From positions 52,640,001 to 52,704,000 of the forward strand of contig NC_045696.1 of NCBI RefSeq assembly GCF_009834535.1: a stretch of 64,000 nucleotides of DNA, given 5' to 3'. Positions 1 through 64,000 of this stretch are shown piece by piece; position 1 is the stretch's first letter; the number at the start of each line of letters is the position of its first letter. Both the position numbers and the translations under genes were made by a program. The notes beneath the pieces are model-generated. The model was not told the DNA's origin, did not search any database, and saw nothing but the letters and a program-made list of their open reading frames with translations. This DNA is from Camelus ferus. Taxonomy: Eukaryota.

Positions 1-429
1 ATTTATGTATGAGGATCTTTTAAGTCAGATTTCAACCAGCCTTTGGTGATAAGGTGATGTCCAGTTATGTTTCTTCTGCTCCTTTACTTTTTCTAAGATC
101 TACAGAGCTGTCCACTTTGATGCTTTGTGCAGATCAACCCCTCCCCTTTTTGGAGCCATTCTCCTCCCACGTTCTGCTCCTTTGTGCCCTAGGAAGCTCC
201 TGTTATGTTACCAAGATCCTTTCTGCTATGTTCAGATCTTTTCTTAAAAAATCCCTCTGCATCTTTGATTAACTAACGCTGGCCCTTTACCTCTGAGATA
301 ACTCTATCTTAATCCCATTGGCTGGCTTCTCTTTTTTTCCAGTGACATTAAGAGGTTGATGGTTGTAGAACTGGATCACTTAATTTCTTTTTTATTTTTA
401 TGTCTGCTCTTCTTGGGTGAAGTGGGCCC

Positions 430-865
430 AAAAAGAGTAGGATGAATGTTGCAGAGAGTGAGGAGATAAGCCCGGCATGGTTAAGTTGGAAAGTAGACTG
501 GAGACATATTAATGCTGTATGATGGAGTCTGAAGTTTTCTTTTGAAGAGAGGGTGATGGATTAAAGGTTTTTACATGAAGAAGCCACACAGAAAAAGCTC
601 TAATTATGAAAAATAATGAGTGGCATGTCTTAAATGGGCTAATGCTAGCAGAGTTTGAGTCAGGGAGATGAGATAACACAAGCTGACCATGGGAAATGGC
701 CATGGGTACAGGCGGAGGGAGATAGACATTTCCAAAGAAGAATATGTAAGATTTTGTGACTTACTAGGTATGGGAGATGAGAGAAAAAACGATGACTGGC
801 ATCTCCGGCTTGGGTTGTGCACAAATGGTGGCTGTGTATTAACAAGTAGAGAATAGAAAAGGACA
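430..865 (-). mobile_element. LINE L2 fragment
   Basis: Purine-rich degenerate antisense L2-like text (e.g. GATTTTGTGACTTACTAGGTATGGGAGATGAGAGA...GCTTGGG...AATGGTGG). Confidence 0.55.
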
Positions 866-1114
866 GAAATAAATCAGCTATAAACTCAGTGGTATTATTT
901 AAGTAAATAATGCCCGTAGGTCTTTCATGGGCAGGGTCTCACATGGATGAGTGGCAGCTTAATGGTACAGGTGTAGGTAGGGCCTCAGGTGACAGATGAT
1001 AAAAATATATCAACTGTCAGCATTTTCACTGAGACTTTCCACATTAATCAGGATTACCACAAAGACCTAGCATAAGAATAGCATAAGAGAACTAACATGA
1101 AAATCAACATCTTT

Positions 1115-1270
1115 CAGTCTAAGGCCAAGTTATGCCACTTACTAGCTGTGGGAGATAGAATATTTCACTTCTCTGAGCCTTAATCTTTCTAATCTGTAAA
1201 ATGGAAAACTAATACTTACCTCGTAGGGTGGTGATAATTGCTAACTAAAAATGTGTGAGGAATTGATTTA
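1115..1270 (+). mobile_element. MIR SINE
   Basis: Core TGCCACTTACTAGCTGTG...CACTTCTCTGAGCCT...ATCTGTAAAATGG...TACTTACCTCGTAGGGTGGTG. Confidence 0.85.
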
Positions 1271-1504
1271 TGAATCACCAGACATAATAGCTGGCTTGAA
1301 GAAATAAAATGGTAGTCTTAGGAGTCATTTAGGCTTTAAAAAGGCGAGCTCCAGAAATAGCAGGACAGGCCCAATATTCTGTAATTAACTGCAGTATCCG
1401 TAATTTTGATGAAACTTGGAAAGGAAACCCATTTAATAATCCAAATGGCTTCATGAGATGGGATGTTACATTCTCATACTTTATGCACTGATGGTGTGTC
1501 TGAG

Positions 1505-1660
1505 ATGGAAGAGGCTTTAAGCATCATAGAGTTTTATTTTTCAGATGATGAGTCTAAGCCTAGAAAGTTGTAAAACTTGCCTGAGGTCACAGAGACCAAT
1601 GGGCATGTGCATGAGAACCCATTCTTCTCAACTTCCAGCTCAGGACTCCTCCACAGGACC
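1505..1660 (-). mobile_element. MIR/MIR3 SINE
   Basis: TTTTCAGATGATGAGTCTAAGCCTAGAAAG...ACTTGCCTGAGGTCACAGAG, antisense MIR core. Confidence 0.75.
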
Positions 1661-2854
1661 TTTCCATTGCTGTTGAAAAAAATACATTTCACTCTGGCCA
1701 AAGAATCATCTTTAAGGGCCTGCTTTATTTATTTAAACTTCATTTTATTTTTAAAATTTTTTTAAGTTTCAGTTTATTGGAGTAAGAATGATATTTGGTC
1801 TGAAACTCATCTTTGCTGGCCTAGATGCTTTACCTAAAACTATATATTCTTTGGTCTTTTCCTAGAAATTAACATTTTTTTCTTTCCTCCCCCTAAGCCC
1901 TCCCCCACCAAAAAAAAAAAAAGTAAAGCAAGGGATGGAAAACTTCTACACATACTTCAAGCACTTCTAAGCCCTGAGGGGAAAAAAACCATAGAAAATT
2001 TACAGTGGTAAGATGGTGGTGTTAGCCAGAGCTTTCTACAGCCCTGCAGTAAAGGAGAACTTGCATTGTGCACAATTTCAAATCCAAAATGACAGGAAAT
2101 TTTCTTTCCCCACTTTTCTTGCCACTCTTCCAACCTGCCATAGTAAATATAAACATTTCATTTTAATTGTTGGGGATCTTTACCCTCTCCATCCCCATGA
2201 TTACCACTTTCCAATCCCTTATCAAGTAAACTCTTGACAGGGGCCATCCTGACATCAGGCTGGGTAAGGAAAGGATGTGTCCTGAGTCCCTTGGTGCCTA
2301 GAAGGGTTCTCAGGTGATTCAGAGAGGGGAACCTTGTGTACCATTCTTGAAAGTGACACATTCATTCAAGCATGTTCTCCTTTGAAAGCTGATGTCTGCT
2401 CTCAGGCTGTGTTAGATGGTGAGTCAGGGACACTGAACTAAACTCTGACTAACTCCTGTTCATACTCCAGAGGCAGGAAGTGTGCCTTCTTTATCTTAGT
2501 ATTCCCTGCTCCTGATTTTCAGTGCCCTGCATGGACAAGTGTACACAACACAACACAGTTACGCGTGTGTTATCTGTATGTGTGTGTGTTTAATTTATTG
2601 AGATATAATTCACATAGCACATGCACAATACAGTTTTGCTGAATAAATAAATTTATTTAAAACCTAGTGGTATTCTTTCAAGCAAGAACATTTATTGAGC
2701 ACTCGCCACCCCTGCCAAATCCTTATCCATTTGCTTGCTGATATTCTTAATAAGGAGTTTGATTTCTTTTCCTAAAATTCTGATATCTATGAAAATACAA
2801 ATATTTCCAAGACTAATAATAAAACAACAAAATTTAATAATAATAACAATAAGG

Positions 2855-3095
2855 TTTAACCTTTAATGAATGTTTATCATGAGCCTATGTTGTGCTAAGC
2901 ATTTTGTGTGCCTCTTCTTATTTTCTCACTACAGCATCACTTTAAGGGAGGCACTATTATTATCTCCATTTTACAGCTGAGGAAACTGAGGCTCAGAGAC
3001 GTCATTTAACTTGTCCAAGGTCAAAGATCTAGTAAGGTGATGAGCAGGGTTTGAATGAAGGTCTGTAGACCCCCAAAGCTCACTTGTTACACTGT
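2855..3095 (-). mobile_element. MIR SINE, near full length
   Basis: ATTATTATCTCCATTTTACAGCTGAGGAAACTGAGGCTCAGAGA...AACTTGTCCAAGGTCA...GGGTTTGAA. Confidence 0.92.
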
Positions 3096-4529
3096 ATCAA
3101 GAACTTTCCAATACTTCTCAAAATGTTCATTTACACTTCAGTGAAAAAAAAAATTTTTAAGTGTGTAAGTATTTATGAAAAAAAAACTTTCTTTGAAGTT
3201 GAAGATACTGATGTTCAAGTTATACCAGAGAAGCAATTGACAAGAAAATATTTGTAGACCTGAAAAAAAAAGAAATAGGATCTCAGTCAAATATTGGTGT
3301 TCTTCACAGATTTACTCTGAACCAGTTGAGATTATGTAGACCGAAACACTTATGGATTTTCTTTCATTGCCTCACTCCAGAATTTTAGGGTACCTGGCAC
3401 AGCTTTGACATGGTCATCTCCAAAGCATTTCTCTGACTGAGAGCCAGCAAGTAAAATTCGTGCAGTTTCTATTAGAAATAGTTTTGATATAAGCATCATA
3501 TAATATTGGAAGTTAAGGATAATAGATGGAAGGAAGAAAGACAATAGATTGAAAGAACAATGTTAATGGCAAATGTACTTTTAAGATTTTTGCAGTATGC
3601 ATCTATTTATATATAAATAAGTATCTAATTTATATATAGTTATATATAATATAGTCTCTATTTAATATATGTATATTTATCTTGCCTGTAATTTTCTGTA
3701 CACCCAAGCAGACTTCTCAACACCAACATAATTTGGACTCACCGGAGAATCCACAGGCTTCACTCTGGAGATGAATGGACTCAGACAACCATATATGGGA
3801 AGAGAGCAAGCACTGCTCCAAGTAAACAGATGGAATTGTTCCCTGAGTATTTTTCCAAAAAGAAAAGATGCAGGGGTAGGAGCCAGAAGAGAATAAGCAC
3901 AGACAGAAGCACAAAGTTCAACGGACTCAAGCTGAGCAGGGGGGGGAGACAGGCGGGTGAGCAGATTCACACCGCCCTCGTCCCTGCTTTCTCCGCACTC
4001 CAGCGGCATCATTGTCCGGCATCATTATCCACAGAACTTCAAAAAATTGCAGACTCCTGGGCCCCACGGTGAACCCAGGCTCGGTGAACCTGAGAAAGTC
4101 ATTTCTTGTTCATGCAACATTGAGTGACCAGAGCGCACTGGAGCTTGGGGAAGCCACTGCATTTTTGGAATATGACAAAGAATGCTGTCTCATTATGTTG
4201 TGAGGGTGAATCTACTTGCTGCATAATGTGTGGCAGGTGAATGATTGTTTGCAGTGTCTTCATCTTTAAAACTCAGGTACCTAGTGCTCGCTCCTATGAC
4301 AAAGGAAAGGGAGATAAAGCAATTGGAGCATCTTGGTAGGAATAAACAATACAGATACAACAGGAGCTCTACATTTTACTTATGTAAACCAAAAATATAG
4401 GCTATGTTTTGCCTGCTTTTACTGGTTTCCTAGAACTCTGTACCTGAGAGGAGGTGGTGGAGACTTGGCAGGGGTGGGGCGGTGTGGTATTTCTTCTCAC
4501 AAAGTAGAGTATCCACAGGATCCCTGCCT

Positions 4530-4692
4530 CAGTTCTCAGTGTATGGGAGGGGGTTGTTAAAAATACAGGTTCTCAGGCCCCACTCTACACCTGTGGTATC
4601 ATAATCTCTGAGTTATGGGGTCTGGGTATTTGATTTTTAACAAGTTCCCCCAGAAGAGTCTTACGCACAATGAATTTTAAGAACTAGTACTC
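4530..4692. mobile_element. MER5-type hAT-Charlie DNA transposon
   Basis: TTGTTAAAAATACAGGTTCTCAGGCCCCAC...AATCTCTG...TTTTAACAAGTTCCCC...TTTTAAGAACTAGT. Confidence 0.8.
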
Positions 4693-6669
4693 TGACCTGT
4701 AAGTCAGAAACAGGAATGGAAATACATTCATCATTGTAGCCTTTCAGTGTATTGAATGTAATAGGTGACCAAATACCGTCTGTTGAAGTAAATGATGACT
4801 GGAAGAAAGAAATTATTTCATCCTTGATCCTTCTAGTAGCATGTTTTCATAATCAGAGGCCTTGGTAGGTTGTGTGTGGGGTGGGTAAGGCAAGCATTAA
4901 GCCATACCTCCTGATGAGGAGGGAGCTTTATACACAGAAAATGCCCCTTTCAAAATGATGCAGAAAGACTTTTAAGAAAAGCCACTGGGGAGCTAATTAA
5001 AGAGCCAGAGGCAGACAGGCTGCTGAATTGGGTCTTTGGTAAGCCACTGAAATCAAGGAAGAAAATCGTAGACCAAGAATAGCCGTGAAAAAGCCTGAGG
5101 CTGGGGAGATACACGCTGATAGCAAAAGGTCAGAGGACAGATCATGGGCAATAAACCGGTAGCTACAAGGGACAAGGCAACCATACGTACATCCAGCTTC
5201 TATCCAGAGTGCGAGAGAAGACTGGAACTGGAGACACTTCTGAATTTACCTTTAGTGAACCTTGTGGGGTGGGGGTGCGGTGTGTGTGGTTTGGTGGGTG
5301 ATGTCAATGGAGCAGAAGAGTTAGCTGAGCAGGAAAGTGCAGAACTCAGGGACTCCCTAGTTTTAAAAGGACTTTCACAATTTGTGGGTTTGGTCCCTTT
5401 GAACAAACACCTGAGGCTTCCGCAGGGCAAAGTAAAAACAAGCCTCCCTGAAGAGTTAATTGTTACAAATTGCTTCTTACTATGATCATATAATTAAACT
5501 TTCTGTTCTAATGTTGTTTGTTTAAGCCACATCACAGTGTAGCCCCTAGTGAACTATGTTCCACGCTGGCTGTTACACACATGTCCCCATGTGCTTTAAT
5601 CTTTTCCAAGAAAATAATTCCTTTCTTTTAAGTTAAGTGGAGACTTCAGACAAACCAACTTTAGCAGGAAGAACTTTGGAGATTTCCCAGGAGTGAGTGG
5701 TATAGTTGCTAAAACTTCACGGGTCAAGAGCCGTACAAACGGCAGGAGACCCTGTGACAGTCTGATCTGGCATATTGCTTCACCCACAGCTTCACACGAT
5801 GTTGTAGGAGCAGAGCCAGAGTGGATGATGTAATTACTCTGAAATAGTCAATGGCGTCCCAGCTTTCTTCCTCTGCACTACGCTAATGGATCATCCTTGA
5901 CCTCAATTCTCTAAAACCCTCGAATAGCATGAAAGAAACCCTAGAAAGGGGTAGGGCTTCCCCAGAATTCCTTTAAAATGCAAACAATCTGGCCCAGTCC
6001 TTCAGAAACCACACAGATTATAGCCAACTACTGCCAAATAAAGCAACAAATCCCTCTAATTAGAAAGGCCAATTAAAGAATTCAAAGGGAAATGGAGAAT
6101 CCCTTATCATTGAAGATGAAGGGTATCTTCTCTCTTTAAAATGTTAATCATCTGTGAGGTATTGTCCCAGGATAAGGACCCTCAGGGCCACTTATGACCA
6201 GCATTGTGGCAGAGAGTGGGTGACCCAGCAGACACAACTTGAACGAGACAGGGCAATCCAAATCCACTGGCTGTGTGCTCTTTTCTCTTTTTTGCTGCTT
6301 ATCTCAGGCTCAAAATTTTTGCTCAGTCTTCTGAACCAATAGCTCACATAAACTACTGCTTTCCTATGGATAGTAGGGTAGTAGATGATGAAAAGGAAGA
6401 TAGGTTAGGCAAACTGTGACCTGTTGACAGTCAAATGAAGAGCTTGATAATGAAACAAACATAGGTAAGTGCACGTGTCCCCAGTATAGTGCAGATTCCT
6501 AACTCGTATTTCCAACTTAGGACTTAAGGAGATCCTTTCTATTCAATCCACTTAAGTTCTTAAGCAGGGGAAAAGTACTACATTGTCTTATAAGGAATAT
6601 GCAAAGGAAATGTATCCATCTAAGATCCTAGAATGACGCTGACTTCTGTCTTTGATCTACTTTTTTTAT

Positions 6670-6925
6670 CAGCTCATATTTATTGAACAGTTTACTGAGT
6701 ACCAAGCATTGGTCTATGCACTCTCCCCGAATTCTTTCATTTTCTCCTCATGATGACTTTTTGAGGTAAGTACTTATGATCATTTTCTTCTGGCAAATGA
6801 GAAAACTGAAGCCTAGAGAGGTTAAGTAATTTGCCTAAGGGTGAAAATCTAGTAAGCAGCAGAGAGACAGGACTTGTACCTGGGGCAGTCAGATCCCCAG
6901 CAGGATCTCCTAATCAGTTAGTACA
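6670..6925 (-). mobile_element. MIR SINE
   Basis: ATTTATTGAACAGTTTACT...GCAAATGAGAAAACTGAAGCCTAGAGAGGTTAAGTAATTTGCCTAAGG. Confidence 0.88.
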
Positions 6926-7394
6926 CCCTGCTACCCTTGGTGAAATTGCCTTTGCAACATGTTTGTTAACGATAAAGTCACATCCTTACATAAAATATTC
7001 ATGTTATTATTATTAAAATCCATTTAGTTCTCTGATTCATTGAGATGATATAATAGACCTATTAAAATTTAGCATATGTGAAAGTGTGGAACAAATCAAC
7101 ATATTTCTAGTGATAATATATCTTCTCTAATCTCAATCATTGAAGAATAGAAGATCTGACTGTGATTTCTTCTTATTTTTCATGTATCTATAAAAACTAA
7201 AATAGACTCATTTGACCTATGCACTATAATTTTATTACAACCTAATGAAAATTTTAAAATGTACAGTTAAGGATAACAAGACAGACAAGAAATATAAACA
7301 AAGCAGTTTATAACATTATTTAATGCTTTCCCTAAATCATTTGAATGTTTCTGCATGAAGTCATAATGATATGCTCTTCTTTGAGATAAATTGC

Positions 7395-7562
7395 TTGTTT
7401 TTCTTGATTTTGAGATGCAAATTTTTTCACATCTTAATGTTTTTGAAATTAGTAGATGCCTTATAATCAATGTGAATATTTAATATAGAATACTTTATCC
7501 TCCTTCCACCATCCAAGAAGCTGTTATTAAAGCTATCATGTATCTTAGAATCTTAAAATAGA
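7395..7562. mobile_element. MER104-like TcMar-Tc2 DNA transposon
   Basis: TTCTTGATTTTGAGATGCAAATTTTTTCACATCTTAATGTTTTTGAAATTAGTAGATGCCTTATAATCAATG ... TGTATCTTAGAATC resembles the MER104 ends. Confidence 0.6.
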
Positions 7563-7719
7563 AGAAGTTCGTAGTACTTTACATTCTTAAGATCTGTAAC
7601 ACTATGTCAGTCAATATAGAATGCCCACTGTTTTGTTCAGTGGACACAGTTAGCTTTGCCCTAACTGGCAGTTTAAACATCACAGAAAAAACACTGAATA
7701 TCTTTCAAAGCCTATGTTT

Positions 7720-8945
7720 GAAAATGTGATTGTATGCCTACATTTGGAATTTTAAGTACTCATCTTTCACTAAAAGGGACTCTACAGTTGATTCCAGGAC
7801 TGGGAGAGAGAAAATCCAGGGTGAACTAAGAACACCTTGCTGTGCTACAAATAAAGAAATGATGACAAAATGATAAGGACATGTCAAATGGATACAAGAG
7901 CCAACTTGTAAGGGCTCCATCTAATCAAATATGTGACAATTTGTGCTTGCAACTAGATAATTAGAGTAATTTTTATAAGCCACTGAATAAAATAACCTAT
8001 AAGTCCATATTGATAATAAATTAATACATAAATAACAGATGATAAGAGGAAGCTCTTCTTACAATAGAATGTTACATCGTAAATGTAGAAAGAATGGTAG
8101 CATTTAAAAATCACCATTTTGCAGTCATCCATAGAAATCAGTTGAGTATATCATCATGGGATGCTATAATGACTGATGAAAGCTGGATAAGAAACAGTAT
8201 ATTTATATAGTCTCAAAGTATCTTCCCACAGACTCCTTGTTAATATCAAGGGGAAAATGGTAAGCCTACAATGAGGAAACGTGACACAGAGCACTTCAAC
8301 CAGGTGATGTGTTAATATCACCAACGACGGGACAGCCTGACATCATGTGTCTCCTGATGTGATGCATGTGAAAGGGCACAGCATTTCTTACATGTCACAC
8401 CTACTGAAAATGGATAACCTACAAGGAAATACCAGACAGATTCCAAACAGTTACTCTGTACTCTTCAAAATGTCAATGTTGTAAAAGACAATGAAAGCCT
8501 GAGAAACTATTCCAGATTAAAATAAACTAAAGAAGCCTGACAACTAAAAGAAATGTGTTATCTTGTATTGGATTCTGAGTTGGGCATGGGGTGGGGAGGA
8601 TTGCTATAATGGACATTACAGGGACAACTGATAAAATTTAATAGTGAACCTTTTATTAGATAATAGTAATATATGAATATTAAACAGCCTCAACTAAATA
8701 ATTGTACTGTTTATATAAGAGCATGCCCTTATTCTTAAGAAAAATCGAAATATTTAGGGGTAAAGAGACATGATTTCTACAAATACTTTCAAATGGTTCA
8801 GGATAATAATACATATCACGTGGGGAGAGAAAGCAAAGTAGCATAGGGTTAACAATTGGTAAATTTGGATTAAGAGAATACAGGAGTTATTTTTATTATT
8901 CTTGAAACTCATCTGTAAATTTAAAATTATTTCAAAATAATTAAA
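7720..8945 (+). mobile_element. Old L1 3' UTR (L1MC4-like)
   Basis: Blocks CTCTTCAAAATGTCAATGTTGTAAAAGACAA...CTGAGAAACTATTCCAGATTAA, ATTTAGGGGTAAAGAGACATGAT, and terminal TTCTTGAAACT..TCTGTAAATTTAAAATTATTTCAAAATAA. Confidence 0.8.
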
Positions 8946-10904
8946 ATAGCTAAAAATAGTTTAAAAATTTTTTTATCTATTTTGTGTTCCATTTGAATGT
9001 GTTTTTTTTACAGTAAATTTTGAAGCATTGTGGTCAATGGATCTTTGATAGAGTCCAGGCTGGAAACTTGAAGCAAATGAGTAGTAAATAAGTAAATTTA
9101 ATGTGTAAGTTGATGGTCAGCCTCAGGTTTCAAAAAGGGTTCTTGTAAAAAAAAAGTTGTTAGATGAAGGAAATCTGTTTAGAAAGATTTTATATAGGAC
9201 CTTGAATTCTTATTGTATGATTGTTCTTATTATCTGCTTTTGGAATTAAAAAAAAAAAAAGAAAGAACCATTTTGAAATTTAAAGAATTTAAAAAGTAAG
9301 TAAAACAACTGAAATGTTAGATGGTATAAATGCCAAGCAAAATGGGATAAAGTTCCTTGTAATGTCATTTGTTAATAAGCCAGTACACTGAAAAGCAGAG
9401 TGTGGATCCTGGAATGTATTTGTCTCTAAGAAAAAAGACTTTTTTTTTTAACAACTTTCCCCATGTAGAACCAGGATTAAATTAAGCATGCATTGATAAC
9501 AGTTGAGTTATACATTGGTACCTTATTATATCATGTATTTATATTTCTTCAAAATACATGAACTTATATACCTCCAAGTAACCTATCATTTTTTTTTATA
9601 CTATCTCATCTGTCTTCTGGTTAGTCTTTTGTATACTGTCACTTTTCTGGTTAGTTCACAGTTTAATTCCGTTCTCGTGATACAGTTTAATTTTAAGAAA
9701 AACCAAAGTTGACTTTAGCAAGTACTATGGTCTAGGCCCTCAATTATTCATGATCATAGTCCATGGAGCCATGATGGTAAATATACCATCATTATCTAAG
9801 AGAAAGTTACCTGATTTGTATGAAAGTTGCAAAGCAGTTTGCTTTGGAATCCAAATCTACAAAACCAGGAGTTGGGGGTGGGGAGGGGGCATGGGAAATG
9901 CCATTGATGTCTACTGCGTGTCTCCTACATGTCTACTGCATGTCCTGCTTTCTCTAGTACATGTTTCTGGGTCACAGTCATTTTTAATTAAAATCTTGAA
10001 AGACTAATGCTGATATATACAGAAAGATTGCCTTTTTGGTTCTTCTTGATAAATAACGACTATGGTGGTGTCCTCTGAAAGCTTTGAAGCAACTTTTTTT
10101 GTATAATAATGTGTAAGTTTATAGAAATGTGTTCCCCTGCTACCCTCTTGGTAAAACCATTTAGAGCTGCAGTTTTCTTATCTGAATGTTTGGACTCCTA
10201 AGAATATCAAAATGCTTGTTAGGCTAATGAGGCTAACCTTGACATAGGCATTAATTAGGCCTGAATTAAGGAACCTCAAATTACAAAATCATCGATCCAC
10301 AAGCAGTTATTGAGTACAGACTCTGTGGTCAACACAGCTGCTCCAGGAGAAACACAGTTAAAGTAGCTCCTGTGCACTCCCGGAACTCAGCTCTACCTGG
10401 AAGATAATGGAGTCGTGGAAGCAGCTTCAACACAGGCAGTGTCTTCTAGGGGATGGTAGAGGGCAAAGATCAGTGGGCAGCAGGGCCATCTCTCCCTGCT
10501 GCCATGGGACCCAGCCCCGCTGTTCAGGGAAAGCCAAAGACCACAGCAGCCCTCTCATACCGCAAATGTGAACCCAAACTCAGAGAGGGTATTATTTGGT
10601 AAGATGCACGTAATATAATTCCATCTCCTGCTTTTTCTGATATGAATGGAAAATTAATTGTTTCTTAGCTTCTTAAAGCAGCTGGCGGGGAGGGCAAAGG
10701 GGACAAATGGCAGAATGGGTTCTCATTAGTTACAGCGATGACCCTTAATCACTGATGAACTCAATTTTCTGACTGTAAAGGTGAGGATAAAACTACATGA
10801 CTTGCATTTTCTACCTGGTGGTTGGATTAGGAGAGTCGTATGAAACTTATGTGAAAATACTTTGAAAACAATTAAGTACTATAAAAAAATGTAGACGATT
10901 ATCA

Positions 10905-11135
10905 ATAACATCTGACATTTATTAAGTACTTATTGTGTGCCAGGCATTGTGCTGGCAATTTATATTCATTACCTCAGTTACCCTTCCACAACCCTCTGAG
11001 GCAGGTACTCTTACCAACATTGCAGTGAGGAAGACACTGAGGTTTACAGTGATAAATGGCATAAGAGTAAGTGCCCCAGAGAGATCTCAGGCTCAGGTGA
11101 CCTGATTCAAGAATCCCCACTTAATCACTCTCCTT
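10905..11135 (-). mobile_element. MIR SINE (a + strand MIR remnant lies just left, about 10735-10890)
   Basis: ACATTTATTAAGTACTTATTGTGTGCCAGGCATTGTGCT...CTTCCACAACCCTCTGAGGCAGGTACT...CACTGAGGTTTACAG. Confidence 0.8.
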
Positions 11136-12254
11136 ACCAGTTCTCAATTATTATGGGAGAAGCCAAAACAGATGTGTGACCATTGTCTACAGCAGACTCT
11201 GCCCACTCACCTAATAGCGCCCAGGTTTAGGCTCAGGGTCAGTGTGGAGATAAAACCGTGCATCTTGCTGGGGGAGCCAGGAATGCATGGAGAAGGCAAG
11301 TCCTGGGGAAAAGAACATTTCTCAGGAGACTCACTAAATCCCTTTGCCTTATGTATGCACAGGCATGCACATTCCAGGCCTGGGTATTTAACCAAGCTAA
11401 TTTCAAACTAATATTCAAGGCTTGCAGCGAAGGCACTGATTAATCTATTAGCTGCGTGTGGTAACAAGCTGAGAAATTATTGTTTCAGCTGCTCTCTTCC
11501 TGCTCAGAAGCCCACAGGGCTGCCCCACATTGTTCTCTTCATAGTATGGGTTGAATGGAAGTCCCCAAGTCAGTGAACAGGGCCACTTAGGGACACAGTT
11601 TCAGGCCCAAGCAAGGAGAAGCGGGAAGATGGCAGCTGACTCTGGGGACCTAGGCTTCTGTTTATAAAGGTGAATCGGAATGTTGCTCTAGCTCACCACT
11701 GCTTCTTACCCAAAGCCTGATGCCGCGAGGGAAAGGGGAGATGAGGTTGGCAAATAGAACCTTAGAGAAAATGTGCTTATGTATTGTGCAGGAGCAGGAA
11801 GGAGGGGAGGAAGGTGGACCGCAAGGGAGGGGCTCTGTCTTGGTTGCTGCAGTGAGTGGTAGGGTTTCTGGCCAATGGAGCCTGGCTGGCACCAAGAAAG
11901 CTTCTCCCTCATGATGTTCCTTCATCCTCACCTGTAACATCTCTTGTTCCAGGCCCCAACAGGAACTCGCAATCAGGTGGAATTGTGTGCTGGCAGAAGA
12001 AGCAGCGGCTAGAGATGAAAGTCACTATGCAACAAGATAAATGCCTCAATGCTGTCCAATTTGGACGAGAAATCTCTGCAGATTCTGGGCAGGCTAGCCT
12101 GAACAGCAGAAACACATCAACTATGTTATCCTGCCTTGCCCTTCCTGACCCCTTCCAGAGGAGTAGGACAACAGAGGTGATAGAAGACTCCAACTTCTCT
12201 CCTACAAGCCAGGTATCCTTCCAAACACATCCTGAAGCTCATTGCCCTTTGGTT

Positions 12255-12480
12255 TGTTGTGTGTTAGGCTCTGCCAGTCACTCAGCAGACATCATCTTAC
12301 ATAATCCTCACAAAGCTTCTAAGAAATAGGTATTATTATCTCTCCTCCTGCTTTTCTTTTTACAGATAAGGAAATTAAGGCTCAGAGTCAGTAACTTGCA
12401 GAAGGTCATACAGATGCACAGAACTAAAGTTGGGGTTAGAACCCATTTTGTCCAACTCCAGAGCTTGGACACTTACCCCC
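12255..12480 (-). mobile_element. MIR SINE
   Basis: AATCCTCACAA...TAGGTATTATTATC...TTTTACAGATAAGGAAATTAAGGCTCAGAG..AGTAACTTGC..AAGGTCATACAG. Confidence 0.85.
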
Positions 12481-14014
12481 ACCATTCCTGCTGAACTGCC
12501 ACACCTTGAGGTTGTCCCAGGGGAGGAGAGGGAGTGTGGAGTTTGGCTCTGGGGATCTCAGGTTGTGTGCATGTGTGGGTGCATGTACACCTGTGTGCTC
12601 CTGTGTGTGGTAGGTGTACACACATGAGCTCATTTCTATTCCCTTTTCTCTCTCCCTCTCAGCCCCTCCTCTCTGCTCTCTTATATTCCTTTTACCCACC
12701 TTGCCAGTTTTCTTTTTCTCAGTTCTCTTGTCACCTGCCTGAGAAATTAATTCACACACATGTGTTAGAAATTTAGCCATTTAACTCTTCCTTGAATATT
12801 CACATGTTAAGAGAAAATAAAGGGTGAGACACTGATAAAAAAAAAATACACCAGTCCTTCAAGCAGGAGGGGGTGCAGATGTTTTTCTAGGAGGAGAGGA
12901 AGTGACATTTTGGGGACCATGAATGTCATGCCTGGCACAGAATGGGGAAACACAAGAATTCACAAGCACTTAGACTAACATCAGAGGCACATGTATTAGA
13001 GGAGAGAAGAGAGACCAGCCTGATTCTCCTTGAGATTGCCCAAATAAGCACATTTGGGGTCTCCAAAAGGAGAATCCTCCTGGGCCTTAAGGAGCAAGGA
13101 CCTCCTAGTGTTACTATGACCCTGACCAGGCTAGGCTGGGCCAGGAGAATGAGCATGGGATCTCCCTGACAGTGCCTCTCCAGGCCACCACCAGCCCAGG
13201 GAAGGCAGGCCCGGCTTCTGTGCATGTGTCAGCCATCCCATGGCAGCCCTGATGCACACGCTCAGGGTTTCTGTGGTATCCAAGCAGAAGAATCTGTACT
13301 ATAAGCTTTGGAGGAGAAGGGTGGAACTAGAGTATCACCACGGTAACATCCTTCGTGGCATCATTTTTACCCTAGTCCAAGCCCATCCCTAATGCAGCCA
13401 TTTTTAGGTCTATAGCCTTACACAGAGAAGGCCACACGGGCACAGTGCAGATTTATTATGTAAGACGCTTAGTTGGTCTCTTCTCTCTCCTTCAATGCAT
13501 ATGCCTCTGATGTTGGTCTGAGTGTTTATGTTTGCCTGTTCTCTTCCGTTAAAGCAGATCTGGTCATGGTCTTTGTTTCCTTTTGAACAACCACCCCTCC
13601 TCCCCAAACAGAGCATAATAAACCCAGTAAGGACTAGAACTTTTGGTAATTTTGTCAACTACTGTATTCCCAGTCCCTGGAGCTATGCCTGTACATAGTA
13701 AGTGCTCAATAAATATTTGTTTCATGAGGGAAAGAATGTATTATAGATTTATCAAAAAGTCTGTAGCTTAGCTTTAATATCCAGATACCCATTGGCATTT
13801 GGCCAAATATTCCTAGTAAAGCACCTGAAATTCCCATTTCTGGGCCACACATTGGGCACAACTGCAAATATATTGCTTAGTCAAGTTAATGCACAGAACA
13901 GGAGGTGACCTATCTAGGAGATCAACTTTCCCTTCCTGGAAATTTTTACCCAGATCTTAGCTATCTTACTTTCTGAATTTTCTGATAAGAATCATAGTGT
14001 TAAAATACACTTTG

Positions 14015-15475
14015 AAAAGACAACCTATGTTATCTGAAGCAATATTTGCAAACCATATATCCGATAAAGGGTTAATACCCAAAAATATATTAATAACTCA
14101 TGCAGCTCAATAGCAGAAAAACAAATAACACAACTACAAAATGGGCAAAGGACCTGAAGAGACATTTCTTCAAAGAAGATGAAAGGCCAACACATACATG
14201 AAAAGGTGATCAACATCACTAGTCATTAGGGAAATGCAAATTAAGACCACAATGAGATAACACTTCATGCTTGTTAGAATGCCATCATCAAAAAGACAAG
14301 AGATAACAAATGCTGGCAAGGATGTGGAGAAAAGGCAACCCTTGTGCACTGTTAGTAGGGTTGTAAATTGGTATAGTCATTATGGAAAATAGAATGGATA
14401 AATTCTCAAAAAAGTAAAAATGGAACTACCATATGATCTAGTAATTTCACCTCTGGGAATATATCCAAAGGAAATGAAAACACTAACTCAAAAAAGTTTC
14501 TGTACCCTTATGTTCTAACAGCATTGTTTATAGTAGCCAAGACATGGAAACAACCTAAGTATCCATTGATGGATGAATGGAAAAAGAAGTTGTGGTATAT
14601 GTAGTTATCCCTAGGTACCCCTGTGGGATTGGTTCCAGGACCCCTCTCAGATGCCAAAGTTCATGATTGCTCAAGTCCCTTTTATAAAACGTGTATGTGT
14701 ATGTAACCTATGCACTTCTTCCTATATACTCTGAACATCTCTAGATTACTTATAATACCCAACACAATGTAAATACTATGTAAATAGTTGTAAATACAAT
14801 GCAAAAGTTATATAAATAGTAGCCAGCATGTGGGCAAATTCAGGTTTTGCTTTTTGGAACTTTCTGGAATTTTTTAAAAAATATTTTTAATCTGTGACTG
14901 AATCCGTGGATGCAGAACCTTAGGATACAAAAGGTCGACTATATATACAATGGAATATTATTTAACCATAAAAAACAAAATCCTACCATTTGCGACAACA
15001 TGGATAGATCTTGAAGGCATTATGCTAAGTGAAATAAGTCAGACAGAGAAAGACAAATACAGTATGATCTCACTTACATGTGAAATTAAAAAAAAAAGTC
15101 ATAGAAAGAGGTCAGACTTGTGGTTACTAAAGATGGGGGCTACAGGAGGGGGAGCTGGAGGTAGGTGGTTGAAAGCTACAAACTTCCAAGGACTAGGAAT
15201 GTAACATACAATATGACGACTGTAGGCAACACTGGTGTATGATACAGAGGAAAGTTGTTAAGAGAGTAAATTCTGAGTTCTCATCACAAGGAGAACACTT
15301 TTTTCCTTTTTTTTTTTCTTGCTTTTCTTTTTGTTTGTATCTATATGAGAAGATAGCTGTTAGCTGAAACTATTGTAGTAATCATTTCACGATAAGTATA
15401 CATCAAGCCAATATGCTGTATGACTTAAACTTATACAGTGTTGTATGTCAATTATTTCTCAGTAAAACTGGGGAA
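14015..15475 (+). mobile_element. 5'-truncated L1 (L1MA-type): end of ORF2 plus 3' UTR, interrupted by a MER2-type element
   Basis: AATATTTGCAAACCATATATCCGATAAAGGGTTAATA, GGGAAATGCAAATTAAGACCACAATGAGATA. ORF 14950-15204 starts MEYYLTIKNKILPFATTWIDLEGIMLSEISQTEKDKY, the L1 ORF2 C-terminus. Ends TGTCAATTATTTCTCAGTAAAACTGG. Confidence 0.95.
14602..14941. mobile_element. MER2-type Tigger (TcMar) element inserted at a TA inside the L1
   Basis: TAGTTATCCCTAGGTACC..GGGATTGGTTCCAGGACCCC...GAATCCGTGGATGCAGAACC..GGATACAAAAGGTCGACT; the L1 text TGTGGTATAT|ATACAATGGAATA resumes on both sides. Confidence 0.88.
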
Positions 15476-16329
15476 TAATGCAGTTTAGTCACTTGACATT
15501 TAGTGACTGTGAGCATGAGGCACCAGGCACTCTTCTAGGTATCGGAGCCCAGTGACTGAATCATAGACATGGGGTGTATACTCCACTGGAGTCATTTATG
15601 AGGAAGAAGGGGCTTCAGCAGTAAGCTTTGCTATTTATTTTTTATCTGGAAGATGTTTGGCTAGTTGTGTAATCAAAGAGGCTGCATTTTGCCTAATAAC
15701 ACTCTAGAGATGGCTGAGATGGGGAGGATACTGGCCATCAGCCTTCCACTCTTTGGTGCAAAGAATTGGGAGAAATATCCACAAAAAGGAAACTAAAGAA
15801 TTGATTTAAAAAGGGAAGAGAAAGATGCTTCTAAGGTGTGCTGGCATTGAAGGTTCTGAAAAACTGGGGATGGCCTTAGGCAGATGCAGGGATACTCAAG
15901 TGTTGGAACCTAACACCCCTATCCCCACCGTGTGAATTAGTTTCTCAAGCAAGTGACTAGAAAGCAAATGTGAGCTCCAGTTGTGGCTTTACTTTTCCTT
16001 AGCTCCTGGTCTGGACAAATTCCATAACCTCAATGAGCCTCAACAGCCTTATTCACGGATGAGGATGACACTGTTACTTAGACCGCGGAATTTTGTGAGG
16101 CTCGAACCCAGTGCCTAGCTTACAGAGCTAGCTAAACAAATGACAGTTTCTGCTGAATTATTGAAGGATGAGAGAGAGCAGTGATGAAAGGGAGATGAGA
16201 AGGTCTCCAAAGACAAACCTCAGTTCTGATTTTTGCTAAACTCAGATCTTGTCCCTCTTCTTGGAAACCAAACATGAATATTATTTAACTTAGATTGAGT
16301 CTCACACCCTATTTTTGTCTTTCCCTTTA

Positions 16330-16522
16330 CAGCAGTAATTCTTGAACTTTAGAGGACATGCAGCAAACATGGACACTTGTCAAAAAAAAAAATCCAGATT
16401 CCTGGGTTTAAACTTCAGAAACTCTGATGTGGTAGATCTGAGGCAAGTCCCAAGGATTTATATTTTAAAACGATACTTCAAGTACCTTTTATGAATATTA
16501 TAGGTGGATCCTACTTTGAAAC
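16330..16522. mobile_element. MER5-type hAT-Charlie element
   Basis: CAGCAGTAATTCTTGAACTTTAG...CAGATTCCTGGG...CTCTGATGTGGTAGATCTGAGG...ATATTTTAA...TACTTTGAAA. Confidence 0.75.
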
Positions 16523-17956
16523 CTGCAGAAAACTGCAAAGCAGAGGCTTCCTAAATGAATCCAGGTCACAGGATCAGCAATGCATCATAAATAGAAGGTG
16601 CAAGTGGAGGTTAACGTGCAGGGTGTAGTATTCACTGTATTCAGGAGAGGCCTGACTCAGGATGACATTTGAAATGAGTGATCTGATGGGTAGACGCCCT
16701 GCGATTTTTCAACATCTCAATAAAACAGTTATCAGTTTGGCTTTCTATATGTGATTTAAAAACCCAAAGATACTCCCAAATAGAGAAATATTTCATAGTC
16801 AGACGGGAGCCTGGATATGCCCTTTTTTTTCTCAGTGATTCGGAACCATGTAGATGACCTTAATCGTCTAAGTTTTTACAGTAATTCTAGGTTTCAGTAG
16901 GTTATTTCTGTAATCAAGTAACTATTCACAAATAACCAATTTCACAAAATTAGCAAGGCAGGAAACAAGAAAGAGCAGACTGCCATAAGTAGCACATGCT
17001 TCCCTGTAGATAATTGCTGAGGACTGTCTCCTCTCAGAATGTCAATGTAACCAAAGGAATCTATGGAGGAAAAAGAAACAGGAACAGTGATGGCAATGGA
17101 AAAAAAAAAAGTAGAAAGAACATCTCAAATAGAGTTAGCCACAGAAAGTCTCTTTAATAGTGACGGGGATACCGAGTAAATAAAAGCTTACTGGCAGTGT
17201 AATGCCATTTAACCCCAAGTTAAGAGCTGTTCTAGGAAAACGAAAGTTTGGATCTCTAGAATGCCAACATGGCTGGTTGAGGAATGAAAAATCAAATCCA
17301 TCAGGATTGTCTACACTCATGTTTTGCAGACCTTTTGTCTCTACCACATTCCAACATGTGACCATTTTCTGCTACAGTCCATGGGCTATCCCCCAGAGTA
17401 AAAGAAAACTTAGAATGGCATTATCATAGTGGTGTAGTAGACTGTTACACTGGTGGCCCCAGAAGACCCATACCACTCAGCCTTCAGCCATTGGGCAGTC
17501 CCCTCCCACATGGAGTAGGAGCTCGAAGATGGTGTGGTCGATGAGATATTAACAAACACAGCTCAAGCAGAGCTTGATAAATATTTGCACACTGGGGATT
17601 GTCTTTTGGAATGTTCACTTTAAGAAGTCAGCTGCCATGTTATGAAACAGCTCAATTTTGACTACTGAATAATGAGAAGACAATTAGAGAGAGGCCTTGG
17701 AGGACCATCTTGGATTTTCCACCCCCAGCTGTGCTCCCTGTCAAATGCAGCCACTTGAGTGATCTCAGCTCCTCCACATGGAGCAGAAGAATGCTCAGCT
17801 GAGCCAACAACCCACAGAACTGTGAGAAATGAAAGATTATTGAGTTCTTAAGCCACTGGGTTTAGGGTGACTGTTATGTAGCAACAAAACTTAATGTAGA
17901 ATTTGGTACCTAGAAGTGGGGTGCTGCTCTGAAACCTAAAGCATATGGCATTGGAT

Positions 17957-18520
17957 TGCTTTAAAATATACCTAGGATTTTTGTTTTTTAATTCAGGTAT
18001 GATGAGGCAAACAGATCAGAAGATGATTGCCATTGAACAGATAGTTTGTGCCCTCACAGTTTTCAAGAGGAAGAGGCATGCTACAGTATGCAGGGTCACA
18101 TGAAGAAGCACCAGGGTCTGTCAAGAAACAGGAATGAGGGAAAAGTATGGGTAAGAGCCTTTATGTGGTTTTCATGGGAAGGAGTGGGTAAAAAAGGTAA
18201 TCAGGCTAAGCAGGTTTAGGATTGGTTACTCTGAATAATATCAGCAGGCTTTTGGTATAGAAATCATCTTGAGTTGTGTGATACCTGGCCCTGGGGTAGT
18301 TAGGGCAGTGAGTGAGGTGTGAGAACTTGGTAAAGGGGGCAATTGGTAGGTGTGGGCTTTGGATTAGTTGCTTTGTATATGGAAGGTATACTTGCATTGT
18401 AGTCATTTGCTGTTTCTGGGAACTTGCTAGCCCTCAGAGGGGTCAGTCTCTTCTGGGTCAGCAAGGCCCCAAAATGTCAAATCATCATAAAATACAGAGA
18501 ACAAAAACATGATTAATACA
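17957..18520 (-). mobile_element. MER74-like ERVL solo LTR nested in the MaLR internal region
   Basis: Minus strand begins TGTATTAATCATGTTTTTGTTCTCTGTATTTTATGATGATTTGACATTTTGGGGCCTTGCTGACCC; TG...CA ends; flanked by GGAT(T) repeats at 17953 and 18521. Confidence 0.82.
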
Positions 18521-20248
18521 GGATTTGGGACTACACAGAAGACGTAGAAAAGTGAGGGAACTGAGCGGAGGCTGGAAGAACACTAGAATTTCTATTGGAG
18601 GCAAGGGGGAAAAGGACTCATGTTATACATTTTTAGACAAATGAAGGAAATTGTTACCTGTAGTAACTTCGAAGATAGAAAGATTGGATACTTAATGAGG
18701 TTAAGAGTTTAGCTAGAGAGATTTACAGACAGAATATTGAATGTCCCAAATGAATAGAAGCTAAAGAAAGTACTATTCAGATTCCAAGCAGAATTTAGAG
18801 GAAATATTTCCAACTCAGGGCTTTTTGGGTTATACAGTATAACTGTTTCTTATTTCCAGTCTCTTCAGTGGGTTAAACATTTTAAAGTAAGAATTTTCAT
18901 CAGGGATAAAAATCAGCTCCAACATGCTGTCAGTAAAATGAGGCCTGAGGGTAAATATCCAATCAAGGTTGCAGTTATCTGATCCTTTGTTTAGACCTCT
19001 GAAAGATTTAAGGCAATGCTTCATGGATTCTCTCACCTGGCAAAATCACTTCTGAGAATTTTAAGTGTATTTTACCACAACATACATACTCTCAGTTCAA
19101 ACTAAGGAGAAATCTGTGTCATTAAATTTGTGGATGTGGGCTTTTGTCTAATGGAATGGATTTTAAAATTTGATATGTAGAAAGTCCACAGCATTTTTAA
19201 AGAAGTTGTATTAGCTTAGACTCAGAGAGATAGGTCAAAATGAAAAGACATCTCTGAGCCACCAACTTACTAATGGCAGGAAGCCATCTAAGAGTGCTAC
19301 TCAGCTGCCAGTATAAATCAATAGTTATAGAGGGGAAGACCATCTCAGAAAGTGTAGCCAAGAACTTAGAAGAAAACGGAGTGGAGGAGAGCACTGGATT
19401 AAGGAACCACTCCTAAGGAGCACACAGCAAACATTCCCTGCCCCCAGGTGACATGTGCCTGCATGGATGACAGAATTGCTGTGGAGCAGTAACTGTATAC
19501 CCTCTGCTCCTCCACCTGCTGTCGTTTGTGGAAGGTATGTCTATTGAGGTTATCCTTTCTTATTTTTACCACTGAATGTTGGGTGTGTAGGGTAGTTAAC
19601 TTGTTTTAGTTCGTAGCTCTCTTAACCTGAAGAACCACACTCAAGGGATGTCATCTACACCTGAAACTGAATCTTATGATAAGATGCTGGACACCAAGCC
19701 TGAACCTGATGCAGAAATGATATTATGATGATATTATGTGGTCCTGGGAAGGAGGTGAGTCTATTTTAAATGCAGGAGGGACGTGAATCACTGAGGGCCA
19801 GAAGGCAGACTGTGGTGTTCTCTTTCATTGGTGGCCCCAAATGATTCATGCCTCTGGCTAGTGACCCCCCTCTGTAGCCCTCTCCTATGTGATTTCTGGG
19901 ATTGCTCATGTGACTTGTGTTGGCCAATTAGATTTTAGCAAAATGATACAAGCAGAGGCTTGATAAGCACTTGTACTCTAGAGCTTGTCCTCTTTGCACA
20001 CTCCCTCTTGGAGTCCATATTCCATATTGTGAAAATGCTCAGAGTAGACTACTGAGTAATGAGAAACTATGTGGAGAGTGGCCCTGGAGGATGAGAAGCC
20101 ACTTTGGTTGTTAAATATCAGTTAAACTATCAGTTAAATGCAGTCACATGAGTGACCTCAGTTGCACTGTGTGGAACAGGAACATTGCCCTGCTTTGTCA
20201 ATCAACTCACAGAATCATGAGAAATGATAAATCATTATTATTTTAAGC

Positions 20249-20449
20249 CAAGGAATGGCAAACTACAGCCTGCAGGCCAAGTTTGGCTCACTACCTATTT
20301 ATAAATAACGTTTTATTGAGACATAGTCATGCCTATTTGCTTCCATATCATCTATGGCTGCTTTTGCACCACAGTGGAAGAGACTATATGGCCCATAAAC
20401 CTGAAATGTTTACTAGAGAGTCTTTACAGGAAAAGTTTTCTGACCCCTG
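20249..20449. mobile_element. MER58A-type hAT-Charlie element nested in the 3' LTR
   Basis: TIRs CAAGGAATGGCAAACT / AGTTTTCTGACCCCTG; 8-bp TSD TTTTAAGC (20241-20248) / TTTTAAGT (20450-20457). Confidence 0.9.
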
Positions 20450-20929
20450 TTTTAAGTCACTAACTTCAGCAGTGGTTTGTTATGTAGCAGTAGATTAATA
20501 AAACATGTGTTTTAGCTAATGAAACTAAAGAAAAGTATAAATTTGCTCGAAAAGTTACAACAGAAGAAGAAAATGGACAAAGAGAAGTAAAGAGAGGAAA
20601 GGGGACAAAATGCCTAGTGAGGAAGATGAGATGTAGGGAAGAGATTTAATTAAAAACAAAAAGGATGAAAGGAACAGAGGAAAGGGAGAGAAAAGAGAGA
20701 AAGAGGGATAGATTTCCTCTGGGGTGAATCATATAGTCAAGAGTAGCGTTTGAACATTGGAATCTTTTGGTAAATAGCTAAGAAGTCTTGTTTTTGTTTT
20801 GTAGGTGGTCACTACTTATATTACAATGAGTGAAAGCATCAGTGCTGGTTGTCAGCACAACCATTTTCTATTAATCTGTGCCTCAGAACTGTGAGTTTTG
20901 TTAAGTGTATAATATGCTCAGCTTAGATG

Positions 20930-21710
20930 CTAATGACCCCTGACTACATTCAGCAAGGAGTAGGCATGTGTCTTAGTCCCTTTGGGCTCTTGTAACAAAA
21001 TACCATTAACTGTGTGGCTTATAAACAACAAAAATTTATTTCTCATGGTCTAGAGGTTGGGAGCCCCAGGATCAAGGCACCAGCAGATTGGGTGTATGGT
21101 GAGACCCTGTTTTTCTGGTTCGTAGACGGTGCCTTCCAGCTGTAACCACACATGGTGGAAGGACAAAGGAACTTTCTCATGCCTCTTTCATAAGGACACT
21201 AATTCTGTTTATGTGGACTCCACCACGATGACTAATCACCTCCCAAAGACTCCACCTCCTAATCACATTAGAATTAGGTTTTTGGTATGTGAGTTTGGGG
21301 GAATACAATCTGTACCCTCACATGACTGAGTTCTGGCCAATGGAGATGTAAGCAGAAATCACTGGTAAGGACTTAATGGAAAGCATTTTAAAATGACAGA
21401 CAGTTGGCTTTCACTTCCTTTTGCCTTTTGCTTTCTTTTGCTTTTTGCTTTTGTCACTTTGTTCATTCTTTTGCCTGGAACTTGGATGTGAATTGCATAA
21501 TCGTAACTATCATCTCCTAACCATGAAGATTGAAACTCTGAGCTAGGGATGGTGAAGCAGGGAGACAGAATGAGCCTAGGTCCCCAAGAGCACCAAGACC
21601 ACATCGTTCTTGGACCTGCGTAGTCTTTGTTATGTGAGAAAAATGAACCCCTTCTCTTTTTGTGCCACTATTTTTCAGGTTTCTATTACTTATAAATCAT
21701 AACTAATCAA
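20930..21710 (+). mobile_element. MLT1J-like LTR interrupted by an antisense MLT1A-like LTR
   Basis: CATGACTGAGTTCTGGCCAATGGAGATGTAAGCAGAA...GGGATGGTGAAGCAGGGAGACAGAATGAGCCTAGGTCCC...TTGTTATGTGAGAAAAATGAACCCC. Confidence 0.7.
20969..21320 (-). mobile_element. MLT1A-like MaLR solo LTR
   Basis: TGTCTTAGTCC..TGGGCT...TAACAAAATACCAT..ACTG.GTGGCTTATAAACAACA.AAATTTATTTCTCA...ATGACTAATCACCTCCCAAAG. Confidence 0.88.
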
Positions 21711-22133
21711 GATAACATCCTTGCCTTTTCTTAGGAATTCGATTCTATCTTCAAAAAGTTGGCAAATCGAAGGGTGAAGAGTTGGGCTACAACATGAGAA
21801 CTGCTCTTTTTTTCTCTTGAGCTATTGTGTTGATCCAGCTGTCTCTACTTTCATCATGTTGTAAATGATAAAGGATAAATGCATTCTTCTGATATTTAGG
21901 TTTGTTGGGAGTTAGATACAGACATTAGATTTAATTGCTGGCAAAATTACATTAGACTACTTAAACTAATGTATCATAAATTTTCCTTAAATTGCACATT
22001 CCTTTTAATCCACTAATAAGGTAGATGAAAGATTTTTGTAAGTTCAGTATGGAAAGATCTATGGTGCCATTAAAACAAAAACCCTGGGTCTGTTTTATCT
22101 TTTTTTTAACCTTTGAATTGACTGACCGAATTC

Positions 22134-22897
22134 TGCAATGACCTTCAAACTAATCTTCCCCTCCGGGATATCTCTTCTGACACCAACCAGTTCTCCAATT
22201 ATTTGACACCAACTCAGTGTCCAATATTTCAATTCAATTCTGACATTAACTATGCAGAGTTAGCCCACACTCTACAGGTTAAAAGCTCATTCTCACAAGA
22301 CTTCCCCCACTTCAGACACCAGTTGCAAATCCTGGCCCATCAGTACTTCTGACCAACCAGCTGTGAGTTGGGAGTTCCCACAACTCCTTCCTCCCATTTC
22401 AAAGTTTGTTAAAATGGCTCAAAAACTCAGAAAAACACTTTGTTTATGTCTACCAGTTTTTTTATAGAGGACAAAACTCAGAATAGCCAAATGGAAGTGA
22501 TGCTTAGAGCTAGGAATGGGGTGCAGGGGCTCAGAGCTTCCATGCCCTCTCTGAGCACACCACCCTCCCAGCTAATGGATCTGTTCGCCAACCCCAGAGC
22601 TCTCTGAAGCCCATTGTTCAAGAGTTTTAAAACCCAGTCCCCAGTCCAGAGTTTGGGGCAGGGGAAGAGAGAAGCTGAGTATCTCATCTTCTAATCACCT
22701 GTTTAGTATTTCCAGGTGACGAGCCTCCATCCTGAGCCTCACCCTAAATCACCTCATTAGCATAAACTGGACTGTGTTCCAAAAGGGTTTCTTTTGAATA
22801 ATAAAAGGCACTTCTGTCACTCAGGAAATTCCCAGGGTTTCAGGAGCTCTGTGCCAGATACCAGGAAAAGACTAAACGTACTTCTTATTATACCATA
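22134..22897 (-). mobile_element. MER21-like LTR
   Basis: TTCTGACACCAAC...TTCAATTCAATTCTGACA...CACAAGACT.CCCCCACTTCAGACACCAGTTGCAA...CACCTCATTAGCATAAAC...TCAGGAAATTCC.AGGGTTT.AGGAGCTCTGTGCCAG. Confidence 0.8.
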
Positions 22898-23426
22898 TCC
22901 CCCATTCATTTTTCTTCCACTAGCCAACCATAACAAAATAACATACACGCAAAATCTATCAAATGTTTTCCCAAGCAATAATGAGATGAGTCTGAACTTC
23001 ATAAAACCTTCAACTCTTACACCTGTTAGAGGAAGCAGTGGTAGCTAGTTTTTAAACTCTGTAGATAAACTGCATATTAACTATGCACAGTTGAAAGTCA
23101 CATACACCCCAGCTGACATTTCCACCACAAATTATCCATAAAGTTCAGGTTCTTTCAAGGCAGATGGAAAACATTCTGTACGAAAGAAAGTATAAAGGCC
23201 CTTAACCTGGGTCAGCCTACTCAGAGAGATGGAGTCCCTGAAAGATAGATCATCTGTTTATGAAGAGTGAAAATCTCTCCATCCTCAGCTTGTCAGATCC
23301 TTCAGAATCTTTGACATCTCTGAATAGCCCAGTTCAAGGCAGAAAAAAAATGATATTTCCATCTGATGTGGAAATTGACAGTTCTTTAGATTATAGAGAT
23401 GATTGTTTGAGTTCATATAGACTAAG

Positions 23427-23936
23427 GGTTACCCAAAAACTGGGTTTGCCTCTCATTGGGTGTTGAGCCAAAACACAAAACCAAGCCAAATGTCTGGAGA
23501 AGGAAGAATTTGTTATTACTTGGAGCAAATAAGGAGAATACCAGGGATCTTTCCCAAAGCAGTATCTTCCCCTAAACAGCCAAATTGGTGAAGTTGTCAT
23601 GCATATTCATGAGGGTCAGAAGAGATCAACATCCTTATCCCTCAGGTTCCAGCTGATCTGGTGATTGAGCGCTGCAGTCTGATCTTTACCATTGAAACCG
23701 AACTGGGGGTCTTTATAAGTGATGTATTATCTTTGCTATTGTTACTTTTTTTTTAATTTATTGTTGGTTTCTACATTCCTTTGTTCCCTTAAGATCATTA
23801 ATTACTGAGACTTGTTCAAGGACAAGCATTGTGGCGAGGCTTAGATCACAAAATAGCTTTGGCCAAAATTCTCTTCTGTTAAGAAGGCCATGTCTGGTTC
23901 TCTTTCTCCAGGGACTCCCTACCCTATCTGCTTACA
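23427..23936 (-). mobile_element. ERV1-class solo LTR (probably artiodactyl lineage; family uncertain)
   Basis: Minus strand begins TGTAAGCAGATAGGGTAGGGAGTCCCTGGAGAAAGAGAACCAG; 4-bp TSD TAAG at 23423-23426 and 23937-23940. Confidence 0.75.
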
Positions 23937-26900
23937 TAAGAATAGGAGGAAATCTATAAATGGGACAAAGCTTTATGTGGGCTGTGCTAACTGCCGTTCT
24001 GTCTAGAAGAAGCAACCTTAGAAGTTTGAGACTTTGAGAATAAAAGGCCTCTCAGGACCTTCAAGTATGTTAAATCTACTTCAGGGGAGCTGCCCGGACC
24101 ATGGATAGTTTCTGTATAAAGTGCTCTTCTTACTCGCACATCCGAGCTCACCACCTGCCTGAGTGCCTAGGCTGAAACTTTTTCTCTCTGACTTCAAGTA
24201 CCCCCAACAGCAGCTGCCTACCCTGACACCTATCACACCCTCACCTGCCCACCATTAATCCTTATAATCAGTTTCCTGCTCCAGTTGGTTAGATCTGACC
24301 TCACCTGACCTCAAATACCATCTGTTTCTATAGCAGAGCCTGAGGTACATGCACACTGTATGTTATAGCAGTGAGTCCCCCACCACTATCATTTAACTAT
24401 GAGAACGATAAATAAAAAGTAACATGCGTCCACACTCATGTGCACAAACAACATATACATGAACACACACCAACAGCTCAACACTGAAAGCCAATTATCA
24501 GATTGTTGTAAAGCTAATTCCTGGAAAACAGAGGTAATTCTGATCCTTGCCCTTTTCTTGAAAGCTTTAATATAAAGCTTTCTCTTTAGTTTAAAGTTTT
24601 TTCAGGAAATAAGTTTTATAAAATTATTTTTGTGTCTACATGTACCAAAGCACTCAGACAATCCTGATATTTTCATTCAAGTAAAGGAATGCACACAAAA
24701 CAGCTAGTAGATTACCAAATATTTAACTGTTTAATGAAGCGTTATATAGACCCGCCTAGAAAAGCTAAGGAGCACAATGCAATGGTAAAACTTGTAAAAT
24801 CTCACCATTATAGAAATATATGAAAATTAAAGCTGGATATACAGTAAAACAGAATTCCAGTGGGGGGAAAAAAATCAACTAACCCTTTTGAAATACATGA
24901 ACATAATAGATCTAGAATAGACGGTCTAAATATTTGGATGGGGATTTCGGCTAATCCCAAAATGCATAGGTAGAAACATATGTATGTTATTTATATACCT
25001 ACATAAATGTTAAAAAAAATACATGTGGAACTATTTTACTTCTGCTTCTATGTAAAATATAATTTATACCAGTATTCTGTTTAATGCTTTCAAAGAAAAG
25101 TAAGGCCAATTGGAAGGCTCATATAAATGTAGCAGAAAAAACTAAAGCACAGAAAAAAACTGGTTTTCTAATATGACATAATAAATAGGTAAGGATATGA
25201 AAAAGAATGATAACTAAAAAAGTTAAGTACCAGTTGCCTTAAAAATCTGTCACTAACAAGATAAATTGAAGAAAGTAAAAGTAGACAGAAACTAATGGCA
25301 AAAAGCAAGCTGAAGATAAACACTTGGGGAGATGAGTATTCCTAAGTAATCAGAATGAAAGAAATGCATCTGAGCCACAGAAGGCATAAAAACTAGGAGA
25401 CAGCCAACGCTTGGCAGTCTTGTCTGTGTAGCTTTACTGAACTGACCAAACACTGCCAATTTGTTTTATTTTGTTTTCAGCCATCGTAATGGATAGTTAC
25501 TGAGCAATTGATTGTATCATTGTGCAGTTGGTTGGATTTGGTCATTAAGATGGATGAAATGATTGGACCAAGTGTTCATGGTCTGGTGATCTTGGTCACC
25601 TTAATGACCCAGTGGTATTGACTGTGCAGAAACCCGACCACCATGCATTCTTTCCATCTCCAATTGGTATATTCCTATAATCCATGTACTGTCCTTAGAG
25701 CTGTTTCCATGCTGTCGCTATATTTTTTTAAGTCTCAGAGAACTAAGGAGCTGCTAAAGGAGATCTAAAATTAACACAAACCAACAACATAACTATATTA
25801 AGACATACAAATCTGTAAACATATTGTAGATAATGAATTCATGAACACCACCTACTACTGAGATGGTTTTTTAAAAAGGTACAAGATAAACTTTTCCTAT
25901 GAAATTTATTAAATTAAGGTTTGTAGATCCTGACATGCCTTCTTCCATCCCCCACGTCAATATAATTTTAGGTCAAACATTAAGTGTGAATTGGATTCTA
26001 GTAACTTCAGGGTGTGGTGCCCTGATCTCCTGACTACATTCATTAGTGCTACAAACCTACAGGCTTGGTCCTGGCTCCCATCCTGAGCCACTGCTGACTG
26101 AGGCCAGTGAGACATCGAATTAAATCCTGACCTCTAGACCTGAGGCCTAAACATCAGCTGTGGCTCTTGGGTTTTCTTTATGCTTTATAAGTATGCTTTG
26201 CTGCCTCTCAGTTATGAGTGCTGGAATTCCAGGTTGAGCCTTGGATGCCTGGCTTAAATGTATAGCCTATGTTAAAGTACTACCCCTTGACATACTGGAC
26301 CTGGCCATGTTATCTTATTTCTGCTTAACTTCGTCCTCCTTGGTTTGCAACCAGTCATCCAGAGACACTCATCCCCTCCCTACGACCATAGCCCCACTCT
26401 GAACTGTTGTACATCTGTTTGGGGCCTGGACCCCACCTGGCACCTGTCAGCTCTCCACTCCAGTTACTGGAGCCTTGCCCAAACACAGCCTTCTGGTGGG
26501 GATTCTACAACATATGGGCACATCTCCCAGAATCATGACTGCCACCTGCCTAGCTCCCAAGGGCTCACCCACTGCTGTGGCCTGTCTTCCCAGATTGGAT
26601 TTTGTGCCCAAGATTGCTTGAATTATGTCTGAGCTTGCTTCACAATTTCCAGCTGGTCTTTGTCCTTGCCCTTCCTGGTGCTAACTCTATAGTCCATCTC
26701 CTTGGCGCCTACTCCACTGGCCCAGCACTTCTAATATCTAATATGTTTCTCAGGCAAAACTCACTCACACCTCAACCTAGTGAAGGAAACATCAAACTGG
26801 GGACCAAGAAACCAGAGCTTCCAGCAATGTCTTAAACACTGGGCATTTTGACCTTCTTGGTCTTGGTTGTCTGACCTATACAATGAAAGGTGTTGGGGCA

Positions 26901-27364
26901 TATGATGCTGGAAGCTCCTTTTAGATCTGGTCTTTAACTGTAGGAGAAGGTTTAAGATTTGGTTTAGAGGTGTGAAGAAATAAAATAAGTGTGTATACAG
27001 TTGGTGTGAAACATTTCTGTTAGGATGACTCAAAAGTCAATATCATACATTCTGATTTGTTTCTATTTAGTATTATACCCACAATCTAGGAAAGGAACTA
27101 ATCAGAATGCTAGTGAAAAATCAAAAATTATATTACATTTTGAGTTATTTATTAGCACTGGTATAGAAAAAATAATGTAAATGGCCCTAAAAAGGTTAGA
27201 AAGATGACTAGAAAGGTTAGATTTTTGCCTACAAAAATTCCGTCAAATGTATCAAGGAAGAAAATTTATTCAGAACAGATGCTGTGCATGTGGGAAAGGC
27301 AGCATAAACATTGTCCAAACTATCCAGACACAAGTTTGGTAAATTTTTTAAATTAAGAAAGCAA

Positions 27365-27580
27365 ATAGAAAGAATCTAAAACAGACTATGTGTGTGTGTG
27401 TATATATATATATGTATATCTATATGTATATATATGCATACACATACACACACATATGTACATGTATGTATGTACATATATATGAATCACTTTGTTATAC
27501 ACCTGAAACTAACACAACATTGTAAATCAACTATACTTCAATAAAAATATTATATATATATACACTATCAAAAAAAAAAA
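27365..27580 (+). mobile_element. Short L1 3' end (artiodactyl type) with internal (TG/TA)n microsatellite and poly(A)
   Basis: GAATCACTTTG.TATACACCTGAAACTAACACAACATTGTAAATCAACTATACTTCAATAAAA; TSD AAGAAAGCAA at 27355-27364 and 27581-27590. Confidence 0.9.
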
Positions 27581-27689
27581 AAGAAAGCAATGGAGTAATG
27601 TAATATAAAAACCAATACAGATTGGAAAACATTGAGCAGTCACTACTAATTTCACCCACTAAGGTAGACAGGACATAATTTCCCCTTTT

Positions 27690-28135
27690 TCCTTACTTTT
27701 GTGCCACTATGGAAGCTAAAAGAAAAGCAAGATACTTACTTTTCTAATCTCCCTGGTAGAATCATTCAACTCAGTTCTGGCCAGTGAGTCATAGGGCAAA
27801 TCTGCAGTGAGGATTCTGGGAGAGATGTTATTTTCTAATGAAAGGGACAGATGTCAGCACTGCCCCTTCTTCCTCATACCTGCCTGGAAAGTATCTGTAA
27901 TATCTGAAGCTGCAGCAGCCATTTTAACACCAGAAGCCATACGTGGAATTGTGGGGAAAAACAGGTAAAGATGGCAGAGAAGAAGAGTGGGCCGAGGTTC
28001 CTCATGGTTCCACCCATGAGATGAATGAATGAAACAGTCATCTCTTGTTATAGAATACAGCTCACCTCTTATTTTTAAGTCATGATTAGTTGAGTTTAGT
28101 TAGTTATTATAGGTCTAAAATCTTCTTGATTACAC
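27690..28135 (+). mobile_element. Old MLT1 (J/K-like) LTR
   Basis: CTCAGTTCTGGCCAGTGAG...CTGAAGCTGCAGCAGCCATTTT...AAGATGGCAGAGAAGAAGAG...CTTCTTGATTACA. Confidence 0.65.
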
Positions 28136-28499
28136 CCGTTTTCTCCTTGGTTTTGTATTATACACATACATATACTCCAAAAACTTTTACCCAACAATGA
28201 TAATTCCTATGTGAATGACAAAGTTGTGTCTGTAGTATTCTTTCTGGGACAGAAGAGTTGGATTTGGAAAAAAATTATTTCTGTTTTCAAAAACTAAAAT
28301 AAGGAGAAAAAATTTTTATCCCACGAACTAATATGTTTAGTATTGGTGTATTTATCTAAAGTTGAATGTTGAAAATCTGGATGGAGAATATAGACTGTAA
28401 AAGTACTGATCCCAAAAAGCCAGCATTAATTCACCAAGAATAAATCATGCTAGTTTCCACATTACTTTCTTTGATTGAGGTATAAAATACTAAATAAGG

Positions 28500-29620
28500 A
28501 AAAGTTACTCATTCTGTGAAAATATAGTGAGTTATCTAGAATGTGCTGGGCCGTGTGCTAAGAAGTGGAGATACAAAGAGAGATAAAATTCAATTCCTTT
28601 CCTGAAGAAATTTGTTGGTTTCTTAGTTTCTGTATAATGATGAAAATAGGCAGGTAAATAAATACTGTCACTAATGTGTGGTAAGTGCTGGACAAGGGCC
28701 TGGACAAGAAAGAATAGTAACATTGAAAAAATGGTGGCATGAGGAGAGTGGTCATGTTTCACAGAAGAGAGTTTACTTTAGCTGTTACTTGGAAGAGTGA
28801 GAATTATTTCACTAAAAAATGGGAAAGTTATTCTGTGAATTGAAGTCAGCAGGTATAAAGGTATGGAGATAATTAAGGCATAGACCTCTTTGGAAAATGC
28901 AGTAAATTAGGTGTTTAGGGGTGTCATTGGAGAGATGGGTAGGTAGGCTGTGTGATGGTGAGGAATTTCAACTTCTTCCTGCAGTTAACTGGGAGTTACT
29001 GTGGGATAGTAAATAGAGGGGTTTCGTGATCTGGTAAGGTTGTTTTGGAAAGATGACTCTGGCTGTGTGTAGAATATAGATTCAAGAAGGGAGACTGCAG
29101 ACAGGGGGAGTAATTAAAAACCTATCACAAAAAATTCAAAAGAAATGAGAACCTAAAGTATTAACATCTAGCGGGTTTCATGACATATTGAATGTGGGTG
29201 AAGAGGAAGAGAAAGTTTTCCAGCACATTTTTTTTTTTTTTTTTTTTGCCTAAACAAGTGAGTAAGTGGCCAGTCCTACAAACCAGAATAGGGATTACAG
29301 GAGGAGGTGCATATTTTGGTGAGAGGATGTAGGGGGAAAGATAAGATGTTCATTTTGGGAGAGTGAATCATGCATATGGAGATCTGCACTTGAAGCATTG
29401 TTCCGACAAGTTCTCAGCTGCAAATACGGAACTGGAAGTCAGACAGCAAGATGTGGTGGTGGTGGAAGCCGTGGGCTGTGCTGAGGATGCCCAGACAAGT
29501 GGTGACTGAGGAAGGGAAATCTGACAAGAAGAAAGCGAAGGCACTTAGAGATGGAGAAGGAAAACTAGGTGAGTGAAGTGTCGTTGAAACAAAGATAAAA
29601 GGAAATTAAAGAAAAAACTA
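28500..29620 (-). mobile_element. LINE L2 3' portion
   Basis: Antisense L2 tail (AATGTGCTGGGCCGTGTGCTAAG..GTGGAGATACAAAG) and body (TGTTTTGGAAAGATGACTCTGGCTG, GGTGAGGAATTT.AACTT). Confidence 0.7.
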
Positions 29621-29679
29621 AACAGAAGTGGTTAGTCTTGAAGCTTCAGAGAAGCCTTATAAGGTAAGAAATGAAAAGG

Positions 29680-29684
29680 TGTGT

Positions 29685-29717
<33 letters not shown>

Positions 29718-29760
29718 GCAGAGGCAGAGAGGCAGAGGCAGAGAAAGACAGAGAGAGAGG
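29680..29760. repeat. Compound (GT)n(GA)n(GAGGCA)n microsatellite
   Basis: GTGTATGTGTGTGTGTGTGAGAGAGAGAGAGAGAGAGGCAGAGGCAGAGAGGCAGAGGCAG, read directly. Confidence 0.95.
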
Positions 29761-30479
29761 ACAACTGTGAGTTTCCTGGTGACCTAATTAAAGCCAATGG
29801 ATTGGTGAACACAACAGGCAAATTGCCAAGAGCTGAGACTTTGAAGAGGAGATGAAGAAGTGAAGATGGTGGGCAGAGGGACAGTAAGATGCAGAGCTAG
29901 GGTTAAAGGAGACTATTTTCTTTATGAAGAGGTGGAAGAAGCTAGAGTCTCTTACAAGAAGAAGCTAATGATTCCGTTGAGAGGAAGACGATGATACAAG
30001 AGAAGGAGAGGAGGACTAAGTTCTCTGAGGAATTTTGAGATGGCATTCCAAATAATCAGGGGAAACTTTCACTCTACTTTGCCAGGTTCGGGCGCATATA
30101 AGTCTGAATGTGGCAAAACAGCAGATGGGTGGAGTTCCTGCCTGAATGCATCTACTTGCTAAATGAGAGCAAAGACACGGTGTTGGTCATGCTGAAAATA
30201 AAGAGAAGAGATGGAATAGTAAGCACAAATAAAGTGGAAAAAATGAAATAGGCAATCTTCCAAATGGAAAAAAAAAAGCAGAGTGGAGAAATGGCACTGT
30301 TTATATGCTAGTGGGGTAGATGGAGATTGAAAGACGAAAGGTGGCATAGCTGATGGATCCTGGAGAAAGTGATCAGCTTTGCTTAAGAGAAGTGTCATCT
30401 TTTTCTCTGACATGGGAAGGAAGAAGGTGAGGGTTTCTGGACTTAAGTCATACACTTCATAAATAATGTCTTGAAAGTC

Positions 30480-31945
30480 TTATAGACATGTTGGGAAAAT
30501 TTGGACTAAATGCAAAGGCAGTTCAGTAGAAAACTACCTCGCTGAATCAATGCTGATTAATAGTTTCATGCTTGTGTGGAGGGAGAATTCTATTTGCATG
30601 GCCAAGGATTCTGTCCTTGGCCCTCTCCTGTCAGGCATTTTTTTAAATTCAGTGCCTCAGATAAAGATATATAAGGCTTGCTCATCAGATGTGTAGATGA
30701 CATGAAGCCAGAAGGGATAAAGATGACAGAAATGTGGGGTGACAGAATTAGGATCTAAAAAATTATTGACAGGGTGAAATGATTGGTTAAGCTTAACAAG
30801 ACGAAAATAAACAAGACTACATTCATATACAACATTTTACCCAGATGAAAAAGTAAAACCAAAGTTAACAACAGAACTAGACAACTTCTAGACACAGCCT
30901 TCAAAAAGTTGTGAAGGGTACTGGGTTTAGTTTAGCAGAATCATACGTAAATGTTTCAAAATTTTAGTTGGAGTAAAGAAGTGGTATGCCAGGTGCCATG
31001 TGAGCTTTTGCAAACAGATCGTTAAATTTCCAGGAATTTTGCAAGCCAGTAGTTAAACACAGCATTATTAAAAATTAAACTACTTATAAACTAAAAATTA
31101 AACCAATTATATGAAAAACAAATACTCAAAACATATCACTTCCTAATTTTTAAAATGTTTTATTAGTGCACTTGAGATTATTTATGTTTATTTTATCTAT
31201 ATGGTGAAAATACAATACAGTGTTGTTTTGCTGTGCGACTCTCCCCAGCTTTGCACACTGATGCCACACTGCAGTTTGGAAAAGGCCACGGTAGGAATAT
31301 TTACACCAAGGAAATTGGCAAATGGTGCAAATAATGTTTCCCCCATCCCCAGCCCCTGGAGAATCAGTTGTTAAACATACACCAGCACACCACTGAATAG
31401 GCTCACAATTCATTGGTGTGGTGGGACACACACACACCACACACACACAAACACACACACAGCTCTTACAGTTCTTTTATGTTTTAATTGATACTTAACA
31501 TCTAAAAGTATAATTATTAGTTAGAGATGTTACATTTTAAGGGATATAAACAAATTGTAGTGTTTTGAGGAGATAGAAGTCTAACCAGAATGAAAGGACT
31601 CAAAATCTCATTAAGTGAAAAACAGCTTGAGAGATGTTTAGTGTGCAGAAGACTCAGAGAGGATGGATGAATTGTGTTTAAATACTTGCTGAAATAATCT
31701 GTGAAAGAGGTATTTGTGGTAGCCCCAGGGACTGCAAACAGGACTACCAGGTGGGCCTTAGAGGGAGACAGATATGAGTTTCTAAAGGAAAGACTATCCC
31801 AGCAGTTGTCAAAAGTTGAAAATGAGAAGCTTTGGAAGTAACGTGCTTTCCTTCAAGCACAGAGTGTTTTAACATTTGGAAACATCAAATGGAGAGTTTG
31901 GGCCAGATGACATTAAAGGTGTCATCCAGCCTCCCAGGATCTTTG
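30480..31945 (+). mobile_element. L3/CR1 LINE remnant (reverse transcriptase region to 3' end), interrupted by MER63
   Basis: CAAGGATTCTGTCCTTGGCCCTCTCCTG (decayed QGSVLGP.LF motif), CTCATCAGATGTGTAGATGACATGAAG (decayed LIKFADDTKL), 3' end TTGGGCCAGATGACATTAAAGGTGTCATCCAGCCTC. Confidence 0.8.
30979..31395. mobile_element. MER63-type hAT-Blackjack element
   Basis: AAGTGGTATGCC ... GTTAAATTTCCAGGAATTTTGCAAGCCAGTAGTTAAACACAGCATTATTAAAAATTAAA ... GTTGTTAAACATACACCAGCACACCACTG. Confidence 0.88.
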
Positions 31946-33598
31946 AAGTTCAGGGACAGACAATGCACATGATTGAAGTCATGCAGGGCCTGACATCTGT
32001 GAATCTGATTACTTGAAGACTTATTAAGAGGATGCACATAGCCTTATTGTCCAACAGACCATTAAATACGTTTACTCTGATGAAGGCCCAGAAGATGACA
32101 ATTTGCTAATATGAGGAAAAGAGAGACTCCCAATATATCAGACATCAGGAATGAGGATGTAAAACCTTAATGAGAGATTGCCCCCAGTTTAACAAAAGCA
32201 AACAAAACTTTGAGATCATTAGTTAGTGTCAGGGAGACAAACGAGATAACATTCTCGGGCTCCAATTTCAATAATTCTATCTTTCAATGCTGTGTAATCT
32301 AAAGAATTGGATTAAAATATGTAAAATAATATAAATATAATCTCACCCTCTAGTATTAAACATTTATATGTGGACTAGGGAGAATGTGGTGTGGCCTGAA
32401 GTGTAGTGCACTTGAAGATAGCTTGGGAGAATTACTTGCTAATTTTGTCTGGGAAATTCAGAAAGTGGTATTTCAGTCAATGAAAAATCTTGAAAAGCCT
32501 GAATGATGGAATTATTTCGTTGACTTTTAGAGAAATTTGGGATTTTGAAGTCCCAAAAGAAGGAAGAGACAGAGAAATCGGAAGGAGAAAACCAAGTAGT
32601 CTGCAGAGGAGTTTGGGAAAATTTTATAGATACTGGGAGGAACTTAAAGGATGATCAGATGAGGATTATTGGGAACATACATTTCAGAACCTTGAGGACA
32701 GAGAAGGGGGAAAGTCTGTTCAAGAAAATTCTGTGGATGGAGTGCATTAGACACTGTAGGTGTGCTTTGATAGCTTCATTGTGAAAAAGTTTGATGTAAA
32801 GAAGAGTAGACTTGGATTTCAGATAGAAAAGGACCAAGTTTGTTAAGCAAAAAATCTCAGTTCTAAATTTGATGGAATCATAGTGGAGTGAAGAAAAGGA
32901 AAGGGGAGAAAACAACCCAAAAGGTTGAATTATAGGATGAGCTGCTTGGTTTGAATGAGAGTTGAAATTGATAATGTTTCAGTTAAACCTATCAATGCTT
33001 CAAGCCAAGATGAGCAAATTTAGTAATTTGAAGGTATATATCTGAAATAGCTTTTACTATCCAACTAAAAATTGAATAGTACATGAAACCTCCCAACACT
33101 GCCTCTGTCTATATAAGATGGTGCATTTTAGAAGGAGGTGTCATAAAGCATCATAGTAAAAGAGGTATCATGAGTCAGGGGAGAAAATAAACCGCGATTA
33201 GTTTTGGGATATCGTCTTTGGGGAAGGACAGCGCCCTGATTCCCCAGGTGATGACAGTTAACATTTAATGGAACCCAGATGGGAAACTTGATGTTTGGAG
33301 TTCATCAGGAAGCTGCATTTTGTCATTTCTCCATACCGTGAGCATTCCAGAAGAAAGTTCAGGATGGGACAAATTCAGGATCCACAGGAGTGGAAATGAT
33401 GAGAAACAAAACCATGTCTGTGTAGAACAAAATAACAATTGCAGGTTGAAATAGTTGGGGATCCTGAAAATCGATGTTTGAAGTTTTCTTCAAACCTCCT
33501 TCCTCCCTCCTTTTTTCCCTTCCTCTCTCCCACCCCAGTACTCTTCTGGTACAATTATGCATTCAGGACTCAATGGCTCTGAACTAAAGACTGGAAAC

Positions 33599-34689
33599 CA
33601 GAAGCAAATTTACTGAGATGCTAATTCAGATTAAGCTCCAGGGCTCCTCACTTGCATGGGCCCTGGGCCACATGTTTGTGCCTCTGTATAAAGTTTGAGA
33701 TAGTAAGGTATTTTAATAGCAACCCATTAAGACTCCTACCTCTTTCCACTCAAACTTTCCCTCTGCAGCACTCCTCATATCAGGTTGTGTGGCAGGGCAG
33801 TGGGCAATTTTGGGAACCAAGCAAGATGAGGTTGTGTTAGTGCTACATTTATATTGGGTTTAATGGGATATATTTATGTTGCTCCTAGGGACTTCCATGT
33901 AGAGTTAAGTTGATGCTAGCCATCCATGGCTACTGGGAATACCAGGTGCTGACTCACAGGACATGGCACCCTGAAGGGCAGGACCAGAAGCTGAATTATA
34001 ATACAAACAGCACCTGGCCTACATCACGTGCACCTGAGTCATGTGGTAAAGATGAGAAACACAGCTGGAAATGAATGAAGCCAGAAGCTAGTCTGTAGGG
34101 AAATGCCTCCAGGCATCAGCTATGTCCATTTTTAAGTGGGAGATTCGGTTCTTACCAAAGCCTGACCAAAACTGAAGTTCTTTTCTGTCAGGAATAAATT
34201 TGATAATGGCAAGTAATTCAATTATAAATATATAATACCGATGTCTTCTCTTTCCAACTATTTCAATTATTTGAAATAGAATTTTTCAGAATTCCTGTTT
34301 TTGTATCACTGCTAGTGCCCTGCACTAGAAATACATCTGTATTTGGAGTCTCATGTTTTAATCCTCCGACTATCAATCATAAAAACAATTCCAATGAACT
34401 GTGTTAGACGAGATTATCCTTTCCAGTCTCCTTTAGAATATTATATACAAAGTCATTGTCGTACAAAGAGATGATCAAAGAACACGTAGTCAAAAAAAGA
34501 ATTATAGAGATGTTAGTTGTTTCAAAATATTACATTTATTTTTTGAATGTTATGATGTGTGTAGTATATATCAATTTTTGAAATATATAATTTGTGATTT
34601 CTTATTCCAAATAAATATTCACTTTCATACTTAGAGGCCCCCCCAAATCATATAAGTTTTAGGTCTCATAAAACCCATATATGCCCCTG
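33599..34689 (+). mobile_element. Zaphod-like hAT-Tip100 internally deleted transposon
   Basis: 5' end CAGAAGCAAATTTACTGAGATGCTAATTCAGATTAAGCTCCAGGGCTCCTCACTTGCATGGGCCC, 3' end ...ATATATGCCCCTG; perfect 8-bp TSD CTGGAAAC (33591-33598, 34690-34697). Confidence 0.85.
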
Positions 34690-35873
34690 CTGGAAACACC
34701 AGAAATAAACCAAAAGAAACTCCAAAAAACAAAAAACTAAGAAATAGTGCTTGCCATCCAGAAATGTGCGTTTCAGGGAGAAGACTGGCTGGTAAATGAA
34801 CAACTCCAATACTTTGAGGGGAACAGAAAAAAGATATGTGGAAAATTCTGTGGTTCCTTTAATGATCAAACTAGATGAAATGTTCTGATTTCAATCTCTG
34901 ATGGTGGAAGTTTGTGTAATATGATGGAATCTTTCACATCAGCCACTTGATACTCTGAGTAAACCGCTGAGTTAGATTTGGTCACACAGGCAATCTCAGA
35001 CTTTCTTGGTGGCTGCGTGGCTACTGAGTCTTTGCTCATGGGCTGCATACCTTTCTTCTTCTCTTCCTTTGCCACCAGCACATGGTTCCCTCCCTGAGAT
35101 ATCCTTGTTCTGGGATATTGACTACTCAGCAATTCAAATGGCCTTCAGAGTTTGCTGGAAGGAGAAACTCTTGAGAGGATCTGAGGCAAGTCTGGAAAGA
35201 TGGATGGAGATTTAGAGGGTCCTAAAAATGATCCAGGTCTTAGCTTCAGACTCTTGTCTGCCTGTGGGAAGCAAGATGAATTCTGGCAATGAGGCTGTAC
35301 TGAAAAGCTCTCAACCTAATGAATATGGTGACATCATATCACAGAGGCTTGCCTTTCCTTGGAATGGGATGCAGCGTGTCTGCCTGGAAGACTTTGGCAG
35401 GCTCCGACAACTTCAGTCTTCTTTCTTACAATCAGGTTCTGTGTTGCACTTGAACATTTCAAAGCCTCCATAAAATGAACATTTTCAGAACTGTCTCATT
35501 CCTTACCACACCAGGTCCCTTTCAGGGTGTCCTCACATCTGAGCTTTGTATTCTCATTCTCCAGGCTGCCCAGGTTCAATCTCCAAGCCACTTTCGGTTC
35601 TTCCATTTTTCTCTTCCCTCAAGATATTCTTCCATGATGTAAATGAGACAGACCATGTAAAGCATAAAATCTGTGATACATGGAACATACTGGGCGCTCA
35701 ACAAGTGACAGTTCACTTTCTCTCCCACTGTCCCTTCCTGATCTAGGCATTAGAACAGTTCCATCCTCCTCTCCCTGAGCCCTGCTCTATCTGTCTCTCC
35801 ATTCCATACTCTGCAACATTGCCTTAGGCATTCTCAAAAATGTTCCTACTCACAAAGCTTCTGTCTGATCCCC

Positions 35874-36311
35874 TGTAGTAGGTTGACTTGTGTTCCTCAA
35901 AAAGCTGTATCCAAGTTCTAGCCCCCAGTACCTGTGAATGTGACCTTACTTGGAAAAAGGGTCTTTGCAGATATGATTAGGTTAAGGAAATGAATATGAG
36001 ATCCTCCTGGATTTAGCTGGACTCTAGACTCAATAACAGGTGTTCTTATAAGAAGAAGGGAAGACAGAATGAAGATGGAGTTAGAGATTGGAGTGATGCA
36101 TCTTCAAACCGAGAAATGGTGAGGTTGATTCACAGCCACTGGAAAGTAGGATACAGGAATGGAATGGATTTTTCCCTCAGAACCTCCAGAAGGAACTAAT
36201 CCAGCCAACACTTGAAGTTTAGACCTACAAAATGTGAGAGAATACATTTCTAGTGTTCTCAGTCCCCGAGTTTGTGGAAATCTGTTTTGGCAGCCCTAGG
36301 ACACTAATAGA
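35874..36311 (+). mobile_element. MLT1C-like MaLR solo LTR
   Basis: TGTAGTAGGTTGA...CCCAGTACCTGTGAATGTGACCTTACTTGGAAAAAGGGTCTTTGCAGAT...GGCAGCCCTAGGACACTAATA. Confidence 0.9.
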
Positions 36312-36737
36312 CTGTCATTGCCTGACCCTCAAGATCCTTCTTAGTTTGAGTGTAACCATCCATCCCTTCTCAGGTTCTCTCTTCCTACTCTCCTTTCCAG
36401 GTCCCCCTCTTCTTCATATTGACTGACAGTCCCTCGATCAGGTGGTGATTATTTATGAATTTTGCCTTTTCTGATATGACCTTTTTCTAAAACTTGTTGC
36501 ATCCTCTCTACTTGTTCAAATCCTAATTATGAAGTAGAAGACATATCCTAGTCCACAGTGATTTCTTTCCTATTCTGAGTTCTTACAACACACATTTGAC
36601 ATTGAGTTCTATTTTGTTCAAATAGCATTTGTTTTGCTTTTTACATGTGTGTATCTCCCTGAGGGCAGGATGTTTTTGCAACATGGGAAATGCTGAATAA
36701 GTGAGTGAAGTCAGAAAGTACTGATGGAGAGTGCAGA

Positions 36738-37166
36738 TGTCAGGGGCTGAATTGTGTCTCCTCAAAAGCCACATGTGGAAGCCCTAACCCCAGGTACCTC
36801 AGAATGTGACTGTATTTGGAGATCGGGCCACTAAAGAAGTAATTAAGGTTAAATAGTTTCATATGGTGGGGGCTTCTAATCCAGCTGGGCTGATGTCCTT
36901 TAATAAGAGGAAATTTGGATACAGAGAGACACCAGGGTGCACGTGTACAGCGGGACCACTTTGTGAAGAGGCAGTGAGAGGGCAGCCCTCTGCAAGCCAA
37001 GGAGAGAGGCCTGGAATAGGCCCTCCCCTTAAGGCCCTCAGGGGAAGCCAACCCTGCCATCACCTTGATCTTGGTCTTCTGGCCTCTAGACCTGTGAGAA
37101 AATAAATTTGTGTTGTTCAAGCCACCTGGTCTGTGGTATTTTGTTGTGGCACTGAACACTAATAGA
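36738..37166 (+). mobile_element. MLT1B/C-like MaLR solo LTR
   Basis: GGGCTGAATTGTGTC...GTACCTCAGAATGTGACTGTATTTGGAGAT...CTGTGAGAAAATAAATTTGTGTTGTTCAAGCCACC; TSD GCAGA / GCAGG. Confidence 0.9.
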
Positions 37167-37844
37167 GCAGGTAAAAGACTAAGACTAAAAGTTAAAAGAA
37201 AAGAAACTCCTGCAAGGGGGAGAGAAAAGGTGAACATAGTCTGTACGTGATTCAATGACACCTTTCTCTCAAGACCGGTCATAAAGTGGCAGACTATCTG
37301 ACAGAGCCATTCATAAGGCCTAGTAACTTCTGGGTTTATTATAACAAACAGGGTCATTTTAGTATAAAATTCAAAGAGATCTGAGGCTAGAACTAGGACC
37401 TGGCCCTCACCACTCTTCACCTTCTTCTAGAATGATGTTGTTGCCTAACCTGAGGTCAGGAAGTTACCTGTTACAGACCAACAGGTAACTTCTAAACTAA
37501 AATTATTTAAGAACTTAAATTTAGGCATCTTCTGGGATTAGGTATAAGTGGATCCACTGAAGAGTTGGCTGGGGATCAGGACAGTACTGGTTATTTTATT
37601 TATTTTTATTTTATAAATGTATTTTCTTTTTTGCCAAGATCACATCAGTGTCTACTTTTCTCTTCCTCATTCCTTTGCATTCCTATAACCTCCATTGCTT
37701 AGAGGAAAAATCATGCATTGGAATTTATTTCATGTTATTTAAATTAAATTTGGAATCTTGAGCTCCCTTCTGGGAAGTAGTTTTTAAAGGCTCATTGACA
37801 GACTGCAGTATGTCCAGAGGGAGACATCCAAAATGGTGAGAACT

Positions 37845-37939
37845 AGGGGGAGGGTATAGCTCAGTGGTAGAATGAGTGCTTAGCATGCACAAGGTCCTGG
37901 GTTCAATCCCTAGTACCTCCACTTAAAAAAAAAAAAAAA
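37845..37939 (+). mobile_element. tRNA-Ala(AGC)-derived SINE (camelid Vic-1 type, short form)
   Basis: GGGGAGGGTATAGCTCAGTGGTAGAATGAGTGCTTAGCATGCACAAGGTCCTGGGTTCAATCCCTAGTACCTCCA plus poly(A). A box TAGCTCAGTGG, B box GGTTCAATCCC. TSD AAAATGGTGAGAACT (37830-37844) / AAAGTGGTGAGGACT (37940-37954). Confidence 0.9.
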
Positions 37940-39830
37940 AAAGTGGTGAGGACTCTAAACACTGAGGCAGCTGAAGCTGGTTGAAGTAGGTGATGTTTGG
38001 TCAGTAACATACAGAGGGCTCTCTGTTGGATTAAAGTATCAGCGTGTTCTTCAAGGCTCTTGAGGTAAATGCTGGGCCTAATAGGTGGACCTTTCAGATC
38101 GTGGCTTTCATTTCAACACAAAACTTACACTACGGAGTCTAATCTCCAGAAGTGATGAGGTATAGAAGCCCACTGAATGTACTTTAGTGGTTAACAGGGT
38201 TTCAGAGTTGTGGCTTTACCTCCTCTTAGCTCTGTATCCTAGTCTAGGTATTTAATTTTCGTAACGTTAGTATCCCCCTTAAAATGGGATTACTGATTGC
38301 ACCTACCTCATTTTGAGTATTGGGTGAAATAATGTATGTAAACTGCTGAGGAAATGGATGCTAACACAGGTGGTTTAACATGTTAAGTCACAGAGTTCAT
38401 CCAGGCCTACGCCTGGTTTGGAGCTCTAGACTCTGGTTTAATTATGCCACGTTGTTTTCAAGTTTCTCTCTGATAAATAAAAGGGTGAAGAAGATATAAA
38501 TGGGAGGGCTAAGGGGAGTACATTGAAAGGGAAAGGAGTTGGCCTCTTTCCACAGCCAACTGTGTTCCTTAAGTTGGACCACATAGTTGACAAAATGATC
38601 TTATGTATGAATCTGTTTTTCCTCCCTTTCCCCCAATACCACCTCACCCACTTCTTCCCTTTCTTTCCAGCCCCCTCAGGCAGGTAGGGCAATCCTAATC
38701 CACAACAGGAACGGCTCTGACAAGGTTGCTTCTTACCTATTCTTTGCCCTCTTCTATCACTGACACACATAGATGGCTGTTGTTGAAAGCTTGGCTCTGA
38801 CTGAGCTTGTTGTAACATTAAAAAAAAAAAATTAAACTCAGAACTTAATTTTTTTTTTTAATCTTTGAGTATGAAAACTAAGAAGCAAACTGAGAGGAAT
38901 AAAAGACCAAGTAAGACTGGCTCTGAAGCAGGTCATGCTTAGGAAGACCTCTGTGATAATTTATAACTGTTACCTACTGAGTATCTCTCTGAGATAGTGC
39001 ACTCTGAGGTGAGTGTACCTGGGATTTTGTCAAAATGTATTGAGTACCTATTAAGCTCAGTGATCCTGATAATATGTATGATAATAAGCTGTCTTGTTGA
39101 CATGTATTAACTGGGCTCATATCAAGAGGGGACTAGAAAGACCATGAGCTGTTTAATTGGGGATGCTTGTCGTCACAATGAACAATAAGAAAGGGTTTGA
39201 AGAGTTATTTGAGATACTTACCTGAAAATATCACCAAAATTTCAGAAGAGTACGCTATCTAAGGTAAAGCTGCTATGTATGGAGAATGACTTCATTGTGC
39301 TTTGCATACATTATATTGTTCAGTCCTCACAGCATGTTGGCAAGGTTGATATTGTTATCTCTATTTTACAGCTTAGAAAACTAGGTGCAGAGAGGTTCAC
39401 TAACATCCCCAAGATCACACAGCACTGTATATGGAAAAATTATGTTGTATATACTCTTTTTAAGTCATATTTTCCTCCATCCAAATTATGAAGAACCACA
39501 GACAGAATTGAAGAAGTAAAGCTTCATGATATATTTTTTCTTCTGATAACAGATGAGTTTACTTTTATTCTTCTTGCCCAAACTGTAAAATATCATTTTG
39601 GGCATGCCAGCTAAAGAATGTCCCTCGCCACCTGGCCCTATAAGGATTATGTCATTAGCCAGTGCAGTTGCTGATCTTCAACACACCCTGAAAGGGGTCG
39701 GGTGGAGACTAGGAAGGAGACACTCTGTCCTCTGGGAAAAGTGGCAGAACAGGCCTTCAGATAGGTATTTTCAGGGGAAAATTTTTAAGAACATAGATTT
39801 TTGCATCTTCCCATACTTATAAAAGCACTA

Positions 39831-40132
39831 CAAAACAGAAACAGACTCACAGACATAGAAAACAAACTTATGGTTACCAGGAGGGAAAAGGGGTTGGAGG
39901 AAAAAATTGGGAGTTTGAGATTTACAGATACTAACTACTACATATAAAATAGATAAACAACAAGTTTATACTGTATAGCACAGAGAACTATATTCAATAT
40001 CTTGTAGTAACCTGTAATGAAAAGAATATGAAAATGAATATATGTATGTGTATGTATGACTGAAACATTCTATACACCAGAAATTGACACAAAATTGTAA
40101 ACTCAGTATACTTCAATTAAAAAAAAAAAAAG
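39831..40132 (+). mobile_element. Young L1 3' end (camelid/artiodactyl type)
   Basis: CAAAACAGAAACAGACTCACAGACATAGAAAACAAACTTATGGTTACC...GTATAGCACAG.GAACTATATTCAATATCTTGTA...poly(A); perfect TSD AAAAGCACTA (39821-39830, 40133-40142). Confidence 0.93.
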
Positions 40133-40162
40133 AAAAGCACTAAAACCATTAACTAAGATATC

Positions 40163-40374
40163 TGTTCCTCATGATGAGCAGTAACCTTTTTCCAAGATGT
40201 GTGCTTGATTGCAACCCCTTCACCAAAATCACATATATGTTGACCTCCCCCTTGCCTCTTCTGAGCAGTTCCTCAGATCTGAGAGGCTATCTCCCAGGCT
40301 ATAGTCCTCAGTGAGTCCCCAGGTAAAATTGAAACTCAGAGCTCTCACTTTGTACGTTTTTATTTTAGTCGACA
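40163..40374 (+). mobile_element. 3' part of an ERV1-class LTR (MER34/MER39-like)
   Basis: CCCCTTCACCAAAATCACATATAT...GAGCAGTTCCTCAGA..TGAGAGGCT.TCTCCCAGGCTATAGTCCTCAGT.AGTCCCC...TTTTATTTTAGTCGACA terminus. Confidence 0.7.
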
Positions 40375-40929
40375 GGCACCATTCATATTACACGATTTAC
40401 TGTTCAAATGTGCTTAGCTTTTTCAGTAAAATTAGAAGAAACTCCAATTTTCAAACAGGTATATGTGCAATAAGAAACAAAAAAACTACCATGTGATTTT
40501 AGATACAGATGCTAATTCCTAAACATCATTATTTCTGAACTTGAGTGCTTAGACTGTTTAAAATGCAATATATCTGCATAGATTTTTCGAGGATATTGGA
40601 GCATATATGAGATACGTTGTGCACATCTAAGTTTACATATATGTATTTATTTTAGGTTAACTGAATACTGAGCACAGTGTATATACAGGGTATGACATTC
40701 ACATGTTATTTCATTTTTTGAGAGAAATTAACCCACACAATTATTAACTGTGCATAAAATCTAAATAGCAGATATAACATATTATATAGTTCTGACTACT
40801 CAGTCAGAATAGATACTCTTTGCTTTTGTGATATTGGGAAAAGAGTTAATAAAGAAATAGAAGCATTCCTCAAGCCCCTCTTCTCTAAAACATACTCCCT
40901 GCAATCTCCAGAATGGCTGGAATATCCTT

Positions 40930-41100
40930 CTCTGCGCCCACCCCACCACCCTCTCTCAATGCAGTGGGAAAGTCGGTGGGTAATTGGGTCCAGATTGGAG
41001 GTGTTTAAATATTCATGAGGCTGGCAGGGGATGGGGAGGGGGTGACTGTCTCGAAAGGGGGTGGGGGCTGGGGGAAGTGATTAGTCATTGAAAGCTAGGG
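40930..41100 (+). promoter_or_regulatory. GAP43: GAP43 distal (P1-type) core promoter
   Basis: Inverted CCAAT boxes (ATTGG 40983-40987 and 40994-40998), TATA-like TTTAAATA 41004-41011, G-rich tract downstream, AP-1-like TGACTAA (TTAGTCA 41081-41087). Same order as described for the rodent GAP-43 core promoter. Confidence 0.8.
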
Positions 41101-41158
41101 AACAATTCTGAGAAAGGGACCTAGAGACAGGGAAGGAAAAGAGAGATAGGCAGAGAGT

Positions 41159-41330
41159 GGGTGGGGGTGGGGGTGGGTAGAAAAAAGGTGAAGAGAGGGG
41201 AGAGGAGAGAGAGAGGGAGAGAGCATGTGCGGCGAGCTATAGCTGTGGACCTTACAGTTGCTGCTAACTGCCCTGGTGTGTGTGAGGGAGAGAGAGAGAG
41301 GGAGGGAGAGAGAGAGCGCGCTAGCGCGAG
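41159..41330 (+). promoter_or_regulatory. GAP43: GAP43 proximal (P2-type) TATA-less promoter region with E-boxes and GA tracts
   Basis: E-boxes CATGTG 41224-41229 and CAGTTG 41255-41260, (GA)n tracts on both sides, local CpG cluster. Confidence 0.65.
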
Positions 41331-41435
41331 AGAGCGAGTGAGCAAGCGAGCAGAAAAGAGGTGGAGAGGGGGGGAATAAGAAAGAGAGAGGAGGAAAGGA
41401 GAGAAGGCAGGAAGAAGGCAAGGGACGATACAACC
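41250..41435 (+). other. GAP43: GAP43 exon 1 5' UTR (proximal/P2-type transcript; start approximate)
   Basis: ACAGTTGCTGCTAACTGCCCTGGTGTGTGTGAGGGAGAG...GAGCGCGCTAGCGCGAGAGAGCGAGTGAGCAAGCGAGCAGAAAAGAGG...GGCAAGGGACGATACAACC matches my recollection of the mammalian GAP43 mRNA leader; extremely purine-rich. Confidence 0.85.
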
Positions 41436-41465
41436 ATGCTGTGCTGTATGAGAAGAACCAAACAG
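41436..41465 (+). CDS. GAP43: GAP43 (growth-associated protein 43 / neuromodulin), first coding exon (codons 1-10); remainder of the gene lies beyond the window
   Basis: ATG CTG TGC TGT ATG AGA AGA ACC AAA CAG = MLCCMRRTKQ, the well-known GAP-43 N-terminal membrane-targeting peptide (palmitoylated Cys3/Cys4). Kozak context ACAACCATGC; phase-0 donor CAG|GTAGAC at 41466. Confidence 0.98.
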
Positions 41466-43043
41466 GTAGACTTAAAGATTTTTACTTCTTGCTGTTGTGA
41501 AATGACCAGAGTGCAATATTTCCCTGTAAAGGCAGAAAAAAAATGTTTTAACTGCTTCTTCTCTGGCCATGGTGCTCGCGTTTCCTTAGCATATGGTAAC
41601 TGATGCTTGCATCCCAGCTTTTATTCTCTTTTTCCACGCTCTGGTTTTGGAATGCTACTGCTAATTAAGATGAGGTTAGAAAAAAAATACGCCTTTTTGG
41701 CTAGAAAAAAGATTTTTTTTGGCTATCAGTAAATGTTCAGCATTTTAGGTCTCTGGTTTTGCGTGTGTGGATATAGAGAGGGGTGTTGGGGGAAAGATGT
41801 GGGCTCTACCTACAAGATGGGGAGGCAATCCTTTTTTATATATTATTTGCCAAAAGCGGGGTTGAAAGGATAATATCCAGTAATGAGTATTGCTTGTTCT
41901 ATGGTACTATGTTCTCACATGTGCTGCGGAAGAAGCCTTATTTCCTACATGCATGAGCTTCAGATCGGCGCAGGTATTAATGGAAAAAAACATGTGAAGG
42001 TTTAATTATTTATTTTTCAATGAATGAAACTGTGATTTGGGAAGTTTTTAAAAAGAAAATCTAAAGACAACTGGGGCTAGCGGAGAAACTGGCCGTGTAG
42101 GAGGGGAAAATCCCCTTCCCAAGCTCCAGTAGCCGATTGTGCACCAGCTGGTTTGAAGAGAGGGTGGACCACGCCCCTAGGAGCTTTGAGCTCCGATGGG
42201 ATGGCAAAGACCAGCCGAGTATGACCTGTTGGAAATCAGGTCTTTTCTCCCCTTCCTGTGCATCTTTCCTGGAATTGTAGTGACCAAGGACGGACTAACA
42301 TTCCGGATAATAAGCATAGTGACTCATTTTCATCAGGTAGAGGGACACATACGAGCGAGAATCCGAGTCCCCTCCCTCTCTGCACCCCCGCCCCCCCCCC
42401 CCCGCCGCCCGTCTCGGCTCCCCGGCCTTCCCGGCCTCCCCGGCTCAGGTTTTTCTTCCATTTCAAATTCCTCACTTATTTCTTGAAAGACATTTTAGAA
42501 ACTTGATTGGGGTGAGGGTGGGGAGGAATGGCTAGTACCGTGTTCTGCAGCAACGGACAGCGCCGTGGCATTCTCCAAAATGAGCTTTCAAACACTGATT
42601 GGAACACGTTTGAGCGATTTTGGCGAAGGTTAAGGAGAAAAATGGCTGTGGGATATGGGTGAGTGTGTGCTTGTGCGTGTGTGTGCGTTCCCGTGGGTGG
42701 GGAGGCAGTCTTGGTCAAAAAAGCCCTTTGCACATTGCTTGCCTTAGGGTGGGGTGCAAGAGATAGGATTTGGGCATCATTCCTGTGCAGGTATTGGATA
42801 TGGGGCAATTTGTAATACATTCGCTGAATCCAAAGGGGGTGGAGGGGGAAGTGGAGAAGAAACAGGCTGCCAGCTTTGCACATTTAGCCAGCGCCCTGGT
42901 AGGGGGATGGGGGTTGGGGTGGAGAGGGTGGGGAGTGGAGTAGTGAGGACTAAGGAGAAGGAAGAGGAAGGGGAAGGGAGACAGAAGCAGAATCTCAGAG
43001 CAGTGGGTGGAGAGGGTGGAGAGGCATGACAGAAATAAATAAG

Positions 43044-43090
<47 letters not shown>
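43044..43090. repeat. (AGAT)n tetranucleotide microsatellite, about 12 units
   Basis: Perfect TAGA array, read directly. Confidence 0.98.
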
Positions 43091-45704
43091 TCACAGGCAC
43101 TAGGGGTTTGTGTGTGGTTTGTATAAGGGTGTTTGGGGAAGAGCATGAGAGCCTTACATGTGCCAGTTCCCTAAACTGCTCTGTGGTTCTAGAGATTGAT
43201 GCTTCCACTGGCTCATTTTTGAAACCAAGAAATTTCCTCTCCTTGTCTTCCTTCATTCCAATACACAAATGCCATAGATACAGGTGGCTGGGCTAAGCAC
43301 ACTTTCAAGGAAAGTACTGAGGTTGCTCCCCTGGTGAGCTGCAGAAATAAAATTTAGGAGGGCGGAGCCCTAAGGAAGTCAGTGCTACTCATTAAATAAA
43401 GCTTTAATGTTGGAAAGAAAAAATATGCTGGTTTACAACTTTTTGCCACCCTATGTATACACATACATGTATACACACGCCCCCCTCCTTGACAAAAGAA
43501 GCCAAGCATGATTTTTCGAAAGGGAACTGAGGCTAAAGAAATTCCCTTCCTCAAAAGGGAACAGCTGGCTTCACTTGGGTCCTCTTGCTGACAGCCCCAA
43601 GTGTTCACTAGGATATGTGCAAAGTGAAGAAGCTGAAATTGTGTGTTTAGGGAGTTGTAGAAATTCACATGCAAGTGTATATAGTATCTGCATACTTCCC
43701 GTACACAGTCATGCATGTGCTCTGTATGGTTTCCACATGCCGGCATGTGTTTTAGCATAATTCATATTCAAGAGAGAAATTTGAATATATACAAATGTTC
43801 CTATTTTGCCCATACATTTTATAAGCGTGTACTTGTCTGAAATGTTCAAGTCCCCTATTGACCACAGCTGTATGTCATTCACATAAGTCAGTATTTAGGA
43901 TGCTGTTAAATCAAACTGAAGGAAATGGTGTATTCAGGGCGTGGGCTCACATTACACTGACTGGCATTTATATAGCCTGGGTACTTAGGTCTCACCCAGG
44001 TTTCTTGCTTGTGGGTGAAATGATCCTATATCATTCATGGCAGAATCCGATTGTGATTATCTTTCTTCTGCCATCTATGCATCATCCTAGTCCTTAACAG
44101 AGAATAAAACAAGGGCAAAAACCTGCAAAGGTCTAAACTCTGCCACACCCATGAAATCCGGCAGAAATGTGGGAGGGGGCTGGCGGGATTGCACTTCCTT
44201 CCTCTTCCACTTGAGCTGCATAAAGATGTGATCCTGGATTTCCGAGTTGTAATACATTGCCAATGGCTGAGAAGAAAGCATAAATGATCTTTATTAGCCA
44301 TTAATTACCACTATAGATTATTATAGTGGGAAGAAGGCAGTGAGAGTGGGGTAGAAAGGAAAAGATGGTAAAGGAGTGGTCAAAGGAGGAATAAATAAAA
44401 GAATCCCTGAGATTTTAGTGGCTTATGATTTTCAAATATCTTGGGGCTAACTTTAAATGGCTTAATTACCATGCATTTTGTAGATGATGAAAAACTTGCA
44501 AGATGTGATATGTGTCCACAAAGCAAGAAAACTGTGAGGTGTTTCTTTTGTTTAAAAATAAGGATTAATTTGTAATTGAAGTGTAAAGAATACCAGTGCA
44601 AGCAACAAGACCCCCTCGCCTCCACCCCTCAACCCCACCAACATCTGCCTTTCCTCATGGAACAAGTGATTCTTATCTTAGAGAGAGTGATCTGTGGTTC
44701 AGAATTCCAACCTGACTGCGCCTTTCCCTTGCAGTGTTGGAAAGGTGTGGAAGGATGCTGCCTTGCTGCTTGGTGCAGAGGAGTCCTCCTGATAAACTAG
44801 ATTCCTCCTAAATTTCACTGAGCCACACCCAGTGTCACCCAGGGACTAAATGAATTAATTAAATAGAGGCATTCTCTCTTAATATAATTAAAACTGTTCA
44901 TTTTTTTAAAATGGTGATTTCTACCACACATTTCCAAATTTAAGCAGAAGATATCATTTAAAGGGCAATTTTTTTCCTGCCAAATTATCTAGACTTGCAG
45001 AGAATCTTAGAAAATTAATGATGAATCTAGAAATGCATTAATATCTGGTGACTGTAATTCCTTCTAACCCATGCCAGGGTGCGTGCGCAATCATCCCTGC
45101 TCTCTCATGCTGACCGTCTGTAACTCAGGTCCCCTCCCTCCTCACCCATGCTAAGGTAATTGGGATAAGAAAATATAGGGTTAATTTTCTCTCTTGCTGA
45201 GATGGCAAAACTACAGAAACCTTTCATGTTTTATGCTAAAGGGCAGCGCTCTTGTTCGCTGAGAGGGAGGGTGACTTAGGGTCTCCTTTGCCTCCATCAC
45301 AGTGAAATTGTCAAGTGTTAAGACTGGGGCTTATTAATCTACATACTTCAGTTTTACCTGGCTCTGAAAGGAAAGGGAGGAGGGTGTCTTTGAGGCAATG
45401 ATAGAGCATATTAACCAAATGTTTCTCCTTGTCATATTGATAAAGTAAGACAAGTCTGAAATCTTCCTCTAAAAGTAAAGGGACATTTCAAAGGATGCAC
45501 ACGCTCAGGTCTTCTCAAGAGAAGATACAGCATGTAACTAATCACTTCCTTATTAACTCCATAGAAGCATTTGGGCAACCAAGTGTGTCTATTGTTAGTC
45601 AAAGAAGTGATTGTGGGCAGGAATTCTCCCTTTAGAGTTTCTCAAGTGTGGCCTGGTTGCCTCTGCAATATCGCATTGATCTTCAGAACATTCTTTGTGG
45701 TGCG

Positions 45705-45905
45705 GGGAAGAGCACTGTGCTGAGAGTCCTTTGTTTATGCCACTTACTGATTCTGTGATCTCAAATGAACTGCATGGTCTTGGGCTTCAGTTTCCTCCCA
45801 TAGAATGGAGTCTAAAAAACAAAAAATGAAAACAAACAAAAATCCCACCCTGTACCTTAAAGGTTTTTGTAAGGAATCAAACAAAATGTATGTGAAAACA
45901 AAGAT
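45705..45905 (+). mobile_element. MIR SINE
   Basis: GGAAGAGCACTG...TGCCACTTACTGATTCTGTGATCT...GGGCTTCAGTTTCCTC...GGTTTTTGTAAGGAATCAAA. Confidence 0.75.
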
Positions 45906-46099
45906 CAGTACAAATGTAAGAAAAGTTTCAAGGTTTGCATGTGAAGCTTGGCTTAGAAATTGCCAGTCTTTCAAGATTATTAAGTGCCTACTATGCTGCG
46001 TTTTTCTGTTAGAGAGTAGTTCCTTCTGCTCATAACTGATTCCTCCTCTTTATCATGCCTCGTTCACTATTACATTTACTTTAATAAGGCTTCCATTCC

Positions 46100-47350
46100 C
46101 ATTGAAACATATTCTGAAAAAGACACCATATCCAGTGACTCTTCAGTTCACATTTCATTTGATATCTCTTTGGTATTTTGTACTGTTGTCCATCCCTCTT
46201 CCTGAAACTGTCTCCTCACTTGGTCCCATGACAGCTCTCCTCTTTCTCCTCCCTCTTGGATAGGTTCTTTTCTGTCTTCTTTGCTGACTTCTTTCACTCT
46301 CTACCTCCCCAAATATCAATTATCTCCTGGTTAATGACCTTGACCTCTTTCTCTTCTCATTGAACACACTAATTCCAGGGTGATCTCATCCATGTCCAGA
46401 GTTATAGCCACCTGTGTGATTTCCAAATCTGTAGACTGGGTATCACTCCTGAGCTCTGATCCGTAGATATCTCTGTCTAGATATTTCAGAGACATCCATG
46501 CTCGTTATGAACAAAGCCAAACTCAGTGTCTTTCATTTTGTACCATTTGGTCTTCCTCCAAATCCCCACCCTTATTGTTGTTAAACTGTCTATCCAGCTT
46601 CCGAAATCTAGGAATCTGAGAGTAATCCTAAAAGAATTCTTCTCTTTTAGGCTCCACATCCAGTTGTGAAGTTCTCTGATTCTAGTTAAAAAGATTTTGA
46701 ACTCATCCTCTGCTTTTTCAGCTCCACCATGAATAACCTTGTTCTGACTTTCATTACCTCCCATCTGGGCAAAGACAATAGCTTCCTGCAAGGACTCCCC
46801 ACCTCCATCTTTCTCACCATCAATTCTTGCAGATAACCCTGCTCTTATCTTGACTTAACACAAATCTGGTCATATCATTTCCTTCGTGAAAAATCTTCTT
46901 AGGGTTCTCTGTTAATGGAAAGCTAATGTACAAACTCCTCAGCATGGAGGACTTGATCTAGTCTTGCCTGTCTTTCCAGTACCATCTTCAAACACCTGTC
47001 CTCTCAGCTTACACCACCATGCCAATATTTTAGGCTGTGGTGTCCTTGCTCACTCTGTACTCTCTGCCCACATTTCACATCCCTCTCAGCCTAGAAAATT
47101 TCCCTTCCTCCTGTAAGAGTCAGCTCTTTGAGGCTATTCTTGACCTCCCTGAGATAAGTTTTCTTCTACCTGCTTTGTGACTATGCTATAGTCTGTACAA
47201 TCACTGTTAGATCACTTGTTACACTATACATATAGCATTTGTTTTTTCGCATACTGGTGTCCATATTGTGAGCTGCTTAAGGGAAAAGGTGGAATCTTAA
47301 TTACTTTTCTATCTCCAGTGCCTACTACAATGCTTGGCACATAAAATAAT
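46100..47350 (+). mobile_element. LINE L2, 3' portion
   Basis: CCTCTTCCTGAAACTGTCTCCTCACTTGG...GGGTGATCTCATCCATGTCC...GAATCTGAGAGTAATCCT...TCTATCTCCAGTGCCTACTACAATGCTTGGCACATA. Confidence 0.85.
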
Positions 47351-48864
47351 GGATTTTAACTGTGAATAATCTATTTGCTAAATTAATATAGAACTAGGTT
47401 TACAGTCTTTCCGTAAGTTGTGGCATGTCTAAATGGAGAGAACCACCATGAGATTTTTTTTTTTAATCTATTGTTACCAAATTTTGAAGTGGAGCTAATC
47501 ATCACTGATTCTTGCTGTTGACCTAGAGATATGAAAGCTATCAGTTTTGAATGAAATCGAGCATAAAATGCAAAATGAGCCCGTTGATACTGTGTTTCTC
47601 CAAACTACTTCCTTTTACATCCTCCTCCCCCACGAGCCAGCATCTTAGCCCCACTCTGAAGTTAGCAGAGTCCCAGGTTAGACACGTGGTTACCATAATC
47701 CTAGACCTTCTCATGCCCTTCCTTTTAGGCCCTAAGTGCTGACACATGTTACTTTGCTCCACAGCTATTTCAAACAGGCCCTGACTTAATCCCTCACTGC
47801 TCTTATTTGATTTATTTCATTGATTACACAAACTTCAAAAAAAATACACATAGCCTTGGCCTTTGCTCAGGGGCTTATGCTCAGAATTAATTTTAGGTTC
47901 ATTTAGGTTTCTTTTCTTCCCACTGAACTATCCACATAATAATATTTCAAAAAGAGAAATCTTACATGAAGGTAAAAGGAGGTTGAATGGTAAGTAGTCC
48001 CTCAAGTGCCTGGTGAATGACTGAGAATCAGATCAAGTTTATCTTACTTAGGTTTGAATAGGTTGAAGAAATTTGGATTCTCAAGTAGGCCAATTGTGGC
48101 CAATGTGGGGCACATTGTGACCACAGCTTTATAGGAAAATACTATTGGCCAGACTCTCGGTAGTGCATTTTCTCTGACTGAGTTGGCATGGCCTTGAGAA
48201 AACAGTAAGGCAAAATGATCTAGAGATGAAGTTGAGTAGTGTCTCCCAGTCTCCAAACCCTTCTTTTATATCTTGCTCATTGCTCTCAATCTCTTTCAGT
48301 CTCTTTCTTTGAGTTTTCTTATTTTTTCTCCTACTTTCAGGTCCAAGTGGAGTTCTTCTGATAAGTAATACCAGCTCATGCTAATGTTAAGTGGGTCAGG
48401 CCATAAAGGAGAAATGTAAGAAAAAGTCTATACACTCCAACTTTCTAAATAGGTGTTTTAGACAAAGCAGGTATATTAAGCTATGTCTGGTACATAGTAG
48501 CCTCTCAATAAAAAAATATTTATTGAGAGAATAAAAGTAGGAAGGGAGGAATTATTATGATGGACCATTAAGGGATATGGTTTGGTACAGAAGACCATTC
48601 CTATGTCCTATGTACCTATTGAGAGCTGGCTCTGTGTAAATGCACACTCAGCTCTTGGTCCTCCTTTCAAGGTGGTTGTGGCCAAAGTTGTAATTTCGTC
48701 TCCTGTCTACTTAGAACAGAGTGGCACACTTGCAGTGAGTTCAGGTTGTAAATGAGAGTGTGTCTCTCCAGATTTCCTGTTCTTAATTATTTACAGAACT
48801 TATTTCTTTAGATGTTGTTTGTTTAATGTCCTGTTTCATGTCTTTGTAGTGGAATAAACCCTTC

Positions 48865-49080
48865 CCTGGGTTCTAGACCTGGCTCTGCCAATTGCTTGTC
48901 GTGTGATCTTGGGTAAGTAACATAAGCTTCCTGAGCCTCAGTTTATTCATCTATGTAAGTGGGTGCATAAAAAGAATACTCCAAATTCAGGCTTGCCTTT
49001 TCTATTGTGTTGGTGTGAGGCTCAAATAAAGTGACAAAAATAAAAGCATTTTGCAAACAATGTGTTTTTCAAGTGTAAAG
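48865..49080 (+). mobile_element. MIR SINE
   Basis: CTGGGTTCTAGACCTGGCTCTGCCA...TGTGATCTTGGGTAAGT...CTGAGCCTCAGTTTATTCATCT. Confidence 0.85.
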
Positions 49081-50170
49081 TGTTGTTGCTTGAGGAATTC
49101 CACATATTGAAACTTAAAAGTATCCCTGATTCTCTACAAAAAATTACCCCTGCTCTCTGTAGAATATATGTACATTTCCCTTCCCACCCTTCCTCTCCTA
49201 TTCTCTATACAGTAAATATTAATCTTGCTAATGGATGGAAACATAGCATATCTTTATCACTTCCTTTGAAAACTTCAATGACAGAATTTAAATAAGCAAA
49301 TATTCAAAATTGTCATGAGACCCCAAGGATCAGTTCAAAGGGATTAGAAATATCCACTATTTTCCTTTGTTATCTTTTTCTGTTTTAGTCTTTTCTTCAC
49401 ATTGTGATTTCTCTTCTCCATTTGCTAAATTGGCTGTTTCTCCCTCATCTCCATCCCCACCCCCACCTCACTTCCACACTGGGTTCTCAGCACTAAGATT
49501 ATCAGGCATGCTGTGCTCACATCCATCACATGAGGGCCCAGTCATGCAGAAGAGTAGAGAGGGAATGCACCTTGACTGAGAGACTAAAAATGGGGATGAA
49601 GTTTGGTTGGGGAAAGCACAGTTCAATGACCACTTAAGCACCGTTTCCATGCAACCTCGGGGTTCCTCAGTGCATCAGGAACTAACCTTGATCAGAAGTG
49701 GTATAAACCCCTGAACCTTTTCCAACTCAGCTGATGCCAGATATAATTTAAACTCTCAAGATCTCTACAAAGGACATTTCAGTTCTCCTGTGTCATTAGT
49801 TAATTGGGATAAGTTATCAATTTAATAATACAAATTTTATCAAATTCTCATACAAGCAATAAACTTTTGCAACCCAAAGAATCTGATTTCTTAATTTACG
49901 GATACTATTCGAAAATATTTTTAAGTATAATAATTGGATCGTTTTTCCAAGAGATTTGTTTTTCCTAGAAGCCAAAAATCTAACATAGAAAAATTAGTAT
50001 CGTGGATATTTTGAAAAATACTTTTACAAAGGGGGCTTAAATAGAGTTTGATAGAAAGATACATTAACTGGAAACTTGGGGAAAAGCTGGTCATCCAGAG
50101 GGAAGCAATTATTTTTTAAATTTTACCTACGGTTGGTTAATGATCACTTTTAATCTTTCACTCTAGCTAC

Positions 50171-50252
50171 CTCTCCCTGTCTCTGTCTCTCTCTGTCTCT
50201 CTCTGAGTGTGTCTCTCTCCACACACACATACACACACACAATCACACACAC
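50171..50252. repeat. Compound (CT)n/(CA)n low-complexity microsatellite
   Basis: CTCTCCCTGTCTCTGTCTCTCTCTG...ACACACACATACACACACAC, read directly. Confidence 0.9.
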
Positions 50253-53200
50253 TTACTTGTATTACTTATGTGTCCTTTGATTGGGTACAAGTAACAGACA
50301 CCACCTTTAAGGGTCTGTAAAAGGGATCTATTGAAAGGAAGCTAAATGTCACATGAAATTAAGAAGTTAAACAGCCAAGCTTATGGGAATCAGAGTAGAT
50401 CTGGGAACTTCAACTTAAGGAATTCATAAACTTTCTTTCTGGAGCCCTGCATTTAAAAGACTCAGTTACTAATAACCCCAGCTTCTCTGCCTCTCAATTA
50501 AAAATTCTAGCTGAGAGATAGAACTATATCTCTGTATATATACACACACACAGTGAGAGAGTGAGAGAAAGACAATATGAGAGAAAGAATGAGAGTAAAT
50601 GAATCTGATTGGTCCTTCTTGAGTCAGCTAGTTACCAACAGAACAATCATCTCTGTCTGGAGGAGGGACCAGGTCACATGGTTTAGACAATGTTTTGAAA
50701 CCCACACCTGCAATTTAGTGAGAATAAATTGGCTGAGAGTCTCCTACATATATACTTGTATGTCCACAATAGGGTAGCTCACCAGATTAGGAGGGACTGA
50801 CCTCAGATGTGGTAGACCACTATTTTCCCTTTGACAGTTTTCATTTTGGCCTGTATTGCATATTCTTATTATTGGTAAGGTTATCATCACTGGTGATTCT
50901 TAAAGGAAACTTAACCACACTGATCTCATGAGCTTTTGTATCTAAAAAAGAAAGTTGGGGCAAATCTCCACACCTAGAGTTGACGGGCACTGGATGTTCC
51001 CTGTTTTCCAGAAGCTGAACTCTGCCGGGTACCACCTGGCTAAGAGGAATATCAGCTACCATATATTCTTGCTATTTTTATGTGGCATAGCTTTGATCTG
51101 ACTTTTCTTATTTTGGTTTGTGGGATTCATTTCTGCTACAGGATTGGGCAATAATGGGTGTAAAACATCTCCCTTGGATTTATATCAGAGAAATGCTATT
51201 CCTTGATATTAGTCATCTCATTTTGAATGTCCTTGAATTAATTCCAGCAGTAATCATCATATTTATCTATTTTTAGGAAATTGGCACTTTCTAAAATATT
51301 GAGCTGTTGGCTCCATATACACCAGTTTGCTCTAAATGTAGGCTTTTGGTAATTAGCTTTACATCCACTATTTGTAATCCCAATTCCAAAAACTATTCAG
51401 TGTTATTTTTAAGTGAAAATTTGAAAGATCCTAATGTCTTCCCATTAATGACTACATAAAAGAGCTAGATGAGGCAAGAAAAAAATAAACGAAATGATCT
51501 CCAAAAGTTAAGCAAACTCAGAAGTTAGCTGCTTTTCCAAATGGTTTCAGAACCTCTTGGTCAGCATGACTAGCCTAGGAACTAGCCTAGACTAGGGGCT
51601 GTTAAAATGCAAATCCTCTTCCCACTCTTACTTGCTTTTTGGTTCAGAAACCAATTTACCAGTTTGGAATAAAAACTGAGAAGTAAAAGTTCCTCTTAAT
51701 TGCCAAACTAGATCCTCAACAGCTATTCCAAAAGATGCATTCCACAGTTCTACTCAAACCCCAGTGGAGGCAATTGTCTCCCTTATTTACTGAAGAGGGG
51801 GGAAAATCAAGGCAGAATTTCTTTAAAGAGAAATTATTGGCTTCTAAATAATTAACTTGCAATTGGATTTCTAGACACATACTGTATCGAGGGCAGCCCA
51901 CTTTGGCTATCAGACTCTTACAGGGTTCTAATGAGGGAAGGAAATAAGTGTTGAGGCTGTTTAGGGCAAACATTGCATTTCAAAGTCCCATTTCTTTAAA
52001 TATATATATAAAAAAAGTAATGTTTTATTTGAGAGATGTAAAGGAATAGTGAGACATTATAAGTAATCCATTGCAAATGTCCCCCATTTCATTTTCACCA
52101 TTAGGCATTTGGAGAATTTTTCTTCCAATGTTTTTTTGGATTAATATTTCTAAAAATTTCTGAGATTTTCTAAAGGAAGGGAAGAATATTATCTCACTTA
52201 AAAAATATTGGCTCTTACTTAGTTAGATCTGACCTAGGGGGTTGATTTATTCAAATGTAGTTTTTTTTTGTTTGTTTGTTGGTTGGTTTTTTTTTTTTTT
52301 TTTTGAAGATTAGGTACCATTTGCAATCTTCCCTTAACCATTGCATCTTAAGGACTTATTTACTCCAATGAAAGAGGAGGTGATTCTGTTTATCACCTTG
52401 GAAATCTACCCTGGAGAAATCAGGTTGGTATTTAGTATTCATCTGAATAAATCTTTCACGCTAATTTAAATTCAGTGTTCCTCATGGCTTTGATTGCCTT
52501 TGATTGAGAACACAGAGTGATAGCTTTTGGTAATATCCAGATTTGTCCTCCATACTGATGGACAGTTGACTGGAGAGCTGTATAGAAAACGTCAACAAGA
52601 TCTAGTTTCTTGCATACTTTCTTCCATCTTGAACTGCATACTTTACACCAGCGGAGTGAAACCAATATAGAAGAGGAAATGGAGATTACTATCCTTGAAA
52701 AGGGAGGAAGAGTTATAAAATAGAATTACTGTTTGGAATTGGGCCATTACCCTCTAGTGAAAACTGTCAGGGGAGCATTAATGACCACAGATAGTTCAGA
52801 CTTCACTTCTGAACATCGTATGGAAGATACAGTAAGCCCAAGAACAAAAATATTGAGAAAAGAATCCAAGAAGTTTGGGCACTAGTATACTTAAGCATAC
52901 TTAGGGCCGAATTCATTTTTTATCCTTACTTAATTAAAAAGAAACTTGATTCTTGGCTAAAAAAAGACGATGTATCTTTCGGTAATTTTGGGTTTTCCTA
53001 TAGGCTCTGTAATTCCCCAATATTCTCATTCTAGTGTCATTGGAAACGGATTGGCTCATGTACAAACTGAAGTTTATTTTACTAAGTATATCTTATCATA
53101 ATTGTTGCTTTTACTGAACATGGGTGTATTGTAAAACTCCATTCATTAAGAACCAGACTATAAGAACCACAGGAAACCAATAGAAAAATAAAATTTCCCA

Positions 53201-54489
53201 TAATCCAAGATTTTTAGATATTAAAACATTATTATTTTTCCTTTTATTTTTTGTTGTTAACCTTAGAAAGTGTACCTTTTAAGTTAATTATCTTCTCCGT
53301 AGATTAGACCTCCCTGACAATATCTTTTTAGAGATACCAGCCATTCCAGATTATCCAGCTCATAATATGGAAATAACTACTCTTTCCTCCATCATTAAGG
53401 CCGTACTATCAGTTACCAAATTCTATTTGCAATGTCTTTTACATCTGTCTTTTCCCTCTTCTGCCAGCCTTCCTCAACCAGCATTCTAGCAGAGAACCAA
53501 GCCCTAATACCCTAAGGCCCTGAAGCCCATAAATGTACTCAATGAATTAACCTCTTTCCCATGCATCTAGACCAGTACTAGTTGTGTACCATCCTTGGCG
53601 GAATGAAGAAAACACTCAAATCATTTTTATATATGTTCTGTGGTTCAAATGAGAAGCCTCTAAAGAGAAAGGCTGGATAGTCACCAAAATTCCTCGCTTT
53701 TGGCATTACTTTTGTACACTGCCTGGTGGTTAATCTTACTTTTCACTCCCCTTTTCCTCTGAATTGCAATGATTTCTCTTTTTTTAGAAGGTTAATTCTA
53801 ATTTGTATTTATTTATGATTGTTTTTCAAGGCTTCTTAGAATCTGGTACCAATCTCCTATTCTTGCCTTACTTCCTCCTGGCTCTGCCCTTGACTAAGCT
53901 TATGAAATGTAATCTCTCTGGGTTATCATTTCCTCCATATAAAATAAGAGTAGTGAACTAATTTGTCTCTAAGGCTTTCCAACTTCTAAAATAACATGTT
54001 CTATAGCAAAGCTCCTCCTCCACTTTGGCATTTTATCTCAGCCAGACTTAGTATGAATTTAAGGATTAGTTTCCCTGTACTTTTGTTTATTGTCATTTCC
54101 GCTACTTGGAAAGTCCCCTTTTTGCCTCTAGTTCAGTTTCACCCAACCTCTGAAGGCTGAGTCAAGAGTTATCTCATTTGTGAAGGCTTTCTTGACGACC
54201 ACAGTTCTCCGTGACTTCTTACCCGCTTAGATCTTCAGTAGCATATACTGCCTGTCCTGTTTCTTCATCATTCATTAAACAGAACACTACTTGGTTATCC
54301 ATTTGTATTTGTATGTACCTGATTTCCCCAAACTTGTTTCCAAACTCTTTGAAGGTAAGATACCGAGTTCAGTGCTGGCTCCAGAAACACATATTGATTG
54401 TTTTTGAGGGAGTGCTCAAGACAAATAGAAGGCTCTGTAAACTCTCAGAAAGGCAAGTGGAGCTGTGCATGACCTCTCTGGGACATTTG

Positions 54490-56075
54490 AAACCATGATA
54501 CATGCCTTCTCTTTACTTCCTTGGCTTTTGTAACACCCATTTCTGCTGGGTTTTCCCTTCTTTATCTTTGGTTTCACATCCTTTCTGCCCCACGTCCACC
54601 CCCAACTTGGCTCCCCTTTCTCTGCGAACCTCTGAAAAGTAGATGTTACCCAGGCTTTTGTCCTTATTCTTGCATGTTCTTGCTCAACAGAAGCTCCAAA
54701 AGTAATCTGTACCCACAATTCCTACCTGACTAATGGGTTTCAAACTCTCCTAGCTCTCTAACCAAATCTTCTTCCTGGGCTCTGTATACCTCACTGTCCA
54801 TCAGAAATCTTGTTCTGATGACCCACAGGAGCCCAATCTCAACATGTCCTAAAAATAAAGCTTCATCTCTTGTTCCCAAATCTTTTTTTCCCTTCTCCTC
54901 TAGTCATCTAAATGGAAATGGAACCCTGATTCATTTCCCCAGTCTTCCTTTTATCTTTAGATGCTACTACTTTTTCTAGTTTCTATAAGTAAAAAACAAA
55001 ACATCCTTTCATTCTTTGCCAGCCCTCTCTACCTCAAAAATACGCCTTGTCTCTCTTCCCTTTTCTTCATCTCCACTATTGTCTCTAACCCAGTTGTCTC
55101 TCATGGAGACTAACACAATAGCTTTTCCTTCTAATCTGCTTTCTTTTACCCTCAACCCCTTACGATCATTCTCCTCTCAGGAAAAAGAGTGATCTTTTAA
55201 AAAGTATCTATCCCATCATGTGTTTCCACCATTTAAAAACCTTTGATAGTGTCCTATTCCATGTAGGACCAAAACCAAACTCATTATTACCAAGGCCTAT
55301 AATATTCTACTTGATCCAGGACTTGCCTCCTTCTCTGAATTCTTCTCATAACCATACCCCTCCTGCTCACCAAGTCTACTGGCCTCCTTTTAGTTTTTAA
55401 AACACACCAGGCACATTGCCTCTTCAAAACCTTTGCATGTGTTACTCTCTCTACCCAGAGTGCTCTTTCTCTGACTCTTTACTTAAGAGGCTTCTGGGAC
55501 AAATCCATTTAAATGGGGTCCAGGTCACTTTCTAACACATTACTTCACTTCCTTTATTTTCTTTAAGGATAGCTCTCAGTCTGATTTTTTTAAAAATTCA
55601 CTTGTTAATTTTCTGGTCCCTGCTTATCTCTTCAAACTTGAAAATATACTGCTCGTCACATCCCACACTCCAATGCAACTGTGCAGTAACTCATGTTATT
55701 TCATCCTTTCCCCCTTTCTAAACACTATTCCTTTTGCCTGGAATATCTTCTTTTCCCGTCTTTTCCACATAATACATTTCTAACTTATTTCCACAGTATG
55801 GCTAGAGTTGTATTTTTCTTTGTGGAGACTTCCTGATCCTCCAGGCACATATGTTCATATTCCCTTTGTGCCATCATTGTATCTAGTGCCTGTCTATACT
55901 ACAACATACAACAGACTTTATTATAAGTACTCATTTACATGTCTGTCTCTTTTGCTATATTATAAGCTCCTTTAGGGTAGAAATCATATTTTATTTATTG
56001 TCTCATGTATATAGCCCTAGTTCAATGTTTTGCATATAATAGGCTCCCATTAAATAGAAGTTGCATAAATGAAGC
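54490..56075 (+). mobile_element. LINE L2 fragments (two adjacent 3' segments)
   Basis: CTCCCCTTTCTCTGC..ACCTCT.AAA.GTAGATGTT.CCCAGG, GTGATCTTTTAAAA, CTTTGCATGTG, and tail GCCCTAG..CAATG.TTTGCATATAATAGGCTC..ATTAAAT...TAAATGAA. Confidence 0.75.
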
Positions 56076-57492
56076 CCACACAAATGAACAAGTATCAGTG
56101 TCTAATGAGTAGTACGTGATGGCAAAATTTGGTTAAGTCTAAAGCAAAGGTTGCCCAATTCCCACCAATTAATCATGGGGCCTGCCCACTCTGGCACACT
56201 TTATAGTTAGGCACCTGATAGATCTCTCACTGCACAGAGCTGAAACCGCACAGACCTGGATTTCACCCACGTGGTACCAGCTTGTTGCTTCAGCAAATAA
56301 CTGTCCCCATTTTGTAGAGAGATTCTTCAACACAGACAGAAAGATAGCCATACTTGACACTATAAACTTATGATCTGGGCTAAGGATGACAGCAGCTTAA
56401 AATATTATCGCTATAGCCTTTTTAACCCATTAATATGCCTTCCAAGCTTGGTGCTAAATGTTCAGTCTTTTCATTATATCTAAAACTGGTGCCTTCTGAA
56501 ACCCGTCTCACAGGAGACATGGTCAAGTTCATATACTTCCTCTTTGTTAATGGTAACGACTGCATGTACACACTCACTCCTTTTAAGTTCTTTAATTTCT
56601 AGTTTGAAAAAATATGCACTATGATGTTTAGTTGTTGTTGTTTTCTGGTGCCTGTATATGTGCTGTGGAAGTATCCATCTGTCTGATGTTGTTGTATGTA
56701 TCCCCAAACTGATAAACAAAAGGAAAGATTTTCCTACAGGGGAATAAAGAAACAAATGGCCAGGTAATCATTGACTTAACAACACCTACCATATGTCTGT
56801 TACACACAAAAGTAGGATTCCTTCTGGGGAGTGGAGCCAAAAAGGAAGATACGTTCTTCAGTGTAGTCTATTTCCTTTTCAAGAATACGTATGAGAATAA
56901 AGAAAGGAGAAGAATGGTTCATGATCACTAGGTAGCTGGGTCCCTCTGAACTAAAGCTATATAACATAGAGATTGAAAATACTTTTTTGGTTTGGATGGA
57001 GACTTAAACACTCCTGTAGATTTATTTCTTCAGGAAATGATATTCTAAGTTTCAAGCTGCTAACTTGCAAGGCAAACTTTGGAAACATCTCATTTATAGG
57101 TTGGGGTAATGCTCACTCCAAAATCAAATTTAAGAAGCACCAAAAGAATATAATTTTCCTGTTTAGGGAATGGATGAGCATAAGGAAGGCAAGCTGAAGC
57201 AGACTTCAGCTGAAAAAAAATGAGTCATTTTTCTCAGTTGTACATTTTTTATTTCGGTAATTATGTGGGAGGTGGAGAAGATACATGAGGAGTTTAGGTT
57301 GCTGAGAAAGTAGATGAGAGAAGCAAGTATTTGACATTGGAGAGGTTGGATTGATGGGATATGGCAGAACTCTGAAAGACCCAGCAGACATGGGAGGAAC
57401 TCTTGGAGCCATTTCAGAAAGAGAATTCATTTTTCATCCCACTGATCTAGCCATACATTCTTTTGTTTCCACTTTCCACAGACTTTTCCATA

Positions 57493-57653
57493 GGTTATTT
57501 TCTCCACAGAACCCTTTAAAGAGTGGAAAACCATTTTCCCATGAAAGTTCTTGACTTCTCAATTGATACATACTCAGAGACACCGCAGTGTCAGGCCACC
57601 ATAAATTTAAAGCTGCCAATAATCCCATCATACTCCAAGAATAGCCAACAAAT
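57493..57653 (+). repeat. 161-bp direct repeat, copy 1 (copy 2 at 59028-59188)
   Basis: Gap-free hand alignment at offset 1535 with 13 mismatches (about 92% identity). Confidence 0.95.
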
Positions 57654-58200
57654 CTGGGTTGTTCAGATTAAACGAAATTTGAGCCAAATTCTCTGGAACT
57701 AAGGAGGGAGCTTTCTTAGGATTCCAGTACAGGGTCAATAGGTTAGACCTAAGTTGGTACAAACAGATTAGAGAACAGACTACTTAGACTAGGGGATAAC
57801 AAAATCTACCAGGCACTCACTAAATATACGTTTTTATTACCTCTGAACTAACATTAAGTGCTGCTGTCTTCTCCACCTGAATGTTTTCTTTCCTCCATCT
57901 GCCAAACTATGTTCTGCCTCCAAAAATTCTGCCGAAAAATCAACTCTTTTATAGAATCATTCCAGACATTTCCTCATTCTCCATCTGTATCCATACTGCA
58001 GTCACTGTAGTCACCTCCTTAGTGATTCCTCTTCCCCCATATCATTTTTGTGTGTGTGTATATGTTGCACATATATATGTATACACACATAGAGAGAAAG
58101 AAAGGAGAGAGGGCATATTTATATATGTTTTCTACCTATTATCCTTTCCTGTTTCCCCAGGCACTGCTTAACTTTCAGCACTGGGTTCTCCGCTGTTTTA

Positions 58201-58292
58201 TTTTATTTTTGTTATTTGTAGTGTTTCTTTGTTTTGTTTTTAAGGATTTTTTTTTTCTTTTGATTGATGTATAGTCAGTTTACAATGTTGTG
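58201..58292 (-). mobile_element. Extremely 5'-truncated L1 3' tip with A-rich tail
   Basis: Minus strand reads CACAACATTGTAAACTGACTATACATCAATCAAAAGAAAAA..., essentially the same terminus as the L1 ends at about 40090 and 63260. Confidence 0.8.
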
Positions 58293-58304
58293 TCCACTAT
58301 TTTA

Positions 58305-58465
58305 TTTTTATTTATTTATTTTAATTTTTATTTCTTTTTTGAGGGGATAATTAGGTTTGTTTACCTATCTATTTATTTTTAACAGAGGTACTGGGGATTA
58401 AACCCAGGACCTTGTGTATTTATTCTAAGCACTCACTCAACCACAGAGGTATATCCTCCCTCCCA
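58305..58465 (-). mobile_element. Vic-1-type tRNA-Ala-derived SINE (long form)
   Basis: Minus strand GGGAGGGAGGATATACCTCTGTGGTTGAGTGAGTGCTTAG...CACAAGGTCCTGGGTTTAATCCCCAGTACCTCTGTTAAAAATAAA...AAACCTAATTATCCCC plus A-rich tail. Confidence 0.85.
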
Positions 58466-59027
58466 TCCACTGTTTTAGATTTCACAAACCCGTGTACAAT
58501 GCTTACTACTAACTGCCTTCTTATTTAATCTCCCAGGGAAAAGCTGTCATCCTCTTTCACTGTATGCCTGATGGTAATAATTATCATTGATTAGTAGAGC
58601 TAAAGGTATCTTAGAGATTATCTAGCTTTTATTTTTTTTTTCTTGACTTCTTTTTAGCCACAGAACTTTTGGTCACAGATAATTCTCAGAATCCAAATAC
58701 ATAAGATAGATAAGAGGCTCTGTTTGGCTACAGCAGAGTTCGGTGGCCCAGACTTCTGTCTTGTCAGCCCCCCCTTCTCTCCCCTGATGCCCCACTAAGG
58801 AAGCCCAGGGAGCAGAGTTTAGGAAGCACTGACCTATGTGCAATCTATCATGGTGTAGATGGTGGAAAGTGAAGGTCATTCAGCTCAGAAAGGGACTGAG
58901 CTGGACTTCCTTCCTATATCACTGCTACTTCTTTCAGAGGGGTCCATATCCCTGTACTCTGGACATGCATATCCCTAAATATTCTAAATTTGTGAAGTCA
59001 GCATTTATGTGGTTCATCAGTGGACAG

Positions 59028-59188
59028 GGTTCTTTTCTCAACAGAACCCTTTAAGGAGTAGAAAACCATTTTCCCATGAAGGTTCTGGACTTCTCAATTG
59101 ATACATACCCAGAGACACCACAATGTCAGGCTGCCATAAATTTCAAGCTGCCAATAATCCCATCATACTCCAAGAATAGCCATCAAAT
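59028..59188 (+). repeat. 161-bp direct repeat, copy 2
   Basis: See copy 1 (57493-57653). Confidence 0.95.
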
Positions 59189-60474
59189 GAAGACTCGAAG
59201 TTTTTGTGTTTTCCACTTTTTGACTCATTTATCTTATTTTTCAATTCTCTTTGTCATCAGGACTAATATTGGGAGAAAATATTTTCCTCAAATGGTATAT
59301 GGAAGTCATTTATTCATTCAATAAACATTTATTAATCATCTACTGAGCCAGAAATTTTGCAGAGTACTGAAAATATAGGAATAATTTTCTTTTAAAAAGA
59401 AAGACTCTCTACCCTACGGCAGCTCACAGTATAGTGCGGTAGAGATACCTGTGTCTATTTAAAAGTATGTATTCTAGGATGTGCTCCTGGATAATTTTAT
59501 TACTCTCAGGTGTGTTTTCCTAATTGTTCAGGGATGTTTTCACTGTAGGAATACACCAGTGTTTCTTCTCATGTAGCTGTGACTATCTAATCTGACTTGG
59601 AGGCCTGGAGGGTGAGTTTTATGAATAAGAGAACATTGATAGGTATTAAGACTTAAAGAATACAACTCCAAAGGATTTTTAATGTATGTACAGTACCTAG
59701 ATCTGTACCTGGCATGTGGTGAGGACTCAGTGTTAGCTATTGCTTGTTACTGATGTTGGTGATGATGATGCTGCTGTGTCAGTGGTGAGTGAATCATATG
59801 TCAAGATATCTTTAGGTAGGAAATCCTCAAGGACTAGTTTCTGAATCTTGGGTAGTGTGTGTGTGTATATACATGTCTGAGGTTTAATGAACATACAGTC
59901 AGTTAACTGAGAAATGAGATATCAATGTCACTGATTTAAATTTTGTACACCCTGTGCTCTCAATGGCCTTTAGGGATAATATACATCGATTATTGGACAT
60001 TGGAACTCAGAGATATAATTAGCTATCTCACAGATGTGGCCAATAAAATAGAAATAGAAATTTGAGGCTGCCTTGCACGTGGAAGCTGGAGAGGCTCATC
60101 ACTTCCAGGCAACTGGAATGCGAGCATCTCAAGACCTAGACTCAGCCACTTTCAGTCTTCAAGGAGTGATGCAAAGATGCAATGGCAGTTATAAACTATC
60201 CTCCGTGATGGTGGCATTTGGGGTCTAGTGTCTATGGTGCCCACAAACTGATGTCCTAACCAGTCAGTGGTTTCGTCTTGACTGTTTCCTGGGTCTAGCT
60301 TGTATTCCTTGGTTCCTTCCTATTTTTTGAGCCTTGTTCTCTGGCCTTCCCATCAATAATGTGAGCTCTGATGTTATCTTAATTTAGTCTAGTTTCTATG
60401 CTTTCGAGTAAAAATCTGACTCATAGAATCCAATACTTAAAAAATCAGACCAAAGCTACTAATATGTTTCATGC

Positions 60475-60868
60475 ATATTATTGCAGCAGCCCCAGGGCTT
60501 TTGCACTCACTATTCCTTCTGCCTGAAATGCTTTGTTCACACTTGTTCTCGTGACTTGCACCCATACTTGCTCAGGGCTCTGCTGAAATCTCACCTGGGT
60601 AGATCTCATCAAGGAGGCTTTCTCTTATCATCCTATATAAAGCAGACCCCACCCCACACTCCCTTTCTCTCCCATTTTATTCGCTTTCATTCTTCTCACT
60701 AGCCCTTGTATCCACCCAAGATATTTATTTACTATTATCTGCTAACACCAGTGGCATGTAAACTTCATGGGGGTTCCCTGACTCTTTTAATCACTGATAT
60801 TTCCTGACACCTAGTGGAGTGGCTGGCAATATGAGATGATCAATAAATAGTTCCTGAATGAATAAACG
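60475..60868 (+). mobile_element. LINE L2 3' end
   Basis: CCCCAGGGCTTTTGCACT..CTATTCCTTCTGCCTGAAATGCT...CACTGATATTTCC..ACACCTAG...GGCTGGCA...TCAATAAATA....TGAATGAATAAA. Confidence 0.85.
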
Positions 60869-62950
60869 ACTTTAAATTCTGCTCAGATGTAATAATAACA
60901 ATAAGCTAAAAATATGCTATCACTAATACATTCATTCCACCTTCTTCCATGTTCTTGACTTCTGTCCCTTAATCTCGACCAGCAGCATCCCGTATATTTC
61001 TTTTTGCCTGTCTGTCAGTATAAATATGTGATAGAGTAGATTTGCTAAGAGTAATGAAAGAGGAATTTGGTCCTGCCTCACCACTACAAAATGCTTGTTT
61101 ATCTCTCCTTTTACATTTTAATTGTTTAAATATTTGGGGAGGATTTTCCTGCTGTGGTAAATTTATACTCATTAAATTGTCAGATGCGATGATATTATTT
61201 ATTTATTTGTTGCAGGCACTGTAAGGGGAAATGCTCGCTTTTGCCATTGGCACCATCTGGCTTTGACTGATTATTGTATTTTACCTGATAGTCTTTGGAC
61301 AGGACTATCAGGGTGATGAATGGGTGAGAGTGGGAGGAGTTCAAACACTGGTTGAGAAAGGATAACAAACCTGTAGCAATAAGTCAGACACCAGGAGGCA
61401 TTCTAAAACATTGAATAAGATAGACCATCCATCGCTCCGTCATTTGCATTCCAGGTTAATCTTCAAAGAGCCAACATGGCAAAAACATTCCAAGATAAAA
61501 ACAGCAAGATCTTCTAGAAAAGATTTCAGTTACAAGGCAAAAAGAAAAATCCTTTATGGTTACTGAGTATGCCAGTATTCCACATGGTTGTGGTTGCAGC
61601 TAGAATTCTGCATATATCTTTCCTCAGCATCAGTAACTTACAATCTCATGAAGATTTCAATAAAAATGAACCTTCTCAAGACATTCGAACATTCTAAGAG
61701 AAAATATGATTTGTGGGAATTAAAGAATAGAATGTACATTAGCAAAGAATAGCCAATGGCCAGGCACTGGATTCTGTGGTTACAACCTGACCTGAACCAA
61801 AACCTAATCCCCCTGGCATCCTTGAAGCCTGAGCTTCATCAGAGGCTTTGTTCCAGACAGAAGTGAGGTGATAGCTTAGCTGATGTGGGGCGTCTTCAGC
61901 GTGCCTGGATCCATCTGACAGTCTTGTTGAGGCAGAAAGCCTAAAAAAGCTACTCCAACCTTTCATCTTTCCCAGGAGAGAGACAGCTTTAACGTCTGTG
62001 TGTGGCCAGCCCCCATGTCATTTTGGTTTATCAGCTGGTCATCTATCACTTTCATAGTATCTCTGAGTTAAAAGAAATGTTAGAAGTCACCTTGTCTAGG
62101 CATCATTTATTTATGCATTAGGAAATATTTATTAAGTACCTACTAGCAACTAAAAGATACAGACTGAAAATCTATATGTATCACATATGATTGTCTCCTC
62201 TATAGGATGCATTAACTCCTCTTCATGACATCCTTGTTCAGTTGGAGATCAGCCGTCCCTGAAGTAGCTCCAACATTTTGTGTGTTGTTGCTATTCATTG
62301 ACAAGCCTCCTTAAACAAGAGAAAGCAGGGTAACCTCACTTCAAAGGGTAGTAGGGCCCAACCAAAACTTTGCTTCCCCCTCATCATTCAAAAAGTCAGA
62401 TGCAGAATCCTTGAAATCCAAGTCCAACACTTGAAAATCTGAACAGTTCATTTAGTGAACTCTTTTCACCTTTGTCTTCTTGTCTTGAGCCCTGTCTGAC
62501 TTCACTGTGCCTGGCCATTCTCCCTGATCCTCCAGAGATGTGAGCTGAATACCAAGTTGGGATATTTGTAACCCAATGAGTTTCAGTCTCTTGTTGCCAC
62601 AAGAAATATTCCCAAACCTCTTAATGTGTTTCAGAACACTTTCCCTCCTTCATCAGTGAAGCCTCATCAGCTTGGTTTAGTTCCATTTGCACAGAAAAAT
62701 CAAGCTTTGGAATAAATCTACAGTGTTAAAACAAAGTTCCTACATTTGTAAGATGCTTTGAAATATCTCAAGAAAAACATTTCTTGAGGCTTTCAGCATT
62801 TGGCATTGGCAAGAATTTAGGTATTAAGAGTTCCCACAAAATAAAAATTAAAATGGCATGCAAATATATAGATATACACACAAAACCTAAACTATGGAAT
62901 TTTAAGGATTTTTGAGATTTCTAGAATGGTCAGTTGTCACTTAGAACTGT

Positions 62951-63310
62951 GATACCACTCTTACATGGAATCTTAAAAAAAAAGACACAAATGAACTTAT
63001 TTACACAACAGAAACAGACCCACAGACATAGGAAACAAACTTGTGGTTACCGGGGGGTAAGAGGGTGGGAAGCGATTAACTGGGAGTTCAAGATTTGCAT
63101 ATACTAACTACTATATATAAAATAGATAAACAACAACATCCTACTGTATAGCACAGGGAACTATATTCAACATCTTGTAACCTATAATGAAAAAGAGTAT
63201 GAAAACAAATATATGTATGTATATGTATGACTGAAACATTCTGTACACTAGAAATTGACACAACATTGTAAACTGACTACACTTCCATAAAATAATAATA
63301 ATAATAATTA
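62951..63310 (+). mobile_element. L1 3' end (same family as 39831-40132)
   Basis: GACACAAATGAACTTATTTACA.AACAGAAACAGAC.CACAGACATAG.AAACAAACTT.TGGTTACC...CACAACATTGTAAACTGACTA plus (AAT)n tail. Confidence 0.92.
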
Positions 63311-64000
63311 TAAGAAATTGAACACTAAACTAACTAAAAATGTGCTACTAAAATCAAAACATACTAGATTATGCCTTTTGATAAGAATATTCTTAAACCA
63401 TGATTTAAGATTCTCCTAATATTCCCTCACTGTCAGGGTCCAGAAACTCAGAGCCAAGGGTAAGTCAGCCTTGGATAAACAGATTGTCTGGCCTAGGCCA
63501 CCAATCTGTCCAACATTTGTGACCTATAAAGATTCTTCCTGCAAGCATCTCTGCTTACGCCAACTGTTTATATGCACAGTGGAAACTTCCAAAGCTTCTG
63601 TTCCCAGGTTTGCTTTGCTTATACAACTAACTGTTACTGTACTGGGACATTGCTTTTTCCTTTTTTTCTTTCTTCCTTTTTCCCTTTCTTCCTTTCTTCC
63701 TTTCAGAGCCAAGAAAGGCTCAATTAACCCATATCTTTGATCAAGGATAGAGGTTGAAGCACAAGACCTGAAGGTTATAGCATTTACACTTTGCACAGTG
63801 TCTTGATGATGGAGCAAAGACTCAGGGTTGGCTACTATAGGTGGAGATTCAGAAAGGGTCTGATGGAAGAGCATGAGAAGGAGATCACACATATGCTTCA
63901 AATCACTCTGAAGAAATGGAAGAAAATATAAATAATCTAAGACAAAGGAGGGGAAGCTCTCTACAGGTATTCTGAATTAAACGTGGCCCCTCAGAAATAT

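Follow-up and report, generated by a model that had tools for sequence, protein, structure and literature searches.

The locus considered here raises the question of why a 108-nt hairpin without a single indel stands upstream of GAP43, and whether it is a relic, a functional RNA, a DNA element or an accident. The window, by which we mean the whole 64-kb stretch of Camelus ferus DNA that was analysed, is mammalian non-coding DNA surrounding the 5′ end of this gene. On balance, we favour the reading that the hairpin is one of the dispersed copies of an ancient hairpin repeat of mammals, most likely MER135, and that it is a slowly decaying relic yielding no regular microRNA. A preliminary description of the sequence had placed the hairpin about 16 kb upstream of GAP43, and this position was borne out. 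An exact match to the GAP43 start motif puts the start codon at 41436 on the + strand, 15.8 kb downstream of the hairpin, and coding exon 1 lies on the same strand as the G-U-favoured fold.

41436..41465, + strand: first coding exon of GAP43 (context); exact match of the start motif, then a GT donor

The surroundings contain several other landmarks. The region at about 23400-24300, upstream of the hairpin, looks by eye like an insertion of LTR type. Two stretches that resemble each other and end in poly(A), at 27386-27580 and 39850-40130, presumably correspond to L1 3′ ends; both also score as ungapped hairpins via their TA/TG microsatellites, and the second shows 1 G-T against 11 A-C oppositions.

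Positions 25521-25570 oppose 25628-25579 about one axis (coordinates sum to 51149) with zero indels, around an 8-nt loop at 25571-25578, and they include a perfect 10-bp helix (25540-25549/25600-25609). Among the 50 opposed positions, 30 are Watson-Crick pairs, 12 are G-T, 2 are A-C and 6 are other oppositions. This recount is identical to the one given earlier (30 Watson-Crick pairs, 12 G-U pairs and 8 mismatches, 2 of them A-C), and the single axis, the loop and the perfect helix are all as originally claimed. The hairpin is composed of the following parts.

25540..25609, + strand: core stem-loop of 70 nt with the 8-nt loop; 31 opposed positions, namely 21 Watson-Crick, 6 G-U, 2 A-C and 2 other
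25540..25549, + strand: perfect 10-bp helix, 5′ arm; TTAATGA on the - strand
25600..25609, + strand: perfect 10-bp helix, 3′ arm; TTAATGA on the + strand
25521..25539, + strand: outer stem, 5′ arm; 19 positions, namely 9 Watson-Crick, 6 G-U, 0 A-C and 4 other
25610..25628, + strand: outer stem, 3′ arm

From base to loop, the core passes from the perfect 10-bp helix through a weakly paired middle segment (pairing 0.3) into an apical helix of 9 bp.

As a palindrome, the hairpin scores 28.9 bits under a strand-symmetric model, against a maximum of 24.1 in 40 block-shuffled windows, and 33.4 bits against a maximum of 24.5 under a + strand RNA model, whose weights were chosen once the counts had already been seen. 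It ranks second in the window (after a microsatellite) by the symmetric model and first by the + strand RNA model, and it falls outside the top 12 under the - strand model. Among the ungapped 50-bp hairpins of the 64-kb window that contain 27 or more Watson-Crick pairs, 33 in all, it comes third, the two ranked above it being AT-rich or microsatellite. The gap-free, single-axis palindrome goes beyond chance. Pure chance is unlikely because the single-axis score lies above all 40 of the 40 composition-preserving shuffles, and the same result weighs against the idea that the hairpin arose as an inverted duplication private to this locus, or folds by chance in a patch rich in G+T, with neither family nor function, its G-U excess stemming from its having been chosen by eye. 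We consider that idea quite improbable. On its side, G+T makes up 0.64 of the hairpin, which places it among the top 3% of tiles, and the 60 unpaired nt upstream are equally rich (0.65).

When folded in isolation, the 108-mer adopts the structure as drawn on the + strand at -41.6 kcal/mol (z -4.16, with 0 of 200 shuffles as good), versus -28.5 kcal/mol (z -3.49) on the - strand. A z of -4.16 is also reached by 11 other tiles (9 loci) among the 45 that were z-scored, these 45 being the tiles of best composition-corrected energy out of 7100 folded; the + strand tile at the hairpin's own offset is not among the best 25 of them. The folding z-score alone is not exceptional for the window, and the 11 matching tiles are what a chance or private fold would lead one to expect. 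Short perfect or near-perfect inverted repeats at 48439-48582, 58033-58158 and 37423-37548, with folding z of -4.7 to -6.2, outdo the hairpin upstream of GAP43 in this measure.

Folding of both strands against shuffled controls, as had been proposed in the preliminary description, gave a split outcome. The + strand does better for the 108-mer, whereas the - strand is favoured for the 78-nt core (z -3.91 versus -3.01 on the + strand) and for a 150-nt context (z -2.91 versus -2.04). No folding signal is seen in a 266-nt context (z -0.63 and -1.12). In terms of pairing probability, the core within its flanks reaches 0.97-0.99 on the + strand, and in a 260-nt context 0.99 versus 0.18 on the - strand, and the core and apical helices on the + strand keep 0.96-1.0 across four contexts of up to 440 nt. 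The pairing of the outer stem falls from 0.95 to at most 0.02 once flanks are added, its 5′ arm then re-pairing with about 25633-25647. The 70-nt core is predicted to fold stably if the + strand is transcribed. A competing 19-nt pairing between 25548-25566 and 25641-25659 (74% complementarity) is found mainly on the - strand. Folding with DNA parameters gave weak structures for either strand (z -1.23 and -1.93), which lends no support to a role as a single-stranded DNA hairpin.

The strand bias of the G-U pairs was the most suggestive point of the preliminary description, which held that neutral decay of a DNA palindrome should give G-T and A-C oppositions about equally and that the excess of the former hints at constraint on a + strand RNA stem. 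In a strand-symmetric decay simulation, counting the palindromes that retain 28-32 Watson-Crick pairs, a G-T minus A-C difference of at least 10 arose in 157 of 87,467 (337 in either direction), and the observed 12 versus 2 (p 0.013) is accordingly rare. The hint itself holds in part, in that the excess is unlikely under neutrality, but it is sensitive to the choice of ends, and a reverse skew of 1 G-T versus 11 A-C occurs elsewhere in the window in the hairpin at 39988, one of the 33 best ungapped. Extending the ends by 6 nt gives 13 versus 4 (p 0.049), while the inner 31 positions, which make up the stable core, give 6 versus 2 (p 0.29); the remaining 6 G-U pairs, half of the total, sit in the outer stem. 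Transition-type oppositions account for 14 of the 20 that are not Watson-Crick, close to the 11.1 that an old palindrome is expected to have when its decay is simulated, and this counts towards an ancient repeat. The opposite skew at 39988 again suits a chance or private fold. We take the G-U bias to be probably genuine, though of modest size; by itself it does not separate inheritance from selection acting today. It may have been inherited from the repeat ancestor; because a polarised ancestral consensus would pass the skew on, the excess need not mean constraint on the copy upstream of GAP43.

Alternatively, the hairpin could be an unannotated functional RNA, repeat-derived or not: a + strand transcript would be spliced in at 25481 and its stem cut by Microprocessor at about 25547/25604, or the stem would serve as a structured part of a neural lncRNA or of an upstream exon of GAP43. 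We regard this as unlikely. The rarity of the G-U excess under neutral decay, the lower energy of the + fold and the persistence of the core within its flanks on the + strand, and not on the - strand, all speak for it, but by z-score both the 78-nt core and the 150-nt context do better on the - strand, and the skew of the stable core is only 6 versus 2. In the hairpin of a microRNA gene, 16 or more of the roughly 22 duplex positions are expected to pair, and the loop should have no fewer than 8 nt; here, 18 of 22 are paired at 25547-25568 and the loop has 8 nt. The Microprocessor motifs, namely a basal UG, an apical UGU or GUG and a downstream CNNC, are supportive and not obligatory. A candidate cut at 25547/25604, which would release a 58-nt precursor, has the basal UG and an apical GUG/UGU in the loop, and together with the 18 of 22 paired positions it counts towards a functional RNA. 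Against this, the basal UG occurs at only 2 of the 13 candidate cuts tried, for which the apical motif is present, and CNNC (+16 to +18) at 0 of 13. The pre-miRNA reading in the preliminary description draws some support from motifs, namely the basal UG and the apical GUG/UGU, whereas the missing CNNC counts towards a relic.

A functional RNA would also gain from an acceptor-like site a short distance upstream.

25459..25480, + strand: polypyrimidine tract ending in CAG, 3′ splice site-like, 40 nt before the hairpin

Under a crude, frequency-based splice-site score, the site ending at 25480 comes 67th (top 0.7%) when the 9192 AG sites of the two strands are ranked. The tract may belong to the same element as the hairpin. 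However, a strong donor is lacking nearby: by the crude score, the best candidate up to 700 nt away, at 26012, lies in the top 3.6%. Of 24 sequencing runs, 20 contain part of 25300-25900, 6 of them RNA. The highest shares among the RNA runs, 0.39 and 0.25, belong to a single study, and these runs are not evidence of expression.

The prospect of a known Rfam RNA came to nothing at the gathering threshold on the hairpin, and this too tells against a functional RNA. The best microRNA-type scores on it are 17.7 of 144 for MIR2630 and 16 of 68 for mir-2985, and the sub-threshold matches (5, 9 and 10 at E up to 10) were set aside as generic hairpin or chance matches. The only Rfam match of the window at the gathering threshold is a tRNA-like 72-mer at 37850-37922 on the + strand (Rfam tRNA, 43 bits; tRNA-Ala(agc) by ARAGORN). 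This 72-mer probably belongs to a tRNA-derived SINE, as its head, and not to a tRNA gene.

Within the 64-kb window, blastn and nhmmer found no second copy and only the self-palindrome (E 0.006), as is expected for a family of 500-800 copies per genome. The collections scanned with patterns were prokaryotic, metagenomic and viral or phage, and could not contain mammalian copies. Scans with the stem motif gave 3 viral and at least 120 metagenome loci; these 123 were rejected as relatives, their best nhmmer E being 0.19, and they look like microbial inverted repeats of GTCATT units. Clusters of short GTCATT(AA) units, both direct and inverted, occur on many of the metagenome and viral contigs, in hairpins that look intergenic. 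These clusters are a widespread microbial repeat unrelated to the hairpin. A stricter stem pattern had 0 matches in prokaryote genomes, the loci found with the flank pattern (12 + 1) show no likeness beyond the pattern itself, blastn of the hairpin against phages gave no match, and the 136 microbial and viral loci that were fetched include neither a relative nor a mammalian orthologue. For a private or chance fold, the lack of a relative is a point in favour, as drawn from microbial or viral collections that could not contain mammalian copies. Around 25521-25628 no target-site duplication was seen, the 8 flanking bases being different and a TA duplication absent; the true ends of the element may differ from these coordinates.

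MER135 was named as the first candidate before any comparison with pre-mir-224 was made. Copies of MER135 were reportedly frequent among the conserved predicted hairpins of Piriyapongsa et al. in 2007. By eye, 25571-25584 agrees with positions 38-51 of pre-mir-224, in the sequence reproduced in PMC8131722, at 10 of 14 positions without gaps and with the two axes coinciding. The stem motif agrees at 6 of 7 positions on each arm of that sequence, likewise by eye, the arms not being independent. Nominal binomial p values are 0.0009-0.004 for the loop and 0.003 for the stem, with ends picked by hand and uncorrected. On the 3′ arm a scored miR-224-3p motif aligns in register, but 521 of 6396 tiles of the window do equally well, and Rfam searches of the hairpin up to an E of 10 gave no mir-224 match. 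An alignment to pre-mir-224 with five gaps placed by hand (39 of 61) was set aside, as its p value ignores gaps. Were the hairpin a private or chance fold, one would have to put its in-register likeness to pre-mir-224 down to coincidence. We judge it likely that the hairpin is a copy of some ancient palindromic family, and fairly probable, on sequence likeness, that this family is MER135.

The published record of MER135 suits such an origin. Table 1 of PMC10671384 derives the two arms of miR-224 from it, as do PMC13739402 and PMC9409130, and Table 1 of PMC5753468 lists it as an unclassified ancient repeat. As given in PMC3500645, MER135 is mammal-wide and absent in chicken, with 504 (Censor) or 808 (RepeatMasker) human copies; 179 of the 504 or 272 of the 808 lie within conserved regions, where 4.79% is expected (7-fold over), and about two thirds lie outside. 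One supplement of a preprint on human dsRNA (PMC11838218) mentions neither GAP43 nor MER135, and its tables S7 and S8 could list the human orthologue. In the literature searched, no papers were found on the hairpin locus or on the structure of MER135, for which subscription papers, Dfam notes and tables S7/S8 of PMC11838218 could be sources, nor any on short hairpin words or the origin of miR-224, nor, among the papers listed, relevant ones on such families or on RNAs upstream of GAP43.

A third possibility is that the hairpin acts as DNA, as a distal GAP43 enhancer with inverted homeodomain sites 68 bp apart, its fold-back being a by-product of how the element arose; we hold this to be distinctly unlikely. 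The word in question, TTAATGA, is homeodomain-site-like. The longest fully Watson-Crick stretch of the hairpin is the one that holds it, and 2 of the 3 YTTAATGAC sites in the 64 kb are the hairpin's own pair, but three such sites are within chance (22 of 100 shuffles), and the G-U excess would be left unexplained. At the level of the family, PMC10637000 reports that the cis-regulatory activity of MER135 is raised upon overexpression of homeobox factors (adjusted p 0.009 and 5e-5 for ALX3 and CDX2, 2 of 290 rows). This favours a DNA element, yet the result hinges on the candidate MER135 assignment, and a reviewer of that paper asked whether the effects were marginal. A functional RNA and a DNA enhancer are both compatible with a MER135 origin.

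Our preferred reading, a decaying copy of an ancient hairpin repeat, would account for these observations as follows. The ancestral element would already have been a one-strand (RNA-type) hairpin, such that each copy started out G-U-rich on one strand, with a stem already resembling that of a pri-miRNA. From these a small number, mir-224 for example, would then have been exapted. The copy upstream of GAP43 would fold when transcribed through in the sense direction of GAP43, and would most likely give no regular mature microRNA. As a third of MER135 copies are conserved, a function for this copy is nevertheless quite possible. A stronger proposal, which we find very doubtful, is that MER135, instead of being the remains of a DNA transposon, consists of RNA-polarised units (acceptor plus G-U stem) spread or kept as RNA, and that upstream of GAP43 the present copy, selected for its RNA stem, marks an unannotated + strand exon or gives rise to small RNA.

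A mere relic copy, if that is what it is, would be ordinary, and most likely the hairpin adds one more copy to an already known kind of repeat. If a one-strand G-U bias and an in-phase acceptor held family-wide, they would explain the origin of an unclassified and strongly conserved mammalian repeat as well as why MER135 seeds microRNAs, and GAP43, a growth-cone gene, would gain an unrecognised upstream RNA or enhancer.

Taken against known systems, the hairpin resembles a canonical pri-miRNA in its stable, imperfect stem of about 31 bp, its 8-nt GUG/UGU loop, its basal UG (at 25547) and its 18 of 22 paired positions, but it differs in lacking CNNC, in its weak middle (pairing 0.3) and in matching none of the Rfam families. 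The foldback MITEs from which hairpin miRNAs derive, such as MER81, MER91C, MARNA and others in Table 1 of PMC10671384, are similar in being repeat-borne palindromes able to serve as precursors. Unlike these, the hairpin ends without a target-site duplication, and its strand-skewed mismatches are not what a perfect terminal inverted repeat is expected to accumulate when it decays neutrally. With the Eulor, UCON and Crypton families it shares the character of ancient, low-copy and often conserved non-coding repeats, as these appear in PMC5753468, but no sequence link to them is evident. Of the options offered in the preliminary description, an ancient palindromic element fits best, with MER135, on a likeness seen by eye, and not Eulor, UCON or Crypton as the nearest candidate. 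Even here there are differences: the stem motifs are 68 nt apart in the hairpin versus 61 in pre-mir-224, so that any Microprocessor register would be shifted by these 7 nt, and the predicted seeds differ from those of miR-224. What the hairpin has in common with mir-224 and MER135 is an imperfect hairpin of about 70-80 nt in mammalian non-coding DNA, with a shared stem motif and, by eye, loop identities to the published pre-mir-224 sequence.
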